The position numbers were made by a program, and so were the translations under genes. Shown one piece after another: positions 1 through 64,000 of a DNA stretch of 64,000 nt. Below the pieces are notes generated by a model. The model was not told where the DNA came from and ran no database searches. It worked only from the letters and a program-made list of their open reading frames with translations. Source of the stretch: Parcubacteria group bacterium (GTDB taxonomy: Bacteria; Patescibacteriota; Minisyncoccia; Moranbacterales; UBA11712); assembly GCA_041659065.1 (NCBI GenBank), contig JBAZYY010000001.1, positions 274,228 through 338,227 on the forward strand, read 5' to 3'. Each line of letters opens with the position of its first letter. Within the stretch, counting starts at the first letter, position 1.

Positions 1-1497
1 AAGGATCGTTTTTGTTCGAACAGCAGCCCGGAATATTTCTTCCAGATCCAGCTCATAGCCGGCTCTTTGATGAATCACGCGTCCCGTGGGGTGGGAAATA
101 ATGTCCACGTGCGAATTTTCCATCGCGCGGACCAATCTTTTGGTCATTTCAGCCTTTGGCATTTTGAAATTCGAATGGATTGAACCCAACACAATATCAA
201 ATTTCGCGAGATACTTGTCAGCAAGCGCGATTGTTCCATCCGGATTGATATCTACTTCGCAACCTTTGAAAATCTTAATGCCTGCCAACTCTTTGTCGAC
301 TTTTTCAATCTCTCGCCATTGCCTTTCGATTGTCTTTACGTCCATTGCGCCCGCGATTTTCAGATGCCCTACGTGATCCGTGATCGCAATATATTTTCTG
401 CCCAGTTTTTTTGCCGCTTCCGCCATTTCCAAGACCGTATGCGCACCGTCCGAATAGGTCGTATGCATCTGGAGGTCCGCTATCACATCTTCATATCCGA
501 CTATATGGGGCAACTCGTGTTTTTGGGCGAGCTCGATTTCTCCCCGGTTCTCGCGCATTTCCGGCGGCATCCAATCCAGCCCCAACTTTTTATATATTTC
601 TTCCTCCGTTTTTCCGGCGATCAGTTTGCCCCGCGAATCAAACAGTCCGTATTCATTTAGCTTCCATCCTTTCTTGATGGCAATTTTTCGGAGTTCAATA
701 TTATGGTCCTTGTTTCCCGTAAAATATTGCATCGCCGCGCCAAAAGATTTTTCAGGAACAACCCGCAAGTCCGCGTCAATCCCGCTATCCAGCCGTACGC
801 TGGTTTTGGTGTCGCCTTTTGCGATAATTTTCTCAACATTCGGCATCGAGGAAAAATATTCCATAACCGCGGATGAGTCCTCGGCCTGAGCCAGGATATC
901 AATGTCGCCGACTGTTTCTTTCCGCCGCCGGAAAGATCCGCAAGTGATGATTTTTTCCGCGCCGGAAACAGAAGCTAGATTGCTTTCCATTTCGTGCGCG
1001 ATAGGGGAGACGTAGCCCAGAAGAAATCTTCCTTGGTGCTCGCGCGAAAGCTCAATGGAACGCAAAATATTCTCTTCCGATTTTTCGCCAAAGCGGGGGA
1101 GAGCGCGTATCTTCCCTGCCCTGGCCGCTTTTTCAAGGTCCTTTATATTTTTTATGCCAAGATTGTCATAAAGCGCCATCAGCATTTTCGGCCCGACACC
1201 TTCAACCGCGGAGAAGCTTTCGAGATCGAGGGGAGCTTCCTTTTTCAGCCCTTCAAACACTTTTATCTTCCCTGTCTTTATATATTCTTCAATGTGTTCA
1301 GCGAGACCCCTTCCTATCCCCTGAATTCCCATCAAGCCTTTCAATCCGTCTTTTTCATAGATTTTTTCAAGGTCATCCTCCATTCCATCGATAAGCCTGG
1401 CAGCCCGCTCATAAGCCCGGGGTCGAAATTTGTCGTTCTTCATCATGTAATACTGAGCCATCTGATTGAATATTTTCGCGATTTTGAGATTTAGCAT
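1..1497 (-). CDS. polX: DNA polymerase X family protein (Pol beta-like + PHP domain), 5' end beyond window start
   Basis: Minus-strand frame is open from 1497 (ATG) to position 1 and reads MLNLKIAKIFNQMAQYY...; it contains HhH/Pol beta-like and PHP (HTTYSDGAHT) motifs. The overlapping plus-strand ORFs are antisense artefacts. Confidence 0.75.
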   Translation of the reverse strand, partial: MLNLKIAKIFNQMAQYYMMKNDKFRPRAYERAARLIDGMEDDLEKIYEKDGLKGLMGIQGIGRGLAEHIEEYIKTGKIKVFEGLKKEAPLDLESFSAVEGVGPKMLMALYDNLGIKNIKDLEKAARAGKIRALPRFGEKSEENILRSIELSREHQGRFLLGYVSPIAHEMESNLASVSGAEKIITCGSFRRRKETVGDIDILAQAEDSSAVMEYFSSMPNVEKIIAKGDTKTSVRLDSGIDADLRVVPEKSFGAAMQYFTGNKDHNIELRKIAIKKGWKLNEYGLFDSRGKLIAGKTEEEIYKKLGLDWMPPEMRENRGEIELAQKHELPHIVGYEDVIADLQMHTTYSDGAHTVLEMAEAAKKLGRKYIAITDHVGHLKIAGAMDVKTIERQWREIEKVDKELAGIKIFKGCEVDINPDGTIALADKYLAKFDIVLGSIHSNFKMPKAEMTKRLVRAMENSHVDIISHPTGRVIHQRAGYELDLEEIFRAAVRTKTIL

Positions 1498-1531
1498 GGT
1501 ATTTTTCTTTATTACAAAATGACTCCCGCTT

Positions 1532-4348
1532 TTATTTACCATTTCCCGCTTTTCTGGCTTCTTCAAAAATAAACACTGTCAATGTTGCGCCGACTACAAC
1601 CATCCAATCCCAAAAATCAATCGGCGCCATATGCAGGCTCTTCTGAAAAAATGGCACATACATGAATGAAATCAACATTCCCACCGAAATGACTATGGCT
1701 CCGATAGCGTATTTATTTTTGAAAAATCCAATTTTGAAAACCGAAAGTTTTTCCGACCTGGCTTGCATCAGGTTTGCCATCTGGGTCATCGCCAGTACCG
1801 CATAGGTTGTCGCGGTAGATTTGATGTAAAGTGCCGAGTTAAAGTCTATTTTTTGTCCGAAATCCCAGCCTCCCCGTTTCATTGACCATAAAAAGGCAAA
1901 AATAGCTCCGACTGTCATGATAAACCCGACGTAAATCAGTCTCAGAAACCCACCCGAACCGATAAGGCGTTCCTTGGGATCAAAAGGCTTCTTTTTCATA
2001 ATTCCCGGTTCAGCCGGCTCCAAACCCAAAGCAAGCGATGGAAAAATATCAGTACCCAAATCAATAGCCAAAATCTGAACTGCCGTGATAGGGGATGGGA
2101 TTGAGAGCAGAGTCCCGAATATCACCGTGAGAAATTCGCTGGAATTCGAAGAGAACACGTAATATATGAATTTTCTTATGTTCTGATAAATAGTCCGTCC
2201 TTCTTTGATACCGGCGACAATTGAGGCGAAGTTGTCATCAAGTAGGATCATGTCCGCGGCTTCCTTGGAAACGTCAGTTCCGATCTTCCCCATCGCGACA
2301 CCGATATCCGCCCGCTTAAGCGCCGGCGCGTCATTTACACCGTCTCCGGTCATCGCTATCACAGCTCCGGATTTTTTTAGGGCGCCGGCAATTCTCAATT
2401 TTTGCTCAGGCGTGATGCGGGCAAAAACAGAAACGCCGTTTCTTATCCTTTTTATAATCTCGCTATCCGACAAGGCATTTAGCGTTCTTCCATTTATAAC
2501 AAAATTATTTTTGTCATTTATGTTTTGGATTTCATTTGAAATTTTATCGGATATTTGGGATTGGGAATTAGTATCCAGTAAACCGACTTGTTTTGCAATT
2601 GCTGCCGCAGTCACTTCATAGTCTCCCGTGATCATAATTACTTTTATGCCGGATTCTTGACACTCCCTTATCGCCTTGGCGACATCCGATCTTGGAGGAT
2701 CGATCATAGCCATCATTCCGACCCAGATTAAATCTTTCTCGGCATCACCGATTGAAATTTTTTGCGAGCCTGTCTTATCAAGGCTGGAAATTTTGACAGG
2801 CCGATAGGCGAAAGCTAAAACTCGAAGCGCCTCAGCCGACATTCGGTCATAAATTTCTTTTATTTTCTTTTTTTCGCCATCAGAGAAGGGGACTATCCCC
2901 TTTTCAGTTAATTTTTTGGGGGAGAGGCCCAGCAGCGCGTCCGGCGAGCCTTTAACAAAGGAAAACAGCCCTTTTTTGCCGGCTTGCTTATTTTCAAAAA
3001 CAACGCTCATGCGCATCCTTTCAGATTCGAAGGGATTTTCATCAATCTTGGTCTCCCCTGTTTCGTAAAATTTTTCGTCAGAATTATATTTTCTGGCCGC
3101 CACAACCAGCGCTCCCTCCGTGGGGTCGCCGATAATCTTATAGTTTTCACCCTCTTTTACTAAACTCGCGTCGTTGCAGAGCGCCCCGATCTTAAGAATA
3201 AAATCAAGATTCATTATATCTTTCGGATCTGCCGGCGCCCCCTGCAATAAAAATTTGCCAACCGGGCTATACCCTTCTCCGCTTACTTCAATTTCTTTTT
3301 CATCTAAAATAATTTTCGTTACCATGAGCTCGTTTTTTGTGATCGTCCCGGTCTTATCTGTGCAAACTATGTTCACCGAGCCTAAGGTCTCAACTGCGAT
3401 TAATTTTTTTACGAGCACCTTGACCTTTAATAATTTTTTCATTCCCAGCGAAAGAGCAATGGAAAGCGCGGCCGGTAGCCCTTCCGGCACCACTGAAACG
3501 GCCACGGCCAGGGCAAAAAGGAAATTTTGATACCATGACAGCTTATGAAACCCTCCTGCCACCACCACCGCAAGCGCGATTAAAGCCGCGAGAATCGAAA
3601 CGTCTCTGCCAAGTGTCCGCATTTTTTTCTGGAGCGGAGTAAGTTCATCCGTAATCTCCGTAGCAAGCTGGGCGATCTTGCCAAGTTCCGTCCTCATTCC
3701 CGTTCCTGTTACGATAAATTTTGCCTCCCCCATTGTTATCTGTTCCCCTGTGAAAACCATATTGCTGATATCCGCAATCGGCAAATTTTTTTCAGCGCAA
3801 ATTTCAGCCCCTTTTTTTTCGGGCTTTGATTCCCCCGTGAAAATAAAGCTATTCGTGTGAAAGTTGTAGCTTTCAACGATGTACCCGTCTGCCGGCACGC
3901 TATCCCCACTAGCAACAAAAACGATATCCCCTGGCACGATTTTTGAAGCTTCGATTTCATATTTTCTTCCATTTCGGAAAACAGTCGCTTTATCCGACGC
4001 CAAATTTTGTATCCGATCCATGATTCTTTCCGCCTTCCATTCCTGCGTGAATCCAATAATCGCGTTTAAAAAAACGATAATCAAAATTATCGTAACATCG
4101 CGATATTCTCCGAATAAAAGCGCCAGAATCGCCGCGACTAAAAGAATCCACACTAAGGCGTCGTTAAATTGATGCCCGGCTAATTTAGCCCAGCGCCATC
4201 TTTGTTTTTTTTCAATCCTGTTCGGACCGTATTCTTTTAACCTTTCACCGGCTTCCTTATCCAAAAGGCCATCCAGGCTGGTAGAAAATTTTCGAAATAT
4301 CTCTTTTGGAGAAAGATTGTATATATTTTGCTTCGCTTGCGCGGCCAT
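1532..4348 (-). CDS. P-type (E1-E2) cation-transporting ATPase, P2/Ca2+-ATPase-like
   Basis: Carries the CTDKTGTITKNELMV phosphorylation motif and the GDGVNDAPALKRADIGVAMG hinge, with 10 TM-like segments. The probable start is MAAQAKQ at 4348; the ORF extends to 4414. Confidence 0.85.
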   Translation of the reverse strand: MAAQAKQNIYNLSPKEIFRKFSTSLDGLLDKEAGERLKEYGPNRIEKKQRWRWAKLAGHQFNDALVWILLVAAILALLFGEYRDVTIILIIVFLNAIIGFTQEWKAERIMDRIQNLASDKATVFRNGRKYEIEASKIVPGDIVFVASGDSVPADGYIVESYNFHTNSFIFTGESKPEKKGAEICAEKNLPIADISNMVFTGEQITMGEAKFIVTGTGMRTELGKIAQLATEITDELTPLQKKMRTLGRDVSILAALIALAVVVAGGFHKLSWYQNFLFALAVAVSVVPEGLPAALSIALSLGMKKLLKVKVLVKKLIAVETLGSVNIVCTDKTGTITKNELMVTKIILDEKEIEVSGEGYSPVGKFLLQGAPADPKDIMNLDFILKIGALCNDASLVKEGENYKIIGDPTEGALVVAARKYNSDEKFYETGETKIDENPFESERMRMSVVFENKQAGKKGLFSFVKGSPDALLGLSPKKLTEKGIVPFSDGEKKKIKEIYDRMSAEALRVLAFAYRPVKISSLDKTGSQKISIGDAEKDLIWVGMMAMIDPPRSDVAKAIRECQESGIKVIMITGDYEVTAAAIAKQVGLLDTNSQSQISDKISNEIQNINDKNNFVINGRTLNALSDSEIIKRIRNGVSVFARITPEQKLRIAGALKKSGAVIAMTGDGVNDAPALKRADIGVAMGKIGTDVSKEAADMILLDDNFASIVAGIKEGRTIYQNIRKFIYYVFSSNSSEFLTVIFGTLLSIPSPITAVQILAIDLGTDIFPSLALGLEPAEPGIMKKKPFDPKERLIGSGGFLRLIYVGFIMTVGAIFAFLWSMKRGGWDFGQKIDFNSALYIKSTATTYAVLAMTQMANLMQARSEKLSVFKIGFFKNKYAIGAIVISVGMLISFMYVPFFQKSLHMAPIDFWDWMVVVGATLTVFIFEEARKAGNGK

Positions 4349-4448
4349 ATCTGAATTATAGCCCAAACAAAGCCTAAAACAAAATCTAGGGCGAATAATC
4401 ATCGCCCTAGACAACTCAATAAAATATAGCTTGCCTGTTTGCCTTATC

Positions 4449-5729
4449 TTACTGTCTTGCTTCCAGCGTTATCTGGACCGTTTTTGTGTCTCCCTTGTGC
4501 CAAATGGTAAGCGTAACGGTGTCACCAACATTGTATTGCCCCAAAAGGCTTGCGAGCGAATGGTCGACATTAACCTTCACTCCGTTCACCTCAAGAATGA
4601 TGTCGTTTTCAACAATTCCCGCTTTATCCGCCGGGCTTCCGGGAATAACGGCGAAGTCCGTCACGGTCTGGCCGCGAACGACCAACGCGCCGTAATCAAA
4701 AGGCAGATTATTGTCTTTCTGGATTTGCTGATCAATAGGCATATAACGCACGCCGATATAAGGCTGGGTAATTTTCCCTTGGCTGTTCACGCTTTCAATG
4801 TCTTTTTTCACTAGGTTGACTGGAAGCGCAAAACCGATGTTTTCCGCGCCCTGCGCCATAGCTACATTGACCCCAATGACTTTTCCTTGGATGTCGAGAA
4901 GAGGTCCGCCTGAATTGCCGGGGTTAATTGCCGCATCCGTCTGAATAACTTGGCTTAGCTGTTCAGATTGGCCGAATCCGGAACCCGCCGAGACATTTCG
5001 CTTCAACCCCGAGATCACACCCTTACTTACCGTATTTCTGAATTCTCCCAACGAATTTCCGATCGCTATTACAGTTTGGCCGATTTGTAAATTTGAAGAA
5101 TCACCCAACTCCAAAACGGGCAGATTAGCCGCGTCTATTTTCAAAACACCTAAATCATTCGCGGGATCGATTGCCTGAACTTTTGCGTCATATTTTTTCC
5201 CATCGCTTGTCATCACGGTATAGTCGGCATTTTGATCGGATATAACGTGTTTATTGGTCACCACTAAACCGTCGCTCGAAACAATAAATCCCGACCCAGC
5301 TCCGACTTCCTGCTTTTGACTTCCGTTACTCCCTTGTCCTTGATTTTGACTCGGCGCTTGCTGCTGAAAGCCGAATGGATCAAAAAAAGGATCGGAAAAA
5401 AAGTCCGTCGCTTGCGGCACGTTCTTGGAAATGATAATGCTCACCACCGCCGGGGAATCCTTTTTTACCGCCTGGATTACCGCTGATTCTTCGTCAGGAA
5501 CACTTATGGTCTGAGTATTGGATTTGCTACTGGAAGAGGATCCTTTATTTTTGAAACCGGGAATTACACTTTCGATTTTCGGCAAAATCTTACTTTGACT
5601 CAAGCCTGCCGCCATAAACCCAAATAATGCTCCAAAAAAAGAAGAAAGGAGAAGGGAAACCAAAACTACAATGACAATTATCTTGTTAATATCACTCTTC
5701 GGCTTATTATTATTTTCGTTTTCACTCAT
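4449..5729 (-). CDS. htrA: HtrA/DegP-family serine protease with PDZ domain
   Basis: Has an N-terminal TM segment, the trypsin-like GNSGGPLLD motif and a C-terminal PDZ domain. Confidence 0.85.
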   Translation of the reverse strand: MSENENNNKPKSDINKIIVIVVLVSLLLSSFFGALFGFMAAGLSQSKILPKIESVIPGFKNKGSSSSSKSNTQTISVPDEESAVIQAVKKDSPAVVSIIISKNVPQATDFFSDPFFDPFGFQQQAPSQNQGQGSNGSQKQEVGAGSGFIVSSDGLVVTNKHVISDQNADYTVMTSDGKKYDAKVQAIDPANDLGVLKIDAANLPVLELGDSSNLQIGQTVIAIGNSLGEFRNTVSKGVISGLKRNVSAGSGFGQSEQLSQVIQTDAAINPGNSGGPLLDIQGKVIGVNVAMAQGAENIGFALPVNLVKKDIESVNSQGKITQPYIGVRYMPIDQQIQKDNNLPFDYGALVVRGQTVTDFAVIPGSPADKAGIVENDIILEVNGVKVNVDHSLASLLGQYNVGDTVTLTIWHKGDTKTVQITLEARQ

Positions 5730-5796
5730 CGATAAAATTGCTGTCCACTAATCATAGTCGATATCAATGGTTAATGGCCAATACTATATTAACTTA

Positions 5797-6027
5797 TTAT
5801 TTTTCGAGGGAGATCGCATTTACGGGGCAGCTACTCACGACCTCAGCACAATCACAGTCGCCGCAATCCTCCGCGATGACATGCGATTTTCCATCTTCAA
5901 TTTTAAATGCTTTTGGGCAAAGAGCTTCGCATGTCCCGCATCCAATGCAAAGTTCTTCATCTACTTTGGGTTTTGCCATATTTTTCTTACGCTTATTTAT
6001 TACGCTATTATTGAAATATTTTTTCAA
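5797..6027 (-). CDS. 4Fe-4S ferredoxin
   Basis: Contains CIGCGTCEALCP and CGDCDCAEVVSSCP cluster motifs; sits immediately downstream of porB. Confidence 0.75.
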   Translation of the reverse strand: MKKYFNNSVINKRKKNMAKPKVDEELCIGCGTCEALCPKAFKIEDGKSHVIAEDCGDCDCAEVVSSCPVNAISLEK

Positions 6028-6037
6028 GACTCGGCTT

Positions 6038-6949
6038 TTATACCTCCGCTAAATTCACCAGTTCTTCCCAATTATTGCGTATTTCCTTTTGAATTTCCTT
6101 AATTACTTCCTCGTTTCCTGGTTTGAATAAATGTTTGAACCGGCCCTGTGTTTTGATAAATTCCTCAATCGGTTTCGGATTCTCAGTTGCCCAATTTATC
6201 TTATATTTGCCATTTTCGTATTCATAAAGCGGCCAAAAATTTGTTTCAGTCGCGAGCTTCCCTATTCGCACATATTCGGACGTGGGATATTTCCAAAGAT
6301 TCGTGCAAGGCTGAAGAACCAGCAAAAAACTTGGCCCTTCCGCCTCAAATGCTTTTTTCGCTTTCATTTCAAGGTCACGAAGATAGGCGGCATTCGATTG
6401 CGCCGCATAGCGGATATGGTGAGCAATCACGATCGACATCAAGTCTTTTCTTTTTTCCCCTTTTCCAAAACTGATTCTCCCGGCCGGAGTGGTTTCCGTG
6501 TCCGCGCCATAGGGCGTTGCGCCGCTCCTCTGCCCTCCAGTATTCATATAACCCTCATTATCATAACAAACATAGAGAAACTGATGCCCGCGCTCCAGCG
6601 CTCCGGAAAGACTTTGCAGCCCGATATCGTAGGTTCCACCGTCTCCGCCGAATGCAACGAATTTTATTTTTTTCCTTTTCGGAATTTTCCCGCGCTTTAC
6701 CAGTGCCTTGTAGGCTGTTTCCACGCCGGAAGCAGTCGCTCCGGCATTTTCAAACGCATTGTGGATAAAAGGCACCTTCCAGGATGAATATGGATATAGG
6801 GTCGAGGTTACCTCAAGGCAGCCCGTTGCGTTGATAACGACCACGGGATCATCCGTCGCGCCCAGCACTGTTCGCACAATTGCTGGAATTCCGCAGCCCG
6901 CGCAGGTGGAATGTCCGGGAGCAAATTTATTGGTTAGATTTTTGTTCAT
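6038..6949 (-). CDS. porB: pyruvate:ferredoxin oxidoreductase beta subunit (TPP-binding)
   Basis: Has the TPP-binding GDGG motif and the conserved GCLEV N-terminal region; position is consistent with the por operon order. Confidence 0.85.
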   Translation of the reverse strand: MNKNLTNKFAPGHSTCAGCGIPAIVRTVLGATDDPVVVINATGCLEVTSTLYPYSSWKVPFIHNAFENAGATASGVETAYKALVKRGKIPKRKKIKFVAFGGDGGTYDIGLQSLSGALERGHQFLYVCYDNEGYMNTGGQRSGATPYGADTETTPAGRISFGKGEKRKDLMSIVIAHHIRYAAQSNAAYLRDLEMKAKKAFEAEGPSFLLVLQPCTNLWKYPTSEYVRIGKLATETNFWPLYEYENGKYKINWATENPKPIEEFIKTQGRFKHLFKPGNEEVIKEIQKEIRNNWEELVNLAEV

Positions 6950-8113
6950 TTATTTAAGTCCGATATATTTTACTTTTTCCTTGCTCGTAACCTTTAGATC
7001 TTCATAAACTTTTTTAATGTCTTTTGCGAATATTTCTCTTCCGCCCAAGCCATAAATATAAGAATGAATTGAGAATGGAGAACTGAGAATTGAGAATAGG
7101 CTATTTACTATTTCGCCATAGAGGGGCGCTACGCTTCCAAATGAAATTGAGCGGTCAAGAACAGCAATGCTTTTCGCCTTTTTTAAGGCATCCCCTATTT
7201 TTTCAAAAGGAAATGGCCTGAACAATTTTACTTTTAGCAAGCCCACCTTCTCTCCTTGCTCCCTTAGTTCATCCACAACAACTTTCACCGTTCCAGCCGT
7301 GGAACCCATTACGACGACAACTCTGTCCGCGTCCTCCAGCCGGTAACCTTCAAAATAATCATGCGCTCTTCCACTGATCTTCTGAAATTCCGCCGCAACT
7401 TCTCCATAATTCATCAGAGATTCTTTCATCGCTTCCGCTTCTTGGCGCTTAAACTCAAAAAAGGAATTCTGGAGACTGACAGGCCCGAAAATAACCGGAT
7501 TATCAGTATCCAACAAAAATTGTTCCGGACTATACTCACCGATATATTTTTTAATTTCAGCGGTCTCGATAATCTCGAGATTTTCTACGCTGTGCGAAGT
7601 TATAAAGCCATCCATAATAACCATGGCGGGAAGCCGGCTTTTTTCCGCGAGCTTCAGGGCGATAAACATATTATCGTAAACTTCCTGCGCGTTTTCAGAA
7701 AATATTTGGATCCAACCCAAATCGCGGACCGCCATAACATCTTCGTGATCCCCATGGATGTTTATCGGGCCTGAAATAGCCCGCGCGCTTACTGCCATAA
7801 GAACCGGCAAGCGCGAACCGGAAACAATCGGCAATACCTCACTCATAAGCATAATCCCCTGCGAGCTGGACGCGGTTACTGTTCGCGCCCCGGCCGCCTG
7901 AGATCCCATTGCCGCGCTCATGGCGCTATGTTCTGATTCCACCTGAATTATTTCCGTATCGGCTTCTCCATCAGCTACAAACTTGGCAAAAGTTTCAATG
8001 ATCGGCGTTTGCGGCGTAATGGGATAAACCGGCATCACATCCGGATTGATCTGCTTCAAGGCTTCCGCCGCCGCAGCCCCACCAGTAAGAGCAATTTTTT
8101 TAAAATTATTCAT
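6950..8113 (-). CDS. porA: pyruvate:ferredoxin oxidoreductase alpha subunit
   Basis: Resembles the PorA/VorA family. The ORF runs to 8152, but the probable start is MNNFKKIALTGG at 8113. Confidence 0.8.
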   Translation of the reverse strand: MNNFKKIALTGGAAAAEALKQINPDVMPVYPITPQTPIIETFAKFVADGEADTEIIQVESEHSAMSAAMGSQAAGARTVTASSSQGIMLMSEVLPIVSGSRLPVLMAVSARAISGPINIHGDHEDVMAVRDLGWIQIFSENAQEVYDNMFIALKLAEKSRLPAMVIMDGFITSHSVENLEIIETAEIKKYIGEYSPEQFLLDTDNPVIFGPVSLQNSFFEFKRQEAEAMKESLMNYGEVAAEFQKISGRAHDYFEGYRLEDADRVVVVMGSTAGTVKVVVDELREQGEKVGLLKVKLFRPFPFEKIGDALKKAKSIAVLDRSISFGSVAPLYGEIVNSLFSILSSPFSIHSYIYGLGGREIFAKDIKKVYEDLKVTSKEKVKYIGLK

Positions 8114-8126
8114 GATATAAAAAATT

Positions 8127-8822
8127 TTACAGTCTCCTAGAAAAATCAACAAAGTCTAATATGTTATTTGCCAGATCAGTGAATGTTATCTTGATTTTTT
8201 TCTCCCTATGATCGATAAGCACCTTATAATTCATCATGCCAGGATTAATATTATAACCAAACACTTCTGAGAGATGATTACACACTTCATCAACATAATC
8301 AGATATTTTCCATCTTCCACTAATTTCCGACATGTTTTCGTTAAAATTTTTTCCCGGAATCCAGCTTCTTATCCATGAGCCAACCTGGTTATTTTTTTCA
8401 ATTAAGATACCGCATTGAGAAACAGAAAATTCTGGCGAATATTCCATTTTTTCAATTTTTATTTTTTTATTTAGGGGATTAATATTTTTGACTAGATATT
8501 TTTGTACGTCTCTCATGACCTCGTAATATTCTTTCAGAACAGGAACTAAGTCCTTCTTCTTTTTTAACCTTCGTTCTAGATTGTCATAAACTTTTACAAG
8601 CTGGGTTCGATCTTCAAAACCCTCCAGTTTCACCAGATAAACCGTCGAATCCTTTCCCGCATTTAAACTGTGGGTGCTAGAAATTTTATCTCTGAATCCC
8701 TCCAAGTATTTCTCGGCTTCAGATGACATGCTAAATTGCATTCCCTTCTGAGATGCTAACTGCATTTCTGGAATCTTCTTTTCTAACTCGGAATAAATTA
8801 AACTTTTTTTTCTTTCAATCAT
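8127..8822 (-). CDS. hypothetical protein inserted between porD and porA
   Basis: The ORF extends to 8987 and overlaps porD. The start is placed at MIERKK (8822), 10 nt after the porD stop. No motif recognised. Confidence 0.4.
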   Translation of the reverse strand: MIERKKSLIYSELEKKIPEMQLASQKGMQFSMSSEAEKYLEGFRDKISSTHSLNAGKDSTVYLVKLEGFEDRTQLVKVYDNLERRLKKKKDLVPVLKEYYEVMRDVQKYLVKNINPLNKKIKIEKMEYSPEFSVSQCGILIEKNNQVGSWIRSWIPGKNFNENMSEISGRWKISDYVDEVCNHLSEVFGYNINPGMMNYKVLIDHREKKIKITFTDLANNILDFVDFSRRL

Positions 8823-8832
8823 GCACGGAGCA

Positions 8833-9105
8833 TTATGTATTTTTTCCCATTCTAATTGCTTTTTTGGGACAAACTGTCGCGCAAACTCCGCAGCCTTTGC
8901 AAAAATCATAATCAATATCCGCTTTTCGTTCAGAATCGTAATCAATTGCGGCTTCGGGGCAGAAAGGCATGCACTGCCCGCATCCAATGCAGGATTTTTT
9001 GTCGACGGTTGGCTTCATATATCTCCAATTGCCCGTAATCGGCGCTTTTTTGATATCATGCTTAATCACTGCGCCTTCTTCAATTGTTTTCCATTCCTCG
9101 CTCAT
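8833..9105 (-). CDS. porD: pyruvate:ferredoxin oxidoreductase delta subunit (2x[4Fe-4S])
   Basis: Contains CIGCGQCMPFCP and CKGCGVCATVCP motifs in a 90-aa protein. Confidence 0.85.
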   Translation of the reverse strand: MSEEWKTIEEGAVIKHDIKKAPITGNWRYMKPTVDKKSCIGCGQCMPFCPEAAIDYDSERKADIDYDFCKGCGVCATVCPKKAIRMGKNT

Positions 9106-9151
9106 AATTTTGCTTATTGTTTCAGATTTCTAATCATCGATCTTCGGAAGA

Positions 9152-9721
9152 CTAATAGCTATCGTAGGCTTTTTCAATCGCTGAAATATTTTTTTCTGTT
9201 TTTTCTGATCCTATTTTTTCCGCGTATTTTTCCCGAAACGAGTCCGTCAAACTCTCGAGTTTCACAATCTCTGAGATCTTTATGATTTTTCCCAGTATCG
9301 CTGTATTCGGCCTAGGCTCGCCAATAATTTCCATCGAGAGACCCGTCGCATCTATCGGATAAATATTTCCGACGTAGCCCGTCTTTTGCGAAATTGTACC
9401 TCTATCTTGAGTCGTGTTGACTATGAGAGTTTCATTTTCATCGAGATTATTGGAAACATTCGCGATTCCAAGCAATGTTTCATCGAGAACGGCCACCATA
9501 TCCGGATCTACCACCGGTTCGTGGGTGCGGATTGGCTCATCGGAAATCCTAACATAAGTACGCACAGGCGCACCGCTTCTTTCGGGACCAAAGTCCGGAA
9601 ACGCTTGTACAAATTTTCCTTCCGCGAGCGCCGCCTGCGCTAAAAGCTCAGCAGCAGTCTTGGCTCCTTGTCCGCCTCGAGCGTGAAAAATAATTTCAAA
9701 AATTTTTTTCCCAATTTTCAT
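9152..9721 (-). CDS. porC: pyruvate:ferredoxin oxidoreductase gamma subunit
   Basis: Has the HARGGQGAKTAAELLA motif. The ORF runs to 9796, but the probable start is MKIGKK at 9721. Confidence 0.8.
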   Translation of the reverse strand: MKIGKKIFEIIFHARGGQGAKTAAELLAQAALAEGKFVQAFPDFGPERSGAPVRTYVRISDEPIRTHEPVVDPDMVAVLDETLLGIANVSNNLDENETLIVNTTQDRGTISQKTGYVGNIYPIDATGLSMEIIGEPRPNTAILGKIIKISEIVKLESLTDSFREKYAEKIGSEKTEKNISAIEKAYDSY

Positions 9722-9811
9722 AAAAATATTATAGCATAGAAGTACAATTACAAAAAGAAATCGGGCGATTAAACCCGATTTCCCAAAAACTCTCAAATCT
9801 CTATCTTAACT

Positions 9812-10921
9812 CTAATTCGCCAATTGCGCGTCAATCGACTGCTTTAGCTCTTCATAGCTCACTACGCCGCCAAAGAATTGATCATTGACGAAGAATGAAG
9901 GAGTTCCGGAAATCCCGAATTCCTGAGCTTGAGCTTGGTCCGCGGCAATCTGATCTTTGTATTTAGACTCATCCATGCATTGGTTGAATTTAGCTGTGTT
10001 TAATCCCAATTGCGCGGCATATGTCTTGAATTTTGCTGTCCCATCAGTATTGCCCCAATCAGCTTGGGTTGCGTATAGTTTATCTGACATTTCCCAAAAC
10101 TTACCCTGTTCTTGAGCACATTCACCAGCCATTGCTGCATTCATCGCTTGCTTATGGAAGTCCAGCGGAACGTGCTTAAACACGAAAAGCACCCGATCTT
10201 TATATTCGTTTATTGCTTGCTTGTAAGTGTCATAAAAAGTTTTACAGTACGGGCATTGAAAATCGCTGAATAGGACCACCTTTACTTTAGCGTCTTTCGG
10301 GCCAACTTGGGCATCGTCATCGGATACTGTCGGAGTTTCCAGAAATTTACCTGATTTTATTCCAACTTGTTCGGTATCCATAAGATATCCATCGCCAACT
10401 TTTGTGAAAATTCCTTGAGCTTGAGCGTAGACATCCGTCTTGGTGACATTTTCGTCGAACACAAAAGCCGGAATGCTTTTTACTTTGAACTCTGAAAGCA
10501 TCGCCTGCCCCTCAGGGGAATCCACTTCAACTTTGCTAGCAAGCAGCGTCGGAACCACTCTCTTTAGCCATTTTAATGGTTCGGTTGGATCACATTCCGC
10601 GCATTTGCTGTCTGTAAGAACTCTAACATTCACGACAGGTTCATTGTAGGCAACCCAGGTTTTCCCCTCAAAAGGGACAACATCAACATTTTTTAAAGCT
10701 CGCGGTGAAAAACCTTGCTTGCTGAAAAATTGAGCAACGTCCACGAAAATGCTGCCCAGAAGAAGTCCGGCTAACAAAATAATGATGGAGACGTAATTTT
10801 TCATCCTCTTTTTGTAATCTTTTTTGGGCTCATCGGTCCCATGTTCTTTTTTTTCATTCACTTCCGTGTCCGGCTGTGAATTTTCTTTTTCCTCCTTGAT
10901 ACTTGTGTCTTTTTCTTCCAT
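9812..10921 (-). CDS. DsbA-family thiol:disulfide oxidoreductase (membrane-anchored, two thioredoxin-like domains)
   Basis: Has an N-terminal TM segment, a CAEC motif and a canonical FQCPYCKTFY thioredoxin motif. Confidence 0.75.
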   Translation of the reverse strand: MEEKDTSIKEEKENSQPDTEVNEKKEHGTDEPKKDYKKRMKNYVSIIILLAGLLLGSIFVDVAQFFSKQGFSPRALKNVDVVPFEGKTWVAYNEPVVNVRVLTDSKCAECDPTEPLKWLKRVVPTLLASKVEVDSPEGQAMLSEFKVKSIPAFVFDENVTKTDVYAQAQGIFTKVGDGYLMDTEQVGIKSGKFLETPTVSDDDAQVGPKDAKVKVVLFSDFQCPYCKTFYDTYKQAINEYKDRVLFVFKHVPLDFHKQAMNAAMAGECAQEQGKFWEMSDKLYATQADWGNTDGTAKFKTYAAQLGLNTAKFNQCMDESKYKDQIAADQAQAQEFGISGTPSFFVNDQFFGGVVSYEELKQSIDAQLAN

Positions 10922-10951
10922 TTAATTAAAATAAAACTAATTACGTTTAGT

Positions 10952-11269
10952 CTACTGAGCAACGGGTGTCGGCACCTCGCCCGTGCTTTCCGGCTGGGTT
11001 TGCACATCCCCGTTTGTCGGTGGTTGCTGGCTGTCACCGCTGTCGTTAACGCTCTGAGCTGGAGCGGGCGTTTTCTCCATCAGATTAAACCCTTGCTTCA
11101 TCTGTGAAGCCGTATAGTCATCATAGCCGATAGTTATTCTTTTCTTTGCTTCGGTTTTAACCGCGACCCCGATTAAAAATCCGAGGATAAGAATCAGCAA
11201 AGAGTTGACTAAATTCTCCGTAATTCTAAACTTTTTCCACAAATTAGGCTTTTCTTTATTTGTATCCAT
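10952..11269 (-). CDS. small membrane protein, hypothetical
   Basis: One TM helix followed by a disordered Pro/Gln/Thr-rich tail. Confidence 0.5.
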   Translation of the reverse strand: MDTNKEKPNLWKKFRITENLVNSLLILILGFLIGVAVKTEAKKRITIGYDDYTASQMKQGFNLMEKTPAPAQSVNDSGDSQQPPTNGDVQTQPESTGEVPTPVAQ

Positions 11270-11350
11270 GAGCTTGTTTTTTTAATTACTTGTTTATAGA
11301 TTTTTTATGCACGCCCAGTCTAGCAAACCGCTGAAATTTAGGCAAGCGGA

Positions 11351-11806
11351 TTATTGCCTGATGGAGTCATTAACGCTAATCATATTTTTGTCGCAAAAAC
11401 CTTCTGGAACTTCAAGCACCGAACTGGAGGGCGCGGGTGAAGTGAAAATCCTGTCATCCTGAGGTGAGATGTTTTTTTCACATCCCGTCACCTTATCCTG
11501 CGAAATCCAAATGATATCGATGGAAAATTGCATGCCTTTCATCCAGAATTTCTGATAATCCGAATTCGGCATCAAAAACAGCATCCCTCTCCCAGGCGAA
11601 ATACTCGCGCGCCCGGCAAGGCCTTTTTCTATTTTTTCCTTTGAGTTGACTACCTCAACTTTCACCGGTACGTTTTTGACGTAAATATTTTTTATGGGAT
11701 TACCGTCACTAGAGTATATCTCAGAACGAATGTAATTCATGGCTATAAAAATAAGAACCACGATGATAGCAATTATAAAAATCACGAGGCCCGTTTTTTT
11801 ATTCAT
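11351..11806 (-). CDS. DUF192 domain protein
   Basis: Signal/TM segment, then the GRGMLFLMP...IDIIWIS...VLEVPEGF pattern typical of DUF192. Confidence 0.65.
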   Translation of the reverse strand: MNKKTGLVIFIIAIIVVLIFIAMNYIRSEIYSSDGNPIKNIYVKNVPVKVEVVNSKEKIEKGLAGRASISPGRGMLFLMPNSDYQKFWMKGMQFSIDIIWISQDKVTGCEKNISPQDDRIFTSPAPSSSVLEVPEGFCDKNMISVNDSIRQ

Positions 11807-12774
11807 ATGTTTTCGATCTTAGCCTTTAGTTTGCTAATTGTAAAAAAATACAAAAATGAAAAAATAACCATGAGGAATATTTTCCCGCTTGCGGACAGCG
11901 CTAAAGATGCCGCGCCTATCAATAAAGTCAAAAAACATAAAAATAATACGACCTTAACTTCGCCTATCCCGAATTTTAGCAACTTGAAGTGAAGATGTCG
12001 ATCATCTTTTGAAAAGATGGATTGTCCCTCGCGATACCGCTCCAGAATCACCCAAATAAAATCAAGAACCGGAATCAGAACGGCTATCAAGGTCGTTGCA
12101 ATTTTCGCTCCGGCAAAAATCGACAGGGCGGCAAGCGCAAAACCAAAAAACCACGCACCAGACGTTCCTGCAAAAATCCTGGCAGGCGAAAAATTAAAAA
12201 TTAGAAATGCCAGAATAGTTCCACCCAGAATTGAGCATAAAATGGCCACGGCAGGCTGATTCACTTCAGGCTTGAAACTCAGCAGAAATATCACCACAAG
12301 AGCTACGAACGCGACTCCCCCGCTTAATCCGTCAACGCCATCAAGCCAGTTCAGAGAATTTATAAAAACCAAAAAGTATGCAGTAAAGAGCGCGAAGTAG
12401 ATTATGGGATTTCCCAGATTTATCAGCCCGCCTAGAGGACCGGCGATATATCCACTTCGAACACCGAAAAATATGACCGTCACAGCTATTATTATTTGGA
12501 ACAACAGCTGCCACTTCCAATTCAAATTTTTTAGATCGTCCCAGAGCCCAAAAATAAATATTAATGCGCCCCCGATAATTATTCCCCAAATTGGCCCTGT
12601 AATGACCAGATTTTTATCCGCCAAGACAAAGGCTATAAATACCAAGATAATAACCAAGCCTCCGAATCGTTTGATCGCAGAATAGTTATACTTTTTTTTG
12701 AGCCATATCAAAAAATAAATCGTCACAACCGTAGTCCCCAGCGAATATAAGAAAGGCAAAAGAAATTTTGTCAT
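11803..12774 (-). CDS. MraY/WecA-family polyprenol-phosphate glycosyl-1-phosphate transferase
   Basis: Contains NSLNWLDGVDGLSGG (the NxxNxxDGxDGL motif) and about 10 TM segments. At 323 aa with a DGVDGLSGG motif it is WecA/TagO-like. Confidence 0.75.
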   Translation of the reverse strand: MTKFLLPFLYSLGTTVVTIYFLIWLKKKYNYSAIKRFGGLVIILVFIAFVLADKNLVITGPIWGIIIGGALIFIFGLWDDLKNLNWKWQLLFQIIIAVTVIFFGVRSGYIAGPLGGLINLGNPIIYFALFTAYFLVFINSLNWLDGVDGLSGGVAFVALVVIFLLSFKPEVNQPAVAILCSILGGTILAFLIFNFSPARIFAGTSGAWFFGFALAALSIFAGAKIATTLIAVLIPVLDFIWVILERYREGQSIFSKDDRHLHFKLLKFGIGEVKVVLFLCFLTLLIGAASLALSASGKIFLMVIFSFLYFFTISKLKAKIENI

Positions 12775-12859
12775 ATTTTATTTTTCCACTCGAGGTTTAT
12801 TCGAGGTGAAACCTCGAATAGGTTTTATTAGATACCAGGCGCTAAATACAAAATACGAG

Positions 12860-14557
12860 CTACTTTTTCCTTACTTTTTCCGTCACCCAGAATTCGCCAA
12901 AATATTTTCCGAGCATGATGCGAGTTTGAGCGTCAATCGCGGGCATGGCTCCCAAAAACGGTGCCGTAATCGGAACTAGAAACCACTGAAGAAACATATA
13001 GATATATTTTTTTCGGGAATATTTAGCCGGACGCGGCGGAAGCAACATTAAACTCAAAAACATGGAAACAATTAATCCAAGAAGAGCGAGATTCATCAAA
13101 TATCTGGTTATATAAGGTAAATTATGTGCAAGCACGCTTTCGTTAAATTTCGGCCCCCCGATAATTACTGGGAGCCACCCCAAAAGAGCAACGATGAAAG
13201 AGTTGGTTGCCCAAGACCAATGACCTTCAAGCATGATATAAAGATGCCGCGCCTTTTTCCAAATCGAAATTTTTTTGTTACCCCAAAAGGCCCTCACGAG
13301 CAGCGGAAAATTTTCGATTCCGTATGCCCAACGCCTTTTCTGCTTATATTGATTGACAATTGTCTTCCAATAGCTCTTCGCGAGTACCGCATCGAGAGAA
13401 ACAGGCAAATAAATCGGCTTCACTTCGTATTTTCCGTCGAAATAATCATAACCTTTCCAAAAAATGACGCTATCTTCCGAAATAACGTTCACCGGCCAAT
13501 AGTTAACATCGATAATCGTCTTCAACGGTTCGGAATGGGAAGAAAAAGTCACCATATGCTCCGGACGCATCGCCTCGACCATATGCCAAAAAGACGAGCC
13601 GGTAACGATAATCCGGACAAAAGCATTCGTATCCCAAATGTTATTGTGATACATCGGGATCGGCTGATACGCGAATTTTAGGCGATTGGGATCCGAGATA
13701 TACTTAAACGTAAGCGCGGAAAAATATTGTGGATGGACGCAAGTGTCGCAATCGAAATTTGAGAGCACCACATTTTCAAAGGATATATCTTTTTCTTCAA
13801 GATATTTTTTGAGCTCCTTGACGGCGTAAGTGGTATTGGATGATTTCATTTTCATTTCTCCCGGCGCTACAACATGCTCCGTCACGATAAAATCAAAAAA
13901 CACATCTTTGAACTTGTCTCTCAGATAATCGACCTTCTCCATTCTTCGTCCTTTTTCTTCCCGCTCTTCGGTAGCCAGCAAAATAATAAACTTTTTATTT
14001 GGAAAAGCCGAATCGGCTACGGATTGTATTGCTGGCTCTATGATTTCAGGCCCTTCGTTAGCCGTCGGCAGCATAACAACATGATAAATATCCGCCCAAT
14101 TCAGCACCTCATTTTTATGCTTCAGAACCAACTTCACTTCCTTCTTGAGATCCTTGACTGACTGCAATTTTCGCTTCAGTGCCTTTTTCTTCTTGGAAAA
14201 AAAACTGCTCCAGGACCCTCGGTATTCTTTCCCGGCCTCGTTCACTTTCTTTTCAATTTTTTCAAGAAACAGCTCTGTCTTCCCGATATTTTCGCAAACT
14301 TCCTGCCAATCTATGCCTTCATACCGGCGCATCTTGCGAAAAGCCAGGATGGAATAAAAGGCTATGTATACCGTTCGATACAGCCAATAAATGTCGAAGG
14401 CGATAATAAAAACCGCCACCCAGACAGGAAATAGGAACGAAAAGACAAACATTCCAATTAAAGTAAACCAGGTTATAAAACCCGGAATTATTTCGAAAAT
14501 TCTCTGAAAAATATGCGCCTTTGAATTTTTTGTGCGCGGGTCAGGATATTGAAACAT
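12860..14557 (-). CDS. family 2 glycosyltransferase, processive synthase-like (QxxRW)
   Basis: Has the QKRRWAYG motif, an N-terminal TM segment and C-terminal TM segments; resembles cellulose/chitin synthase. Confidence 0.7.
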   Translation of the reverse strand: MFQYPDPRTKNSKAHIFQRIFEIIPGFITWFTLIGMFVFSFLFPVWVAVFIIAFDIYWLYRTVYIAFYSILAFRKMRRYEGIDWQEVCENIGKTELFLEKIEKKVNEAGKEYRGSWSSFFSKKKKALKRKLQSVKDLKKEVKLVLKHKNEVLNWADIYHVVMLPTANEGPEIIEPAIQSVADSAFPNKKFIILLATEEREEKGRRMEKVDYLRDKFKDVFFDFIVTEHVVAPGEMKMKSSNTTYAVKELKKYLEEKDISFENVVLSNFDCDTCVHPQYFSALTFKYISDPNRLKFAYQPIPMYHNNIWDTNAFVRIIVTGSSFWHMVEAMRPEHMVTFSSHSEPLKTIIDVNYWPVNVISEDSVIFWKGYDYFDGKYEVKPIYLPVSLDAVLAKSYWKTIVNQYKQKRRWAYGIENFPLLVRAFWGNKKISIWKKARHLYIMLEGHWSWATNSFIVALLGWLPVIIGGPKFNESVLAHNLPYITRYLMNLALLGLIVSMFLSLMLLPPRPAKYSRKKYIYMFLQWFLVPITAPFLGAMPAIDAQTRIMLGKYFGEFWVTEKVRKK

Positions 14558-14558
14558 C

Positions 14559-14954
14559 TTAGAAGTTTATGATTATCACGCTAATAATTCCGATCACCAT
14601 CAGCAACTGCAAAATAAGAGCCGACGCAGAAAACAAATATGCCAGAAGACGCTCTTTGTAATAAAAAAAACGGGAGAGCACCAAATTAATAAGTAGGAGC
14701 GCCAGGGCCAATCCGGGCATAAAAAAAACATTTTTCCAACTTCCGATAGCATCCACTCCGAAATAAATGTTGTAGTGCAAGATAATGTCTCTATCTGTGG
14801 GCTCAATAGTAATAAAAAGAGCCACCCATAGGGCAATGTTTACTATGACTGCAGGAACGATCGAAAAAAAGACAACCGGATCAGACCAGAATCCATGCCA
14901 AAAAAACCTTCTCAATCGATCTCGAATTTGACTCCACCAGCCGTTTGTTTCCAT
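14559..14954 (-). CDS. small integral membrane protein
   Basis: Three or four TM helices; 2-nt gap from the GT2 gene. Confidence 0.5.
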   Translation of the reverse strand: METNGWWSQIRDRLRRFFWHGFWSDPVVFFSIVPAVIVNIALWVALFITIEPTDRDIILHYNIYFGVDAIGSWKNVFFMPGLALALLLINLVLSRFFYYKERLLAYLFSASALILQLLMVIGIISVIIINF

Positions 14955-14982
14955 GCAATTAAAATAAAATTAATAGGGTGGG

Positions 14983-16065
14983 TTAAATCTTGACTTCGCC
15001 TTTCTCTATTAGCTTTGATTCCTCAGGCTCATCGAGCTCCTTGGCTTTGGATTTTTCAAGCCTATTCTCAAAGCGATCCAATCTTTTTTCGGTGTCGGAA
15101 TATTTTTTTGCCGCGTTGTTTAAATGGCTTCCAAGCAGCACAAAATCACTCCTTACTTTCCCGAATTCAATCTCGAGCCGCTTTAAATTTTCCAAAATTA
15201 CCTTGGCATTTTCTTCAATCTGGAGCCCTTTGAGTCCCTTACTGATAGTTCCAAGATAAGCGTAGAACGAGTTTGGGGAAACCGGTATCACTTTTTTTTC
15301 AAAAGCATAATCAAATATGTTAATGTTCCCGAAATTATGACTTATTATTTCGTAGTAAACATTTTCTGCCGGAATGTACATTAACGCAAAATCCATAGTG
15401 CCTTCGTCCGGCAGTATGTATTTCTGTGAAATGGAGTTTATGTGCTTCTTTACATCCATGGCAAACTGTTTTTTCAAGCCTTTCTTTTCTTCTTCATCTT
15501 GAGATTCAGTCGCTTTTTTGAAATTTTCGAGTGGAAACTTCGAATCAACCGAGATCAGATAGTTTTGTAGCCGGATAACCGCGTCAACTTTTTCCCCGCT
15601 CTTGAAAGAGTGTTGGGACTCGAAGTGGTCTCGCGGGAGCATTTGGCTCAACAGCTTATCAAGCCAAATCTCTCCCATAACCCCTCTTACTTTTGGCGCC
15701 CGTAATATTTCATGAAGGCTGGATATATCCTTCCCGACTTCATGCACCCGTTTTACTTCTCCCTGGAGATGGGCCAGCTGCTTCTGGACCTCACCATAGG
15801 AACGGGCGGCATTGTCCAGCCTATTAGTGTTTTCCCCGAGCCGCTGATCGACGCTTTTTTGGATCGTACCGAGATTTTGAGAAAAATTTTGCGAAAGAAT
15901 CTGAATCTGGTTGCTTATGTTGCTTACAATATCACTGCCGTTGGTTTTTGCTTCCTGCTCCCTTTTCCGAAAATCCTCCAATTTATTCCTCATATTTAAA
16001 ATTAACCCGGCCAGCGCCAGGATAAAGATAACCAAAATACCGACAGAAATGTAGGATATTAGCAT
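14983..16065 (-). CDS. rmuC: DNA recombination protein RmuC
   Basis: N-terminal TM segment, coiled coil, and the conserved FALMYIPAENVYYE region. Confidence 0.75.
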   Translation of the reverse strand: MLISYISVGILVIFILALAGLILNMRNKLEDFRKREQEAKTNGSDIVSNISNQIQILSQNFSQNLGTIQKSVDQRLGENTNRLDNAARSYGEVQKQLAHLQGEVKRVHEVGKDISSLHEILRAPKVRGVMGEIWLDKLLSQMLPRDHFESQHSFKSGEKVDAVIRLQNYLISVDSKFPLENFKKATESQDEEEKKGLKKQFAMDVKKHINSISQKYILPDEGTMDFALMYIPAENVYYEIISHNFGNINIFDYAFEKKVIPVSPNSFYAYLGTISKGLKGLQIEENAKVILENLKRLEIEFGKVRSDFVLLGSHLNNAAKKYSDTEKRLDRFENRLEKSKAKELDEPEESKLIEKGEVKI

Positions 16066-16095
16066 AATTATTTCTATTTATTTCCTCAGGCAGAT

Positions 16096-16698
16096 CTATT
16101 TTTTGCGTTGATTCACGATTTGCTTCAAATTCGGAATCTTATTTATGATCTCCTCATAAGGCGCCTCCAAAAACTCCATCACGAACTTGTCCAACATGTC
16201 GGTCCGATACTTAAACTCCGTCGAATTCATTATTGAATAGTTTATTTCTTTTCCAACCTCAGCTTCGAGATTTTCCAAAAGGTGCTTTAATTTGGCACGG
16301 CTCAATTCATCGCCGACAATAAAAATGTCTGTGCGGCTTTTGGGAAAATTCAAAAAAACCCCGGAGATTAACGCTAGCTTAACTTTACCCAAGCTGTTGA
16401 TGCGGTTCAGACTTCGGCATTCCGGCAATGTATTGGATTTGATGACGAGACTTTTGAGCTCAGGATAGAAGACAAAATCTTCATTAGTCCTGAAATATTT
16501 TTTCCCTTTTTTTATTTTTTGCGTAACCAGCTTCATTTTTTCGAATCGCGCCATTTCTCTTGCGACTTGCGCCGAAACCAACTTATTTTTTCTGACCACC
16601 ACATCCTGGGAATACTCATGCTTGTCATTCAACATAAAAAATTTCAAGAGCCTCGCCCTCACCTTTGAATCGAATAACTGGGAAAATATCTCCGACAT
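16096..16698 (-). CDS. hypothetical protein (possible N-terminal wHTH)
   Basis: Open reading frame only; N-terminus has a helix-turn-helix-like RLLKFFMLN...AQVAREM stretch. Confidence 0.4.
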   Translation of the reverse strand: MSEIFSQLFDSKVRARLLKFFMLNDKHEYSQDVVVRKNKLVSAQVAREMARFEKMKLVTQKIKKGKKYFRTNEDFVFYPELKSLVIKSNTLPECRSLNRINSLGKVKLALISGVFLNFPKSRTDIFIVGDELSRAKLKHLLENLEAEVGKEINYSIMNSTEFKYRTDMLDKFVMEFLEAPYEEIINKIPNLKQIVNQRKK

Positions 16699-16768
16699 AT
16701 TTGAAAACCAGCTTAAAAATTACTTTTTTACACCCTATAGTATAAAACCTGGCTGAAAAAATGTCCAA

Positions 16769-16797
16769 TTGTAAATTTCCGTTTATTATTCTACAAT
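16769..16797 (+). promoter_or_regulatory. sigma70-like promoter TTGTAA-17-TACAAT for the 16799 gene
   Basis: TTGTAA at 16769-16774 and TACAAT at 16792-16797 with a 17-nt spacer, in a divergent intergenic region. Confidence 0.4.
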
Positions 16798-16798
16798 A

Positions 16799-18877
16799 GT
16801 GACCAATAAGACATTTATGCCCATTTCACACAGAAAAAAAGCCATATCCTATCCCAGAGCCGTCTTTAGACAGGTATTCATTAGCGAAAAGAGCTCCTTG
16901 GCGCCTTTTGGGGAAGTTTTTGCGTTTTCTCCCGAAAACTATGAGGAGCAAAAATTAGGGCATATTTTCGGAGTCATTAAAATAGATGATCACTCATCGG
17001 ACTCGTCTTATGTCGTGAATCTCCTCACTTCAGTAATAAAAAAAGAGTATTTTTCCAAACCGGACCGGACCGCTGAAGAAAGTTTCGAGGCTAGCCTCCG
17101 AAAAGCGAATTTAGCTCTTGCGGAACTTGCCCGCCACGGAGTCGTCAGCTGGACGGGAAAAGTTAACTTTGCCGCCGGATCGCTAGAGAGAAACAACTTG
17201 CATTTTTCGCAACTTGGGAATACCCACATCTTACTAATCAGAGCCGGACAAATTGCGGATATCGCTGAAGATCTGAATGCCCAAAAAGAGGCTGAGCCAC
17301 ATCCTCTGCGAACATTTTCCAATATCTCAAGCGGAAAACTGGAAAAAAATGACAAGCTGATTTTTACTACGGATGATCTCTTGGAAATATTTTCACCCGA
17401 AGAGATCCGCCAGAACGCAACTTACTTTGACTGGCAAGAATTTCCAAGTTTTATCGAAGCATCCTTAAAAACGAACACGAGCCTTGCTGGAACAATTGTT
17501 ATGGACTTCCGGGAAGAGCTGCCGAAAATTCAAAAAATTACGAAAAAAGTCCCCATGTATGAGCATCTGCAGCCAGCCCTTAAATCGGACGAAGAAATCA
17601 GGATTCAAGAAGAACCCATCCGTGAGAGTATTCCGGCTTTGAATATCGCCGCGCCACCAAGCCCGCAAAATGAATCCCTCTACATAGTTGAAGGCACGGA
17701 AGCGCCCGAGAGAACCAAATATATTAATGTAATTTTATCTTGGCTTAGCAGTAAAACTGTTAAATTAGCTAGTCTCTCGAGAAAATATCTCACTAGGTCA
17801 TTATCTGCTCTGAAAAACATAAAACTGCCCCAAAAAAAATTCCCCTCACGACTTAGCGGGTCTGCCGAAAATATATTTGCCAAGATCAAACTATCGAGAT
17901 CCGACCTGGGAAAAAGAATAAGCGCAAATATTCCGACTGAGAAAAAGCATCTCAAATACGCGAGTATATTTGCAGCCGCTTTATTGATCATAATCCTGGG
18001 AATATTTTCTTTTCAAAAAATTTCCTCGAAAAAATCTGCACCGCCGGCCGAAAACAGCGCATCGGAAACCAGCACGGCCCCCGCTCCCTTGAATGACATC
18101 TCCGTAAAAGAAATAAGCAGCCTGGAGAGCGTGGCCAGCCTTCCGCAAAACGCGAATAACGTTGTTTTGATGAATGATACTCTTTATGCCATAACGGAGC
18201 CGACCTCAATTGTCAAAATCGATCCGGCAAATGGCCAAACTGAAGAGACCAGAAGTACCTTGAATTCCGGAAACTTCTCTTTGCTAGCGGCTATGCCCGA
18301 CCTCAACACCCTCTTTATTCTCACTGAAGATAACAAGATTATCTCTTACACCCCAATAAATAAAAATTTTCAGGATAACCAAATCTCGCTCCCTGAAAAC
18401 TTCAAGGCGGCGGACATGAAAACCTATCTGACTTATCTGTACGTTCTGGACGCATCCGCAAACCAAATCTATCGTTTTCCGCGCGCCGAGGGCGGTTTCA
18501 GTGAAGCCCAAAAATGGTTGAAGAGCGGTCAAGATTTGAGAGGGGCGAATAGATTTGCCATTAATGATGACATATTCACAGCCAACGATATAAACATAAT
18601 CCCTTTTTTGCAGGGTAAAACCGACACATCTATTGATTTCCAAAAGCCCCAGGTGCCACTGCGCATAAACGCTATTTTTACGGCCCCCGGACTTAGCAGT
18701 ATCTACGTGCTCGATAACGCGAATCAAAGAGTAGTCCAATATTCAAAAGACGGTAAAATATCGAATCAATTCTGGAACGACCAGATAAGCGGTTTTGAAA
18801 GCCTCGTTGCGGATGAAAAAAATAGCACGGTTTATCTCGGGAAAGAAAACGAACTTTTGAAATTCTCAATCAACTGA
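16799..18877 (+). CDS. large hypothetical membrane protein (N-terminal PP2C/SpoIIE-like fold?, central TM, C-terminal repeat/beta-rich domain)
   Basis: 692-aa ORF that starts with GTG at 16799 or ATG at 16817. Has a TM helix (IFAAALLIIILGIF) in the middle. The internal minus-strand ORFs look spurious. Confidence 0.55.
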   Translation: MTNKTFMPISHRKKAISYPRAVFRQVFISEKSSLAPFGEVFAFSPENYEEQKLGHIFGVIKIDDHSSDSSYVVNLLTSVIKKEYFSKPDRTAEESFEASLRKANLALAELARHGVVSWTGKVNFAAGSLERNNLHFSQLGNTHILLIRAGQIADIAEDLNAQKEAEPHPLRTFSNISSGKLEKNDKLIFTTDDLLEIFSPEEIRQNATYFDWQEFPSFIEASLKTNTSLAGTIVMDFREELPKIQKITKKVPMYEHLQPALKSDEEIRIQEEPIRESIPALNIAAPPSPQNESLYIVEGTEAPERTKYINVILSWLSSKTVKLASLSRKYLTRSLSALKNIKLPQKKFPSRLSGSAENIFAKIKLSRSDLGKRISANIPTEKKHLKYASIFAAALLIIILGIFSFQKISSKKSAPPAENSASETSTAPAPLNDISVKEISSLESVASLPQNANNVVLMNDTLYAITEPTSIVKIDPANGQTEETRSTLNSGNFSLLAAMPDLNTLFILTEDNKIISYTPINKNFQDNQISLPENFKAADMKTYLTYLYVLDASANQIYRFPRAEGGFSEAQKWLKSGQDLRGANRFAINDDIFTANDINIIPFLQGKTDTSIDFQKPQVPLRINAIFTAPGLSSIYVLDNANQRVVQYSKDGKISNQFWNDQISGFESLVADEKNSTVYLGKENELLKFSIN

Positions 18878-18969
18878 ACCTCCGCTGCATTACAGGAATG
18901 AAAATAGGCCGGCAATTTTGTCGACCTATTTTTTATGTTTTCGCTTCAGTAGCGGGTATTAGCAATATC

Positions 18970-20409
18970 CTAAAATCTATTCCAAAGCATCTGATTTGTC
19001 ACTTCATGATGATAGATGACTTCGGAAATTTTGATTGTGTTCCCCAATTCTTTAGGGCTGCGATTAGCCACCGCGATTTTCGGTAGAAGATATTTTTCTT
19101 TCGTTTCTTTTCCCAGAATATCACCCGTAAAATCGCTGGTCTTGAAAATTTTTATCGAGTCGTTTATGTTGTCCGGAAGAAATCTCATGCGATCCCGCTT
19201 ATCTTTGTCTTTCTTGAGCTTTTTTCCTTCAAAAACGGCTTTAAGAATCGAATAAAAAGCAAGGTATGGATTGGCATCCGGCGCAACGGAGCGAATCTCA
19301 ACGCGAGTCGTCTTTTCATTGCCAATCGGCATTCTAATCATTGATCCCCTGTCCTCAAAAGAGGCTTTTATCTGGTTAGGAGCTTCATATTTGGGATCCA
19401 AGCGGCGATAGGCATTAACGCTCGGATTGAATATCAGACATAACTCCGGCGCATGGTTTAGTAGCTTGGATATGGCATCCCAGGCCAAGCTGGAAATACT
19501 GTTTTTGCTTTTTTTATCAAAAAAAACATTTTTATCTTTGGCGCTTAAAGAAAAATTGAGATGCATCCCGCTCCCATTAATTTGAACAGTCGGCTTAGGC
19601 AGGAACGTTGCCGTCATTTCGAGGTTATTGGCAACTTGCCGGCAAACCAATTTGTACAGCTGAATCTGATCGCAAATTCTCAATACTTCGCCATAGGAAA
19701 AGTTAAGTTCAAACTGGGACGGAGCAACCTCTGGATGGTCTTTTTCATTTTTGAATCCCATCGCTCGTTGAGCCTCTGCCACTTTATCAATAAATATTTT
19801 TAGCCTGCCCAGGGGCAGCGAGTGGTAATAGCCTCCGCTCGAAATTAGCTTGAAACGATTCGCTTCGCTGTATTTTTGTTCGGCCTGCCGCCCATCCACC
19901 AAAAAACCTTCCACTTCAGCCGAAGCATTAACAGTTATCCCCTCTTTCTTCTTCAGCCCGGCTGCATACCGCCAAAGTCGCCCTCTAAAGTCCGAGGGAT
20001 ATAATTCCCGACCGCGGTCTTCAACAAAAGCAAAGAGGATTACCTTGCCGGGGCCGAAGACATCGGACGGCAGCCAACGAATGCTGGTCCAATCAATTTC
20101 GAGGCGCAGATCAGACTCTTGTTGCGTGCTGAAACCGCGGATAGACGACCCATCGAAGGTGAGATTTGCTGCTGATTCCAGCAAAAAGTTTTTGTCGTAA
20201 TCAAGGATATGGAGCCGGCCCTCGATGTCGGAAAAACAAACCGTCACGGCCTTAATTCTTTTTTCTTTTTTTAGATATTCCCTATATTCTTTTTCTAATT
20301 GCTCGGGAGTTTCTTTGCGTGCCTTTTCAGCCGCCTTAAGATTCATTTCTTCAAGCTGGTCGTAGGGAATCTCCAAGAAATTTCTTAAATTTTGATTGTT
20401 TTCTTCCAT
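18970..20409 (-). CDS. glnA: glutamine synthetase family protein (GlnA-like)
   Basis: Contains the NGSGMHLNFSL ATP-binding signature at about 470 aa. Confidence 0.75.
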   Translation of the reverse strand: MEENNQNLRNFLEIPYDQLEEMNLKAAEKARKETPEQLEKEYREYLKKEKRIKAVTVCFSDIEGRLHILDYDKNFLLESAANLTFDGSSIRGFSTQQESDLRLEIDWTSIRWLPSDVFGPGKVILFAFVEDRGRELYPSDFRGRLWRYAAGLKKKEGITVNASAEVEGFLVDGRQAEQKYSEANRFKLISSGGYYHSLPLGRLKIFIDKVAEAQRAMGFKNEKDHPEVAPSQFELNFSYGEVLRICDQIQLYKLVCRQVANNLEMTATFLPKPTVQINGSGMHLNFSLSAKDKNVFFDKKSKNSISSLAWDAISKLLNHAPELCLIFNPSVNAYRRLDPKYEAPNQIKASFEDRGSMIRMPIGNEKTTRVEIRSVAPDANPYLAFYSILKAVFEGKKLKKDKDKRDRMRFLPDNINDSIKIFKTSDFTGDILGKETKEKYLLPKIAVANRSPKELGNTIKISEVIYHHEVTNQMLWNRF

Positions 20410-20508
20410 GGCTTAAGTTTTTTAAATATTTAATATTGTTTTTGATAATTCTGGCAGGGCTGACGTTGTCTTCCCTGCCCCCTGGCACTGTTTTGCCAGG
20501 TATAATAG

Positions 20509-20736
20509 TTACGCCTCCGAACCAGCGAATATCGCCCGATAAATATCCTCCGCGCTGCCCCATTCAGGAGCAACACTAACAATCAGGTGTTCTTTCTTCT
20601 CATTAAAAGGTTGCGGTTTGTCGTTTGCCATCGTTAGGGGACAAGGATTCTCTTCCCATCCCCAGCTCCCCAGCTCGCATGGTCCTTTGCCTGGAATCAG
20701 ATGCGAGCAATCTAGGCACATTGCATTGTATGCCAT
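20509..20736 (-). CDS. small Cys-containing hypothetical protein
   Basis: 75 aa with a CLDC...PCE...PCP pattern, 100 bp upstream of glnA on the same strand. Confidence 0.35.
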   Translation of the reverse strand: MAYNAMCLDCSHLIPGKGPCELGSWGWEENPCPLTMANDKPQPFNEKKEHLIVSVAPEWGSAEDIYRAIFAGSEA

Positions 20737-20845
20737 TGAGTCACCTCTGCTTTGGGGTTTATTTTTAATATTATTATAATTTATCTTTATTTTATGTCAA
20801 ATTATAATAATATTATATCATTTTATATTTGTAGATTATATTACA

Positions 20846-20878
20846 TTAAAAAAACAGAGCAATTCAGCCCTGTTTTTT
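20846..20878 (-). terminator. putative intrinsic terminator after rplL
   Basis: A-run, then AACAG...CTGTT stem, then T-run; 25 nt beyond the rplL stop. The stem is weak (5 bp). Confidence 0.3.
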
Positions 20879-20903
20879 CAATAAAAATCTTTGAATTTGA
20901 AAT

Positions 20904-21350
20904 TTACTTCAAGTTCACAGTTGCTCCGGCATCTTCCAGTTTCTTCTTGATTTCTTCCGCTTCAGCCTTGGGAGCCTTTTCTTTGATAACCTTTGGAGCC
21001 GCGTCAACTAAATCTTTGGCGTCCTTAAGCCCTTGTCCGGTAACTTCCCGAACAACCTTGATAACATTGATCTTCGCGTCACCTGAGGAAACAAGCTCAA
21101 TATCGAATTCGCTCTTCTCGGGAGCTGCTTCCGCCCCGCCGTCTCCGGCAGCTGGAACACCAGCTACAGCCATCATAGGCGCAGCCGCGCTCACTCCAAA
21201 TTTTTCTTCAAGCACCTTAACCAGCTCTGAAAGCTCAAGAACAGACATCTTTTCGACTTGCTCAACTAGAGCTTTGAACTTTTCAGGAACCTCAACTTCT
21301 TTTTTCTCTGAAGCTTCGGCACCCTCTTCTTTTTTTACTTCTTCAGCCAT
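20904..21350 (-). CDS. rplL: 50S ribosomal protein L7/L12
   Basis: [19 protein letters not shown], an Ala/Gly hinge, and a C-terminal domain ([26 protein letters not shown]). Has an N-terminal Glu/Lys-rich extension of about 33 aa. Confidence 0.9.
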
Positions 21351-21439
21351 GGTCTTAAAAAAATTAATTATTGATTAAAAAAATGTTAGATTTTAGTTAG
21401 TTTGCTTAAGAAATCTAATACTTTCGACACTAGACTACT

Positions 21440-21955
21440 TTAAGCTTTTTCCGCGATGGCTTTCAATACCCCGACCAAATTCCGCAAATTTCCAGCCAGG
21501 ACATTTACAAACCCTGAAACCGGTGCGTTGATTGTGCCAACTAATTTAGCCAGAAGTTCTTCTTTGGACGGCAGTATAGCCAAAGCTACGACATCTTTGT
21601 CGGATAGCACTTGATTTCCCAGAACTCCCCGCAAAATTTTGAAATTCTTATTCGCCTTTGCAAATTTATGCAGGATTCTAGCAGCCGAAACTTCATCCTG
21701 CTGTCCAACCGTAAGGCCGATTTGCCCTTCCAGACCCAACGAATCCGCTTCGATTCCCGCTTCCTTAAATGCCCGATCGAATAATTTCTTTTTGCTGACC
21801 TTATATGTCGCTTCCGCCTGTCTCAGCTCCCGTCTCAGCTCCTGCATTTTAGCAACCGAAGTTCCCGTAAAATCAGTGAAAATTGAAACTTTACTGGATT
21901 TAATCTGATTGGTTAAATCCTTCACTAAAGCCTTTTTTTGATCTTTGTTAAGCAT
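21440..21955 (-). CDS. rplJ: 50S ribosomal protein L10
   Basis: L10 family sequence lying upstream of rplL. Confidence 0.85.
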   Translation of the reverse strand: MLNKDQKKALVKDLTNQIKSSKVSIFTDFTGTSVAKMQELRRELRQAEATYKVSKKKLFDRAFKEAGIEADSLGLEGQIGLTVGQQDEVSAARILHKFAKANKNFKILRGVLGNQVLSDKDVVALAILPSKEELLAKLVGTINAPVSGFVNVLAGNLRNLVGVLKAIAEKA

Positions 21956-21974
21956 AAAATCACAAAAAAATATT

Positions 21975-22005
21975 AAAAAATCCTGCTTTTCCGCAGGCTT
22001 GCAAT
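21975..22005 (-). promoter_or_regulatory. hairpin + U-run in rplJ 5' leader (possible L10 leader attenuator)
   Basis: CCTGCGGAAAAGCAGG on the minus strand followed by ATTTTTTAATATTTTTTT, about 25 nt upstream of the rplJ ATG. Confidence 0.3.
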
Positions 22006-22145
22006 AGCAACAAGAATCACTATTTGTTTCCTAATTAGGACTTACTTTATTGCCTAATTTCTGCGGAAAATACTTATCTAGCTTGTAACGCCAATTTTAT
22101 ACCGATTACTAAATAATGTCAATAGATCACTAATAACCATGATCT

Positions 22146-23165
22146 CTATAAGCCATATTTTACCTTATTCGCTTCGTGCTCTTCGATAGTCTTCGAGAAA
22201 ATCGTTTTTCCCGTTTCCGGATCCGTCAAAAAGTAAGTATAATCCGTCTTTGTCGGATAAATCGCGGCCTCAATCGCGTTCAGTCCGGGATTATCAATCG
22301 GACTCGGCGGGAGGCCTTTATTAAGATAGGTATTATAAGGCGACGGCGTCCTTGTATCATCGAAAGAATATTGCTTCTTTTCCTTCCCCAAAACATATGC
22401 GACTGTAGCGCAGCTTTGAAGCGGCATACCCGCGCTAATCCTGTCCCAAAAAATTCCACTCGCGATTTTCATATCTTCGGGGGTTCTTACCTCCTTCTCC
22501 AAAATGCTGGCCATGGTAACAACCTCATACACACTTTTACCCTCGTTTTCTATATCGCTCTTCATTTTTTCGGTTATTTTCTCGTCGAAATTCAGAACCA
22601 TTCTGTCAATAATATCTTGGCTCGTGGCATCTTTGAAAAAAATATACGTATCTGGAAACAAAAACCCTTCCAAGTTTGCATCCCGGGCGTCTTGAGACAG
22701 AAAATCATAATCCGTATTAATTCCGCATTTGCATTTAAGCTTGCTTAAAAAATCGTCACCCTTAAACCCTTTTTGCCCCAACACTTCTGCCATATCCTTG
22801 GAATTCATGCCCTCCGGAAAAGTTACTTTGATCTCATTTGGGATTATCTCCCCCAAGGATAGCACCTGCACAATCTCAGGGATCGTAAGGGATCCCTTCA
22901 ATTCGTATTCTCCGGCTTTTATTTTGCTCTTGCTGCCGTTTTTCCAGATATAGTAGTCAAAATAGTATTTATTTTTTATTAAGCCGGCTTTTTCAAGTTC
23001 CGATGCGATCTCCTTGACTCCCTCTCCTCTTTTTAGTTCAAAAGTTTGCGTTATATTTCCCGGACCATGCGAAAAATAAACCTGGCGGCTAAAATAATAA
23101 TAGGCCACGCCAAGCAGCACAAAAAAAGCAATAAGAATAGTTAGCAGCTTTCTCATAGAATACAA
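22146..23165 (-). CDS. mltG: endolytic murein transglycosylase MltG (YceG-like)
   Basis: N-terminal TM segment, YceG domain, LQSCATVAYVLG motif. Confidence 0.8.
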   Translation of the reverse strand: MYSMRKLLTILIAFFVLLGVAYYYFSRQVYFSHGPGNITQTFELKRGEGVKEIASELEKAGLIKNKYYFDYYIWKNGSKSKIKAGEYELKGSLTIPEIVQVLSLGEIIPNEIKVTFPEGMNSKDMAEVLGQKGFKGDDFLSKLKCKCGINTDYDFLSQDARDANLEGFLFPDTYIFFKDATSQDIIDRMVLNFDEKITEKMKSDIENEGKSVYEVVTMASILEKEVRTPEDMKIASGIFWDRISAGMPLQSCATVAYVLGKEKKQYSFDDTRTPSPYNTYLNKGLPPSPIDNPGLNAIEAAIYPTKTDYTYFLTDPETGKTIFSKTIEEHEANKVKYGL

Positions 23166-23203
23166 TTATACTACATTTCGATTATTTGCAAAAGATTTTA
23201 AAC

Positions 23204-24940
23204 TTACCAGCTACCGCCTCCTCCGCCGCCAAAACCGCCTCCTCCGCCGCCGCCAGAAAAGCCCGACCCTCCACTGGCAGCGGAAGATGGCTGGCTCGCC
23301 ATTGTCGTCACTGCAGAACTGGAAAAGTCAGAAACTATACTACCAAGTATTACCGCGTTGAAAACACGACCGGAGGAATCTTCATACCAGCTTGGCTGTT
23401 GTTTATATATTTCCTCAAACTGCTTCGCCCACTCTTTTTCAACGCCTAAAACCATCGCGTATGGCAAAAATTTCTCGAACATTTGGGGATTTTTTTTCGG
23501 CGCATTATGGAATTTCAGGCGGTCTTTTTCCGTAACGGAAAGAAAATCCTTGAAACCCAAGATGTGCTCCTTGAGTTTAGCGCCGCGCATGGTCACCGCC
23601 GGCATCAAATAGCCGAAGACCAGAATAATAACTCCCGAAAGCATTCCGCTCCCAATTCCCCAACCTCCCTGGAACATTCCGAATATGACAGCCAAAAAGG
23701 CTCCGCCCACGATCGCAATTGCTATCCACGTTCCGAATACCGTATTCGGGTTTTTGGCATAATACCCCTTTTGCGTCACGTCTTCGTAGAGCTGGCTTTT
23801 GACAACCGAAAGGGTTTTATAAAATTTGCTCTTAAGATCCGCAAGCTTTTTTTCCTTGCCTCCATCAAAAATTCCCTTCATTATTTCTTTTTCAAAATCC
23901 CGCTCCGGCTCTTCGTCTTTCAGCCTTATAAAAGTATATTCCGCACTTGTCTTCCCGAAAAAACCCTTTTCTTCGGTCCTTTTTATTTTGAGAAAACCCC
24001 GAATAGCAAGGTCGATGATCGTCGATGAAACGTCCTTATTATCCGCGGAACCGTCCATCATCGTGCCAACTTCTGCTGGAGCCAGCCCATCCGGCGCTTC
24101 GTATTGGGCAATGATCGTTCCCCGCCCCTTCGGATCACGACCCTTCTTGCTCCAAAGTCGGAACATCAGGACAAAAACAATAATCGGAACAAGGAGCGTC
24201 CAATTGTCGCGCACGGTGTCGAATATTTTCTGAAACATTGTCGGCTCGGGCGTGATGCCCTTGGGCCATCCGGCGACGATTGTTATCCCTTCGCCGGGAG
24301 ACAGCGCGCCATTCGCGGCATATTCAATTATATTTCCGCTCACGTTTGATACGCACTCATCCGTGCTTCCATATACCCCCTGGTAGCATTTGGCCTGTAA
24401 ATTATTGCCAGCTCCGTTAGGCAAAATAATTTTCACCGATGCGTTTTCTATCGGAATTTGCCACTGATCTCCCGTAAAATTCCAATATAGCTCGTCATGA
24501 TCGGGAAAATAGTTAACTGCCCGACGGACAACATAGCTTATTTCATAATTCTTTTGACCGCTAACATATTCATCCGCATCTCCAATTTTTATTTCAACGT
24601 TATCCTCGGGGTAAGTTAAGGTGAAATTTTGTGGCGCGCCGGTTTCATCCACCACCTTGATGTCCGATAGCCGCAGGTTATAATTCCCACCCCGAGCCTT
24701 ATACTTTACGGGAATAAACCGAAAAATGCCATGTTTTTGCTGCGCACCAAAATCATACTGAATATCTTCCTTGACGTTAATCGTGCTGTCAGCATTAATT
24801 TTTATTTCACCAGTAAAACTTATAATCTTTTCTTCACCAATAGGACTCTGCGCGTGGGTAAAGCTAAAAGCTAAGAGCGAAAAGATAAAAATAACAGCTG
24901 AGACATAAAAGCTTTTGGATTTCAGTCTTTGTTTTTCCAT
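23204..24940 (-). CDS. DUF2207 domain membrane protein with Gly-rich C-terminal tail
   Basis: Signal peptide, beta-rich ectodomain, TM helices, and a C-terminal GGSGFSGGGGGGGFGGGGGGSW tail. Confidence 0.65.
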   Translation of the reverse strand: MEKQRLKSKSFYVSAVIFIFSLLAFSFTHAQSPIGEEKIISFTGEIKINADSTINVKEDIQYDFGAQQKHGIFRFIPVKYKARGGNYNLRLSDIKVVDETGAPQNFTLTYPEDNVEIKIGDADEYVSGQKNYEISYVVRRAVNYFPDHDELYWNFTGDQWQIPIENASVKIILPNGAGNNLQAKCYQGVYGSTDECVSNVSGNIIEYAANGALSPGEGITIVAGWPKGITPEPTMFQKIFDTVRDNWTLLVPIIVFVLMFRLWSKKGRDPKGRGTIIAQYEAPDGLAPAEVGTMMDGSADNKDVSSTIIDLAIRGFLKIKRTEEKGFFGKTSAEYTFIRLKDEEPERDFEKEIMKGIFDGGKEKKLADLKSKFYKTLSVVKSQLYEDVTQKGYYAKNPNTVFGTWIAIAIVGGAFLAVIFGMFQGGWGIGSGMLSGVIILVFGYLMPAVTMRGAKLKEHILGFKDFLSVTEKDRLKFHNAPKKNPQMFEKFLPYAMVLGVEKEWAKQFEEIYKQQPSWYEDSSGRVFNAVILGSIVSDFSSSAVTTMASQPSSAASGGSGFSGGGGGGGFGGGGGGSW

Positions 24941-24963
24941 TTTAGATTTACGCTTTTAGATTT

Positions 24964-25329
24964 TTAGAATCTCGCGTTTTCATCGATCACCATTTTCTTT
25001 TTGAGTGACAGCCCTCCGCGCCGCCTTAAAGTCATAATCTTGTCCTTATCCCTGTCAATTTGCGATTCCATGCTTTCGTACACATTATCGATTGAGCCTT
25101 CGATTGATTCAGTTGTATCCTCACTGCGATAATCCTGGTAAGGCGTATGGAGCATTACCTCTACGCGGAATTTGCCTTTTTTATCAAGGTCTATTTCAAC
25201 TTCAGCCGTCACAACCGCATCCTCGCTGTAGGATTGAAAGAATTTTCCCAATTTTTCAACTTTCTCCGTGACATAGTCCTGAGTGCGACTATCGATTTTT
25301 ACTTCCTTGAATAAATAGCGGATATTCAT
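24964..25329 (-). CDS. hpf: ribosome hibernation promoting factor (HPF/RaiA)
   Basis: YfiA/HPF fold; MNIRYLFKEVKIDSRTQDYVTEKVEKL. Confidence 0.8.
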   Translation of the reverse strand: MNIRYLFKEVKIDSRTQDYVTEKVEKLGKFFQSYSEDAVVTAEVEIDLDKKGKFRVEVMLHTPYQDYRSEDTTESIEGSIDNVYESMESQIDRDKDKIMTLRRRGGLSLKKKMVIDENARF

Positions 25330-25374
25330 GGATTATTTCTTAAAAATTAAATTTAATCCTTTTTATTTAATACT

Positions 25375-26631
25375 TTACCAAGCGAGTTCTTTTTTCCTTA
25401 CCTTCACTGTAATGCTTTTTGTTGAAAAAACAAGCAGAATTATGGATAGTAATGCTCCCGCCAAACCCAAGACTGAAAATGCTTCCGAAAAGCCGACTAA
25501 ATCAGCCAGGAGTCCCGCGATTATAGGACCGACAATATAGCCTATGTTGTTAAAAAAATCCTCGAGAGATTCTATTTCACCTTCAACGACCGGCGTTTCA
25601 TTTATATAATCGGCGTAAGCTCCGTTGATTGCCGGAAACGCGAAATCGAGAAAAAACGCCGCAATAAAAGTTATTACGATGGGAATAATTGGACCGCTCC
25701 CAAAAGAAAATCCGACGAGCGCTAGCGACCCGATCAAAAGTCCAAGATAAGCAGTTTTTTTCTTACCCATCTTTCGGGTTAATGAACCGACGAACCAACC
25801 GACCATAAGGGTTGGAATAGAATAAGCAACCAGTAAAATTCCGCCGAATTGTTCAAGCCCCAATCCTTCCGAAAAAATAGGGCCGATTGTCCAAAAAAAG
25901 GCATCCACAATATACAGGAACATAGTCAGGATCAAAACCGGGAATATGGTTCTTCCAACTTTTCTCCAAAGCCTCAGCTCGATCAGGATTTTTTTATTCC
26001 GGCAAACTTCGTTTTTTTTGGAAACCTTGAACTTATTCTTATTATAAAAAAGCAGACTCATAAACAAAAGAAAGGCAATCAGCAGAAAGATCCAACCGAT
26101 AGAATAGGCTTTCCAGTCCACAAACTCAATGATAACCAAACCCGCGACCAGCGGAGCGATTATTTCCGCGAGCGACCTAAAGACGGAAACGACACCAAAA
26201 CTGGAGGCGTGCTCATCCTCTTTCGTAAATCTCCCTACAAAATCAAATACCCCAAAATTAAAAAGGTCGTAATACACACCCCAAATAGCCATGGCGATCA
26301 GAAATATCCAGATAGTTTTGGCCTGGGATAAAATCAGAGGAAATACAAAGCATATGGCGAACATGATCAGAAAAAGCCTGCGGAAAAAAAAGTTTTTTAC
26401 TATCCGGCAAATAAAAAAATCAAACAGCGCTCCGGATATTGATGAACTGCCGATAATAATTCCCATGGCTGTATTTGAAAACCCAGCCTGGGTAATCGCA
26501 ATAGGCGCGATAAAAGACATTATGCCGTCGAAAGTCGCCCAAAAAAGTATCATTATCGACAGAAAATAGAGGGGCCTGTGATTATCGCCGTATTGCTTGA
26601 AATGTGTCACTAGATGCCTGATAGTTGGCAC
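25375..26631 (-). CDS. MFS transporter
   Basis: 12 TM-like segments with an MFS-type motif arrangement. Confidence 0.7.
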   Translation of the reverse strand: MPTIRHLVTHFKQYGDNHRPLYFLSIMILFWATFDGIMSFIAPIAITQAGFSNTAMGIIIGSSSISGALFDFFICRIVKNFFFRRLFLIMFAICFVFPLILSQAKTIWIFLIAMAIWGVYYDLFNFGVFDFVGRFTKEDEHASSFGVVSVFRSLAEIIAPLVAGLVIIEFVDWKAYSIGWIFLLIAFLLFMSLLFYNKNKFKVSKKNEVCRNKKILIELRLWRKVGRTIFPVLILTMFLYIVDAFFWTIGPIFSEGLGLEQFGGILLVAYSIPTLMVGWFVGSLTRKMGKKKTAYLGLLIGSLALVGFSFGSGPIIPIVITFIAAFFLDFAFPAINGAYADYINETPVVEGEIESLEDFFNNIGYIVGPIIAGLLADLVGFSEAFSVLGLAGALLSIILLVFSTKSITVKVRKKELAW

Positions 26632-26697
26632 AGTTTTGTATTTATGTTTTTAGAATTGCTCTCTATCTGACTTATTGTTTTTCCCGTCTGGCTGGCC

Positions 26698-27669
26698 TCA
26701 GAAACCAACCATCCGGACCTCCTCTTTCAACTGTATGCCAAAATGATTTCTGACTTTTTGCTTGATTAGGCTGGCTAGAATTATCACGTCTTCGGCTTTT
26801 GCGTTTCCGATATTAACGATGAAATTTCCATGTCTCTCGCTAATCATCACTCCGCCAATTTTTTTACCGCGCAGTCCCAGCCGATCAATCAGATAACCAG
26901 CGGGGATGACGCCGCCTTTAGCCTCTTTTCCCGTATCCTCTTTGAAATCCGCTAGCAGCTTTTCCCTATTTGTGTCTGCGTTTTTGAAAAAACTTCCGGA
27001 ACTCGGGAGATCATACGGCTGCAACGCTTTTCGCTGTTGCATGATATCCGCGACCATCTGCTGGCTTTTTTTGCCATCTCCCTTTTTGAGGCGCAACGCG
27101 CATGACAAAATTATTAAATTTGGATTTTGTTTAAAAACACTGTCCCGATAACCAAATCTGCATTCCCCCGATTCATAGCTCTCGACTTTTGCATCTTCAT
27201 CGGCATTAATCTTTTCCGTATCCAAAACTTCCACTCTTTCCACTATTTCTGCCATGCTGGCTCCAAATGCTCCCGCGTTTCCCGCAACCGCCCCGCCAAT
27301 TGTGCCAGGAATACCCGCCGCCCACTCGAGGCCTGTTAAGCCGTACTTTACTGATTCCGACACAACTTTAGCTAAAGGGCATCCTGCGCCACATTCTACT
27401 TTAGCATCTAGTCTGCCTGCCGGCGAGGCAGGTATACGGCATTTAGTATTTAGTATTTTTATGATTAATCCGTCATATCCCTGGTCACTGACAAGAATAT
27501 TGCTGCCTCCGCCCAAAATGAAAACCGGCAAACTTTTTTCTTTTGCGTATTTTACAGCTTCGATTATTTCATCTTCTCTCTCGGCCTCAATAAAAAACTT
27601 CGCCGGTCCGCCGATTTTAATCGTTGTATATTGCGCTAAAGAAATATTTTGCTTGACTTCTACACTCAT
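26698..27669 (-). CDS. murB: UDP-N-acetylenolpyruvoylglucosamine reductase
   Basis: FAD-binding domain plus MurB C-terminus (FKNADT...LRGKKIGG). Confidence 0.85.
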   Translation of the reverse strand: MSVEVKQNISLAQYTTIKIGGPAKFFIEAEREDEIIEAVKYAKEKSLPVFILGGGSNILVSDQGYDGLIIKILNTKCRIPASPAGRLDAKVECGAGCPLAKVVSESVKYGLTGLEWAAGIPGTIGGAVAGNAGAFGASMAEIVERVEVLDTEKINADEDAKVESYESGECRFGYRDSVFKQNPNLIILSCALRLKKGDGKKSQQMVADIMQQRKALQPYDLPSSGSFFKNADTNREKLLADFKEDTGKEAKGGVIPAGYLIDRLGLRGKKIGGVMISERHGNFIVNIGNAKAEDVIILASLIKQKVRNHFGIQLKEEVRMVGF

Positions 27670-27720
27670 CTCAAAGATTTATTCCATTACAACTTAAACC
27701 GAAACTTTTCACTTTTAATT

Positions 27721-29097
27721 TTAATCTTTTAACTTCTCCACTACTTCCCATACATTTCCCGCGCCCATGGCAATAATCACATCTTCCTTGCTAATTTTAT
27801 CGGATAAAAATTCCACAGTTTCGCCGATCGTTGGCACATATTCCACGCTCTTATGGTACCTCGATGCCTCCGCGACTAAATCCTTTGAATGCACTCCGCC
27901 CTGCGTTTCTCGGGCACTGCCATAAATATCAAGAATTATAACTCGATCCGCATCCGAAAAGCTCTGGGAGAACTCAGAAAGAAGCGCTTTGGTCCTTGAA
28001 AATGTGTGGGGATGGAAAACGCACCAAATCCGACGCTTGGGAAAAAATTCACGCGCAGCGGCCAAGGTTGCCTTTATTTCTTCCGGGTGATGAGCGTAGT
28101 CATCAAGCAAAATCGCTCCATTTCTCTCGCCGATATAGTCGAATCTTCTTGATGTGCCCTCAAACTCCGCCAGAGCCTGCCTCACTTTTTCCATCTTGGC
28201 GTTGAATTGATGGCTCATTGCGATCGCGGCTGCCGCGTTCAGCACGTTGTGTTTTCCGGGAAGCTCAAGATCGAATTCGCCAAGCTTCTTATCCCCCGCC
28301 CAAACATCGAAAAATTGTTTCCCTTCCCTGATCTTATGGTTTTTTATTCTGACATTATTGTCTTTTCCAAATCCGTATGAGATCACCTTGCATTTGGCTT
28401 CTTTTGCAATCTCGAGCGTTTCGCTCCTATCGCCGCAAACCACCAAGAAGCCATGCAGCGGAATTTTTTTAACGAATTTCACGAAAGTTGATTTATATTC
28501 TTCGAAGCTGGGGAAAAAATCCGGATGGTCCCAATCAGCGCTTGTGAGAATCGCAGCCTTAGGGTTATAATAGTCGAATTTACCTTGATATTCATCAGCT
28601 TCAATCACCATGAATTCACTCCGGCCGAAAAGTGCCGCGCTCCTCCACTGCTTCACAAGCGACCCGACAACCGCGGTTGGGTCAAATTCGGCTTTCCTCA
28701 TAATTTCCGCCAGCATAGCTGTCGTCGTAGTTTTGCCATGCGTGCCGCAGACCGCTATTCCGAATTTCTGGTCAAACAGTTCACCCAAAAGTTGCGGATA
28801 GGAGGCCATTTGTAATCCTTTTTTGACAGAAATCCTGAATTCCTCATTATTATCTTCGTTATAAGCCGTGGAATAAACAACCAGGTCAATGTCGTCAGTG
28901 ATGTGCTCCGCGCTGAAACCTTCATAAAACTTAATACAAAGCCTTTTTTTGAGAATATTCTCCGTAAAAAATTTTTCAGTCGTGTCGGATCCTCCAATCT
29001 CAAATCCAAGCCTGTGTAATATTTCAACTAGAGCAACCATTCCGCTGCCTTTGATGCCGATAAAATAAATTTTTTTTATTTTTGAGAATTCAATCAT
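27721..29097 (-). CDS. murC: UDP-N-acetylmuramate--L-alanine ligase
   Basis: IYFIGIKGSGMVALVEIL N-terminus; Mur ligase with GTHGKTTTT. Confidence 0.9.
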   Translation of the reverse strand: MIEFSKIKKIYFIGIKGSGMVALVEILHRLGFEIGGSDTTEKFFTENILKKRLCIKFYEGFSAEHITDDIDLVVYSTAYNEDNNEEFRISVKKGLQMASYPQLLGELFDQKFGIAVCGTHGKTTTTAMLAEIMRKAEFDPTAVVGSLVKQWRSAALFGRSEFMVIEADEYQGKFDYYNPKAAILTSADWDHPDFFPSFEEYKSTFVKFVKKIPLHGFLVVCGDRSETLEIAKEAKCKVISYGFGKDNNVRIKNHKIREGKQFFDVWAGDKKLGEFDLELPGKHNVLNAAAAIAMSHQFNAKMEKVRQALAEFEGTSRRFDYIGERNGAILLDDYAHHPEEIKATLAAAREFFPKRRIWCVFHPHTFSRTKALLSEFSQSFSDADRVIILDIYGSARETQGGVHSKDLVAEASRYHKSVEYVPTIGETVEFLSDKISKEDVIIAMGAGNVWEVVEKLKD

Positions 29098-29163
29098 ATT
29101 TAAAAAGAGGAGATAAATTTGAACTTCCGTTTATTTCCTCTAAATTCATCCAATGATTTTCAA

Positions 29164-30273
29164 TTATCTGCTTAGGTTTATGAGTTCATCCGCGATTACT
29201 CTCGCTGCCTCCGGATTATAAAATTTTTTCACCCGTTGGCTCATTTCAAACCTCAATTCTTCATTTCCGAGTATTTCCTCAATCTTTTCGAAAAGTATAT
29301 TCTCTCCCAAATTATTTTGCTCAAGAGTTATGGCCGCCCCGGCTTGAGAAAAGACAAAGGCGTTTTGCTCCTGGTGATTATTGGCCGCCCCATCGAGCGG
29401 TATGAGAATCGAGGGCTTGGCATTTGCCGCGATTTCGGTCATCACATTGGCTCCCGCGCGACTAATAATAAGGTCGGCTAAGGCAAATACATGCGGCAAC
29501 TCTTCCCCTAGGAAAGGAACCGCGATATATCCCTCGTGTCCGGCTTTTATTCCAAGCTCTCCCACTTGGTGGATTACTGATTCGTACTCCCCTTTGCCGA
29601 TAATATGGATGATCTGGTAACTTTTCAGCAATCTTTTCAAAATTCCAATCACAGCATGGTTGATTGCGCGCGAGCCTTGGCTGCCCCCAATAATCAAGAT
29701 TGTCTTTTTGTCCGGCGAGAGAGAAAATTTTTTCATAGCTTCCTCCCTATTCCCTTCCGTAAGCTCTTTTCTGATTGGATTTCCGGAAAGAAAAGTTTTC
29801 TTCTCCGAGAAAAAACTCAACGACTCCGGAAAAGAGATTGCCACTCTTGCGGCCAATCTTGATAATATCTGGTTGGCAAGTCCCGGCATGACATCCGACT
29901 CATGGATTAGGATGGGAATTCTATAGATATACGCCGCTATTGCCACCGGGACACAGGCAAAGCCGCCCTTGGCAAAAATTGCGTCAGGCATAAAAGCCAG
30001 CAGCCGGAAAAGTGATTGGATAATTCCCACGGGAATTTTGAAAACATCAATAAAATTTTGAACCGAGAAATAGCGCCTAAATTTTCCGCTAACAATTTTT
30101 TTGGCGGGAATTAGCTCCTTTTCCATCACTTCCTTTTCCAGCTCTCCTTCTGTACCCAGAAAAAGAAGCTCCAGATCCTCCTTTTCACCTATTTCTTCTT
30201 TTAGTGCGCGAGCTACCGATAAAATCGGAAAAATATGCCCCCCAGTCCCGCCACCCGTCAATACAATCTTCAT
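29164..30273 (-). CDS. murG: undecaprenyldiphospho-muramoylpentapeptide beta-N-acetylglucosaminyltransferase
   Basis: LTGGGTGGHIFP glycosyltransferase family 28 signature. Confidence 0.9.
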   Translation of the reverse strand: MKIVLTGGGTGGHIFPILSVARALKEEIGEKEDLELLFLGTEGELEKEVMEKELIPAKKIVSGKFRRYFSVQNFIDVFKIPVGIIQSLFRLLAFMPDAIFAKGGFACVPVAIAAYIYRIPILIHESDVMPGLANQILSRLAARVAISFPESLSFFSEKKTFLSGNPIRKELTEGNREEAMKKFSLSPDKKTILIIGGSQGSRAINHAVIGILKRLLKSYQIIHIIGKGEYESVIHQVGELGIKAGHEGYIAVPFLGEELPHVFALADLIISRAGANVMTEIAANAKPSILIPLDGAANNHQEQNAFVFSQAGAAITLEQNNLGENILFEKIEEILGNEELRFEMSQRVKKFYNPEAARVIADELINLSR

Positions 30274-30379
30274 AAAAACTTAAAGCTAAGAGCGAAAAAC
30301 TCAAAACAATAATCTATTATCCTATTTTTTCGCTTTTAGTTATTTCTTTTACATTTTAGCTTTTCACTTTTCCTTTCTT

Positions 30380-31486
30380 CTATATTCTTTCACATTTTTT
30401 GGATATATTCAACAATATTCCGACTCCTACCATGACGAAGACAATCGAGGTCCCGCCGTAGCTGATAAAGGGAAGAGTCACGCCCGTCAGGGGCATTAAA
30501 CCTGTTATTGCGGATATGTTTATAAGCGCCTGAAATATTATCCAGGAGGTCACGCCTACCGCGACTAATTTGCCGAACATATCAGGAGCATTTCTGGCGA
30601 TCTTAAGGCCCCTCATTGCCAGAGCCAGGAATAAAAGGATGAGAACTATCGCGCCTATCATACCGATTTCCTCGCACACAATGGCAAAAATTGAATCTCC
30701 GACCGGCTCAGGCAGATAATTGAATTTCTGCCGGCTGTGCCCTAATCCTAAGCCCCAAAAACCCCCCGACCCGATTGCCAGAAGCGCTTGGTTGATTTGA
30801 TAGCCAATTCCTCTCGGGTCCAATTCCGGATGCATAAAAACCAGCAGCCGGTTCATTCTGTATGATTCGAATTTAACCAGCATGTAAAAAGCAAGCGATC
30901 CCAGGCCGAACATCGACGCCAGATGCGATATTTTTGCGCCGGATACGAAATATATAGCCAATGATATAATTAAAATAATACCCAGCGTTCCCATATCCGG
31001 CTGTTTGATGATCAAAAATCCCACCATGCCGATTATCGCCAAAAAGGGGATGAATCCCTCAAAAAGATCCGTCCTTTTTTCATTTCTTCCTTCCAGCCAA
31101 GCCGCCAGATACAGAATCATCGTAAGCTTCAACATTTCCGAAGGCTGAAAAGAGAAAAATCCCAGCCGAATCCAGCGACTCGCCCCTTGAAAGTTAAGTC
31201 CGGCTCCCGGAATAAAAACCAGTATCAAAAACAAGATGTTGACCGCAAACAGGACAAGCGCAAACTTTTTCCAGAAATGATAGTCTATTTTTTGCACTAT
31301 AAACATCAGTAAAAGCCCCGGCATGACTCCATAGAAAAGCTGGTGCTTAAAAAAATAGTACGGATCCCCAAACCTGTTTTGGGAATAGGCGATACCCGCC
31401 GATGATAAAATCACCAAACCAAAAACGATCAGCGCGAACACCGAGATTATTAAAATTTGATCCGGTTTTTTTTCCTTGGATTTCAT
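30380..31486 (-). CDS. ftsW: SEDS-family peptidoglycan glycosyltransferase FtsW/RodA
   Basis: Ten TM segments, SEDS family, position upstream of murG. Confidence 0.8.
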   Translation of the reverse strand: MKSKEKKPDQILIISVFALIVFGLVILSSAGIAYSQNRFGDPYYFFKHQLFYGVMPGLLLMFIVQKIDYHFWKKFALVLFAVNILFLILVFIPGAGLNFQGASRWIRLGFFSFQPSEMLKLTMILYLAAWLEGRNEKRTDLFEGFIPFLAIIGMVGFLIIKQPDMGTLGIILIISLAIYFVSGAKISHLASMFGLGSLAFYMLVKFESYRMNRLLVFMHPELDPRGIGYQINQALLAIGSGGFWGLGLGHSRQKFNYLPEPVGDSIFAIVCEEIGMIGAIVLILLFLALAMRGLKIARNAPDMFGKLVAVGVTSWIIFQALINISAITGLMPLTGVTLPFISYGGTSIVFVMVGVGILLNISKKCERI

Positions 31487-31500
31487 GAGTTGAAAGAATT

Positions 31501-32178
31501 CTAAATTCTATTTATTTTTTTACTGTATTTCTCCCGCCATTTTTCAATTTCCTTGTGATTTCCGCCCATCAAGACCTCCGGCACTTTCCAATTTTGAAAC
31601 TCCGCCGGCTTTGTGTATTGCGGATATTCGAGATAATTTTTCCGGGAAAAAGATTCTTCTTTTGGAGATTCGGCGTTCCCCAGCGCGCCTGGAATAAGCC
31701 GCGTAATCGAATCCACCACTGCCATAGCCGGAATTTCCCCGCCAGTCAATACATAGTCGCCAATCGAAATTTCTTCGTCCACCAAATATTTTGCCACTCG
31801 TTCATCCACGCCTTCATATCGCCCGCAAATCATAATTAGATTATCATATTTTTTCAGTCTCTTTACATCGCTTTGAGTATATCTTTTCCCCTTGGCGGAA
31901 AAAAGGATAACCCTAGTCTTCCTTAATTTTGAATTTTTAACTTTTAACTTTGAATTTAGAGATTGAAGGCAATCGTAGATTGGTTCAATCTTAAGCACCA
32001 TTCCCGCCCCGCCCCCATACGGCGTATCATCCACTGTCTTGTGTTTGTCAGTCGTATAATCCCGTAGATTGTGAATCTTAATATCGATTATTTTTTTCTC
32101 GCGCGCACGCTTAACAATGCTCTCACTGAAATAAGAATCAAAAATTTTCGGAAAAATTGTGATGATGTGAAAATTCAT
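31501..32178 (-). CDS. trmD: tRNA (guanine37-N1)-methyltransferase
   Basis: MNFHIITIFPKIF...TPYGGGAGMV. The ORF extends to 32205. Confidence 0.85.
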   Translation of the reverse strand: MNFHIITIFPKIFDSYFSESIVKRAREKKIIDIKIHNLRDYTTDKHKTVDDTPYGGGAGMVLKIEPIYDCLQSLNSKLKVKNSKLRKTRVILFSAKGKRYTQSDVKRLKKYDNLIMICGRYEGVDERVAKYLVDEEISIGDYVLTGGEIPAMAVVDSITRLIPGALGNAESPKEESFSRKNYLEYPQYTKPAEFQNWKVPEVLMGGNHKEIEKWREKYSKKINRI

Positions 32179-32182
32179 ATTT

Positions 32183-32707
32183 TTATCTGTAAATTCTGTA
32201 TTCAACTTCCCTCATTGGCTTTCCCTTGGCGTTTTTGCCTTCAAATTCCTGAATCACAACGCCGCCCAAACGTTCCGGTATTTTTCTGCTTGCGATATTA
32301 TCGACCACGACCGGATATTTAAGATAGTCATAATCCAGGTTCTCATCGGCCCATTTTTTTATGGCCGCGATGGCTTCTTGACCGTATTTATTTCCATGCG
32401 CGGATTTTTTCAGCCAAATTCCCAGTTCCGGATTTTTTTTATTAAGATCATGCAGGCCGGCACAGCCGAGAAACTCTTTGCTATCCCCCAGCAATACGAC
32501 AAACTGCAGATTGCTTCCGCTTTTCATTTCCTTCAGAGATTTGTTTATGAAATCTTGAGTCTCCGCGATCTCCGCGGGTGACTGAGGAAACATGTGGATA
32601 GCAATTTCATCAGTAAACTCCCTGAAAATAATTTCGGCGTATTCCAAAGATATTGGTTCCAGTAATAGTCTGCCAGTTTTTAGCTTAATTTTCAATAGAT
32701 CTTTCAT
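32183..32707 (-). CDS. GNAT-family N-acetyltransferase
   Basis: GNAT fold (RimJ/RimL-like). Confidence 0.6.
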   Translation of the reverse strand: MKDLLKIKLKTGRLLLEPISLEYAEIIFREFTDEIAIHMFPQSPAEIAETQDFINKSLKEMKSGSNLQFVVLLGDSKEFLGCAGLHDLNKKNPELGIWLKKSAHGNKYGQEAIAAIKKWADENLDYDYLKYPVVVDNIASRKIPERLGGVVIQEFEGKNAKGKPMREVEYRIYR

Positions 32708-32792
32708 TTTTCTTTTTTTCTGGTCTTAAATACATCTAAGGTTGTTTCTGATTTATTTCAGTCTTGGATTTCAATCCTCTGCGGAAATGATT

Positions 32793-33254
32793 TTATGTTT
32801 TTTCCCAGCCATATTCACTGTAGAAAATATTTTTTCGGATGCAATTGATTGCTTGCCTGACGCACGGAATAGTGTTTTCGGGAAGTTTATCCAGCGGAAA
32901 CCATTTTAGATCGTCACATCTATGCGGCTCCAGGTTGCAAGGCTCGCCTTTCCATTTTTGGGCTCTTATAAAAACATCCACTCTTTCTTTCAGTTCGACG
33001 GGATTTGCCTTTTCATATCGATTCATCAAGTGAACGACTTTCATGTCTCCCTTTCTTATTTCCAGACCGGCTTCTTCTTTTGCCTCACGGGCAAGGGTTT
33101 GCCTGAAGGTTTCATTGCCATCGAGGTGTCCCGCTACCAGGCTGTAATTGCCGTCGTTATACCCAGTATTGAATCGCCGAAGCAAAAGGATTTTATCGTC
33201 CTTAAACAGGATGAGATATGCGGCGGGAACAATTCTAAATCTGTCTTTGCTCAT
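32793..33254 (-). CDS. NUDIX hydrolase
   Basis: Nudix box GHLDGNETFRQTLAREAKEEAGLEI. Carries the island-type upstream module. Confidence 0.8.
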   Translation of the reverse strand: MSKDRFRIVPAAYLILFKDDKILLLRRFNTGYNDGNYSLVAGHLDGNETFRQTLAREAKEEAGLEIRKGDMKVVHLMNRYEKANPVELKERVDVFIRAQKWKGEPCNLEPHRCDDLKWFPLDKLPENTIPCVRQAINCIRKNIFYSEYGWEKT

Positions 33255-33265
33255 AGGTTTTTTTA

Positions 33266-33350
33266 TCCCCCGCCGAAATTACGTATTTCCTGTCCGCCTA
33301 TGGATGAAAATACGTATTTTTCTCTCCTAAAGTTCGAGTTTAGGAAAGCT
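33266..33350. repeat. short (deletion-derivative) copy of island intergenic module: CCCCCGCCGAAATTACGTA...AAAATACGTATTTT + 3' hairpin
   Basis: Shares the 5' box and the CCGCCTATGGA..TACGTA tail with copy A. The hairpin TCCTAAAGTTCGAGTTTAGGA lies at 33324-33344. Confidence 0.7.
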
Positions 33351-33376
33351 TAGGAACGCCTGAGAACCATCGATTT

Positions 33377-33925
33377 TTATGTCTTATATTTTTCTTTTTT
33401 TTCGTCGATTTTTTTCTTCATTTCTTTCAGCCGGCCTTCACAGCGCGCGAGCGTTGGAGCCACACCATAGGCTACTCTCAGAGCATTGAAATGATTCAGG
33501 ATCACGTGGGCGTCCATCACCTTGGGATCTTCGACCTCGTGTTTTAAATTATTCACCCGGTAAATTTTATTATTCTCTCCCACCAAGAACGTATAAAGTT
33601 TTTCTCCTACGGCCCTTGATTTCCCGATTTTGATATTAAACCCTTTCCGGTTGGCCAAAAGGCATGTCATCGCAGATACCGTAAAACAATTCCAGTTGGC
33701 TAATTTGCTGCCGTTGAAAAGCGCCTGGATATTTTCTTTTTCATCGCGCATAAAGTGCTTGATCTTATCAAACAGTTCAGCTTCGTCGACGTTTTCTATC
33801 CCGCCCTTTCCAAGGTATTCATCAAAATTATTCTCCAATTCGTCGATAATCGGACCGATACTTAATCCATCCTCAAGTTGTTCGGAATATGTTTTTTCTT
33901 CGAGAGTTTCTTTTATTTTTTCCAT
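33377..33925 (-). CDS. hypothetical protein
   Basis: 182-aa ORF preceded by repeat module copy A and followed by hairpin H1. Confidence 0.5.
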   Translation of the reverse strand: MEKIKETLEEKTYSEQLEDGLSIGPIIDELENNFDEYLGKGGIENVDEAELFDKIKHFMRDEKENIQALFNGSKLANWNCFTVSAMTCLLANRKGFNIKIGKSRAVGEKLYTFLVGENNKIYRVNNLKHEVEDPKVMDAHVILNHFNALRVAYGVAPTLARCEGRLKEMKKKIDEKKEKYKT

Positions 33926-33943
33926 ATTTTAGAAAATTATTTA

Positions 33944-34170
33944 TCCCCCGCCGGAAATACGTACCTAAATACGTATTAAAAATCCGCCGTTTTTCTTTTT
34001 ACCCCAACATTGAATGTTGGTAGAGGTTGCATATCCCCACTGTGTCATAATCATACGGCCGTGTTTAAGTGATACATTTTCGTTTTGGATATTTGTCTTT
34101 ATTCATTCCTGCCGGAATTATATAATTCTTACCCGCCTATGGAGGAAGTTACGTAATTATATTTTTATTC
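33944..34170. repeat. long intergenic repeat module copy A (~225 bp)
   Basis: About 90% identical to 38924-39150. Starts with TCCCCCGCCGGAAATACGTA and ends with CCTGCCGGAATTATATAATT...GTTACGTAATT. Internally contains GTATCA...TATAAT(minus)...TGATAC. Confidence 0.85.
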
Positions 34171-34533
34171 CGACAAAGAATCGGTGGCCAAATTTGGGGC
34201 CCTGCTCCTCTCTGATTATTTCTAGATCATTTTCCGATTCTAAATAACTTTTTACGTTTTCGATATCATCGCCCTTTGGCAGAACATCAACCATGATATC
34301 AGTCATTTCATGCGGAGAATTCTCCATATCAATGACAAAGATTGAATCGGTGACTAAGACTTTCAGCTCTTCTCTTAGTTTTAAAATATTTCTCGCTTCT
34401 CTTCCTTGATTGTTTGTTGAGCCGTCTCAATATCTTTTGACGTGTCGTCTTCGCCAGTCAAGCCTTTTATCCTTTCGGCTTCCTGCAGAGATTTTTCGAG
34501 TGAATATTGTTCCATATAATTTTTTGTTAATTA

Positions 34534-34584
34534 TCCCCCACCGGAAGTACCTGCCCGAAATGCTTTTCAAGGCAGGCGGGCGTA
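34534..34584. repeat. 51-bp direct repeat (left) flanking Fic module
   Basis: TCCCCCACCGGAAGTACCTGCCCGAAATGCTTTTCAAGGCAGGCGGGCGTA; 48/51 identical to 36842-36892. Contains an internal CCTGCC..GGCAGG stem. Confidence 0.85.
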
Positions 34585-34602
34585 TTTGAATGCGTAATCG
34601 CA

Positions 34603-34625
34603 TTCCTAAAGTTCGACTTTAGGAA
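34603..34625. repeat. conserved 3' hairpin TTCCTAAAGT-TCGA-ACTTTAGGAA (overlaps Fic stop codon)
   Basis: 10-bp perfect inverted repeat with no U-run. Same family as 33324, 37655, 39128 and 39264. Confidence 0.8.
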
Positions 34626-35554
34626 TGTTTAAAAGCTTTATTTAACTCCCTGGAAAATTCTCTGACAGCTTCAATATTTAGATTGAGGCTGTGGCCCAAG
34701 ATATCCCTTGTCATCTGCGCTCTCAACTCTTTTTTCTTCTTCTCAAGATTGTTTTTGATATTGTCAGGCAATTCACTTTGTTTCATCAGCATACCATTGT
34801 TATCCATTGGATGACCATATAGTTTTCTTTCTTCTGGTGACATCAGGTCATATGCAGCCAGAAATCCAATTGAATCCAGGTCAAATCCCCACGACTCGCC
34901 TTCCAGCCGGACATTAAATTCATTGTTAACAAAAGCCAAGCTCAGACCTCTTCCTCTGAGCTGATTCGCAAACCAGCCGTAATTGACCACGTCGTGATAG
35001 GTATCTATCTTCATATTCCTTTCGATCAAAATATTTTTGAGATCCTGTTGAAGCGAAGCAGCTTCTTTTTGAATGTCTGGAGAAAACAAAAAATATACCA
35101 GCCTTGCTGTTCTCCCATTTCCATCCGCAAAAGGATGCGTATATATAATCAAGTTATACATTGTGAGGGCAATGGCTTCATTTTTATTGGGATGATCTCC
35201 ATTTGCGATCACTTTCATTTTCTCAAATGTTTCCCGAAAAATTTCATTTTTGTCTTCCATGTCTGGCGGCATGAGATTCACCAAATCGTCGTACCAACCA
35301 TCTACCAGCTTTACCTTTTTGTTTAGAATTTCTCTCTTTGGTGGCTCAATGTCGTTTATTATTCCATTCGTTCTTTTCATGAGATCCAGAAACCGCTCAA
35401 AATCAGAATTCCGAATCAGCTCGATATATACTTCGCTGCTACCCATGTCCCGTTCTCCAACGGATCTTTTCATGAATGTATAAATTTTGTCCGCCCCCCG
35501 ATTTTTCCTGTCTGCAGACTCCTGCTGCTGCTCTTGAAAGTCCTCCAATAACAT
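34619..35554 (-). CDS. Fic/Doc-family protein (AMPylase-type toxin-like)
   Basis: Canonical Fic motif HPFADGNGRTARL (HxFx[D/E]GNGRxxR). Confidence 0.8.
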   Translation of the reverse strand: MLLEDFQEQQQESADRKNRGADKIYTFMKRSVGERDMGSSEVYIELIRNSDFERFLDLMKRTNGIINDIEPPKREILNKKVKLVDGWYDDLVNLMPPDMEDKNEIFRETFEKMKVIANGDHPNKNEAIALTMYNLIIYTHPFADGNGRTARLVYFLFSPDIQKEAASLQQDLKNILIERNMKIDTYHDVVNYGWFANQLRGRGLSLAFVNNEFNVRLEGESWGFDLDSIGFLAAYDLMSPEERKLYGHPMDNNGMLMKQSELPDNIKNNLEKKKKELRAQMTRDILGHSLNLNIEAVREFSRELNKAFKHS

Positions 35555-35611
35555 GTCAATTGAAATTTAATTATCTAATAACGAAAGCAAGGAAATCTTA
35601 TGCTGATATAC

Positions 35612-36493
35612 TCATCCCGTCGCGATCGGCTTCAAGGGTACAATATAATAACTTAGTTTTTCATGACCAATATCCTCATCTTCGATTCTTGTATCAATCG
35701 TGCGCCTCATCTGACTGATTTCAAGGCGAATTGCCTCTCTTATCCTTTCTGGTGTCGCGTGTTTTAAAACAGACAGGCGAAGTTTCTCTTCATCTTCATT
35801 TGAAAAATCAAGTTCTTCCTTTGAAATCTTGTTGAGCACTTGAAACCACAATGCAATTTCCTTTATTGGCGAATCATCTGATGATCTTTCAGGATGCTCC
35901 AACCTTATGACAACAGCTTCATCGTGCCTCGCGTATTTTTTCCAGTACTTTTCAAAAAAAGCTAGGATAGCTTGCTCTTCTTGTGGTTGCAAATTTTTGC
36001 GTCCGTATTTCAATTCCTCTTCGCTTCTGTTTTTCCATTTTTCTATCCGCATTTTCAAATATTTGAGAGCATCTTCATAATTTCTGTTTCTGAAAGACTG
36101 CTCGTGTGAAAATTTCGAAGTAAACTGGTCAAACCATTCAGGTGAACCTTCGGCATAGCTATAAGCGGCTTCCGCATCTCCCGTAACAAATATCTTGTCC
36201 TCACTATTCAGCTTATACCACCCGAAAGTCTGCTCACTTTCACCGATTCGCTTCATTATTGAAATCATTTCTTCAATTTCGTTGCACTCAAAATCTCTTC
36301 TCTCTCTGCTTAATCCATGCTCCCTGATGCCCTCAAGCGCACTGAGATTCGTTCCGTGAAAATAAATTTCCATCACGCTTTGCAAAATGCGTTCTGCGAT
36401 GACCAATGATCCTTCAATATTTTCACCGAATTTATTTCCTATGATCCGCTCTGCAAGTTGGATATATACATCCGTAAGCCCGTAGCTATTCAA
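35612..36493 (-). CDS. hypothetical protein, co-operonic with Fic
   Basis: 293-aa ORF, 57 bp upstream of Fic. Confidence 0.5.
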   Translation of the reverse strand: MNSYGLTDVYIQLAERIIGNKFGENIEGSLVIAERILQSVMEIYFHGTNLSALEGIREHGLSRERRDFECNEIEEMISIMKRIGESEQTFGWYKLNSEDKIFVTGDAEAAYSYAEGSPEWFDQFTSKFSHEQSFRNRNYEDALKYLKMRIEKWKNRSEEELKYGRKNLQPQEEQAILAFFEKYWKKYARHDEAVVIRLEHPERSSDDSPIKEIALWFQVLNKISKEELDFSNEDEEKLRLSVLKHATPERIREAIRLEISQMRRTIDTRIEDEDIGHEKLSYYIVPLKPIATG

Positions 36494-36822
36494 GCCTTCG
36501 CTTTTTCCGCCCCATTTGGATATTCTCGAAATTGCGTCTTTTTATTGAAATTGATATTCCCAATGACATCAGGGATATAAGCGGACTCCTTTCCATCCCC
36601 GGTTATGGAAAGTGCGCTCAAGCAGGCTGAAACGGCATGCCTCAGGGCAAGCTTATCCTCACATCTCAAAAATATACCCTGAAACTCCTTCTTCTTCAAG
36701 ATGAGGGGATCTCTGATTGAGTCATTTGAATTTTTCTCTCCTTGATTTGAAGATCCACTTTCTTTTTTCTTCACAGTAGGAGCTCTTGACAGACTTTCTT
36801 TTTTATCAAAAATGTTTCCCAT
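36490..36822 (-). CDS. hypothetical protein (first gene of Fic operon)
   Basis: 110-aa ORF overlapping the next gene by 4 nt (translational coupling); island module lies upstream. Confidence 0.45.
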   Translation of the reverse strand: MGNIFDKKESLSRAPTVKKKESGSSNQGEKNSNDSIRDPLILKKKEFQGIFLRCEDKLALRHAVSACLSALSITGDGKESAYIPDVIGNINFNKKTQFREYPNGAEKAKA

Positions 36823-36841
36823 AATTGTTGCAATAAAAATG

Positions 36842-36892
36842 TCCCCCGCCAGAAATACCTGCCCGAAATGCTTTTCAAGGCAGGCGGGCGTA
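36842..36892. repeat. 51-bp direct repeat (right) flanking Fic module
   Basis: TCCCCCGCCAGAAATACCTGCCCGAAATGCTTTTCAAGGCAGGCGGGCGTA. Confidence 0.85.
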
Positions 36893-36924
36893 ATTAATTA
36901 GGTGATTTTTTTGATTCGTAACAT

Positions 36925-36975
36925 TTAGCTTAGAGAGCATTTATTGTGTCATAATCATACGACCGTATTATTGTG
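36925..36975. repeat. partial copy D of long repeat (GTGTCATAATCATACGACCGT...)
   Basis: Aligns to the TGTATCATAATTATACGGCCGTGTTTA core of copies A, B and C. Confidence 0.6.
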
Positions 36976-36981
36976 ATGCAA

Positions 36982-37539
36982 TTATCTTTTGAAAAAATGC
37001 CCTTTAAGGGTGGCTTCATTGTCGATGCTTGTGGTAGTGACTATCCTGACGTAGGGACCGGCCGAATAGAGCGAAACCAATTCCTGAATGGGTTTTTCGA
37101 ACGGATATGGTGAAACAAAGACGCTATGCTGGAGCTTCAAAAATTTGAGTGTCCGCAAATGCTCGCGCAAAATATCACGGAACAGCCGATTTTTCTCAGG
37201 AATGTCAAAAAGGACAAGTCGCCATTTTCCGTCCCAGCGCTTCGGTTTTTTGAATCTAATGGAACTCCCCAGGAGACTCAATATCTTTGCCTCTCGTCTG
37301 CCTCTTGTCGTCAGAACCAATCTAAAAGATCCGTCAGGCAACTTCTTCTCTTCAAGCAGCTTCTCTAAAGACAAACGGCGCAAAGAACGGTTGAAATTGC
37401 GCTGGTCTATTTTTTTCCATTCTGACCGCAGCATGCGCAACGTCCGATAATATTGCCGGGGAGACCGGGAAAAACCAAGGGCGAATCCGCCTGAAAGGCT
37501 GAGGAGTATTTTCTTTTGCACCGGGCCGAATTTATACAT
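36982..37539 (-). CDS. PaaX-like putative transcriptional regulator (wHTH + Cas2-like-fold C-terminal domain)
   Basis: KRWDGKWRLVLFDIPE...LRTLKFLKLQHSVFVSPYP resembles PaaX_C. The N-terminus is basic and wHTH-like. Confidence 0.45.
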   Translation of the reverse strand: MYKFGPVQKKILLSLSGGFALGFSRSPRQYYRTLRMLRSEWKKIDQRNFNRSLRRLSLEKLLEEKKLPDGSFRLVLTTRGRREAKILSLLGSSIRFKKPKRWDGKWRLVLFDIPEKNRLFRDILREHLRTLKFLKLQHSVFVSPYPFEKPIQELVSLYSAGPYVRIVTTTSIDNEATLKGHFFKR

Positions 37540-37542
37540 ATT

Positions 37543-37650
37543 CTCATTGTATCATAATTATACGGCCGTGTTTAGATGATACATTTTTGTTTTGGATATT
37601 TGCCTTCACTCATTCCCGCCGGAATTACGTAATTGGTTACGTAATTCCCC
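37543..37650. repeat. long repeat copy C (3' two-thirds), with two AATTACGTAATT-type palindromes
   Basis: CATTGTATCATAATTATACGGCCGTGTTTAGATGATACATTTTTGTTTTGGATATTTGCC...CCCGCCGGAATTACGTAATTGGTTACGTAATT. The minus strand gives TATAAT 17-22 nt upstream of the PaaX-like ATG. Confidence 0.8.
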
Positions 37651-37654
37651 TGAA

Positions 37655-37675
37655 TCCTAAAGTCCGATTTTGGGA
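37655..37675. repeat. 3' hairpin TCCTAAAGTCCGATTTTGGGA (degenerate copy)
   Basis: Same family; lies immediately after the stop of the PRTase-like gene. Confidence 0.6.
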
Positions 37676-37688
37676 ATAACTAGGTTAC

Positions 37689-38495
37689 TTATTTCCGTGG
37701 TTTTTGGATTCCTAAAGATCTCAATGTCGCCAAGATTTTTTTCTTTATCTCAGCGACTGTCTTGAATTCCAGTCTGAAGTCATTCTCGTCTTTTCTATCT
37801 TTATTTCCATAAGCCGTATTGTGGCGAGTATGTATATTGCCTCTTGATCCCGTATCGTGAACATACAAATGCGACCAGGCATGTGAAAAGAGTTGCGTTG
37901 CCACAATGTCGAAATGGATTTTGAAATTTTTGTCATTTTTTATTTTTTCCAGCATCATTTGATGATGATCGTCGCTGCCTGCTGCATTATTGCCAGCGCA
38001 TGACAACGCAAAATAAAATATATTATCAAATCCCTGACGGCAATCCTTAATCATTTTGAGCGTCGCCGCTCCTTCACCATCGGATATTGTTTCATCGACG
38101 AAAAAAACTTTTTTATTCGCCAAATGGCCGACATTATTCTCGATCAAGGATTCATTTAATAAGGTCATGTTTATGTACGCCATTTTTAGATTTTCATCAT
38201 TAAAAAACTGAATTTCAGGCATTTTCTGCAAATTCATTTCCTGGAGATATTTTTTCATGGGAGTTCCGAACATGCGCGCGCCTTTATCCAAAAAGACAAT
38301 TACGTCCGGTTGCTCCTTAAAAATATTAACAACTAAGTCCTTAAGAGCTGGCCGAATAAGCTCCAGATCGGATTCGGCCTCTTTGATTGCATCCTCGTAC
38401 AGATTTGCCAGCAGTTCCTGTTTTTTTTGATCAGTTAAGGTGTTTTTTCTTTCTATTGCGTTTCCTTCCATAGCTATGTATCGATTTTTATACAA
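37689..38495 (-). CDS. phosphoribosyltransferase-like domain protein
   Basis: KKVFFVDETISDGEGAAT resembles a PRTase PRPP-binding loop. Weak call. Confidence 0.35.
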   Translation of the reverse strand: MYKNRYIAMEGNAIERKNTLTDQKKQELLANLYEDAIKEAESDLELIRPALKDLVVNIFKEQPDVIVFLDKGARMFGTPMKKYLQEMNLQKMPEIQFFNDENLKMAYINMTLLNESLIENNVGHLANKKVFFVDETISDGEGAATLKMIKDCRQGFDNIFYFALSCAGNNAAGSDDHHQMMLEKIKNDKNFKIHFDIVATQLFSHAWSHLYVHDTGSRGNIHTRHNTAYGNKDRKDENDFRLEFKTVAEIKKKILATLRSLGIQKPRK

Positions 38496-38571
38496 GCGAG
38501 TCTTTTACCCACTTTAGGAATTCCAGATTTTCATAGAATTTTCTAACATTAAATGTGAGAACGGGTTACTC

Positions 38572-38904
38572 CTAAATAACATTGTACGGTCCTCCGATGT
38601 TGAGTAGATCCGCAAAAAATACAAGAATTGGGGTCAAAATAAAATATAGGCCGAGCAGCCAAAAAATCCACCGCAAAATGTGTCCTTTTCCACCTTCTTT
38701 ATAAATTATCCAGTATATCCTTACGCAAAGAATAAGGATAAACAAAACCGCCAATTCGATCGCTGCGTTCGGGCCATGGATGGTCATGAAACATGCCGCA
38801 CAAAGCATTATGGAAAAGATATAAGTATAGAAAATGGCCACTATATAAAACAAGACAAGCGTTAGCAGCGCATAGCCGATAAATCTTAGGATTGGTTTCT
38901 TCAT
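38572..38904 (-). CDS. small integral membrane protein
   Basis: Three TM helices; repeat copy B lies upstream. Confidence 0.5.
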   Translation of the reverse strand: MKKPILRFIGYALLTLVLFYIVAIFYTYIFSIMLCAACFMTIHGPNAAIELAVLFILILCVRIYWIIYKEGGKGHILRWIFWLLGLYFILTPILVFFADLLNIGGPYNVI

Positions 38905-38923
38905 ATTTTTTGTTTAAAAATTT

Positions 38924-39150
38924 CCCCCCCGCCGGAAATACGCAATCGAATACGTAATAAAAAATCCGTCGTTTTTCTTTTTACCCCGACATTGAATATT
39001 GGTAGAGGTTACATATTCCCATTGTATCATAATTATACGGCCGTGTTTAGGTGATACATTTTTGTTTTGGATATTTGTCTTTATTCATTCCCGCCGGAAT
39101 TACGTAATTAAATATGTATTTCTTTTATTCCGAAGTTTGACTTTAGGAAC
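38924..39150. repeat. long intergenic repeat module copy B + hairpin TTCCGAAGTTTGACTTTAGGAA (39128-39149)
   Basis: About 90% identical to copy A over about 200 bp. Contains the AATTACGTAATT perfect palindrome. Confidence 0.85.
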
Positions 39151-39263
39151 GGTTAAGCCATTCTACGCGCTTTTGCAAATAGTGTTTGTCGTAAAGGCCA
39201 GTTTCTGCGATTTTATCTGCCAATGATTTTAGTTTCTCTAATATATAACTGTGTGTTTTTTTA

Positions 39264-39286
39264 TTCCTAAAGTCGGACTTTAGGAA
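39264..39286. repeat. 3' hairpin TTCCTAAAGT-CGGA-CTTTAGGAA
   Basis: Perfect 9-10 bp inverted repeat, the last copy at the island/R-M boundary. Confidence 0.8.
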
Positions 39287-39568
39287 TGATTAATACTGTG
39301 AAACCTCGCAAAGGAATTGATAATCTGACACCTATGGAGAAACTGATTGAATATTTTTATCCGACGGAATTGTAAACAACGCTCTTAATTCTTACAGATT
39401 ATATCTTATGTTTAATCTAATTATAGCCTTTTTATAAACAAAAACCAGTCCTTTCGAGCTGGGAAAACTTCGCGCTATTGGACTGTTTTTCATCCACGTC
39501 CCCGTCTGCCAATTTAGGAGAAAAAGCTGGAAAATCACGCTTTGTTTTTTTGTCATGCGACAACTGTA

Positions 39569-39736
39569 TTATCTGTCACGCCAAACATATATATAGCCGG
39601 GAGGCGCCGGGGGCTTAGGTGGTTTTGGAGGTTTGGGCGGCCGCGGTGGACGAGGTGGTCTTGGTGGTCGCGGAGGCTTTGGCGGTTTTGGCGGAACCAA
39701 TGGACCCCGTGGATCTTTTGTTAATTTCCATGGCAT
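39569..39736 (-). CDS. 55-aa proline-rich (PP[KR])n repeat peptide
   Basis: MPWKLTKDPRGPLVPPKPPKPPRPPRPPRPPRPPKPPKPPKPPAPPGYIYVWRDR. AAGAAAGGAGGTGA Shine-Dalgarno sequence lies 8 nt upstream of the ATG. Not in the ORF track because it is under 60 aa. The listed plus ORF 39542-39724 is its antisense artefact. Confidence 0.6.
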   Translation of the reverse strand: MPWKLTKDPRGPLVPPKPPKPPRPPRPPRPPRPPKPPKPPKPPAPPGYIYVWRDR

Positions 39737-39796
39737 AATTATTTCTCACCTCCTTTCTTAATCATTTTTTCAACTTTATCTGTTTATACGGATAAA

Positions 39797-39955
39797 TCAT
39801 TCTTCAATATATTTCGGATTGTCACAATCGCTTTTATATACTGGCATAGTATCGCCGGCTTCATCCACAGCATCAAAAAGTTCATATGCTACCCAATACT
39901 CCGGCACAGTCGTCATTTGACCATAACTTTTGTGTTCGAATTTTACAAATGGCAT
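39797..39955 (-). CDS. 52-aa acidic small protein
   Basis: MPFVKFEHKSYGQMTTVPEYWVAYELFDAVDEAGDTMPVYKSDCDNPKYIEE. Starts 14 nt after the hsdS stop, with the Pro-rich gene 60 nt downstream. Confidence 0.4.
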   Translation of the reverse strand: MPFVKFEHKSYGQMTTVPEYWVAYELFDAVDEAGDTMPVYKSDCDNPKYIEE

Positions 39956-39969
39956 AAGATTTGAAAAAA

Positions 39970-41415
39970 TTATTTAATCGCCTTTTCAATAATCTCATCA
40001 ATCTTTTTCCTCTCCACTTCGATTTTTTTCTTCATTTCCTCTTGCTTGTCCAGCTCCGCTTTGATTTCATCAACGATTTTTTGCTGTCGCTTTATGTCTG
40101 GAATTGGTAACTCGAAATCATATAATTCTTTCGAAGAGATTTTTACCATTGTTTGGTTTTTTCCTTTAGCGGAATACTTGAAATAAATTCTTCCAATAAT
40201 AGAGTTGAACGCATATGCTATATATTCTTTATTTATCTCATTTTCATCAAATTTTATTTTTATCATTAGATCTGGATAAATAAATTCTTTGTCTTCACTT
40301 TCAACTTTTGCCACAGCTGCTAATGCAACTAGCCCTAGCGTGTTCCCTCGACTTACAAAAAAATCACCGTTTTGGACAAAAAAATCTCGGCTATTATTTC
40401 TTGTTTGTTGTGTATATTTAGGATTGCCAAACGTCATTTTCCCATTTTTCTGAATTGAATCTATTCCAAGAATCGCCTGCCCACCTTCATCCTCATTGCA
40501 TTCAGGTGACCATCCATTTTTTGTGCTTTTAATAAATTTTCCCAAAAAATCAATACTATCATTGTTTTTGTAAAGTTCACCCTGAACTCGTTCAAGCTGA
40601 CTCCATCTGTAGCTAGATCTCAAATTGTTGTTTTTAAAATCGAGCAGTGACAGATCAATATAAAATTTTCTATCATTATCAATCTTATGAATTTTTTCCA
40701 AATCAAACCCAAACTCGCGAGCAAAGACCTTGTTCATAGCTTCCTGCGCAGGAGAAATTTGATTTTTCAGCTCCTTGATTTTATTCTCAATCGGTTCAAT
40801 CTGAGAAATAATTTCATTTTCGAGTTTCTCCAGCTTATCAATAGCAGCCTTACTAAATTTCAAATAAAATAAATCATCTTCCTTGAGAGTCGGATAGCCT
40901 TTCCCCTGTCTTGAAATCGCCATTAAGTCATTATAGAATATTGTTCTGAAAGCATAATAGAATATTTTGTTTAATTTCCTTGGTTTCAAGTTGATAAAAG
41001 CGGTTGTGTAAAAATAATCTTTATTTTTCTCATCAACAAAGACATATTTCCTTAAATTCGGTCTGACTTTTGCCAATAGGATGTCATTCTCGTTGGATTT
41101 TTGTATGTCTCCCTTCTCTATTTTTTTGAAATAATCAGCGACCAACTCATTTATATTGGAAAAGTTCAATTTTTCCGGCTCAACGTCTCCCTGTTTTGTC
41201 ACATTTCCGATTTCGGCATAATAAAAATCATCATCTAGGTGGTCTATCAAATCCATTCTTTCTTTTTTGGTTGAGTTTACTATTTCAAATAAATCCCTGA
41301 ATGAGTATCTTTCTTGCCTCTCATTTTTATTAAAATCGGCAAAATCAACGTCGAATCTATTCGACGCTTCTTTCGCTAATTCCAGAAAATCAATTGCGAA
41401 TTGTTTTAGCGGCAT
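39970..41415 (-). CDS. hsdS: restriction-modification specificity subunit (HsdS-like, two TRDs)
   Basis: Two variable TRDs separated by conserved coiled-coil regions; the C-terminal RQQKIVDEIKAELDKQEEMKKKIE is typical of HsdS/BcgIB. Confidence 0.8.
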   Translation of the reverse strand: MPLKQFAIDFLELAKEASNRFDVDFADFNKNERQERYSFRDLFEIVNSTKKERMDLIDHLDDDFYYAEIGNVTKQGDVEPEKLNFSNINELVADYFKKIEKGDIQKSNENDILLAKVRPNLRKYVFVDEKNKDYFYTTAFINLKPRKLNKIFYYAFRTIFYNDLMAISRQGKGYPTLKEDDLFYLKFSKAAIDKLEKLENEIISQIEPIENKIKELKNQISPAQEAMNKVFAREFGFDLEKIHKIDNDRKFYIDLSLLDFKNNNLRSSYRWSQLERVQGELYKNNDSIDFLGKFIKSTKNGWSPECNEDEGGQAILGIDSIQKNGKMTFGNPKYTQQTRNNSRDFFVQNGDFFVSRGNTLGLVALAAVAKVESEDKEFIYPDLMIKIKFDENEINKEYIAYAFNSIIGRIYFKYSAKGKNQTMVKISSKELYDFELPIPDIKRQQKIVDEIKAELDKQEEMKKKIEVERKKIDEIIEKAIK

Positions 41416-41417
41416 AA

Positions 41418-43007
41418 TTATTTCTCAATAAAATCAATGAATTCTTTCTTCTTATCTTCTGTTAATTTTCCTGATTTCAATTGGTTAAGAATTTCCAGTG
41501 GTTTATCTCTTTCCTTTTCATCGAACTCAACATATCTTTCCAATGTATCTGGAAATTTTTTAATATCAATAGTAAAAATATTTTTATCATCAAATATTTC
41601 TTTATTCCTTTCTTTGTGTTCTTCGTTTTTGTCGCCATCCCCATCAAATAAAACACTATGTTTAATACCAAATTCCAAACATAGACTCATAAACCTTGGT
41701 ATATTCCACTTGCCGCCACAATCAATAATATAAACATTCGCGTCTACATTAAAATTTTGAATTAGATAGTTAAGAAAAACTTTGTCAGTTGAACCTTCAA
41801 CTAATATAACCTTATCAACAAAAAACATTGTATTTCTATCCGGATTTAGCCAAAGAACAAAACTAAAGATGTCTTCCTCTGTCTTGAGCTGATCTAAAAA
41901 ATTTTGACTGGCTTTGAATATTTCCGTTTCAGTATTTTCTTTCACATAGCGAAAGATGCTGAAAAGTGCGTTGCTCTTCGTGGTAATAAGATTTGGTGAA
42001 TGTGTACACAAAAATATTTGACTAGATCCAGATTTTGCTATTTCTTCTAAATTTTTAAGGAGTTTCTTTTCCTGGTCATAGTGAAGCAATGATTCGGGCT
42101 CCTCATATAGCAATAAAGTAAGATCTCCACTGAATATTTTTTTACTAGCTTTCTTTTTTTTACTTTCAACTTGAGCCCATAATAGCAACAGGCTGTTGAC
42201 GATTGACCTTTGCGCACCTGATCCAAGGGTCAGGGGGTCTTCCTCTTGACCCGTATCCTCAGACAAAAGTTTTAATTTTGAGCCTGAAATAATTATATCC
42301 TCCGGTGTTGGCGGTGAAATATCAATTTGAGATCGCAATCGCCAAGACGAAAGCATTTCCGTTAAACTTTCTTCGATTTCATGCACACTCTTTAAGTTGC
42401 CTTCTCCGCTATCCTTTATAGGACTTTTCAAATCATTCGTAAATTTTTTCACTTCCCTAACCAAATCATTCCATGAATCTAATTCTACTAAAGCTTCAGA
42501 AAGTATTCTGCTTATGAGTTTTGTAAAGATTGAAGATTTTGTTTTCTTTAACTCTTCGCTCAGATCTTTTACTGCTGGAATGTATATTATGTCGCCCAAC
42601 TTTCCCACAGGAACATTCTTATCCCCAAAAAATTCACTCTCTCTTTCCTTTATGATTCCACCTTTAATTTCAAACCCATGAAATTCACCTTTTAATTTTT
42701 CCTTGGTAAATCTCTTAACGACTTTTAGCCTATTATTTGGTAATTTATAAAATTCTGGCAACTGTGAAAACTCTTCTTCATGAAGCTCATATTCTAGGGT
42801 AATTTCGATAGGCGCAGAACTGCAGCTTCGACAAAAATCCTCAACAGTCACATTATAATCAGCATAAAATGCTCGAATAGCATGAATGACTGAAGATTTT
42901 CCCGCATTATTTTGACCGATAAATGTCCAAATATCATCTGTTGGACCACTCAAATTTGCGCTTTTGATGGATCGAAAATTTTTTATTTCAATTTCCTTTA
43001 TCTTCAT
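41418..43007 (-). CDS. OLD-family ATP-dependent endonuclease (ABC-type ATPase + TOPRIM; class 1 OLD / fused PARIS-like)
   Basis: Walker A GQNNAGKSS; Walker B LLLYEEPE; TOPRIM VILVEGSTDKVFL...FDGDGD (E...DxD). Confidence 0.7.
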   Translation of the reverse strand: MKIKEIEIKNFRSIKSANLSGPTDDIWTFIGQNNAGKSSVIHAIRAFYADYNVTVEDFCRSCSSAPIEITLEYELHEEEFSQLPEFYKLPNNRLKVVKRFTKEKLKGEFHGFEIKGGIIKERESEFFGDKNVPVGKLGDIIYIPAVKDLSEELKKTKSSIFTKLISRILSEALVELDSWNDLVREVKKFTNDLKSPIKDSGEGNLKSVHEIEESLTEMLSSWRLRSQIDISPPTPEDIIISGSKLKLLSEDTGQEEDPLTLGSGAQRSIVNSLLLLWAQVESKKKKASKKIFSGDLTLLLYEEPESLLHYDQEKKLLKNLEEIAKSGSSQIFLCTHSPNLITTKSNALFSIFRYVKENTETEIFKASQNFLDQLKTEEDIFSFVLWLNPDRNTMFFVDKVILVEGSTDKVFLNYLIQNFNVDANVYIIDCGGKWNIPRFMSLCLEFGIKHSVLFDGDGDKNEEHKERNKEIFDDKNIFTIDIKKFPDTLERYVEFDEKERDKPLEILNQLKSGKLTEDKKKEFIDFIEK

Positions 43008-43015
43008 GATATTTC

Positions 43016-43330
43016 CTATTTATAAACCACACTGCTCCGCAGTTCAAACGCATCTACCCCCAAAATAATCGCCGCGAAATCAATCAGCCAATGATAGATC
43101 CGTCCATAGGTTGCATTGAAACCGCCGAGTTGCCTATTTTTGTATTCATCAATGAAATTCCACAGTTCTTTTTCCAAATCAATCCCTTTTTGCAAAATCT
43201 TCTCGGCAAACTCCGGCAAAGCTTCGCGAAAATATTTTTCCCGCTCCGGCGTATGTCCATATTGATCAAAAAACTGCTGATTGAAATTCTGGATTTCTTT
43301 TCCCATTTTTGTTTTTGCCTCCTCGGTCAT
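43016..43330 (-). CDS. hypothetical protein
   Basis: 104-aa ORF packed between the GIY-YIG and OLD genes. Confidence 0.45.
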   Translation of the reverse strand: MTEEAKTKMGKEIQNFNQQFFDQYGHTPEREKYFREALPEFAEKILQKGIDLEKELWNFIDEYKNRQLGGFNATYGRIYHWLIDFAAIILGVDAFELRSSVVYK

Positions 43331-43359
43331 ATTTTTTTGTTAATTTTTATTTTGCGGTT

Positions 43360-43614
43360 TTACCCTATTAAGTAAGATTTGAGCCTGTTTTTTATGTATC
43401 TCTTGTCGTAAATTGTTTTAAGATATTTCTCTCTTTTGGTGGCATCTTGTTGATTTAGACAAGCTTCATAATAAACAAGGTTTAATGGCCTTCTGTCTTT
43501 AGTAGAATCCACTAGCCCTTTGTTATGTTGCTCAAATCTTAATTTTAAATTTTTAGTATAACCAACATAGTTTTTGTTATCTTTTAAGCTTCGCAAAACA
43601 TAAACGTATCGCAT
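43360..43614 (-). CDS. GIY-YIG nuclease superfamily protein (stand-alone, YhbQ-like)
   Basis: MRYVYVLRSLKDNKNYVGYTKNLKLRFEQHN matches the GIY..YIG..R..H core. Confidence 0.7.
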   Translation of the reverse strand: MRYVYVLRSLKDNKNYVGYTKNLKLRFEQHNKGLVDSTKDRRPLNLVYYEACLNQQDATKREKYLKTIYDKRYIKNRLKSYLIG

Positions 43615-43655
43615 GCTAGCTTGGCAAAAATTTAAAATTTACTTAATAGGGTGAA

Positions 43656-46010
43656 TCACCACTCGATTTTTCGCATATAATCCAACGCGGTTTCCATTTT
43701 TCCATCATCCACCAAGACCTTCCCATCTTTGTCGATTCGATAGAGCTCGTTCGGCATTGGTTTTTCGCCGCGCTTGGTACGCTTGTAACCGACGTTTTCC
43801 ACTTCCGCCATGAAAATTTTGTAGTTGAGCTCGCGGGCCACTTCGCCAAAAACCCACCAGGTGTTCACGAAGCCAAAAACATCTTTCGTATCGTTGTCAT
43901 ACTTGCAAAGATCTTCGAGTTCCGAGGCGTATTTTTTTGCCAATTCTCTCGCAGCAAGCTTCTGATCATCTTTCTCGACGTAATTTTTGAGCATCCTGGA
44001 GAGAACTTCTTTTTCTTCTTTTTCCTTCAATCCTTTGACTGACGGTAATTTATTCCTATTTTTTCCGTTCAAATATACTTCGGCCAAATTTTCACACCTA
44101 GTCCTAAGATTTCCCCATTCGTTTCCATATTTTTTCCAAAGTTCGTCCCATTTTTCAATTTCCGATTTGGCTTTCTTCTCGGCGAAGAGCAAGCTCGTTT
44201 TGGTCGAAGTGAATGGTTCAAAGGTAACTTGCGGGAGTGACACCACCGCTTTGACTTTGAAATATTTGTAGATAAAAAGACGGATATATTTGTTTTCTGT
44301 CGTGTCGAAAACGCTTTCCGGCAAAACCGCGCCCAACCGGCCGCCATCTTTGAGCAGTTGATACCACCTTTCCACAAAAAGATTCTCACTATTTTTCTTG
44401 CCGCCGAAAATAAATTCTTCTTTGACATTGTCTTTGGTGTCTTTATCCAAATCGACGCTAAATGGCGGATTGGTCACGATAATGTCAAATTGCTCATTCA
44501 CCTCTTTGTCAAAATATTTCTTGTCACTTTTTGATTGTTGCAGCTTGTTGGAATAGAAATTGAAAGGCAAAAGCCCGTCTTTCACATAGATATTGGCCGA
44601 GCCATCGCCATGCAAAATCATATTCACTTTTGTAGCTGTCCCCAAATTGAAATTTATATCCGTTCCATAAATATATTCCTCCGCCCATTGATTTTCCAGA
44701 TTATCGGGATAGAACCAGCTTTGCATCTTGTTTTCAATATTTCTGGAATTTTCTATTCCATCCTTGAATCTGCGCTTGATGTTTTCAGTGATAAACTTCA
44801 TGTATTCAATCAGAAAAGTTCCACTGCCGGCGCTCGGATCAATTATGTAAGGAAGTTTTTGATTATTATTGATGTTGGAAATGGCCAGTTTGTCCGCCTG
44901 CAAGCCCCACAGCAAAAACCTCACCACATTTATATGGGTAAAAAATTGTCCTTTTGTTTGTTTGAATCCGTCGCGAATTATTCCCTCAAAGAAATCTCCC
45001 AGAATATCTTTTCCGTTAAAACTATTCTTCCCGTCCACGAAGGAATAGCCCTCTAGTTGCGACACTGCGTACTTAAGTTTAGAGAGAGGAAATTTGTTTT
45101 CATCGACGATATAGGATTTTTTTAATTTGACTTCGTCCGTGATTCCCAGCCTCTCCTGCAACGCTCTTCTGTAAATCTCGTTTATTCTTTCAAAAAGCTG
45201 TTCGTTGGTTTCAAAACTTTTTCCGTCTTCAAAAGAAAATATTTGAAATCCATATTTTTCTCCTTGTCTTCGCTCACTCTCATCCTGGATTTTGGCCAAA
45301 ATGATATTGACCAGCGAAGAAAAAATATCATTATCATCCGTGCCGCCGCCGCCCCAAAGCACATTGTGCAAATTCTTACTCAGAGAATCAAGATTTTCGT
45401 GAGTAAAGCTTGTTTCCAAATCTTTCTCTCCTCCTTTCACATACGGCTCTTTTTGTGCTTTGCCATATCTGACCGGCAGCTCGTCCGCAAAATCGCGCAC
45501 TTCCTTCCAGGAGCTGAAGGAGGAAAATTTTTCATAGTCAATCAAAATGCACTTGTCTTTTATTTCATTTTCTATTATTTCAAAAGTATAGAGCGTGAGA
45601 TATTTAACTTTCTTTCCTTGGCCTTGTTCTTGTGAAGCTAGATTAAAAAGCTGTTTTTCAATAACCTCATCTTTGTCTTTTTCATAGTCTTGAGGACTTT
45701 TGAGTTCAACATACAAAAATGCGTCGCCTTTGTCATCCCTGACAATGATATCAATTCTCGGTTTGTTTACTTTTGGTCTTCCGATATCGTATTCTTTTTC
45801 AAGTTCGATGTTTTCCGGTTTATATCCGAGTTCATTTACTAATTTAGCAAGAATATATGCTCGAACAATTTCCTCGTCGCCTTTGAATTTTTCGATTTTC
45901 CAACCCTTTATTTTTTCGGAATATTTGACTTTTTTATTTTTAAAATCATAGGCTTCAACAACCTTTATTTTTTGACTATCGAGACATTTTTCAATTAATT
46001 GTGTATTCAT
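43656..46010 (-). CDS. hsdM: gamma-class N6-adenine DNA methyltransferase (HsdM-like) with N-terminal HsdR_N-like PD-(D/E)xK domain (BcgIA/type IIG-like architecture)
   Basis: Motif I IIDPSAGSGTFL; motif IV IVTNPPFSV. The N-terminal RIDIIVRDDKGDAFLYVELKSP resembles the HsdR_N nuclease motif. The ORF extends to a GTG at 46055; the first ATG is at 46010. Confidence 0.7.
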   Translation of the reverse strand: MNTQLIEKCLDSQKIKVVEAYDFKNKKVKYSEKIKGWKIEKFKGDEEIVRAYILAKLVNELGYKPENIELEKEYDIGRPKVNKPRIDIIVRDDKGDAFLYVELKSPQDYEKDKDEVIEKQLFNLASQEQGQGKKVKYLTLYTFEIIENEIKDKCILIDYEKFSSFSSWKEVRDFADELPVRYGKAQKEPYVKGGEKDLETSFTHENLDSLSKNLHNVLWGGGGTDDNDIFSSLVNIILAKIQDESERRQGEKYGFQIFSFEDGKSFETNEQLFERINEIYRRALQERLGITDEVKLKKSYIVDENKFPLSKLKYAVSQLEGYSFVDGKNSFNGKDILGDFFEGIIRDGFKQTKGQFFTHINVVRFLLWGLQADKLAISNINNNQKLPYIIDPSAGSGTFLIEYMKFITENIKRRFKDGIENSRNIENKMQSWFYPDNLENQWAEEYIYGTDINFNLGTATKVNMILHGDGSANIYVKDGLLPFNFYSNKLQQSKSDKKYFDKEVNEQFDIIVTNPPFSVDLDKDTKDNVKEEFIFGGKKNSENLFVERWYQLLKDGGRLGAVLPESVFDTTENKYIRLFIYKYFKVKAVVSLPQVTFEPFTSTKTSLLFAEKKAKSEIEKWDELWKKYGNEWGNLRTRCENLAEVYLNGKNRNKLPSVKGLKEKEEKEVLSRMLKNYVEKDDQKLAARELAKKYASELEDLCKYDNDTKDVFGFVNTWWVFGEVARELNYKIFMAEVENVGYKRTKRGEKPMPNELYRIDKDGKVLVDDGKMETALDYMRKIEW

Positions 46011-46047
46011 AATTTTTTTATGCAAAGTCCTAGGGCAGCGTGGTAAT

Positions 46048-46080
46048 ACTATCACTATATCACTATTATTATATCACTGC
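46048..46080. promoter_or_regulatory. three TATCACT direct repeats upstream of the MTase gene (candidate operator)
   Basis: TATCACT at 46050, 46058 and 46072, between the AbrB-like gene and hsdM. Confidence 0.35.
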
Positions 46081-46101
46081 AAGCTTTTTCCTGTGGATAA
46101 A

Positions 46102-46278
46102 TTACTTTTTCCAATCCCTAATCACCACCCCGCCTTTAATTTTTTTGACCACCACTTTCTGCTTCTCCCGCCAGCCGAGTTCGCGAACAAGTTCAATCGG
46201 CAAGGTGAGGCCGATTGATTTTTTGCCAATCTTCGTCAACTTGCGGATGTTTGTTTCGCCAGCTTTTTTAGTCGGCAT
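46102..46278 (-). CDS. AbrB/MazE/SpoVT-family DNA-binding protein (antitoxin-like or controller)
   Basis: GKKSIGLTLPIELVRELGWREKQKVVVKKIKGGVVIRDW matches a swapped-hairpin AbrB domain. ATG at 46278. Confidence 0.6.
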   Translation of the reverse strand: MPTKKAGETNIRKLTKIGKKSIGLTLPIELVRELGWREKQKVVVKKIKGGVVIRDWKK

Positions 46279-46346
46279 ATTTTTTGAAGTAAGCAATTAA
46301 TTACTTAATTCCTTGAGTTCTTCAAATATTAAGCTCGTCCATAAGC

Positions 46347-46745
46347 CTATTTCCAATTCATTTGCGTGATCGTCAGTTGGAGGATTGTCGCGAAGATGAC
46401 CCACAAAAGATATGGGATGTTTACCAGCGCAATCCATTTTGCATGGGGATAGATCGCGACCATCGCCCAGATAAGCGTTCCGAGGACGAGCAAAATATCA
46501 ACCGCTGCGAGGAGATTATTTTGGAGCCGGAATTGGATGGGCGAAAAGGCGAGATTGAAAACGAGGTTCAGGATAAACGGCAAAAGGACGAGAAAAGTTA
46601 TCCGGCCTTGGAAATACAAATAGCCGGCCGCGCCGAACGAAACGGCAATGACTGCGTATAAAACCGACCACACCGGGCCAAAAAGCCACGCCGGCGGCGC
46701 CCAGGAGGGTTTCGAAAGATTTTGATACCAAGTTTGAGTATCCAT
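46347..46745 (-). CDS. tspO: TspO/MBR tryptophan-rich sensory protein
   Basis: WYQNLSKPSWAPPAWLFGPVWSVLY N-terminus with five TM segments. Confidence 0.8.
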   Translation of the reverse strand: MDTQTWYQNLSKPSWAPPAWLFGPVWSVLYAVIAVSFGAAGYLYFQGRITFLVLLPFILNLVFNLAFSPIQFRLQNNLLAAVDILLVLGTLIWAMVAIYPHAKWIALVNIPYLLWVIFATILQLTITQMNWK

Positions 46746-46787
46746 TTTTTGTATATTTGCGCCTTTATTCTATCCCAAAACCCGCTT

Positions 46788-46835
46788 TTTTTCAAATAAA
46801 AAAGGCCTCTCTACTTTGAGGCCGGTGGTGGTTTT
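46788..46835. terminator. bidirectional intrinsic terminator (GGCCTCTCTACTTTGAGGCC hairpin flanked by A- and T-runs); member of the TTTCAAATAAAAAAGGCCTCTCTACTT repeat family
   Basis: Hairpin at 46804-46823; A-run at 46794-46803; GGTGGTGGTTTTTT downstream. Confidence 0.55.
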
Positions 46836-46871
46836 TTCCAGTTGGTTTAATGAGCAAAGTTGCGAGCCTCC

Positions 46872-47159
46872 TTAATACCCAGATCGTTTTCCTTTTTTAG
46901 GCAGGCCCTGTCGAATCTCTCGGGCAAGGTCGAAGATTTGTCGCTGGATATGGCTTTTGCCTGCCGTTTCAACGCTGAGCGTCTCGAGCTTTTTCAGCGC
47001 ACTCTTCAGGGAATTCAAACTCGGACTCGGACTCGCAAGGGTCGTAGTTACATGATCCATCAGTTGGGCTAACTCTTCCCTTTTGGGCGATGCATAGTTT
47101 TCCTCAATGAGGACTCTGACGCCTTTGGCACTACTAGCTAAGTCTGGGTTAATTTGCAT
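46872..47159 (-). CDS. hypothetical protein
   Basis: 95-aa ORF, GC-richer than its surroundings. Confidence 0.4.
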   Translation of the reverse strand: MQINPDLASSAKGVRVLIEENYASPKREELAQLMDHVTTTLASPSPSLNSLKSALKKLETLSVETAGKSHIQRQIFDLAREIRQGLPKKGKRSGY

Positions 47160-47177
47160 CAGGAACTCCTTTTTTCG

Positions 47178-47360
47178 CTAGAGCCGCATTAACGAACAGT
47201 CTCCAAGCCTCATTTCACATTCTTCGCAAGGTGCTCCCTGCCTGGATCTCTCGGGGGTATTAGGACCTCCGCAAAATGGACAGCGTCGACGATGCCAGGT
47301 GCCTTTTCGACCTCCGCGAGACAACCGCATTCTTGGAGACAGTTGCTCTTTTTTTGCCAT
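47178..47360 (-). CDS. small zinc-ribbon protein (CPFCGG...CEEC)
   Basis: 60 aa with a GGGAGG Shine-Dalgarno sequence 8 nt upstream of the ATG. Confidence 0.45.
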   Translation of the reverse strand: MAKKEQLSPRMRLSRGGRKGTWHRRRCPFCGGPNTPERSRQGAPCEECEMRLGDCSLMRL

Positions 47361-47464
47361 CGTGGCCCTCCCATCACTTGAAATAGAAAATTCTGGCTAT
47401 TGGGTTTAGACGCTATTCCGGACTCTATTATCTTGGCTTGAAATTAGTTTAGCTTATAATGCCC

Positions 47465-47518
47465 TTTTTTTCAAATAAAAACCCCTCGGGCGGTTATGCC
47501 TCCGGGGCGTCATTTTTT
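47465..47518. repeat. variant copy of TTTCAAATAAAAA terminator-like repeat with GC-rich imperfect palindrome
   Basis: TTTTTTCAAATAAAAACCCCTCGGGCGG..CCTCCGGGGCG..TTTTTTT. Confidence 0.35.
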
Positions 47519-47848
47519 TCCTTTCGATGCTGCAAGCTTCATCCAGCCTCTGAAAGTTTCGCTGAGGAAAAAACTGGCAGCTTTTTCAGGATCGATGCTG
47601 TGACCCCATTCCCAGGCCTCGTTTTCATTAAAGAAAGGAGGGTTATCCTTCAGAAAAAATCTGAAAGAGGGTCGCTTTTGGCAGCATTTAGCGATTAATG
47701 TCGAAAGAAACATGTCTCTCCATCGAGTGGCGCTGGCTTTGTCGGAAAAATAGCTGGCGCTGACATAAGCAAAAAAGGCGCCATTGTAGAATTCAGCGAT
47801 GAGAACCGCCTTCCAGAAAAACTCCTCTCCTACCCGCAGAACTTTCAT
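47510..47848 (-). CDS. hypothetical protein
   Basis: 112-aa ORF. Confidence 0.4.
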   Translation of the reverse strand: MKVLRVGEEFFWKAVLIAEFYNGAFFAYVSASYFSDKASATRWRDMFLSTLIAKCCQKRPSFRFFLKDNPPFFNENEAWEWGHSIDPEKAASFFLSETFRGWMKLAASKGKK

Positions 47849-47904
47849 TTTTTCCTCTCTGAAGGTGTTTGGGCTTAATGTTACAAACGAACTGTTTCAT
47901 TTTT

Positions 47905-48300
47905 TTATTCATCGTCCATCATTATTCTCTTTATTAGCGCTGCTATGCGTCCGTTGGTCGATAAAGACAGCGTGACCGCTAAGTACCGCTTGGCAATACG
48001 TCTCGGATCGCCAGGCTCGATGAACTCGTCATTAATCAGATCAAGGTCATCATCTATAACGCTACTTGGCTGACAGTCATCAATATTCGGATAGGCCAGG
48101 CTGGCTTCGAGAATCCCCTCGAGAAATTCGATAGTCCATGCGTTAAGAGTTTCTTTCGAATAAAAAGGGCCGACATTTATCGCTATGCAGTCGTAGCTGC
48201 CATCGCGATAGATGATATTAAAGGCAAGTATTGCCTGCTTCGGATTTAAGAAAAATAGCTGTCCCACGATCTCCTCCTTTTTCAGGCAGATATTTTCCAA
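47905..48300 (-). CDS. hypothetical protein
   Basis: 131-aa acidic ORF. Not RimM-like despite lying between khpA and trmD. Confidence 0.4.
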   Translation of the reverse strand: MENICLKKEEIVGQLFFLNPKQAILAFNIIYRDGSYDCIAINVGPFYSKETLNAWTIEFLEGILEASLAYPNIDDCQPSSVIDDDLDLINDEFIEPGDPRRIAKRYLAVTLSLSTNGRIAALIKRIMMDDE

Positions 48301-48337
48301 TAAGTTCCCTAAAATAAACTAGCAATAATCCTCTTAT

Positions 48338-48364
48338 TTTTCAAATAAAAAAGGCCTCTCTACT
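48338..48364. repeat. third copy of TTTCAAATAAAAAAGGCCTCTCTACTT
   Basis: 27/27 identical to 46786-46812. Confidence 0.7.
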
Positions 48365-48469
48365 TCCGCGGTAACCGCCCTTTATTTTTAAGAAAATTAA
48401 ATTTTAACTCTTTAGAAATGATTTTATAAAAGATTCCATTTCGCTATTTTCTTTTTTTTCCTGATCATT

Positions 48470-48516
48470 TTAAAAAACCCAAACAAAAACCGCGCATATT
48501 TGATAGCACGGTTTTT
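48470..48516 (-). terminator. putative intrinsic terminator after khpA
   Basis: ACCGCGCATATTTGATAGCACGGT imperfect hairpin with A/T runs on both sides. Confidence 0.4.
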
Positions 48517-48549
48517 GCGTAAGATAAAGTCCAAAAAAAGACTTATAAG

Positions 48550-48864
48550 CTACATTTTGATGTCATTGACAACGTCGTCAATGCTCTTCTTGGCTTCGCT
48601 TCTTTCGCCTCTTTGGCTTCCTTCCGGTTCGTTAATCTTGAGATTAACGCGAGCATTGTTCTTAGCACCAACCACGCGTAGAAGAGTCCGGATGGCTTTC
48701 GCCGTGGCTCCTTCTCGACCGATGACCATGCCCATATCCTTTGAATCAACGTCCAAAGTGATTAGCACGCCTCTTTCGTCGATAGTGCGTTCGGTCTTTA
48801 CGGCATCTGGAGTGTCAACCAGAGCCTTGACTACAAATTCTACAAATTCCTGATCTCTTTCCAT
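48550..48864 (-). CDS. khpA: KH-domain RNA-binding protein KhpA
   Basis: KH motif MVIGREGATAKAIRTLL. The ORF extends to 48903; the probable start is MERDQEF. Has a C-terminal extension. Confidence 0.75.
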   Translation of the reverse strand: MERDQEFVEFVVKALVDTPDAVKTERTIDERGVLITLDVDSKDMGMVIGREGATAKAIRTLLRVVGAKNNARVNLKINEPEGSQRGERSEAKKSIDDVVNDIKM

Positions 48865-48974
48865 CTTTTTCAATCTTAAGCTGATAATTTCGGAATTTGG
48901 CATTTCGGCATCGACCTTCTGCCCGCCACTTCCGCTTATTTCGTATTATACAAAAAAACTATAGTTTGTCAAAC

Positions 48975-49445
48975 CTATTTTTCCTCAGTTTTCTCAGACT
49001 TTTCTTCAGGTTTGGTTTCTGCCGGCACTTCGCCGCTGTCTTTTTTTATTTCCTCTTCCGCCTTTGCAGGTTCAACCGAGGTTTGCTCGCTAGCAGTCTC
49101 CTTCTTTTCTGCCGGGACGTCTTCTTTCTTTACTCCCCCGCCTGCCTCGTTTTTTGAAGCGTCTTGGGCAGGAACCGGTTTCTTCTTGATTTTGATGGCT
49201 CGCTTGGAACCTTTTATAATTCCGGCTTTGATCAAAAGATTATGAGCGCTGTCTGAGCATTGCGCCCCTTTTTCTATCCAGTATTTTACGCGATCTGTTT
49301 TGAAATCCCGTTCTTTTGTCTTGGGGTTGATAAACCCCAGCACTTCAATAAATTTTCCTTTAATAGGAGCTGTATGCTCTGTCACGACCATGCGGAAAAA
49401 AGCACTATTTTTCTTGCCCCGGCGAGTTAATCTGATTTTTAGCAT
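48975..49445 (-). CDS. rpsP: 30S ribosomal protein S16 with Lys/Glu-rich C-terminal extension
   Basis: MLKIRLTRRGKKNSAFFRMVV...GFINP. Confidence 0.9.
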   Translation of the reverse strand: MLKIRLTRRGKKNSAFFRMVVTEHTAPIKGKFIEVLGFINPKTKERDFKTDRVKYWIEKGAQCSDSAHNLLIKAGIIKGSKRAIKIKKKPVPAQDASKNEAGGGVKKEDVPAEKKETASEQTSVEPAKAEEEIKKDSGEVPAETKPEEKSEKTEEK

Positions 49446-49485
49446 AAATTAATAAAACTTAATCTGTGTATTAAGGCACTGGGAT

Positions 49486-49514
49486 ATAGTAATAATTTTT
49501 GGGGTTTTTGTCAA
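49486..49514 (-). promoter_or_regulatory. sigma70-like promoter TTGACA-17-TACTAT for rpsP
   Basis: Reverse-complement TTGACA at 49509-49514 and TACTAT at 49486-49491 with a 17-nt spacer, about 40 nt upstream of the rpsP ATG. Confidence 0.45.
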
Positions 49515-49551
49515 CTGCAATGGATAAATATATCCCTTCTCCTTGCCATTA

Positions 49552-51855
49552 TCACTGTATTTCCCCTTTTTCGCCTACTTGGTCCAATTTCACTGACAAT
49601 ACTTTGGAGACGCCGTCCGAGCCCATCGTAACGCCGTAAAGAGCTGAAGCCTGTCGCATGGTTTCTCGGTTATGCGAGATCAGTATGAATTGAGTGTGAG
49701 TTGAAAGCTCTTGCAAGATCCTGCCGAATCTTTTCGAGTTGGCCTCGTCGAGCGCCGCTTCAACTTCGTCCATTACCGCGAATGGAGGGGGGTTGTTGGA
49801 TATTATCGAGAATAGCAGAGCCTGGGACGTAAGGGTTCTTTCGCCTCCTGAAAGCATAGTGAGCCCGCTGATTCTTTTGCCGGGCGGACAGGCCTTGATC
49901 TCAATCCCCAGCTCTTTCTGTTTTACATTCTCTTCCTTTTCTTCGTCTTCCATTTCTTGATCATCGAGCTGGCTTTTGCTCGTGTGCCTGCCCTCTATTT
50001 GGACACGGGTTAGCTCCGCGCTGCCACCTCCAAATATTATTTTGAAATATTTGGAAAATTCCTGGTTAACCCTTTTGAACGTTTCTTCAAATGCGCCCCG
50101 AATTTTAAGATCCATTTCTTTGATGATATCAGCCAGAGTTACAATCGCCTTCTCAAGGTCTTCCGACTGGCTGCTCAGAAAGTCATATCTTTTTTGAGTT
50201 TCCTCATATTCCTCAACGATCATTGGATCGATTGCCCCGATCTGCTCGGACAATACCTTAAGCCTTCCTATTTCCCTTTCCAGCTGTTCGATGTCTAAAT
50301 TTTCACCGCTCGTATCGCTACTAAGCGCCTCATCCGGGTTACTTATATTCAGATCCAGTTTGATTCTTTGCCCGAGGTCCTCTTCCCTGACTTCAACTTT
50401 GGCCAGCCTTATTTTCACTTCATTGCTGCGATCACGATATCCGTTGAGCGTTTCCCGCAGTTTTCTCAGCTCGCTTTCCAGTTCAAAATACTCCCGGCGC
50501 GCTTTTCGGTCATCGGCAATTAATTTTTCCATGGAAGACCTGTTTTCTTCCGATTTTTTTTGCATTATCTGCAATTTGTCGGAAAATTCTTTTTTTCTTC
50601 TCTCCAAATCTCCGACTACCCTCAAATCAACCGTATGCTGTTGAGTTTCATGCGTTTCCTCGATTTTCCCATCGTTAATCTCCTGATAGAACTTGTTTAT
50701 TTTTGCTTTGAAGTCGGCTAGATCCGCTTTCAACGCCTCAAGGCCGTCCAAGCTGGTTATTTCGTTTGCTCTCTTTTCGATTTCCTGGTATTTTGCCAGA
50801 ATTTCCTTCACCTTATTTTTAACATACGGGAGATCGACTGGAATCTGGCTTACAAGTTTAAGATTTTTTGCTTTTTCTTTTTCAATTTCTATCTTTGCTT
50901 CGACGACGGAAATTTCCCTCTGCAGGGTATTAATGCCGGAAAAAATCTCCGCCCTATCTTTTTCAAGCGCGTCTCTTTTGTTCTCAAAATCGAAATTAAC
51001 GTTACTTTCCTTTTTTAGCCTTATTTCCAGATCATCGACTCTTCGCTGCAGTTTCATTTCTTCTCTCCCGACTCCTTCCTTTTCTTCATCAATCTTATGC
51101 TTTTCATTTTTTATCCTCGTCCAAAGAAAACTGAATAACGCTTGCTGTTTTTCTTTTAGAGACTCCGAGACTTCCTCGCCGCGTCTCGCTTTTTCGGACT
51201 GGCGCCGGAGCACCCTGAGATGCGGTTCAATTTCTTTGATAAGATCGCTTGCCCTTTGCAGATTATTTCTGGTAGAGTCCAATTTCCTCAGCGATCGTTC
51301 CTTTTTTAGTTGAAACGGCTTTACTCCGGCCGCTTCTTCCAGGATGACCCTTCTTTCGATCGGCGTGGCGTTCAAAACGGCGTCTGCCATGCCCTGGTTG
51401 ATGATGCAGTAACTGCGCTGCCCGATTCCTGCTTTTGCCAGCAAATCCGTGACGTCTATTAATCTGACTTTACTGCCATTTATGGCGTACTCTCCTTCGC
51501 CGCTCCTGTGAACTTTTCTTGAAACCACCACTTCCTCATACTCGATCGGGATTTTTTTATCCGAATTGTCAAAAAAAAGAGAGACCTTGGCGCTGCCGAG
51601 CTGGGCTTTTTTGCCCGATCCGGCAAAAATTACGTCCTCCGTTTTTTTGCCCCGCAGGTTTTTGAGGGACTGTTCGCCCATTGCCCATTTCATGGCATCG
51701 GCGACATTACTCTTCCCGCTTCCGTTAGGCCCGACAATGGCGGTTATCCCGCATAATTTACCCTTGCTTTCAATGCTGCAGGACGGCAAAAAATCCAAGA
51801 CAGTCTTGGTTGCAAAAGATTTGAATCCGGTTATTTCGATGCGTTTTAAATACAA
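49552..51855 (-). CDS. smc: SMC-family ATPase, short (767 aa) with no recognisable hinge domain
   Basis: N-terminal Walker A GPNGSGKSN; C-terminal signature LSGGERTLTSQALLFSI, Walker B/D-loop AVMDEVEAALD and H-loop ILISHN. About 430 aa of coiled coil with no Gly-rich hinge and no CxxC hook. Confidence 0.7.
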   Translation of the reverse strand: MYLKRIEITGFKSFATKTVLDFLPSCSIESKGKLCGITAIVGPNGSGKSNVADAMKWAMGEQSLKNLRGKKTEDVIFAGSGKKAQLGSAKVSLFFDNSDKKIPIEYEEVVVSRKVHRSGEGEYAINGSKVRLIDVTDLLAKAGIGQRSYCIINQGMADAVLNATPIERRVILEEAAGVKPFQLKKERSLRKLDSTRNNLQRASDLIKEIEPHLRVLRRQSEKARRGEEVSESLKEKQQALFSFLWTRIKNEKHKIDEEKEGVGREEMKLQRRVDDLEIRLKKESNVNFDFENKRDALEKDRAEIFSGINTLQREISVVEAKIEIEKEKAKNLKLVSQIPVDLPYVKNKVKEILAKYQEIEKRANEITSLDGLEALKADLADFKAKINKFYQEINDGKIEETHETQQHTVDLRVVGDLERRKKEFSDKLQIMQKKSEENRSSMEKLIADDRKARREYFELESELRKLRETLNGYRDRSNEVKIRLAKVEVREEDLGQRIKLDLNISNPDEALSSDTSGENLDIEQLEREIGRLKVLSEQIGAIDPMIVEEYEETQKRYDFLSSQSEDLEKAIVTLADIIKEMDLKIRGAFEETFKRVNQEFSKYFKIIFGGGSAELTRVQIEGRHTSKSQLDDQEMEDEEKEENVKQKELGIEIKACPPGKRISGLTMLSGGERTLTSQALLFSIISNNPPPFAVMDEVEAALDEANSKRFGRILQELSTHTQFILISHNRETMRQASALYGVTMGSDGVSKVLSVKLDQVGEKGEIQ

Positions 51856-51869
51856 TTTTTGTTTTTGAA

Positions 51870-51939
51870 GAATTTAGAATTGTGAATTTAGAATTCTGAA
51901 TATAAATATTGAGTCTGGAATGCCAAATTCTAAATTCAC
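51870..51939. repeat. 14-bp perfect inverted repeat GTGAATTTAGAATT(30 nt)AATTCTAAATTCAC plus an extra direct copy of GAATTTAGAATT
   Basis: Located in the rnc-smc intergenic region: 51882-51895 versus 51926-51939, direct copy at 51870-51881. Confidence 0.7.
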
Positions 51940-51949
51940 GATTCGACTT

Positions 51950-52642
51950 TTACCATCCTTTTGCGTCCAGCGCGGCTTTTGCCGCTTCGCGCTGAGCTTC
52001 TTGTTTGGATGCTCCCTCTCCCTCGGCAACTTCGGCATCGCCAAGAAAGACTCCAATCACGAATCGCTTGTCGTGATCCGGTCCGGATTCAGAAACAACT
52101 TTATAGTTCGGGGTAATGCCGACCATCTCTTGAGCAGCTTCCTGAAAATGAGATTTAGGGTCAAGATACAGCCTGTTTTTTATAACTTCATCCAGATGTA
52201 TTAATATATTCTCCTTAATAAATGTGCTGGGAGCCTCATATCCGGCATCCAGGTACATCGCTCCGATAATCGCTTCGAGAGCGTTCGCCAAAAGATAATC
52301 CCTGGCCCGTCCGACATCTTTTGACTCGCCTCGGCTCATTAAAAGAAAATCTTCCACGCCCAGTCCCCTGGATACCCTGGCCAGCATGTCTTTATTAACG
52401 AGAGCCGCCCGCCAATTCGTCAGTTCTCCCTCAGGATTTGGAAAGTTTTTATAGAGATGATCAGTCACTACCAATTCTAAAACAGCGTCACCTAAAAATT
52501 CCAAGCGTTCATTGTGATCCAGCTTATAGCTTCTGTTTTCGTTCAGATATGAACGATGCGTAATAGCCATCTTGAGCAGATCCGAATTTTTGAATTTTAT
52601 TTTTATTTTATCTTCTAACCCCTCTATACCTTGAACAGCCAT
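51950..52642 (-). CDS. rnc: ribonuclease III
   Basis: ERLEFLGDAVLELVV signature with a C-terminal dsRBD. The ORF extends to a TTG at 52672; the ATG is at 52642. Confidence 0.9.
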   Translation of the reverse strand: MAVQGIEGLEDKIKIKFKNSDLLKMAITHRSYLNENRSYKLDHNERLEFLGDAVLELVVTDHLYKNFPNPEGELTNWRAALVNKDMLARVSRGLGVEDFLLMSRGESKDVGRARDYLLANALEAIIGAMYLDAGYEAPSTFIKENILIHLDEVIKNRLYLDPKSHFQEAAQEMVGITPNYKVVSESGPDHDKRFVIGVFLGDAEVAEGEGASKQEAQREAAKAALDAKGW

Positions 52643-52802
52643 ATATTTGCAAATCCTAAGTCCAAAGCTCAAATGTCAAATCAAGTTTGAAACCCGAAGC
52701 CCAAATTTAATGATTAGGCGTCTGGATTTAATTTGTCATTTGGATTTTGAAATTTGGATCTATGAAAATATTAAATAATTATTTGTTAATTTAATAAGTG
52801 TT

Positions 52803-53279
52803 TTACTCCTTCTGATCATTTTTAGCAGCTTCTTCTCCCTTTTTATCCTCTTTCATCGGCTCTCCCATCTCGCGATAGATTGTCCCCAGCACGCCGTTTA
52901 CAAATCTGCCGGAAGATTCCCCTCCATATGTCTTCGCGAGCTCTATCGCCTCATTAATGGCCACCTTGGGCGGAACTTCCTCGTAATTCCCGAAGACCAG
53001 CTCATAAATTCCCATTCTCAAGACATTTCTGTCAACTATGGTCACTTGCTCCAGTGGCCATTCCGGCGCGCATTTTTCAATCAATTTATCAATTTTATCG
53101 CGATGTTTCAATACTCCTCTCACGAGGGAGTGGATGAATGAATCATCGTCTATGCCTGGGCCAAATTCTTTGATATTATGCAAAATAATCTCTTCCGTCA
53201 GCTTATCGTTCTTGTCACGGAAGTCCCATTCATAGAGACATTGCATGGCAATGGAACGGAGTAGGTGTCTGTTAGCCAT
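52803..53279 (-). CDS. nusB: transcription antitermination factor NusB
   Basis: NusB fold; [12 protein letters not shown]...[14 protein letters not shown]. Confidence 0.8.
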
Positions 53280-53302
53280 AAATTATATCAAAAATAAAAG
53301 AT

Positions 53303-54520
53303 TTATTTTAAAATTATTTTACTAAAATGCAATTTACCAACTTTAATTACTTTATTATTATAATCTTTTTTGTTTAATTCAAGCTTATAATCACTTATTT
53401 TTTTATCATCAATACTAACTCCGCCTTGTTCAATTTTTCTTCTGGCATCAGAAATGCTCTTTGCGCTTCCGGAGCGAACCATGAAATCAGTCAGCTTTAT
53501 TTTTGCGACATTAATTTTGACGGAACTGACCTTATCCGGCGACTCTCTCTTTTGAAAAACTCTCACAAAATTATCTTCAGCTGACTTAGCTTTTTCCGCG
53601 CCATGATACAATTCAACAATCATCCCGGCCAGCTTCATTTTTGTGTCACGCAGGCTGATTTTCCCACTTTTCACATCGCCCCGAAGAGCATCCAGTCCTT
53701 TTTTGTCGATATCTGTCGCCAGCTCAAAATATTCCTCCATCGCATCATCCGGAAGCGACATTATCTTTCCATACATTTGATCCGCATTGTCTGTCACTCC
53801 GACATAGTTATCGAGAGATTTGCTCATTTTTTCTTTTCCGTCCAGCCCAACCAGGAGTTTCATGATCACAAGCGTTTGAGGATCCTGCTGAAATTTTTCC
53901 TGGTAATGCCGGCCGAACAGCTCGTTGAATTTTTGGTCACTACCCAGAAGCACTACGTCATTTTTAAGTTCCACGCTGTCATAACCTTGCATGACAGGAT
54001 AAACCAGCTCATGCAGCCCGATATCTCTTCCACTCTTCATTCTTTCTTGGAACATATCTCTTTCGAGGATTCGCGCGGCGGTTGTCATGGTCATCAGATT
54101 CAAAAATTCATAAAAACTCATCTTGGAATACCACTCGGAATTAAAGCGAATTTCGAGTAAATTCTTGTCGAGCTTCAAAATTTTCGAAACTTGCTTGATG
54201 TAGGTCTCGGCATTTTTCTTTATTTCAGCCTCACTCATAACCGGACGGGTTTTATCTTTTCCGGTCGGATCTCCAATCTTAGTCGTGGCATCCCCGATGA
54301 GAAACAAAACTTTATGTCCCAATTCCTGAAATTCCCTAAGCTTTCGAAAGACGACCGCGTGGCCCAAATGCAAATCAGGCCGAGTGGGATCGGCGCCGAA
54401 TTTAATTTTTATTTTTTTCCCAGAAATGAGCTTCTTTTCTAAATCTTTGCGGCCGATAACCTCAGCGATTCCGCCCTCTTCAAGAAGTTTTCTGATCATT
54501 TCTTTTTTCGCGATCATTAC
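53303..54520 (-). CDS. tyrS: tyrosine--tRNA ligase
   Basis: HIGH (DPTRPDLHLGHAV) and KMSKS motifs with a C-terminal S4 domain. The ORF extends to 54562. Confidence 0.85.
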   Translation of the reverse strand, partial: VMIAKKEMIRKLLEEGGIAEVIGRKDLEKKLISGKKIKIKFGADPTRPDLHLGHAVVFRKLREFQELGHKVLFLIGDATTKIGDPTGKDKTRPVMSEAEIKKNAETYIKQVSKILKLDKNLLEIRFNSEWYSKMSFYEFLNLMTMTTAARILERDMFQERMKSGRDIGLHELVYPVMQGYDSVELKNDVVLLGSDQKFNELFGRHYQEKFQQDPQTLVIMKLLVGLDGKEKMSKSLDNYVGVTDNADQMYGKIMSLPDDAMEEYFELATDIDKKGLDALRGDVKSGKISLRDTKMKLAGMIVELYHGAEKAKSAEDNFVRVFQKRESPDKVSSVKINVAKIKLTDFMVRSGSAKSISDARRKIEQGGVSIDDKKISDYKLELNKKDYNNKVIKVGKLHFSKIILK

Positions 54521-54701
54521 TCGGTTATAATAGCATTTTACCCCACATATAGCAATAAACAAGCCTGAAATCCATTATTTCGCTCCTAGTCTGCCCCTGA
54601 AAAATCAACTTCATTACTGTTTACAGCCGTCCTTTTGACTGCAGTTTCCGCACCAACATGCGCTGGACACAGTTGACTCCTTTTCCTTCGCGGCAGGGCG
54701 G

Positions 54702-55487
54702 TTATTTTTCCAGTTTCTCGATCTGAGCCTGGAAAGATTCAATTTTTTTCTTGTCCAGATCAATAATATAATAGCTTCCCAGCTTACTTCCCAAAGTTAA
54801 GGGATTTCCAATCGCATACCGGACTTTCCGGTATTTTTTGGAAAATTCAAAATGCCAGTGCCCGGCCAGAACTATCTCAACTTTCCCATCGTTGCTAAAT
54901 GCACTTTCCATGTCTCTGTAGCTTTCATATATATCGCTATCTTGTTTATCAAAAATCGGGTGATGCATGACAACCAAAATCGGCTCTTCTGTATCCTCAA
55001 TCAAATCTTCAGCCCAGTTTTTTTGGGCAGGGCCCATTCCACCCGTTACCGCCGCTAGCTTTTCACTGGTATCAAGCACGACTATTCTCCATCCATAGCG
55101 ATCCAGATAATAGTAGTTTTCCTCCGTTTTCATGAATCTTTTTACCAAGCTCTTGTCATCGTGATTTCCGCGTGCCCAAATCAGCTCAAGTCCATTCCGT
55201 CTGGCAATACTCCTGATTCGTTTGGCGTAGCGAACTTGTTTTCCATAATCGGTAGAGTCCCCGGAGATAACCAATGTTTTGATGCCCTGGCTTTTAAGTT
55301 CGCGCGAAACCTCAAGAAAATATTTCCGAAAATATCTGGGATAAAAGACATTAATTTTACTCTTTTTCTTTTTTTCAGCATTCCCGGCATGAATATCCGT
55401 TACCCAGCCTATCTTTTCCGCGGATGCCAGACTGGGAATCATCAGGCAAAGGAAAATTAAAATTGCAATAAATCGCCTAATTTGCAC
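54702..55487 (-). CDS. calcineurin-like metallophosphoesterase (secreted)
   Basis: Signal peptide; GDSTDYG and GNHD motifs. Confidence 0.7.
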   Translation of the reverse strand: MQIRRFIAILIFLCLMIPSLASAEKIGWVTDIHAGNAEKKKKSKINVFYPRYFRKYFLEVSRELKSQGIKTLVISGDSTDYGKQVRYAKRIRSIARRNGLELIWARGNHDDKSLVKRFMKTEENYYYLDRYGWRIVVLDTSEKLAAVTGGMGPAQKNWAEDLIEDTEEPILVVMHHPIFDKQDSDIYESYRDMESAFSNDGKVEIVLAGHWHFEFSKKYRKVRYAIGNPLTLGSKLGSYYIIDLDKKKIESFQAQIEKLEK

Positions 55488-55663
55488 TAACTTTATCTGA
55501 AAAATTATATTCAGCTAGGCTTAGTATAACAGCTTACTATCGGCTAAGTAAACACATCCCCGAATAAATTTTGCGGTAAAAATAAAGAGCCCGCTTGGAT
55601 GGAAGGCTTTTCATCTCGCGACATCGATTCCAGTTCATTAGAGAATAGCAATGTGCGCCAAAA

Positions 55664-55936
55664 TTACAATCCTAATTTTTCTTTGGCAAGTTTTGCCTGT
55701 TCGTCTGTCAATTGGCCGGTCGCTTTCATTTGCTCTATGGTTTCAAGAATTTTATCCTTGTTTTTAGCGATATTTTCGGGAGTGAGCGCTTTTTGCATCA
55801 GTTTCTCGCGCTCTTTGGGATCCATCGACATTACTTTTTTCATCGCCAGACGCTGAAGCATGCCCATCTTCTGCTTTCCCTGGCCATCATCGTCATTTTT
55901 CTTGCTCCAAAACATACTTTTCTGACAAAACTTCAA
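55664..55936 (-). CDS. small Lys-rich hypothetical protein
   Basis: 90-aa ORF with no motif. Confidence 0.35.
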   Translation of the reverse strand: MKFCQKSMFWSKKNDDDGQGKQKMGMLQRLAMKKVMSMDPKEREKLMQKALTPENIAKNKDKILETIEQMKATGQLTDEQAKLAKEKLGL

Positions 55937-55990
55937 TACTACGTAGTATTGAAGTTTTGTTTTAGTTTATTTATATAATATTGGTAATTA

Positions 55991-56032
55991 AAAATTTAAA
56001 AAAATAAAGATTAGAGGGCGCAAGCGCCCTCG
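55991..56032 (-). terminator. intrinsic terminator GAGGGCGCTTGCGCCCTC + U-run after the 56055 gene
   Basis: Perfect 7-bp GC stem at 56015-56032 followed on the minus strand by TAATCTTTATTTTTTT. Confidence 0.55.
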
Positions 56033-56054
56033 CTATCCCCCTTGAATCCCCTTC

Positions 56055-56654
56055 TTACTTTTTCTTTTTTTTCACAAACTTCTGTCGCGCTTTGCCTATC
56101 CTTATCCACCCGAATTCCCCATCAAGCATCGTAGAATCAACAGGTCTCTGCTGATTCAATACTCCGCAGAGATTAACCCGCAGGCAAATTAAATCGCCAC
56201 TCAGGTTATCAACCTTAGTTATCGAGTATCGGCCTATTATGGTTAAAGCAACGGGCAGCATAAAGAGCCTGGGAAGATATTTGCCCTCAATGACATAGTA
56301 ATAATCTTTCCCCTGACTCCATATCTCACCGAGAGCCGGCTTTTTTCCTTTTTTACCCTGAATGATAGCAAGTAATTCCGCCTCCGTCTCGGGAACCTTA
56401 TTCTTATTATGCAGCAGTGGTTCAATATGAATCAGTTTCTCGTTGCCTAAATCAATGTAGGTATTGAATACCAGGACGTTATTACCCTGTCGAGTATTAA
56501 ATAACCCCCGCAGAGTTATATAGTCGACCTCGTAAAAAAGATGCCCATATAGTTCTCCGCGATTATTAACATGCCCCGGAAAACTGGCTACAAGGCCATT
56601 GGAGAACTCGCCAACCGGCTCGACAAACAATGACCAAGGATTTCTTGGCTTCAT
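56055..56654 (-). CDS. hypothetical protein
   Basis: 199-aa ORF with a C-terminal poly-Lys. Confidence 0.45.
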   Translation of the reverse strand: MKPRNPWSLFVEPVGEFSNGLVASFPGHVNNRGELYGHLFYEVDYITLRGLFNTRQGNNVLVFNTYIDLGNEKLIHIEPLLHNKNKVPETEAELLAIIQGKKGKKPALGEIWSQGKDYYYVIEGKYLPRLFMLPVALTIIGRYSITKVDNLSGDLICLRVNLCGVLNQQRPVDSTMLDGEFGWIRIGKARQKFVKKKKK

Positions 56655-56724
56655 AGCGCCCTCCCCGCGCGAATTATTTCCAAAGAACTGCCCTCTAGAT
56701 TTAAATTTCCAAAGTCCAGATCGG

Positions 56725-57135
56725 TCAATCGATTAGATTATCCGACTTAAGCTTGGGAATTGCTTCATGCTCAAAAATTGAGCCAACCTTCATATCTTTG
56801 GGGATTCCTGATGATATCCACCTTATTTCTTCTATTTCAGCTGATGGCACAGGATCGTTTCTCCAATCCTCAACTGTAAACACATCCATTCGTAGCATAT
56901 TATCTTCGTTTCCAGCCGCTTGTGCATAAAAAGTTCCAAATTCTTTAATATTTTTTCTTTTAATTTCAATTCCAAATTCTTCCTTGAGTTCTCTTTGAAG
57001 CGTTTCGAACGCACCTTCTCCTGATTCAACTTTTCCGCCCGGCGCAACAAAAACATCCTTATTCCTTGACCTCGACACCAATAATTTCCTGTTCTTAATT
57101 AATACTCCACCGATTTTATGGATATTATAATTCAT
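56725..57135 (-). CDS. NUDIX hydrolase
   Basis: Nudix box GGKVESGEGAFETLQRELKEEFGIEI. Confidence 0.8.
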   Translation of the reverse strand: MNYNIHKIGGVLIKNRKLLVSRSRNKDVFVAPGGKVESGEGAFETLQRELKEEFGIEIKRKNIKEFGTFYAQAAGNEDNMLRMDVFTVEDWRNDPVPSAEIEEIRWISSGIPKDMKVGSIFEHEAIPKLKSDNLID

Positions 57136-57167
57136 ATTTTATAAATTTAGGCTTCCAAAAATCAAGG

Positions 57168-57695
57168 TCACATTAAACCCGACAGCTCCAATAAATTTAA
57201 TGCTGTGATCGTAGGGCCATCTTTAATTTTTCCAACTCTTATCATCTCTCGAAGTTCTGTTAAAGTAACTTTCTTTATCTCCATGCCTTCCTCTGTCTCC
57301 TCGCGATTAAATTTGCCTTCAGAAAGATCGGTGGCAAAAAATACAAAACATTCTTGGCCGATTGCGCCCGGACCTATCCAAAATGATCCGATTTTTTTGA
57401 TTGTTTTCGCCGTTTGCCCTGTTTCTTCCTGGAGCTCTTGACTCGCAGTTTGTTTGATGGAATTGTGCTCGTAATGCCCCTGCGGAAATCCCCACGAAAA
57501 TGAATTAACGAAATAACGATACTCACCCACCAGAGTAAATTTTTCGCCATCCCAGGGAATAGTCAGGGCAAATGGTTTCTTATGCACCACTCCGTAAGTA
57601 AGTCTTTTGCCGGATTCAGTTTCGACTTCATCTTCCGTTACCCGCATAAAGCGATTGCGATATACTTCTTCGGATGAAATTTTTTTCCAAGCCAT
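57168..57695 (-). CDS. NUDIX hydrolase (ADP-ribose pyrophosphatase-like)
   Basis: Nudix box GFPQGHYEHNSIKQTASQELQEETG. Confidence 0.75.
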   Translation of the reverse strand: MAWKKISSEEVYRNRFMRVTEDEVETESGKRLTYGVVHKKPFALTIPWDGEKFTLVGEYRYFVNSFSWGFPQGHYEHNSIKQTASQELQEETGQTAKTIKKIGSFWIGPGAIGQECFVFFATDLSEGKFNREETEEGMEIKKVTLTELREMIRVGKIKDGPTITALNLLELSGLM

Positions 57696-57713
57696 AATTT
57701 TTGGTCAAGTTTG

Positions 57714-58187
57714 TCAAATTTCAGAGACTTTTGTTAAGTCGGCAACTTTGCAACGCAGTTTTTTATCCAGGTCGCTGGCGTTGAACTCTAATCCATAGAG
57801 ATGGTTTCCTGAGCCGCAATTTATTACGTCGAGTGCTAGCACATTTTTATCCGTAAACAAACTAACATTCAACATAAATGGGCAGACCGCGCCTGGATCC
57901 ACGCCAGAGGCTTCTTTAACCTGTTTCTCATTTGCAATGGCCATTTCTTCTCCCAGAATGTTCTTTAGGGCCGAAAAGCTGACCTTATCTCTTCCTTTCA
58001 GAAAAACCGCTATGTTTTTTCCGCTTTTTTTGCCTCGCAAGATTATTGTCTTGCAGATTTCATCCGAATTTATTTCTTCATCTGAATATTTTATCACATC
58101 CTCAACTGTGTAGGCCTTGCGAGTAAGCTTAATCAGCCTGTACTTAACCTGCCTTTCGTCCAATATTTTTTCGACTTGTAGTTTCAT
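57714..58187 (-). CDS. ybaK: YbaK/ProX-family aminoacyl-tRNA deacylase
   Basis: YbaK fold (TIILRGKK...VDPGAVCPF). The ORF extends to 58220. Confidence 0.7.
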   Translation of the reverse strand: MKLQVEKILDERQVKYRLIKLTRKAYTVEDVIKYSDEEINSDEICKTIILRGKKSGKNIAVFLKGRDKVSFSALKNILGEEMAIANEKQVKEASGVDPGAVCPFMLNVSLFTDKNVLALDVINCGSGNHLYGLEFNASDLDKKLRCKVADLTKVSEI

Positions 58188-58221
58188 AATTTTAACTCTA
58201 TTTTCCACTGCTTTTTGCAAA

Positions 58222-58668
58222 TTATAAATATTCTTTAGATAAATAATCTTTTACCAATCGTCTGGCTAGATTTGAAAAATTATAATTTTCCAAATTTTCA
58301 TTTTTAGAAAAATAAAAGATACTCTTTCCTTCTTTAAGCTTCAGCTTTTCGGGATTTATATTTCGCGCCATATAAGCGAAAACAAATGTTTCTTCATCTC
58401 GATAATTCTTATCTTTGTAGTTTCCAAAAAAATCCAGGTCTTCTTCTTTAAGCTTGATCATTAACTCCTCTTCAATTTCACGCAAGGCTGCTTCCAGGGG
58501 TTTTTCACCTGTTTCAATTTTACCCCCAAAAGTCGTAATCTTACCAGAGTTATTAATTTTAAAGCCTTTATCTTTTTGCTGAAAGATTAATTTACCATCG
58601 GTAGTGAATAAAATAATAGACGTATATTTATCCATAATACACCGGATTTTATTTACTTTCCGCAACAC
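58222..58668 (-). CDS. NUDIX hydrolase
   Basis: Nudix box FGGKIETGEKPLEAALREIEEEL. Confidence 0.7.
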   Translation of the reverse strand: MLRKVNKIRCIMDKYTSIILFTTDGKLIFQQKDKGFKINNSGKITTFGGKIETGEKPLEAALREIEEELMIKLKEEDLDFFGNYKDKNYRDEETFVFAYMARNINPEKLKLKEGKSIFYFSKNENLENYNFSNLARRLVKDYLSKEYL

Positions 58669-58731
58669 TTCTTATGCGTTAAAAGTATAACATACATTGC
58701 GCTTTAGGACAATTCACTATATAATTTATAT

Positions 58732-59316
58732 ATGCCTAAATGTGTCGTCGCAAACTGCAAAAATTATACCCGTTTCATGAATACGAAGCAGAAGTATTGC
58801 ACCATGCATTTAGCGCGAATTAAAAGGCATGGCTACCCTGAGTTGAAAAAAGACGCTTATCAATCCTTAGAAAAAATGCCTCATGAATTTGTAGATGAAT
58901 TTATCAAGCAAAATTGCCATAAAATGTTCGACGAGGAAATTGCCGCTAAACTAAGTCAAAAAGGAATAAAAGGTATAAGCACTTGGAATGTAAAATATCG
59001 ACGCAGAAAATTAGGCATTAAGAAGTATTCATACGGAGAAATTCAAAAACATAAGGCATGGGTCAGATTACAGGCGATAAAAAAATACGGAAATAAATGT
59101 GAATTATGCGGATACGAACTTTCTATTGACATTCATCATATTAAACCTAAAAGCGAAGGTGGAGCTCATGATGCTAAAAATTTGATGGTAGTTTGTCCCA
59201 ACTGTCACTCATTAATAACAAGAAAAATATTATGGTTAGGGTGTAGAAAGGATATCCCTCGGATAAGAAAAGAAATAAAATTACATTTAAAGAACAATCA
59301 ACCAAATTTTGGATAA
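58732..59316 (+). CDS. HNH endonuclease with N-terminal Cys-rich (zinc-finger-like) region
   Basis: CELCGYELSIDIHHIKPKSEGGAHDAKNLMVVCPNCH. Lone plus-strand gene; its 3' end overlaps the secA stop region by 19 nt. Confidence 0.8.
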   Translation: MPKCVVANCKNYTRFMNTKQKYCTMHLARIKRHGYPELKKDAYQSLEKMPHEFVDEFIKQNCHKMFDEEIAAKLSQKGIKGISTWNVKYRRRKLGIKKYSYGEIQKHKAWVRLQAIKKYGNKCELCGYELSIDIHHIKPKSEGGAHDAKNLMVVCPNCHSLITRKILWLGCRKDIPRIRKEIKLHLKNNQPNFG

Positions 59317-61961
59317 CAACATTTCTTATACTTTACCGGTTTTCCAGTTGCTGGATCAGTTTTCCCGCAGGGGCAAGGATCATTGCGGCCGACCTCATCT
59401 TTATTCCTGATTGTCTGCTGAGCGGGTGCAGATTTTCCGGCCGAATCTTCTTTTGCCGCGGCAAATTGCGCGGGCTGCTCTTGGGCCCCCTGATAGCGGG
59501 CATCGGCCAGAATATTTTGCTGCGGAGCCGGCTCTTCTTTCACTATTCCAACCTTGTAAATCGTATTAACCACGACTCCGCGGATGCTGGCCAGAAGATT
59601 TTGAAACAACAGATATCCTTCTTTTTTGTATTCAACCAGCGGATCCCTTTGTCCGTAGCCACGCAGACCTATACCTTCGCGCATATACTCCATATCATCC
59701 AGATGATTCATCCAAAAAGAATCAATCGCTCTGAGATATACCGCCTTTTCAATTTGCCCAAATATTTCCGGCGTGATTTCCTTTTCTTTTCGGTTATAAC
59801 TCTCTTTAGCCAGCCCCTTCAAATATTCGATAATAGCCGAGACTTTTTGCGCGTCATTCATATGATCTTTTGATCTCTTGAGCTCCAGCAGTCTCTTGAA
59901 AGCATCTTCCGAGATCGGGAAAATGGAATTGAGCTTTTCCTTTATCTCACCCATATCCCAATCCCTATAATCCCCCGAGGTATGCAGACCGACGATCTGC
60001 TCAATCTCCTCTTCGATCATGGAGATGACGTCGTCCTTGAGATTTTCTTTCGTTAAAATTTCTTTTCTTTTCCGATATATTACTTCTCTTTGCTTATTCA
60101 TCACATCATCATATTCAAGGACGTGCTTTCTGATATCGAAATTGAATCCCTCAATTTTCGACTGAGCGCTTTCGATCGAGCGGGAAATCATCTTATTTTC
60201 AATCGGTTGGTCTTCCGGAAGACCGAGTCGATCCATGATATTTTTTACTTTATCGCCTCCAAAACGGCGCATCAATTCGTCTTCGAGTGAAACAAAAAAC
60301 TGAGTGGAGCCTGGATCGCCCTGTCGGCCCGCGCGGCCTCGCAGCTGATTATCGATTCGCCGCGCCTCATGCCGTTCTGTGCCAAGAATATGCAGCCCGC
60401 CAAGTTCCGCCACGCCTTCGCCCAACTTTATATCCGTTCCTCTACCAGCCATATTGGTTGCGATCGTCACGGAGCCTTTTTGCCCAGCCTTGGCGATTAT
60501 CAAGGCTTCTTTTTCATGATTTTTCGCGTTGAGCACTTCATGTTCAACACCCTCCCGTGAGAGCATTTCAGCTAGAACTTCTGATTTTTCAATGGCAATT
60601 GTCCCAACAAGCACCGGCTGTCCCGCTTCGTACCGCTTTTTGATATCATTGATCACCGCGCGAAATTTACCGTTCTCAGTCTTATAAATAATATCCGGAA
60701 GATCCTTCCTTATCATGGGTTGGTTCGTGGGTATAGGGACAACTTCCAGTTCGTAAACCTTATTAAATTCTTCCGCCGACGTGAGGGCCGTACCCGTCAT
60801 TCCCGCCAGCTTTTCATACATCCTGAAATAATTTTGAAAAGTGATGGTCGCAAGTGTCCGGCTTTCCTTCTGTACTTCCACGTTTTCTTTCGCCTCGATC
60901 GCCTGATGAAGCCCTTCGGAATAACGCCGACCAGGCATCAAGCGGCCCGTAAAATCATCAACAATAATCACCTCGCCTTCGCGGACAACATAATCCCTGT
61001 CTCTCTTAAAAAGAATATTCGCCTTGAGCGCTTGCTCCAATTGATGAACATAAGAAATTTTTGAAATGTCATAAATGTTTCCCACGCCCAGCATTTTTTC
61101 CACGTTGGAAATTCCTTCGTCCGTCAGCGACACGGCTCTCGCCTTTTCATCCACCGTAAAATCATCGTTTTCTTTGAGGCGAGGGACTAACTGGGCAAAA
61201 GTCTTATAGAGCTTGGTTGATTCCATATCCGGCGCGCTGATAATAAGTGGGGTCCTCGCTTCATCAATAAGAATGCTGTCCACCTCATCCACGATGGCAT
61301 AATTCAATTCCCGCTGAACGCACTGTGAAATATGCTGGACCATGTTGTCCCGCAAATAATCAAAGCCGAATTCATTGTTCGTGCCATAGGTGATATCAAC
61401 CGCGTAGGCGTCTCGCCTCGAAACCGGTTTTAGATTCTCCATCTCTACGCTTACCTCGTCGCTATCCTTAATTTTTGGCTCATACACAAAAGACTGGTCA
61501 TGCTGAATGCATCCGGTTGAAAGGCCGAGAAAATGATATATTGGCCCCATCCAATTTGCGTCCCGGCGGGACAAGTAATCATTGACCGTCACTACATGAA
61601 CGCCCTTTCCGGAAAGCGCGTTAAGATACACCGCGGCCGTAGCCGTATGAGTCTTTCCCTCCCCGGTTTTCATCTCGGCAATTTTTCCCTGATGGAGCGC
61701 AATGGCGCCGATCAGCTGGACGTCGAACAGCCTTTTGCCGTCGACTCTTTTCACGGCTTCCCGGACAAGCGCATAAGCTTCGGGTAGGATATCATCCATA
61801 GGCTCACCATCTTTGACTCTTTTTTTGAATTCATCCGTTTTTCCTCGAATTTCCTCATCAGACAGCTTCTGCATTTCAGGCTCCAATTGGTTTATTTTAT
61901 CGACAATGGGTTTCAGCTTATTCGCTTCTTTTTCCGCTCCGCCAAAAAGTGCTTTTAATAT
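59298..61961 (-). CDS. secA: preprotein translocase ATPase SecA
   Basis: DEAD-like motor, preprotein-binding domain, and C-terminal zinc-binding tail CPCGK...KKCCYPKFG. The ORF extends to 62000. Confidence 0.95.
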   Translation of the reverse strand: MLKALFGGAEKEANKLKPIVDKINQLEPEMQKLSDEEIRGKTDEFKKRVKDGEPMDDILPEAYALVREAVKRVDGKRLFDVQLIGAIALHQGKIAEMKTGEGKTHTATAAVYLNALSGKGVHVVTVNDYLSRRDANWMGPIYHFLGLSTGCIQHDQSFVYEPKIKDSDEVSVEMENLKPVSRRDAYAVDITYGTNNEFGFDYLRDNMVQHISQCVQRELNYAIVDEVDSILIDEARTPLIISAPDMESTKLYKTFAQLVPRLKENDDFTVDEKARAVSLTDEGISNVEKMLGVGNIYDISKISYVHQLEQALKANILFKRDRDYVVREGEVIIVDDFTGRLMPGRRYSEGLHQAIEAKENVEVQKESRTLATITFQNYFRMYEKLAGMTGTALTSAEEFNKVYELEVVPIPTNQPMIRKDLPDIIYKTENGKFRAVINDIKKRYEAGQPVLVGTIAIEKSEVLAEMLSREGVEHEVLNAKNHEKEALIIAKAGQKGSVTIATNMAGRGTDIKLGEGVAELGGLHILGTERHEARRIDNQLRGRAGRQGDPGSTQFFVSLEDELMRRFGGDKVKNIMDRLGLPEDQPIENKMISRSIESAQSKIEGFNFDIRKHVLEYDDVMNKQREVIYRKRKEILTKENLKDDVISMIEEEIEQIVGLHTSGDYRDWDMGEIKEKLNSIFPISEDAFKRLLELKRSKDHMNDAQKVSAIIEYLKGLAKESYNRKEKEITPEIFGQIEKAVYLRAIDSFWMNHLDDMEYMREGIGLRGYGQRDPLVEYKKEGYLLFQNLLASIRGVVVNTIYKVGIVKEEPAPQQNILADARYQGAQEQPAQFAAAKEDSAGKSAPAQQTIRNKDEVGRNDPCPCGKTDPATGKPVKYKKCCYPKFG

Positions 61962-62175
61962 CATAAAATTAACAATCACAGATTGATGGTCAGTGATCAA
62001 AAAACATTATATTTAACTACCTTATCTTATATTAATCGGGCTCCAAAATCAACAGCAGCTTAATAATTCGCTGCTAATGCCCGGATTAACGGCTGATTAT
62101 ACAAATTAAAGACAGCCCAACCTTTAACAGTATGGACTGCCCTAAAAATCCCCTGCTAATTTTATACGTTAAATC

Positions 62176-62868
62176 CTACTCGTGTTTTTCAGAAATTTCG
62201 TGTCTGATTTTTTTGAGGATCATAGCCGCTTCATCCTTTCCACCCAAACCGAACGCAAGCCCTCCTGCGAGTGCCAGCATGGCGACAAGTCCGATAAACA
62301 AAGTATTGATGAGAGATGCTGCGATTCCAAGTTGAATCAACGCCGCCAAAAATCCAAAAATTACAATCGCCCATTTAGCAACAGTCGCAAGCAGCGTCGC
62401 TGAAACTATCCCGGCAACTTTTGTGCTGCCTCTGACAACCGCGTAAGCGAAATTCGCGACCAGGAAAGCTATGGCAAGTATTACGGCCGCAACTACTACA
62501 TTCGGGAGATATAGAATAATGCTGTTCAGAAAACTGGTCACCTGGACTAGTTTCAAAATATCAGTGGCTGCCATCAAGAAAACTAAAATCAAAAACCATT
62601 TCACAAGCCCACCAAGGAATTTGGCAATATTGATATTTACTCCGGCATTTTTGAATCTAGCTTTAGTCCCGGCTTTTTCAACGGCTTCGTCAACTTTTAG
62701 GACCTTAAAGATATGCTCCACTACCTTCCCCAAAGCCACAGCCACAATCCAACCGGCAACTAAAACCAAAACCGCCCCAACGAGCGCGGGCAGAAAACCA
62801 ACAAACCTATCCCAGAGACTGATCAAGGACATTGTAATCGCTTCTCCCCAAGTTTGAACTGGTTCCAT
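62176..62868 (-). CDS. membrane protein with repeated conserved TM helices (MscS-associated TM_helix-like)
   Basis: Five or six TM helices; weak call. Confidence 0.4.
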   Translation of the reverse strand: MEPVQTWGEAITMSLISLWDRFVGFLPALVGAVLVLVAGWIVAVALGKVVEHIFKVLKVDEAVEKAGTKARFKNAGVNINIAKFLGGLVKWFLILVFLMAATDILKLVQVTSFLNSIILYLPNVVVAAVILAIAFLVANFAYAVVRGSTKVAGIVSATLLATVAKWAIVIFGFLAALIQLGIAASLINTLFIGLVAMLALAGGLAFGLGGKDEAAMILKKIRHEISEKHE

Positions 62869-62962
62869 TCATTCACCTCCCTTCAAGTTTAATTTTATTT
62901 TACCCCTTTTCGCTTATTATAGCAGAAATTACCGCGTAAATCTTGGCGGGTGTGGATAACTT

Positions 62963-64000
62963 TTACTCAACTTCTTCCCAAGGAAATCCAGTTCTGCCGA
63001 AGTGGCCATAGGCTGCTGTTTTCCTGTAAATAGGCCGACGCAAATTTAACTTGTCGATTATTGAAAGGGGTTTGAAGTCATACTTCTTTGTCACCGCTTC
63101 GCTTATACTCTCTCCGCTTTCATTGATTACTTCAACCATCAGAGGCTCCGCCCTTCCAATGGCATATGAAACCGAAACCAAGCAACTTTTCGCGAGCCCG
63201 TTCGCGACAATATTTTTTGCCACAAACCGAGCCATATAAGCCGCCGACCGATCCACTTTGGTCGGATCTTTTCCGGAGAAACAGCCCCCGCCATGCGGAA
63301 TCAGCCCACCATAAGTATCGACCATGATTTTTCTTCCCGTGAGCCCCGCGTCTGCTTCAAAACCGCCTCTTGCAAACTTCCCTGTTGGATTGATCAATAT
63401 CTCAACGTCCTCAAATTTGGAAACCTGGTTTCCAAGAATCGGTTTTATGAGTTTTTCGATCAGTTCTTCTCGAATATTTTCCTGTTCCACAGATTCGTCA
63501 TGCTGAGTGCTGACTAAAACCGTTTTTATTTCATCGCCCGCGATCGTAATTTGAGCTTTGCCATCCGGCTTGAGCCACCCCACTTCTCCGCTTTTTCGCA
63601 AGTTTTCAAGCCCTTGCGTAAGTTTATGCACCAGCGAAACGCCTTTAGGCATGAATTCCGACGTTTCGTCGGTCGCATAGCCATACATAATCCCTTGGTC
63701 GCCCGCACCGCCCGTATCCACCCCCTGCGCGATATCCGGAGACTGCGTGACAATATTAGTGATAATTTTTATTTCATCAGTATGTCCGATTTCCCGATAA
63801 ACTTCCCTCGCAATATTCTCAAAATCAATTTCCGCCTTAGTCGTAATTTCCCCGCCAATGACAAGCAGCCCATGGCTTCCAAAAGCTTCCGCGCCCACGC
63901 GACTCATCGGATCCTGCTCAAGACATGCATCCAGAATCGCATCCGAAATCTGGTCGCAAACTTTGTCCGGGTGCCCGGACGTTACACTTTCAACTGTGTA
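62963..64000 (-). CDS. metK: S-adenosylmethionine synthetase, 5' end beyond window
   Basis: GGGAFSGKDPTKVDRSAAY signature. The frame stays open through 64000 (…SGHPDKVCDQISDAILDA). Confidence 0.9.
   Translation of the reverse strand, partial: YTVESVTSGHPDKVCDQISDAILDACLEQDPMSRVGAEAFGSHGLLVIGGEITTKAEIDFENIAREVYREIGHTDEIKIITNIVTQSPDIAQGVDTGGAGDQGIMYGYATDETSEFMPKGVSLVHKLTQGLENLRKSGEVGWLKPDGKAQITIAGDEIKTVLVSTQHDESVEQENIREELIEKLIKPILGNQVSKFEDVEILINPTGKFARGGFEADAGLTGRKIMVDTYGGLIPHGGGCFSGKDPTKVDRSAAYMARFVAKNIVANGLAKSCLVSVSYAIGRAEPLMVEVINESGESISEAVTKKYDFKPLSIIDKLNLRRPIYRKTAAYGHFGRTGFPWEEVE

Follow-up and report, generated by a model that had tools for sequence, protein, structure and literature searches.

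Fic proteins are known both with and without an inhibitory helix, IbpA and VopS being effector-type examples of the latter kind. Those of the AMP-transferase type are defined by the signature HxFx(D/E)GNGRxxR, and about 10% of the signature-bearing Fic proteins are devoid of the helix (PMC3667792). In class I toxin-antitoxin (TA) modules such as VbhT/VbhA and EcFicT/EcFicA, the toxin gene has a gene for a small antitoxin, the carrier of the inhibitory motif (S/T)xxxE(G/N), immediately upstream on the same strand; in classes II and III, this motif is found N- or C-terminal to the Fic core of the same protein. Two further kinds of system bear comparison with the locus described here, namely the cassette arrays of integrons and the autoregulated local regulons of the PaaX type. 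This locus comes from a Parcubacteria group bacterium, in which a Fic gene is bracketed by two direct repeats within a window of 64,000 nt (the whole stretch of DNA that was analysed, to which all positions refer), and an initial annotation saw in it a mobile toxin cassette. In our opinion, with a probability of roughly 55%, the repeats are instead paralogous copies of a locus-specific 5' leader, presumably cis-regulatory in nature, and not the ends of a mobile element. They would bracket the Fic unit because two adjacent units share the same leader type.

The repeats, at 34534-34584 and 36842-36892, do have the coordinates and the identity that had been reported (48/51 positions, 94.1% over 51 nt). 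They share an exact core of 33 nt (34550-34582 and 36858-36890), which is present twice in the window against 0.00 expected copies (100 shuffles), and they extend more weakly, at 84% identity, over 70 nt (34529-34598 and 36837-36906). The nested CCTGCC...GGCAGG stem seen early on in each copy stands too, and falls within the predicted minimum-energy fold of both. All the genes here are on the minus strand and each repeat thus lies upstream of a start codon, ending 19-20 nt before the ATGs at 36822 and 34515. The right copy (36837-36906, core 36842-36892, minus strand) is the 5' leader of a predicted operon that comprises an ADP-ribosyltransferase (ART)-like gene and the Fic gene, and its hairpin, CCUGCC...GGCAGG, is followed by the box GUAUUUCUGGCGGGGGA, the end of which is 20 nt from the ATG at 36822. 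The left copy (34529-34598, core 34534-34584, minus strand), which is of the same leader type, follows the Fic stop codon at a distance of 34 nt and ends 19 nt before the ATG (34515) of a 44-aa ORF (34381-34515, minus strand) that gene callers have called in other assemblies; no promoter-like module stands ahead of it. This variant of the hairpin exists in these two copies only, flanking the ART-like/Fic unit. As for the claim that the repeats flank exactly a three-gene unit, it is correct that there is no ORF between them besides those of 110, 293 and 311 aa (the last being Fic), but the unit consists of two genes, one of which is frameshifted. The two copies are clearly duplicates of one another. 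A leader-bearing circle that integrated by a single crossover would leave the same two-copy flanking geometry.

Both repeats are members of a family of five homologous leaders, each with a predicted hairpin that ends exactly at ...GUA ahead of the GTAYTTCYGGYGGGGGA box (consensus GUAYUUCYGGYGGGGGA, directly after the stem-loop), which is followed by 12-21 nt and the ATG. The other three, with hairpins of different sequence, precede further minus-strand genes of this 6-kb region: a NUDIX gene (leader at 33255-33328, with a different hairpin, the same box and 12 nt to the ATG), a 182-aa gene (33923-34000) and a 110-aa membrane-protein gene (38906-38983). The five align as one family, in which the box is invariant at many positions while the leaders have otherwise diverged, and in which the position of the hairpin is kept while its sequence differs; the two repeat copies, 94% alike, are far closer to each other than to the remaining three. 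When a profile of the leaders was run over the 64 kb with nhmmer, only these five and three partial boxes were retrieved, all within 33.2-39.2 kb, and the 17-nt box TACGTAWTTCCGGCGGG had seven matches, all on the minus strand and all at 33.2-39.1 kb, against 0.14 expected. Each of the three partial boxes is closely followed by a copy of a promoter-like module that is repeated in the region, and in one case a PaaX-like gene comes next. Since Shine-Dalgarno (SD) motifs are found in only 3/58 genes, in other words in a genome that is nearly SD-free, a role of the box as a general ribosome-binding site can be discounted, and the idea that its G-run is an SD motif was rejected on this ground, and also in view of its distance of 12-21 nt from the ATG and its restriction to five genes. 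The idea of a 31-nt hairpin inserted into a TACGTA box was rejected as well, as all five leaders have a segment of 13-31 nt between the two half-sites.

Leaders, promoter-like module and a hairpin located after stop codons make up mosaic intergenic regions that are confined to 33.2-39.4 kb. In two of its copies, the promoter-like module (module B) was recognised as TAAACA-17-TACAAT with TG; one of the two, together with the upstream box AATTACGTAATTCCGGCGGGAAT, is directly before the PaaX-like gene (37535-37634, minus strand) and shares 95% identity with 39010-39109 and 89% with 34045-34120. A diverged copy with an extended -10-like element, TGnCACAAT (36945-36990, minus strand), lies between the PaaX-like stop codon, which it follows directly, and the right leader. 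The palindromic hairpin C (TCCTAAAGTTCGACTTTAGGA, 34604-34624) overlaps the Fic stop codon and has further copies at 33325, 37655 and 39265, plus a degenerate one near 39140, all downstream of stop codons. Further gene sets of this region lie between intergenic repeat pairs of their own (177 nt at 90%, 100 nt at 95% and 76 nt at 89%). The initial annotation was silent on the minus-strand layout and on the fact that similar pairs surround further groups of genes within these 6 kb.

The 110-aa and 293-aa ORFs, which had been taken for two partner genes of Fic, are by alignment the halves of one gene split by a frameshift. Residues 42-103 of the 5' part (36490-36822, minus strand) can be aligned to the N-terminal part of the intact homologues, which are 350-390 aa long; the 3' part (35612-36493, minus strand) contains a YFHGT...Y...SPEWF core with weak PARP/Tpt1 signals; and a -1 shift at AAUAAAAAG (AAU AAA AAG, 36538-36546, minus strand) leads to a 403-aa protein that is colinear with the intact homologues. 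The overlap of 4 nt between the two ORFs, which had been pointed out before, is found at 36490-36493. The U AAA AAG that is in the zero frame at 36538-36546 is a near-canonical slippery heptamer, not a canonical one. Much as for the -1 sites of dnaX and of the IS3 family (A AAA AAG), the break occurs exactly at this heptamer and the ancestral frame is regained through a -1 shift, but the first base here is U and not A, and the closest intact homologues do not have the frameshift, three of them being single intact ORFs across the homologous site. Loss of one base in the A-run accounts for the break more simply than a programmed -1 frameshift does.

The 293-aa protein represents an uncharacterised family, of ~190 clusters at 50% identity and with no Pfam domain, which was revealed by exhaustive protein search (word-indexed protein searches gave just 3, 1 and 6 matches). 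Its PARP/Tpt1-like signals, which point to the ADP-ribosyltransferase superfamily, are weak but convergent: (i) a profile of the family run against the PDB retrieved Tpt1 chains (E 0.002) and PARP14 (E 0.1), (ii) matches to Pfam, all below cut-offs, were to PTS_2-RNA in four members and to PARP in two and (iii) Foldseek found local matches (69 columns at ~2.1 A, with a whole-model TM of 0.12-0.2) to KptA/Tpt1, DarT1 and PARP15. The likeness to the PARP/Tpt1(KptA) clade consists in a YFHGT-x6-I-x3-GL segment, whereas the family departs from that clade in that no curated threshold is reached, in that the predicted protein is mostly helical and has large insertions and in that the Glu of the third catalytic position is not conserved (among the candidate H-Y-E, or H-H-h, residues, H46 is invariant and Y113 nearly so, but E191 is not conserved). 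A different residue, E119, is nearly invariant in the family; it is part of the invariant SPEWF motif, for which we know of no counterpart.

The 311-aa Fic protein (34619-35554, minus strand) is divergent, with only two known relatives, both distant (29-33% identity). Its motif is intact, as had been noticed from the start: HPFADGNGRTAR, at residue 140, agrees with the AMP-transferase signature and is invariant in the two relatives, and the Pfam domain Fic (PF02661) is recognised at 32.7 bits, above the cut-off of 24 (E 1.4e-7). A regular-expression scan for the inhibitory (S/T)xxxE(G/N) found it neither in Fic, whether N- or C-terminal to the core as in classes II and III, nor in the 110-aa and 293-aa ORFs, although Fic may harbour a diverged inhibitory helix. 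This protein thus resembles the helix-less Fic proteins in having a canonical active-site motif and no detected alpha-inh motif, but it shows no sequence similarity to them outside its residues 99-157. The AF2 model has a pLDDT of 66.7, and less than 50 in the active-site loop, and Foldseek matches obtained from so poor a model are meaningless. The comparison with class I TA modules is similarly double-edged. There is a full Fic signature and a gene immediately upstream on the same strand, but this gene encodes an ART-like protein of ~400 aa, is frameshifted and does not specify a small antitoxin; the (S/T)xxxE(G/N) motif is missing from the upstream ORFs and from Fic alike; and the pairing is absent in relatives, there being no ART-like partner at the four loci of Fic relatives and no Fic at the nine loci of partner relatives that were compared, several of these on short contigs. 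The proposal that the upstream genes encode an inhibitor, an antitoxin or a specificity partner finds no support in all this. Elsewhere, Fic and the ART-like gene are each found in other settings, some of them phage-like or conjugation-like. In viral contigs, searches for relatives of Fic and the 293-aa protein, and for matches to the promoter-like module and the box, were all negative. A literature search on Fic, ART and Parcubacteria returned no publication.

Inside the array, a gene for a PaaX-like regulator of 185 aa with a PaaX_M/Cas2-like domain (36982-37539, minus strand; PaaX_M at 9e-22) encodes what is possibly the trans-acting factor for the shared boxes. The setting resembles an autoregulated PaaX-type local regulon, in that the PaaX_M gene and other units have one and the same palindrome-bearing promoter-like module ahead of them, and differs from it in that the identity between copies is much higher, and extends much further, than an operator needs. 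The boxes are unlike the E. coli PaaX operator. The locus is a low-GC variable/defence island that interrupts the rpsP...trmD neighbourhood, with a TrmD-like gene (PF01746) at 29-32 kb next to genes that, from reading their translations by eye, we take to be MurG- and FtsW-like. Its co-oriented, short, unrelated and mostly orphan genes, some of them toxin-like, and its related, partly palindromic spacers are reminiscent of integron cassettes with their attC sites. However, there is no integrase here and no R'/R'' core sites were recognised, and the repeats are 5' elements, 12-21 nt before start codons and associated with a promoter-like module, so that the comparison is an analogy of layout only.

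How much, then, speaks for the mobile cassette of the initial annotation? According to this scenario, which we find unlikely, a leader together with the ART-like and Fic genes would have been integrated by recombination in a pre-existing leader before the 44-aa ORF, and the repeats could mediate excision. Such an event would be in line with a pair of repeats so much more alike than the other three leaders, with the presence of nothing but the ART-like/Fic unit between them, with the position of this unit in a variable island and with the varied contexts of both genes elsewhere, which suggest that they have been mobile over evolutionary time. Yet no recombinase, transposase, resolvase or integrase domain was found at ~29-52 kb (Pfam on the ORFs of 32.2-51.9 kb, plus translations), neither terminal inverted repeats nor a short target-site duplication are present, and the repeats are not specific to the boundaries of the unit, as the leader family precedes three other genes and repeats of this family bracket others. 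Nor did the check that had been advised, a search for empty-site alleles with a single repeat, uncover any in contigs carrying the flanking proteins or in a JGI metagenome scan, which yielded only the two known repeat copies; this comparison amounts to one clonal population in four assemblies (100% identical), the three other assemblies having near-identical contigs with the same arrangement. Ends of Logan unitigs inside the repeat were discarded as a sign of excision, because a k-mer assembler breaks at any 33-nt repeat. The 76 matches of a GTDB genome scan for CCTGCC-N12-18-GGCAGGCGGGCGTA were discarded too, none being in Parcubacteria, and are due to chance in GC-rich genomes or to an unrelated MITE-like palindrome; the genome that harbours the locus is evidently not among the species representatives. 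The locus might alternatively be a recombinase-independent cassette array, in which accessory, toxin or defence genes are captured, shuffled and lost via homologous recombination between leader/promoter modules of 60-230 bp, all under one PaaX-like regulator and with the Fic/ART-like unit as the latest acquisition, but to this more ambitious picture of the 33-39 kb region we attach little credence.

We are likewise doubtful that the hairpin and the G-rich box act in the mRNA (in translation initiation, standby, processing or attenuation) and not as a DNA operator. The constraint on the distance to the ATG (12-21 nt) in all five leaders, their occurrence both after the promoter-like module and between cistrons, after hairpin C, and a hairpin conserved in position but not in sequence would all suit an RNA element, whereas the three box copies upstream of the promoter-like module would fall outside the mRNA and Rfam 15 has no match at either repeat copy at E <= 1 (two chance snoRNA matches were obtained elsewhere in the region). 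Folding points in both directions. Of the five leader segments (100-125 nt, 200 shuffles), two were beaten by 0 and 2 shuffles (z -3.3 and -2.7) and a third by 4/200 (z -2.25), but the right repeat copy, with a z of -1.15, is no better than shuffles, and the antisense strand folds about as well as the sense strand, which makes a DNA-level and an RNA-level role indistinguishable; the independent leader sequences are too few for covariation. A scan for intrinsic terminators flagged neither repeat copy, the hairpin being followed by UAYUUCYGG and no U-run. It is improbable, finally, that the repeats are functionless remnants, left as neutral by-products of recent segmental duplication or gene conversion in a fast-evolving island. 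Identities as high as 89-95% that extend far beyond the length of a binding site, a promoter-like copy to which 5 nt from the start of the PaaX-like coding sequence are attached and a neighbouring frameshifted gene, consistent with decay, would fit such an origin, which is difficult to reconcile with a box that is invariant at many positions in diverged leaders, with a constrained distance to the start codon and with a hairpin that is retained although its sequence has been replaced.

The organisation along the minus strand is a PaaX-like gene, a diverged promoter-like module, leader 1, the split ART-like gene and Fic, then a hairpin over the Fic stop codon, leader 2 and the 44-aa ORF. Under the explanation that we favour, paralogous cis-regulatory leaders, the leaders and boxes would serve as cis-regulatory sites that place unrelated accessory genes under common control, among them those for a candidate Fic AMP-transferase and an ADP-ribosyltransferase-like protein. 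The PaaX-like protein of the locus itself, predicted to bind DNA, would be the likeliest controller, with the palindromic boxes AATTACGTAATT / ATTCCGGCGGGAAT as its targets. The pair of near-identical copies would stem from the most recent duplication or gene conversion within the leader family. Fic and the ART-like gene would be transcribed together; the Fic motif is canonical for catalysis, and no inhibitory helix can be recognised either in the protein itself or in its partner.

If this explanation is true, what it means is rather ordinary, that is, adjacent units share a duplicated regulatory leader and this Fic is one more divergent member of its family, and the locus is a modest curiosity and not a demonstrated mobile toxin cassette. 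It nevertheless illustrates clearly that an apparent cassette between direct repeats may owe its borders to nothing more than paralogous upstream regions. Almost nothing is known, to our knowledge, about transcriptional control in CPR bacteria, and eight copies of a box and several of a promoter-like module, all restricted to one locus and next to a PaaX-like regulator, constitute a testable candidate regulon in such a bacterium. The locus also draws attention to a Pfam-less protein family with a PARP/Tpt1-like nucleotide-binding signature, here predicted to be in one operon with a Fic enzyme in which no inhibitory helix is recognisable.

The two 51-bp direct repeats (34534-34584 and 36842-36892) reported in the initial annotation stand as claimed, 48 of their 51 positions being identical, and the CCTGCC/GGCAGG stem noted in both is indeed included in the predicted fold of each copy. 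A weaker likeness spans 70 nt, and a 33-nt core is identical in the two copies, occurs only there in the 64-kb window and is never seen in shuffled sequences. The interval they enclose contains no ORFs other than those of 110, 293 and 311 aa, which share the minus strand with the relevant genes from ~1.5 to 64 kb. In minus-strand sense, 20 nt separate the end of the right copy (36842-36892) from the ATG of the 110-aa ORF (36822), and 19 nt separate the end of the left copy (34534-34584) from that of a 44-aa ORF (34515), which comes after the Fic gene in gene order. Since both copies thus sit just before ATGs, the repeat is the upstream leader of two consecutive units, the first of which is bracketed only because the next starts with the same type of leader.

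These leaders are paralogues within one family, restricted to this locus, defined by aligning the ~80 nt that precede each of five start codons, those of a NUDIX gene (33254), a 182-aa protein (33925), the 44-aa ORF (34515), the 110-aa ORF (36822) and a membrane protein (38904). All five have a predicted hairpin, whose 3' arm stops at the GUA that begins an invariant 3' box, GTAYTTCYGGYGGGGGA, with 12-21 nt from its G-run to the ATG. Hairpin sequences vary, with ACGUA-type palindromes in three leaders and CCUGCC...GGCAGG in the two repeat copies. The 17-nt box TACGTAWTTCCGGCGGG has seven matches with up to three mismatches (0.14 expected), every one of them minus-strand and within 33.2-39.1 kb (33269-33285, 33947-33963, 34108-34124, 36845-36861, 37615-37631, 38928-38944 and 39090-39106). 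An nhmmer profile built from the five leaders recovered, across the whole window, those five and three partial boxes (34108, 37615 and 39090), nothing else. The box is no generic ribosome-binding site, because only 3/58 minus-strand genes of the window have a GGAGG-like motif in the 3-12 nt range ahead of the start codon; Shine-Dalgarno sequences are hardly used by this genome. One of the rare perfect ones, AAGGAGGTGA, precedes a 55-aa ORF (39569-39736, minus strand) that consists almost entirely of PPK/PPR repeats (…PPKPPKPPRPPRPPRPPRPPKPPKPPKPP…).

Other intergenic modules are repeated as well. A promoter-like module (TAAACA-17-TGnTACAAT; 34045-34120, 37535-37634 and 39010-39109 among its sites) has four copies in the array region, two of which score as TAAACA-17-TACAAT with an upstream TG. 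An inverted repeat, TGTATCA-N22-TGATACA, surrounds its hexamers, and the homology of two copies extends 5 nt into the start codon (ATGTA) of the PaaX-like gene at the third. Overlapping palindromes of operator-like appearance, AATTACGTAATT and ATTCCGGCGGGAAT, are formed by the boxes upstream of this module. A palindromic hairpin, TCCTAAAGTTCGASTTTAGGA, sits 3' of stop codons (33325-33345, 34604-34624, 37655-37675 and 39265-39285, with a degenerate copy near 39140), one copy overlapping the Fic stop codon, and is unlike a classical terminator because it has no U-run. Module pairs 89-95% identical over 76-177 nt enclose other gene groups (33945-34120/38926-39102, 37535-37634/39010-39109 and 34045-34120/37552-37627), so that across these 6 kb direct-repeat bracketing is the norm and does not single out the Fic unit.

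The supposed two partner genes with a 4-nt overlap turned out to be one interrupted gene. A word-index search with the 293-aa protein found no relatives; an exhaustive search returned ~190 cluster representatives, mostly of 350-390 aa, the match beginning near residue 100-130. In tblastn, the 110-aa ORF's frame matches residues 36-92 of the intact homologue P0007, and the 293-aa ORF's frame its residues 106-371. A conceptual -1 shift at AAU AAA AAG (36538-36546, minus strand) yields a 403-aa protein that aligns with the intact homologues P0005 (E 4e-65) and P0007 (E 8e-45) as a single segment across the junction, where intact homologues read FNNKD or FNNKK through A-rich codons. Every other assembly covering this site (contigs L003 and L004/L087) has the identical frameshift, so it is no assembly error. 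Its simplest cause would be the loss of one A from what is an A-run; judged by sequence, the heptamer, near-canonical for -1 slippage, also resembles the slippery sites of dnaX and IS3.

The interrupted gene contains no Pfam or NCBIfam domain. Its product is probably a very divergent, unproven member of the ADP-ribosyltransferase (ART) superfamily. A 40-member profile matched Tpt1/KptA RNA 2'-phosphotransferases (E 0.002) and PARP14 (E 0.1) over a YFHGT...I...GL segment, and sub-threshold PTS_2-RNA and PARP matches recurred across family members. The AF2 model is confident (pLDDT 91.4), and Foldseek gave local matches only, to KptA/Tpt1 (69 columns, ~2.1 A, E at least 1) and further to DarT1, PARP15, pertussis toxin and phage PARP/DarT entries. 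H46 is invariant, Y113 and a SPEWF motif are nearly so, and the usual catalytic Glu position is unconserved. The surroundings of the relatives are varied, include a peptidase and lack Fic. Within loci L089-L091 and L095-L096, homologues of one lineage adjoin genes for a T4SS coupling protein and for SIR2 and HAD_SAK_2 proteins; those of another have a phage terminase on one side and a serine recombinase on the other.

The 311-aa protein has a Fic domain by Pfam (32.7 bits, cut-off 24) and, as had been noted, an intact motif, HPFADGNGRTAR, which lies at residue 140. It is unlike any solved Fic protein except over residues 99-157, and has just two known relatives (33% and 29% identity), on short contigs without an ART-like neighbour. 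With Fic relatives lacking the ART-like gene and ART-like relatives lacking Fic, the pairing is no conserved module. The (S/T)xxxE(G/N) inhibitory motif, which defines Fic classes I-III (PMC3667792), is absent from Fic and from the 110- and 293-aa ORFs. A FicTA-type antitoxin or partner relation is thus unsupported, the motif being absent, the partners one split gene and the pairing absent in relatives.

Is the unit mobile? The genes rpsP (S16) and trmD are normally close neighbours. Here, rpsP (48975-49445) and trmD (31501-32205) are separated by ~16.7 kb of lower-GC DNA holding the repeat-rich array, an HsdS-like gene (39970-41415), an OLD-family nuclease (41418-43007), an N6-methylase/HSDR_N fusion (43656-46055) and TspO; lower GC and the HsdS-like, OLD and methylase genes mark this interval as a variable or defence island. 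There are hints that the ART-like family moves with mobile elements, and the repeats are, as the initial annotation held, duplicates. The mobile cassette it proposed found no support; bracketing is seen elsewhere too. Domain scans of the ORFs over 32.2-51.9 kb revealed no recombinase or transposase, and no recombinase is among the MurG-, FtsW- and TrmD-like genes within 29-32 kb (translations; TrmD by PF01746). Contigs from three further assemblies (Logan SRR18595301, ENA ERZ27249449 and JGI 3300014208) are 100% identical and unchanged in arrangement, and no contig with an empty site (PaaX-like gene, single leader, 44-aa ORF) was found among these assemblies, which represent one clonal population. 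Two Logan SRR18595301 contigs (L001 and L005) terminate within the 33-nt core; we rejected this as a sign of excision, a k-mer assembler doing so at any repeat. It is accordingly unlikely that a leader-bearing unit integrated through recombination inside the leader. The hairpin-plus-box pattern gave only the two known copies in JGI metagenomes, and a looser hairpin pattern no Parcubacteria match in GTDB genomes. That scan did bring up an unrelated MITE-like nested palindrome of ~130 nt (core CCTGCCCGCCAGTGCCAGGCGATGGCAGGCGGGCGTA; L027, L030, L034, L037, L038, L049, L057, L068, L072, L079 and L081), which is multicopy in Desulfobacterales, Anaerolineales and an archaeal MAG and has no counterpart in Rfam.

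We favour, at slightly better than even odds (about 0.55), the reading that this set of accessory genes is under common control through shared cis-regulatory sites, namely the leaders and boxes. The likeliest controller would be the PaaX-like protein (PaaX_M, 9e-22), with the palindromic boxes AATTACGTAATT/ATTCCGGCGGGAAT as its target sites; its gene lies directly upstream of the ART-like/Fic operon and is itself preceded by a box and promoter-like module. The near-identical leader pair would then be the latest duplication within the family. That hairpin plus box works at the RNA level is compatible with cis-regulation but doubtful, there being no Rfam match; a comparison of sense and antisense folding energies does not tell a DNA-level from an RNA-level role. 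Least probable of all is that the repeats, duplicates though they are, are neutral remnants of duplication. The novelty, which we rate as low to moderate, lies in a divergent Fic protein, an ART-like family that lacks annotation and, in a CPR genome, an unusual family of leader and promoter repeats specific to one locus.

What the first reader, a model, noticed from the sequence alone, without database searches (positions are those of the whole stretch)
39970..46010. R-M locus (MTase with N-terminal PD-(D/E)xK domain + separate HsdS) interrupted by GIY-YIG, a hypothetical and a fused OLD-family ATPase-TOPRIM nuclease; no HsdR
The minus-strand gene order is MTase - GIY-YIG (84 aa) - hyp104 - OLD-like (Walker A/B + E..DxD TOPRIM) - HsdS, with gaps of 2 to 41 bp, so this is probably one operon. 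No HsdR helicase-nuclease is in the window. The MTase N-terminus carries an HsdR_N-like DIIVRDD...YVELK motif, so it may be a BcgI/type IIB-like RM fusion. OLD-family ATPase-TOPRIM proteins underlie Gabija (GajA) and PARIS (AriAB), and PARIS senses anti-restriction proteins. An OLD-like gene embedded between M and S suggests a coupled backup defense. Alternatively the OLD or GIY-YIG nuclease could supply restriction activity to an M+S core. I do not recognise this exact M-GIY-hyp-OLD-S arrangement as a described system.
Basis: partly seen in the sequence, partly recalled or inferred. Interest (0 to 1): 0.8.

Follow-up and report, generated by a model that had tools for sequence, protein, structure and literature searches.

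The report
BsaXI-type restriction operon carrying OLD nuclease
This is an ordinary BsaXI-type (Type IIB) restriction-modification operon in a Parcubacteria genome that has picked up an extra OLD-family nuclease gene, from a lineage that often sits inside restriction operons of different types, which suggests (but does not prove) a built-in second line of anti-phage defence.

Summary
In detail: five complete minus-strand genes, gaps of 41, 29, 8 and 2 nt.

- **Core system.** The "MTase" and "HsdS" are clear orthologues of RM.BsaXI (E 1e-276) and S.BsaXI (E 2e-117). This is a short-form Type IIB R-M system. All four BsaXI nuclease residues are conserved, so no HsdR is needed.
- **hyp104.** It is a conserved, lineage-specific helical partner of this RM sub-lineage.
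- **GIY-YIG.** It is a ~300-bp insertion, absent from all four relatives whose RM-hyp104 junction was recovered.
- **OLD gene.** It is intact and Class-1-like (best fold match TsOLD). It is a discrete cassette in a variable slot between RM/hyp104 and S. In relatives that slot holds GmrSD-like, DUF6119, weakly Abi_C-like or unknown genes, or nothing.
- **OLD clade.** In 10 of 15 distinct loci, its close relatives (55-75% identity) sit inside R-M operons: Type I (S-OLD-HsdR), Type III (Mod-OLD-Res), Type II and Type IIB. OLDs 80-85% identical sit in different R-M types. Distant homologues do not sit in R-M operons.

Most likely reading: a two-layer defence operon with a co-transcribed, self-sufficient OLD. 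Guardian or post-restriction exonuclease roles remain open. It is a new variant of a known theme (rloAB, PrrC, OLD modules in BREX). Interest is moderate.

The parts
46102..46296 (-). Small AbrB/MazE-type gene (64 aa) directly upstream of RM. It is a candidate transcriptional regulator of the operon, in the manner of a controller (C) protein; that role is inferred.
   Evidence: Pfam MazE_antitoxin, E 9e-5, just below the gathering score. Homologues of 61-65% identity occupy the same position upstream of RM in L039 and L041.
46068..46097 (-). Promoter-like site (TCCACA, 18 nt, TG-TATAAT) between the AbrB-like gene and RM.
   Evidence: 10 of 12 matches with an extended -10. This is weak evidence: the region's count of promoter-like sites does not exceed the shuffles.
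43656..46010 (-). RM subunit of a BsaXI-family Type IIB enzyme. It has an N-terminal PD-(D/E)xK endonuclease and an N6-adenine methyltransferase. It is the short form, without the C-terminal paddle.
   Evidence: PDB 8w0p_A RM.BsaXI, E 1.1e-276, residues 4-761 aligned to 6-775. Residues E71, D87, E102 and K104 align to BsaXI E73, D90, E105 and K107, which are essential for cleavage (PMC11997821). DPSAGSGTF and NPPF motifs are present.
43354..43654 (-). Insertion of about 300 bp carrying a free-standing 84-aa GIY-YIG nuclease gene (ORF 43614..43360).
   Evidence: Pfam GIY-YIG, E 1.3e-15. The segment is missing from the orthologous RM-hyp104 spacer in L039, L041, L042 and L053. GC3 is 0.29, against about 0.48 for background genes. 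Similar small GIY-YIG genes lie at other positions near related loci: L041, L046 and L010.
43016..43330 (-). hyp104: a conserved small helical protein that accompanies this RM sub-lineage. Its function is unknown.
41418..43007 (-). OLD-family nuclease with an ABC ATPase and a TOPRIM domain, in Class-1-like architecture. It is a discrete cassette in the variable slot of the operon.
   Evidence: Pfam AAA_15 plus OLD-like_TOPRIM. PADLOC Old, E 2.9e-57. Catalytic residues are invariant. The best sequence and fold match is TsOLD 6p74. The cassette boundaries 43009 and 41419 come from the comparison with L039. GC3 is 0.28. Close homologues lie inside R-M operons.
39970..41415 (-). S (specificity) subunit of the Type IIB enzyme, with two target-recognition domains.
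   Evidence: PDB 8w0p_C S.BsaXI, E 1.7e-117, residues 10-479 aligned to 9-473. Identity is 44% overall (TRD1 46%, TRD2 49%). The N-terminus and the central and C-terminal regions are conserved with L039 and L042, while the TRDs have diverged.
39797..39955 (-). Conserved 52-aa ORF just downstream of S. It serves as a flank marker of the locus; membership of the operon is uncertain.
   Evidence: About 80% identical to the 59-aa ORF after S in L039. No family found.

Best explanation
The locus is a two-layer defence operon.

**Layer 1 (shown by homology).** This is a BsaXI-family Type IIB restriction-modification enzyme. By analogy with BsaXI, two RM subunits and one S subunit form an (RM)2S complex. 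The complex binds a bipartite site through the two TRDs of S. It methylates adenine with SAM and cuts unmodified DNA on both sides of the site with the N-terminal PD-(D/E)xK domain. It has no ATP-driven translocase, so no HsdR is required.

**hyp104.** It is a small helical accessory protein specific to this RM sub-lineage. Its role is not known; a regulator or adaptor role is a guess.

**Layer 2 (inferred).** A Class-1-like OLD nuclease sits in a variable cargo slot between RM/hyp104 and S. The gaps of 8 and 2 nt leave no room for a promoter of its own, so it is probably made from the R-M transcript. I take it to be a self-sufficient, ATPase-controlled TOPRIM DNase, as P2 Old and Vibrio cholerae OLD are. 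On this reading it acts on an infection cue that does not depend on any particular R-M protein. The operon then supplies expression, co-transfer and stable maintenance rather than a physical partner.

**GIY-YIG.** The gene is a separate, recent and probably selfish insertion, and is not part of the mechanism.
For: **Core system**
- RM and S are orthologues of BsaXI.
- The four residues essential for BsaXI cleavage are conserved (PMC11997821).
- Short homologues under 800 aa that lack the paddle are a recognised branch of the family (PMC11997821).

**hyp104**
- It follows RM at 70-87% identity in four independent relatives.

**Variable slot in BsaXI-like operons of relatives**
- Nothing (L045).
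- A 319-aa unknown (L044).
- DUF6119 (L046-49).
- A 172-aa unknown (L039).
- GmrSD_N (L041).
- A 62-aa ORF plus a 204-aa protein with a weak precomputed Abi_C hit that a direct Pfam scan did not reproduce (L042).

**OLD as a cassette**
- The window and L039 are collinear except for the GIY-YIG insertion and the OLD cassette.
- GIY-YIG, OLD and S have GC3 of 0.28-0.34. RM and hyp104 have 0.44-0.46 and background genes about 0.48.

**OLD is intact and Class-1-like**

**OLD clade in R-M operons**
- Type III, Mod-OLD-Res: L004, L007, L050.
- Type I, S-OLD-HsdR: L016, L020/L022, L051.
- Type II: L001, L019.
- Type IIB: the window and L053.
- This is 10 of 15 distinct loci with an R-M gene as immediate neighbour. 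It is 11 of 15 when L024 (Type ISP, one gene away) is counted.
- Gaps to the neighbouring genes are short, about 1-30 nt and under 15 nt at most junctions.

**No fixed R-M partner**
- OLDs that are 80-85% identical lie in different R-M types. This argues against a specific R-M protein partner.

**Contrast and precedent**
- The five homologues of 25-30% identity whose neighbours were scanned are not next to R-M genes.
- Single-gene OLDs defend on their own (PMC12392090, PMC13261556).
Against: - No experiment or expression data exist for this locus.
- Recurrent placement inside R-M operons, rather than merely beside them, could mean real functional coupling, which the 'autonomous' reading plays down.
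- Class 1 OLDs are defined as single genes not near other defence genes (PMC10568477). This clade does not fit that description, so extrapolating from P2 Old, TsOLD or Vc OLD is uncertain.
- Four or five of the 15 loci show no R-M neighbour.
- R-M systems are the dominant defence in these small genomes (my own knowledge, not tested here), which raises the chance of adjacency.
- The sample of loci is small and was gathered by similarity, not by census.
Confidence: 0.5

Rival explanations
1. R-M guardian. The OLD protein stays silent while restriction works. It is switched on by a phage anti-restriction factor or by failure of restriction, as PARIS is by Ocr or PrrC by Stp. It then degrades nucleic acid and aborts the infection.
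For: - The clade sits inside R-M operons of five types.
- PADLOC AriA matches the ATPase half at E 1.1e-33.
- R-M guardians are an established concept (PMC12707154).
- OLD-ABC/TOPRIM modules in BREX loci are interpreted the same way (PMC12839542).
- A sensor that binds a phage protein rather than the R-M enzyme would tolerate hopping between R-M types.
Against: - The protein is a fused OLD with an OLD-like_TOPRIM domain, not an AriA plus DUF4435-type AriB pair.
- Its best structural match is Class 1 TsOLD, not AriA.
- The partners include Type II systems, which DNA-mimic anti-restriction proteins such as Ocr are not known to inhibit (my own knowledge).
- No trigger is known.
Confidence: 0.22
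2. Cut-and-chew cooperation. The R-M enzyme makes the first double-strand breaks. The OLD protein, an ATP-dependent 5'-3' exonuclease and nickase, then destroys the fragments. This is the job RecBCD does after restriction in E. coli.
For: - The association spans all DNA-cleaving R-M types, whatever their subunits. That fits a substrate common to all of them, namely DNA ends.
- P2 Old and TsOLD are nonspecific 5'-3' exonucleases that also linearise circles (PMC10568477).
- In Type I and Type III operons the gene lies immediately upstream of the restriction subunit.
Against: - It was not checked whether this genome lacks RecBCD or AddAB. One relative's locus (L001) encodes a UvrD-PDDEXK protein nearby.
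- Vc OLD only nicks DNA (PMC12392090).
- Four or five loci have no R-M neighbour.
- There is no direct evidence.
Confidence: 0.18
3. The OLD or GIY-YIG nuclease provides the restriction activity for a methylase-plus-specificity core that cannot cut DNA on its own.
For: There is no HsdR in the window, and two extra nuclease genes lie inside the operon.
Against: - RM carries the complete BsaXI endonuclease domain, with all four essential residues (PMC11997821).
- BsaXI activity is reconstituted from RM plus S alone (PMC9159934, abstract).
- Relatives have RM-S with no gene in between (L045) or with unrelated cargo.
- GIY-YIG is absent from all four relatives whose RM-hyp104 junction was recovered.
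Confidence: 0.03
4. A reduced MADS-like methylation-associated system, in which the methyltransferase, the specificity protein and the ATPase/TOPRIM components act as one machine.
For: - NCBIfam MAD2 hits RM (E 3e-53). PADLOC mad2 (7e-29) and mad5 (3.8e-16) hit RM and S.
- MADS includes a TOPRIM-like DUF4276 protein, Mad4 (PMC12065111), and an AAA ATPase, MAD3 (NCBIfam name).
Against: - MAD2 scores 181 bits against a cutoff of 720, and MAD3 scores 22.7 against 420.
- Generic R-M models and BsaXI match far better.
- MADS is described as a system of five or more subunits (PMC12904381). No counterpart of the remaining subunits is present here.
- OLD is an exchangeable cassette.
Confidence: 0.03

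Closest known systems
BsaXI Type IIB restriction-modification enzyme (RM.BsaXI + S.BsaXI; PDB 8w0p; PMC11997821)
   Same: - RM aligns over about 760 residues at E 1e-276, and S over about 470 residues at E 2e-117.
- The N-terminal PD-(D/E)xK domain with its four essential residues, the SAM-binding and NPPF motifs, and a two-TRD S subunit are all present.
- There is no translocase.
   Different: - RM is the short form, 784 aa against 916 aa. It lacks the C-terminal paddle, whose residues D816 and E823 matter for BsaXI cleavage.
- S is only 44% identical, so the recognition site may differ.
- Three extra genes lie between RM and S, and a small AbrB-like gene lies upstream.
Class 1 OLD nucleases (P2 Old, Thermus scotoductus OLD 6p74, Vibrio cholerae OLD, E. 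coli YbjD)
   Same: - A single polypeptide of about 530 aa with an ABC ATPase and a TOPRIM domain.
- The catalytic residues are invariant.
- TsOLD is the best sequence and fold match.
- No helicase, reverse transcriptase or separate TOPRIM partner is present.
   Different: - Class 1 is defined by context as isolated single genes away from other defence genes (PMC10568477).
- This clade is embedded, with very short gaps, inside R-M operons.
- It is only about 19% identical to TsOLD.
rloA/rloB ('restriction-linked ORFs') inside Campylobacter jejuni Type I hsd loci, and the related AbiL and MADS Mad3/Mad4 pairs
   Same: - rloA and rloB lie inside the hsd island alongside hsdS and hsdR (PMC2928727). 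In the Type I relatives here, OLD lies between S and HsdR.
- RloB and DUF4276 (Mad4) are TOPRIM-like, with a conserved Glu and a DxD motif (PMC12065111).
   Different: - Those are two-gene pairs with RloB or DUF4276-type TOPRIM domains. I recall RloA to be an ATPase, but the sources read here do not say so.
- Here the ATPase and an OLD-like_TOPRIM domain are fused in one protein. Pfam RloB and DUF4276 did not match at E <= 0.01.
- The host system here is Type IIB.
PARIS (AriA/AriB) and the OLD-ABC/TOPRIM modules embedded in BREX and BREX-related loci (PMC12839542)
   Same: - An OLD-type ABC ATPase coupled to a TOPRIM nuclease.
- It is located inside a methylation-based defence operon.
- A backup or guardian role has been proposed for those modules.
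   Different: - PARIS is a split pair with a DUF4435-type AriB that cleaves tRNA after sensing Ocr.
- Here the protein is fused and Class-1-like, the trigger and target are unknown, and the host operon is a classical R-M system.
PrrC/RloC anticodon nucleases embedded in Type I R-M loci
   Same: An accessory nuclease gene placed inside an R-M operon, with a proposed second-line role.
   Different: - The protein family is unrelated.
- PrrC binds its cognate EcoprrI enzyme physically. Hopping of this OLD cassette between R-M types argues against a fixed partner.

Membership tests
Type IIB R-M, BsaXI family | A single RM polypeptide with an N-terminal PD-(D/E)xK endonuclease fused to a gamma-class N6-adenine methyltransferase. 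| tested here: met
   HSDR_N_2 plus N6_Mtase. Near full-length alignment to RM.BsaXI, E 1.1e-276.
Type IIB R-M, BsaXI family | Endonuclease catalytic residues (BsaXI E73, D90, E105, K107). | tested here: met
   They align to E71, D87, E102 and K104 of the window protein (alignment; mutagenesis data in PMC11997821).
Type IIB R-M, BsaXI family | A separate S subunit with two target-recognition domains. | tested here: met
   S.BsaXI, E 1.7e-117 over residues 10-479. PADLOC Specificity_I.
Type IIB R-M, BsaXI family | No ATP-dependent translocase or HsdR. | tested here: met
   No helicase domain in RM. No HsdR-like ORF in the flanks.
Type IIB R-M, BsaXI family | Cleavage on both sides of a bipartite recognition site. 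| not testable with these tools
   This needs biochemistry. The count of ACN5CTCC sites in the window is uninformative: 20 found against 14.6 +/- 3.9 expected.
Type IIB R-M, BsaXI family | C-terminal paddle (BsaXI residues 800-835). This is a feature of the long branch only. | tested here: not met
   RM ends at residue 784, and the alignment stops at BsaXI residue 775. hyp104 shows no similarity to the C-termini of long forms. Short forms without a paddle are a recognised branch (PMC11997821).
OLD family nucleases | An N-terminal ABC ATPase (Walker A, Walker B, H-loop) plus a C-terminal TOPRIM domain with Glu and DxD. | tested here: met
   Pfam. Invariant G31/N33/G36-K37-S38, E302-E303-P304-E305, H336, E404-G405 and D455xD457. 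AlphaFold2 model and Foldseek search.
OLD Class 1 | A single gene, not associated with other defence genes (a definition by context, PMC10568477). | tested here: not met
   It is embedded between hyp104 and S with gaps of 8 and 2 nt. In 10 of 15 distinct clade loci an R-M gene is an immediate neighbour.
OLD Class 2 (Gabija GajA) | A UvrD/PcrA-like helicase (GajB) immediately downstream. | tested here: not met
   The downstream gene is S. GajA is a weaker match than TsOLD.
OLD Class 3 (retron) | An adjacent reverse transcriptase and ncRNA. | tested here: not met
   No reverse-transcriptase ORF in the locus. The retron Eco8 effector model scores 54 bits against a cutoff of 250. No ncRNA search was run.
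OLD Class 4 (PARIS) | Separate AriA ATPase and AriB (DUF4435 TOPRIM) proteins, triggered by Ocr. | tested here: not met
   It is a fused protein whose TOPRIM domain matches OLD-like_TOPRIM. The AriA model matches only residues 1-341. The trigger cannot be tested here.
MADS | The MAD2 methyltransferase and MAD3 ATPase equivalogs, within a system described as having five or more subunits. | tested here: not met
   MAD2 scores 181 bits against a cutoff of 720. MAD3 scores 22.7 against 420.
Classical Type I R-M | HsdM (with an HsdM_N domain), HsdS and the HsdR translocase-nuclease. | tested here: not met
   No HsdM_N domain in RM. No HsdR.
GIY-YIG homing endonuclease | A GIY-YIG catalytic domain plus a DNA-binding domain, in an intron or as a free-standing mobile gene. 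| tested here: inconclusive
   The catalytic domain is present (E 1.3e-15), but the 84-aa protein has no room for a DNA-binding domain. The group I intron endonuclease model scores 22 bits against a cutoff of 56. The insertion behaviour is shown.

The most novel reading that the evidence does not exclude
The Patescibacteria OLD clade is a new context class of OLD nucleases, functionally dedicated to restriction-modification. It would be a portable module that plugs into Type I, II, III, IIB and ISP operons. It would then act either as a guardian fired when restriction is blocked, or as the exonuclease that finishes off restricted DNA in organisms with little recombination and repair machinery. 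In the same spirit, the gap between RM and S in BsaXI-like operons would be a dedicated docking slot for second-line defence genes.
Probability: 0.3. Interest if true: 0.7.

Novelty: new variant of a known kind. Interest (0 to 1): 0.5.

Why it matters
**The restriction system.** It is a routine member of a family whose structure was solved in 2025, so it adds little by itself.

**What is useful** is the pair of comparative patterns around it.
- A fused, Class-1-like OLD nuclease lineage habitually lives inside restriction operons of different, unrelated types. This contradicts the textbook description of Class 1 OLDs as isolated genes.
- The gap between the RM and S genes of BsaXI-like operons acts as a slot that holds different defence-type genes in different relatives.

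**Experiments this enables.**
- It gives a compact, four-gene test bed for asking whether embedded nucleases guard, complement or merely ride along with restriction systems.
- It points to the unknown genes in the same slot (hyp104 and the 172-aa, 319-aa and DUF6119 proteins) as candidate defence or regulatory factors.
- It is relevant to how ultra-small Patescibacteria, which rely heavily on restriction systems, layer their immunity.

Tried and rejected
1. **hyp104 as a split-off BsaXI paddle.** There is no similarity to BsaXI (phmmer against the PDB, E up to 10) or to the C-termini of long-form homologues P0216 and P0234. The idea is rejected at the sequence level.
3. **A wider hyp104 family.** The exhaustive profile search found 8 representatives. 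The two large hits (P0263, P0266) are repeat-protein artefacts.
4. **MADS membership.** The scores are far below the cutoffs.
5. **Whether R-M embedding extends to distant OLD homologues.** The five loci of 25-30% identity whose neighbours were scanned have transposases, HTH proteins, an Lhr helicase, DUF2130 or a phosphoesterase as neighbours, not R-M genes.
6. **Guessing the recognition site.** The count of the BsaXI site ACN5CTCC in the window is not different from chance.
7. **Operon signals.** The promoter and terminator scan is not above the shuffles. Only one plausible promoter lies upstream of RM, and there is no convincing internal terminator.
8. **Mobility signature for the OLD cassette.** No conserved flanking motif was seen by eye in the printed flanks. 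No repeat search was run.
9. **Genome and metagenome scans.** The scans with the OLD alignment returned few loci (8 and 23), so the survey is a sample, not a census.

Full report
**1.

| Gene | Coordinates | Length |
|---|---|---|
| RM | 46010..43656 | 784 aa from the ATG |
| GIY-YIG | 43614..43360 | 84 aa |
| hyp104 | 43330..43016 | 104 aa |
| OLD | 43007..41418 | 529 aa |
| S | 41415..39970 | 481 aa |

The RM length equals that of the deposited protein P0121. The gaps are 41, 29, 8 and 2 nt.

Pfam confirms the domains:
- RM has HSDR_N_2 and N6_Mtase.
- The 84-aa protein has a GIY-YIG domain.
- The 529-aa protein has AAA_15 and OLD-like_TOPRIM.
- The 481-aa protein has Methylase_S.
- hyp104 matches nothing.

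The region has lower GC than its flanks. The source is a Parcubacteria (Patescibacteria/CPR) metagenome-assembled genome on a 339-kb contig.

**2. The R-M core is a BsaXI-type Type IIB system.**

- The "MTase" aligns over residues 4-761 with RM.BsaXI (PDB 8w0p_A, E 1.1e-276).
- The "HsdS" aligns over residues 10-479 with S.BsaXI (8w0p_C, E 1.7e-117). It is 44% identical overall.

BsaXI forms an (RM)2S complex. Its N-terminal REase domain (residues 1-192) needs E73, D90, E105 and K107 for cleavage (PMC11997821). In the alignment these correspond to E71, D87, E102 and K104 of the window protein, and all four are conserved. The SAM-binding motif (DPSAGSGTF) and the NPPF motif are also present.

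The same paper describes a branch of homologues under 800 aa that keeps the "knob" but lacks the C-terminal "paddle". The window protein, at 784 aa, belongs to that branch.

BsaXI activity is reconstituted from RM and S alone (PMC9159934). The absence of HsdR is therefore expected, and no helicase or HsdR gene is present in the flanks. This RM family is very large: 2291 hits at E <= 1e-30, and the 120 best hits are 74-89% identical to the query.

**3. What lies between RM and S: comparison with relatives.**

The closest RM homologues (78-89% identity) show these gene orders:

| Locus | Gene order |
|---|---|
| L039 | AbrB-like, RM, hyp104 (87%), 172-aa unknown, S, 59-aa ORF |
| L041 | GIY-YIG, AbrB-like, RM, hyp103 (80%), GmrSD_N protein (contig ends) |
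| L042 | RM, hyp104 (70%), 62-aa ORF, 204-aa protein (weak precomputed Abi_C hit), S |
| L044 | RM, 319-aa unknown, S |
| L046-49 | GmrSD, RM, DUF6119, S |
| L045 | RM directly followed by S |

A direct Pfam scan did not reproduce the Abi_C hit on the 204-aa protein of L042.

Two conclusions follow:
- hyp104 is not an interruption. It is a conserved partner of this RM sub-lineage.
- The position just upstream of S is a variable slot that carries different, mostly defence-type genes.

A nucleotide comparison of the window with L039 shows collinear homology through these features:
- TspO;
- the AbrB-like gene;
- RM;
- hyp104;
- the conserved N-terminal, central and C-terminal parts of S;
- the small downstream ORF.

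There are exactly two breaks. One is a ~300-bp segment (43654..43354) holding GIY-YIG. The other is the OLD gene (43009..41419), which L039 replaces with the 172-aa gene.

GIY-YIG is missing from the short A/T-rich RM-hyp104 spacer of L039, L041, L042 and L053. GC3 supports a mosaic origin:
- RM 0.44 and hyp104 0.46;
- background genes 0.47-0.51;
- GIY-YIG 0.29, OLD 0.28 and S 0.34.

**4. hyp104.**

- AlphaFold2 gives a confident five-helix bundle (pLDDT 88).
- An exhaustive profile search of 1.84 billion representatives finds 8 hits. Two of them are repeat-protein artefacts.
- I tested whether it is a detached equivalent of the BsaXI paddle and found no sequence similarity.
- Its function remains unknown. 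I treat it as a lineage-specific accessory or regulatory protein.

**5. The OLD protein and its clade.**

PADLOC's best model is Old (E 2.9e-57), followed by GajA and AriA models. In an alignment of 40 close homologues these residues are invariant:
- Walker A (G31/N33/G36-K37-S38);
- Walker B (E302-E303-P304-E305);
- the H-loop His336;
- the TOPRIM Glu404-Gly405 and Asp455-x-Asp457.

The best solved relative, by sequence profile and by fold, is the Class 1 Thermus scotoductus OLD (6p74; profile E 1.5e-28; Foldseek E 3e-24, TM 0.61/0.63). It is ahead of GajA and the retron Eco8 OLD.

The decisive result is the context of close homologues (55-75% identity):

| R-M type | Gene order | Loci |
|---|---|---|
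| Type III | Mod, OLD, Res | L004-6, L007, L050 |
| Type I | S, OLD, HsdR | L016 |
| Type I | HsdM, DUF2130, HsdS, OLD, HsdR | L020 |
| Type I | OLD, HsdR (contig ends upstream) | L022 |
| Type I | Fic, HsdM, HsdS, OLD, HsdR, T5orf172 | L051/52 |
| Type II | D12 MTase, MutH-like, N4/N6 MTase, OLD | L001-3 |
| Type II | RadC, OLD, MutH/Sau3AI-like, C5 MTase | L019 |
| Type ISP | Type ISP fragment, PIF1, OLD | L024 |
| Type IIB | RM (88%), hyp104 (87%), OLD (75%), S | L053 |

L053 holds the closest OLD homologue of all. It has the window's architecture without GIY-YIG.

The tally treats L020 and L022 (99% identical OLDs) as one locus:
- 10 of 15 distinct loci have an R-M gene as immediate same-strand neighbour;
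- 11 of 15 do so within one gene.

The other four show a MazG-like gene plus a Schlafen-type helicase (L010), a NOV_C protein (L023), or no defence neighbour (L008, L018). Gaps to the neighbouring genes are short, about 1-30 nt and under 15 nt at most junctions.

As a contrast, I scanned the neighbours of five homologues of 25-30% identity from other phyla. They have transposases, HTH proteins, an Lhr helicase, DUF2130 or a phosphoesterase, not R-M genes.

A distance tree shows Type I contexts in three different subclades. OLDs that are 85% identical sit in a Type II operon (L019) and a Type I operon (L020). OLDs that are 80% identical sit in an ISP context and a Type I context. The cassette therefore moves between R-M types over short evolutionary distances.

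**6. How it most likely works.**

*Shown by homology.* RM and S form a Type IIB enzyme that methylates its own DNA and cuts unmodified DNA on both sides of a bipartite site, with no need for ATP or HsdR.

*Inferred.* OLD is translated from the same transcript, because the spacers of 8 and 2 nt leave no room for a promoter. One plausible promoter lies upstream of RM at 46097..46068, and there is no convincing internal terminator (weak evidence).

The cassette keeps 80-85% identity while changing R-M type. A fixed physical partner among R-M subunits, as in PrrC-EcoprrI, is therefore unlikely.

Three readings remain, and no tool available here can separate them:
- **(a) Self-sufficient second layer.** OLD works alone, as Vibrio cholerae OLD does (PMC12392090) and as E. 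coli YbjD appears to on induced expression (PMC13261556). The operon gives it only expression and co-transfer. I prefer this reading (about 0.5) because it needs the fewest assumptions.
- **(b) Guardian.** OLD is triggered by anti-restriction factors, as PARIS and PrrC are (PMC12707154; PMC12839542).
- **(c) Finishing exonuclease.** OLD destroys DNA already cut by restriction, in line with the 5'-3' exonuclease activity of P2 Old and TsOLD (PMC10568477).

**7. Comparison with what is known.**

- **The R-M core** is a member of the BsaXI family. Every sequence-level defining feature was tested and met. The exception is the paddle, which the short branch lacks by definition.
- **The OLD protein** is an OLD-family nuclease with Class 1 architecture. 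[quoted passage not shown] It also fails the criteria for Class 2 (no helicase), Class 3 (no reverse transcriptase) and Class 4 (not split).
- **It is not MADS.** MAD2 scores 181 bits against a cutoff of 720.
- **The theme has precedents:**
  - rloA/rloB inside C. jejuni Type I loci (PMC2928727), with RloB and Mad4 (DUF4276) being TOPRIM-like (PMC12065111);
  - PrrC inside EcoprrI (PMC12707154);
  - OLD-ABC/TOPRIM modules in at least 1242 taxa with BREX and related systems, interpreted as backup effectors (PMC12839542).

I did not find these two points described in the papers I searched:
- a fused Class-1-like OLD clade that recurs across Type I, II, III, IIB and ISP operons;
- a cargo slot between RM and S of a Type IIB operon.

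**8. Verdict.**

However:
- the "R-M without HsdR" puzzle dissolves, because this is BsaXI-type;
- GIY-YIG is incidental;
- hyp104 is a conserved accessory gene of unknown role;
- the OLD embedding is a new variant of a known theme rather than a new kind of system.

Interest is moderate (0.5). The comparative pattern is clean and directly testable. If the OLD clade proves to be functionally dedicated to R-M (probability about 0.3), it would define a new context class of OLD nucleases.

Noticed in passing
window 46102-46296 (-); L039 6292-6462 and 7632-7796; L041 7746-7919: A small AbrB/MazE-type gene is conserved directly upstream of RM in the window, L039 and L041. In L039 it is duplicated around an NYN-domain gene. 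It may be a controller-type regulator of the R-M operon.
   Followed up: partly
L039 10737-11255; L041 10712-11422; L042 7784-8733; L044 9383-10342; L046 6727-8292: The slot between RM/hyp104 and S holds different genes in relatives: a 172-aa protein (weak LapA-type hit near its N-terminus), a GmrSD_N (Type IV restriction-like) protein, a 62-aa ORF plus a 204-aa protein with a weak precomputed Abi_C hit, a 319-aa unknown, and DUF6119. The unknowns are candidate defence genes.
   Followed up: partly
window 43360-43614; L041 7441-7683; L046 270-539; L010 3254-3502: Small free-standing GIY-YIG genes (80-89 aa, 36-50% identical) recur at different positions around these defence loci. This is consistent with a mobile or selfish element family in these genomes.
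   Followed up: partly
L020 2934-4106; L012 11774-13060: DUF2130 lies between HsdM and HsdS in a Type I operon that also carries the OLD cassette. It also lies directly downstream of a distant OLD homologue in Candidatus Thiodiazotropha. This may be a recurrent OLD-DUF2130 link.
   Followed up: no
L050 9029-10606; L051 627-1796 and 9729-10334: Other accessory genes flank the OLD-carrying R-M operons: AIPR (Abi-like) after Res, Fic before HsdM, and T5orf172 (GIY-YIG-like) after HsdR. These operons are small defence islands in their own right.
   Followed up: no
L045 9364-16373: A BsaXI-like RM-S pair with no cargo sits next to Mu-like phage genes (Mu Gp36, a Mu-type portal, and weak hits to cement-protein families). 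The system may be carried by a prophage there.
   Followed up: no
protein P0238 (1289 aa): One homologue is a single-chain fusion of the RM subunit with a Methylase_S domain. It shows that the RM-S junction is also resolved by fusion in some lineages.
   Followed up: no
window 39797-39955 (-); L039 12699-12878: A conserved 52-59-aa ORF (about 80% identical) immediately follows S in both genomes. It has no family match.
   Followed up: partly
window 36982-37539 (-) and 34619-35554 (-): Downstream of the locus lie a PaaX-like protein with a Cas2-like middle domain and a Fic/DOC-domain protein, among several ORFs with no family match. It is unclear whether these belong to a wider defence or mobile island.
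   Followed up: no
window 39970-46010: GC3 differs sharply within the operon. RM is 0.44 and hyp104 0.46, while GIY-YIG is 0.29, OLD 0.28 and S 0.34. This suggests that the 3' half (cargo plus S) was exchanged as a block more recently than RM and hyp104.
   Followed up: yes
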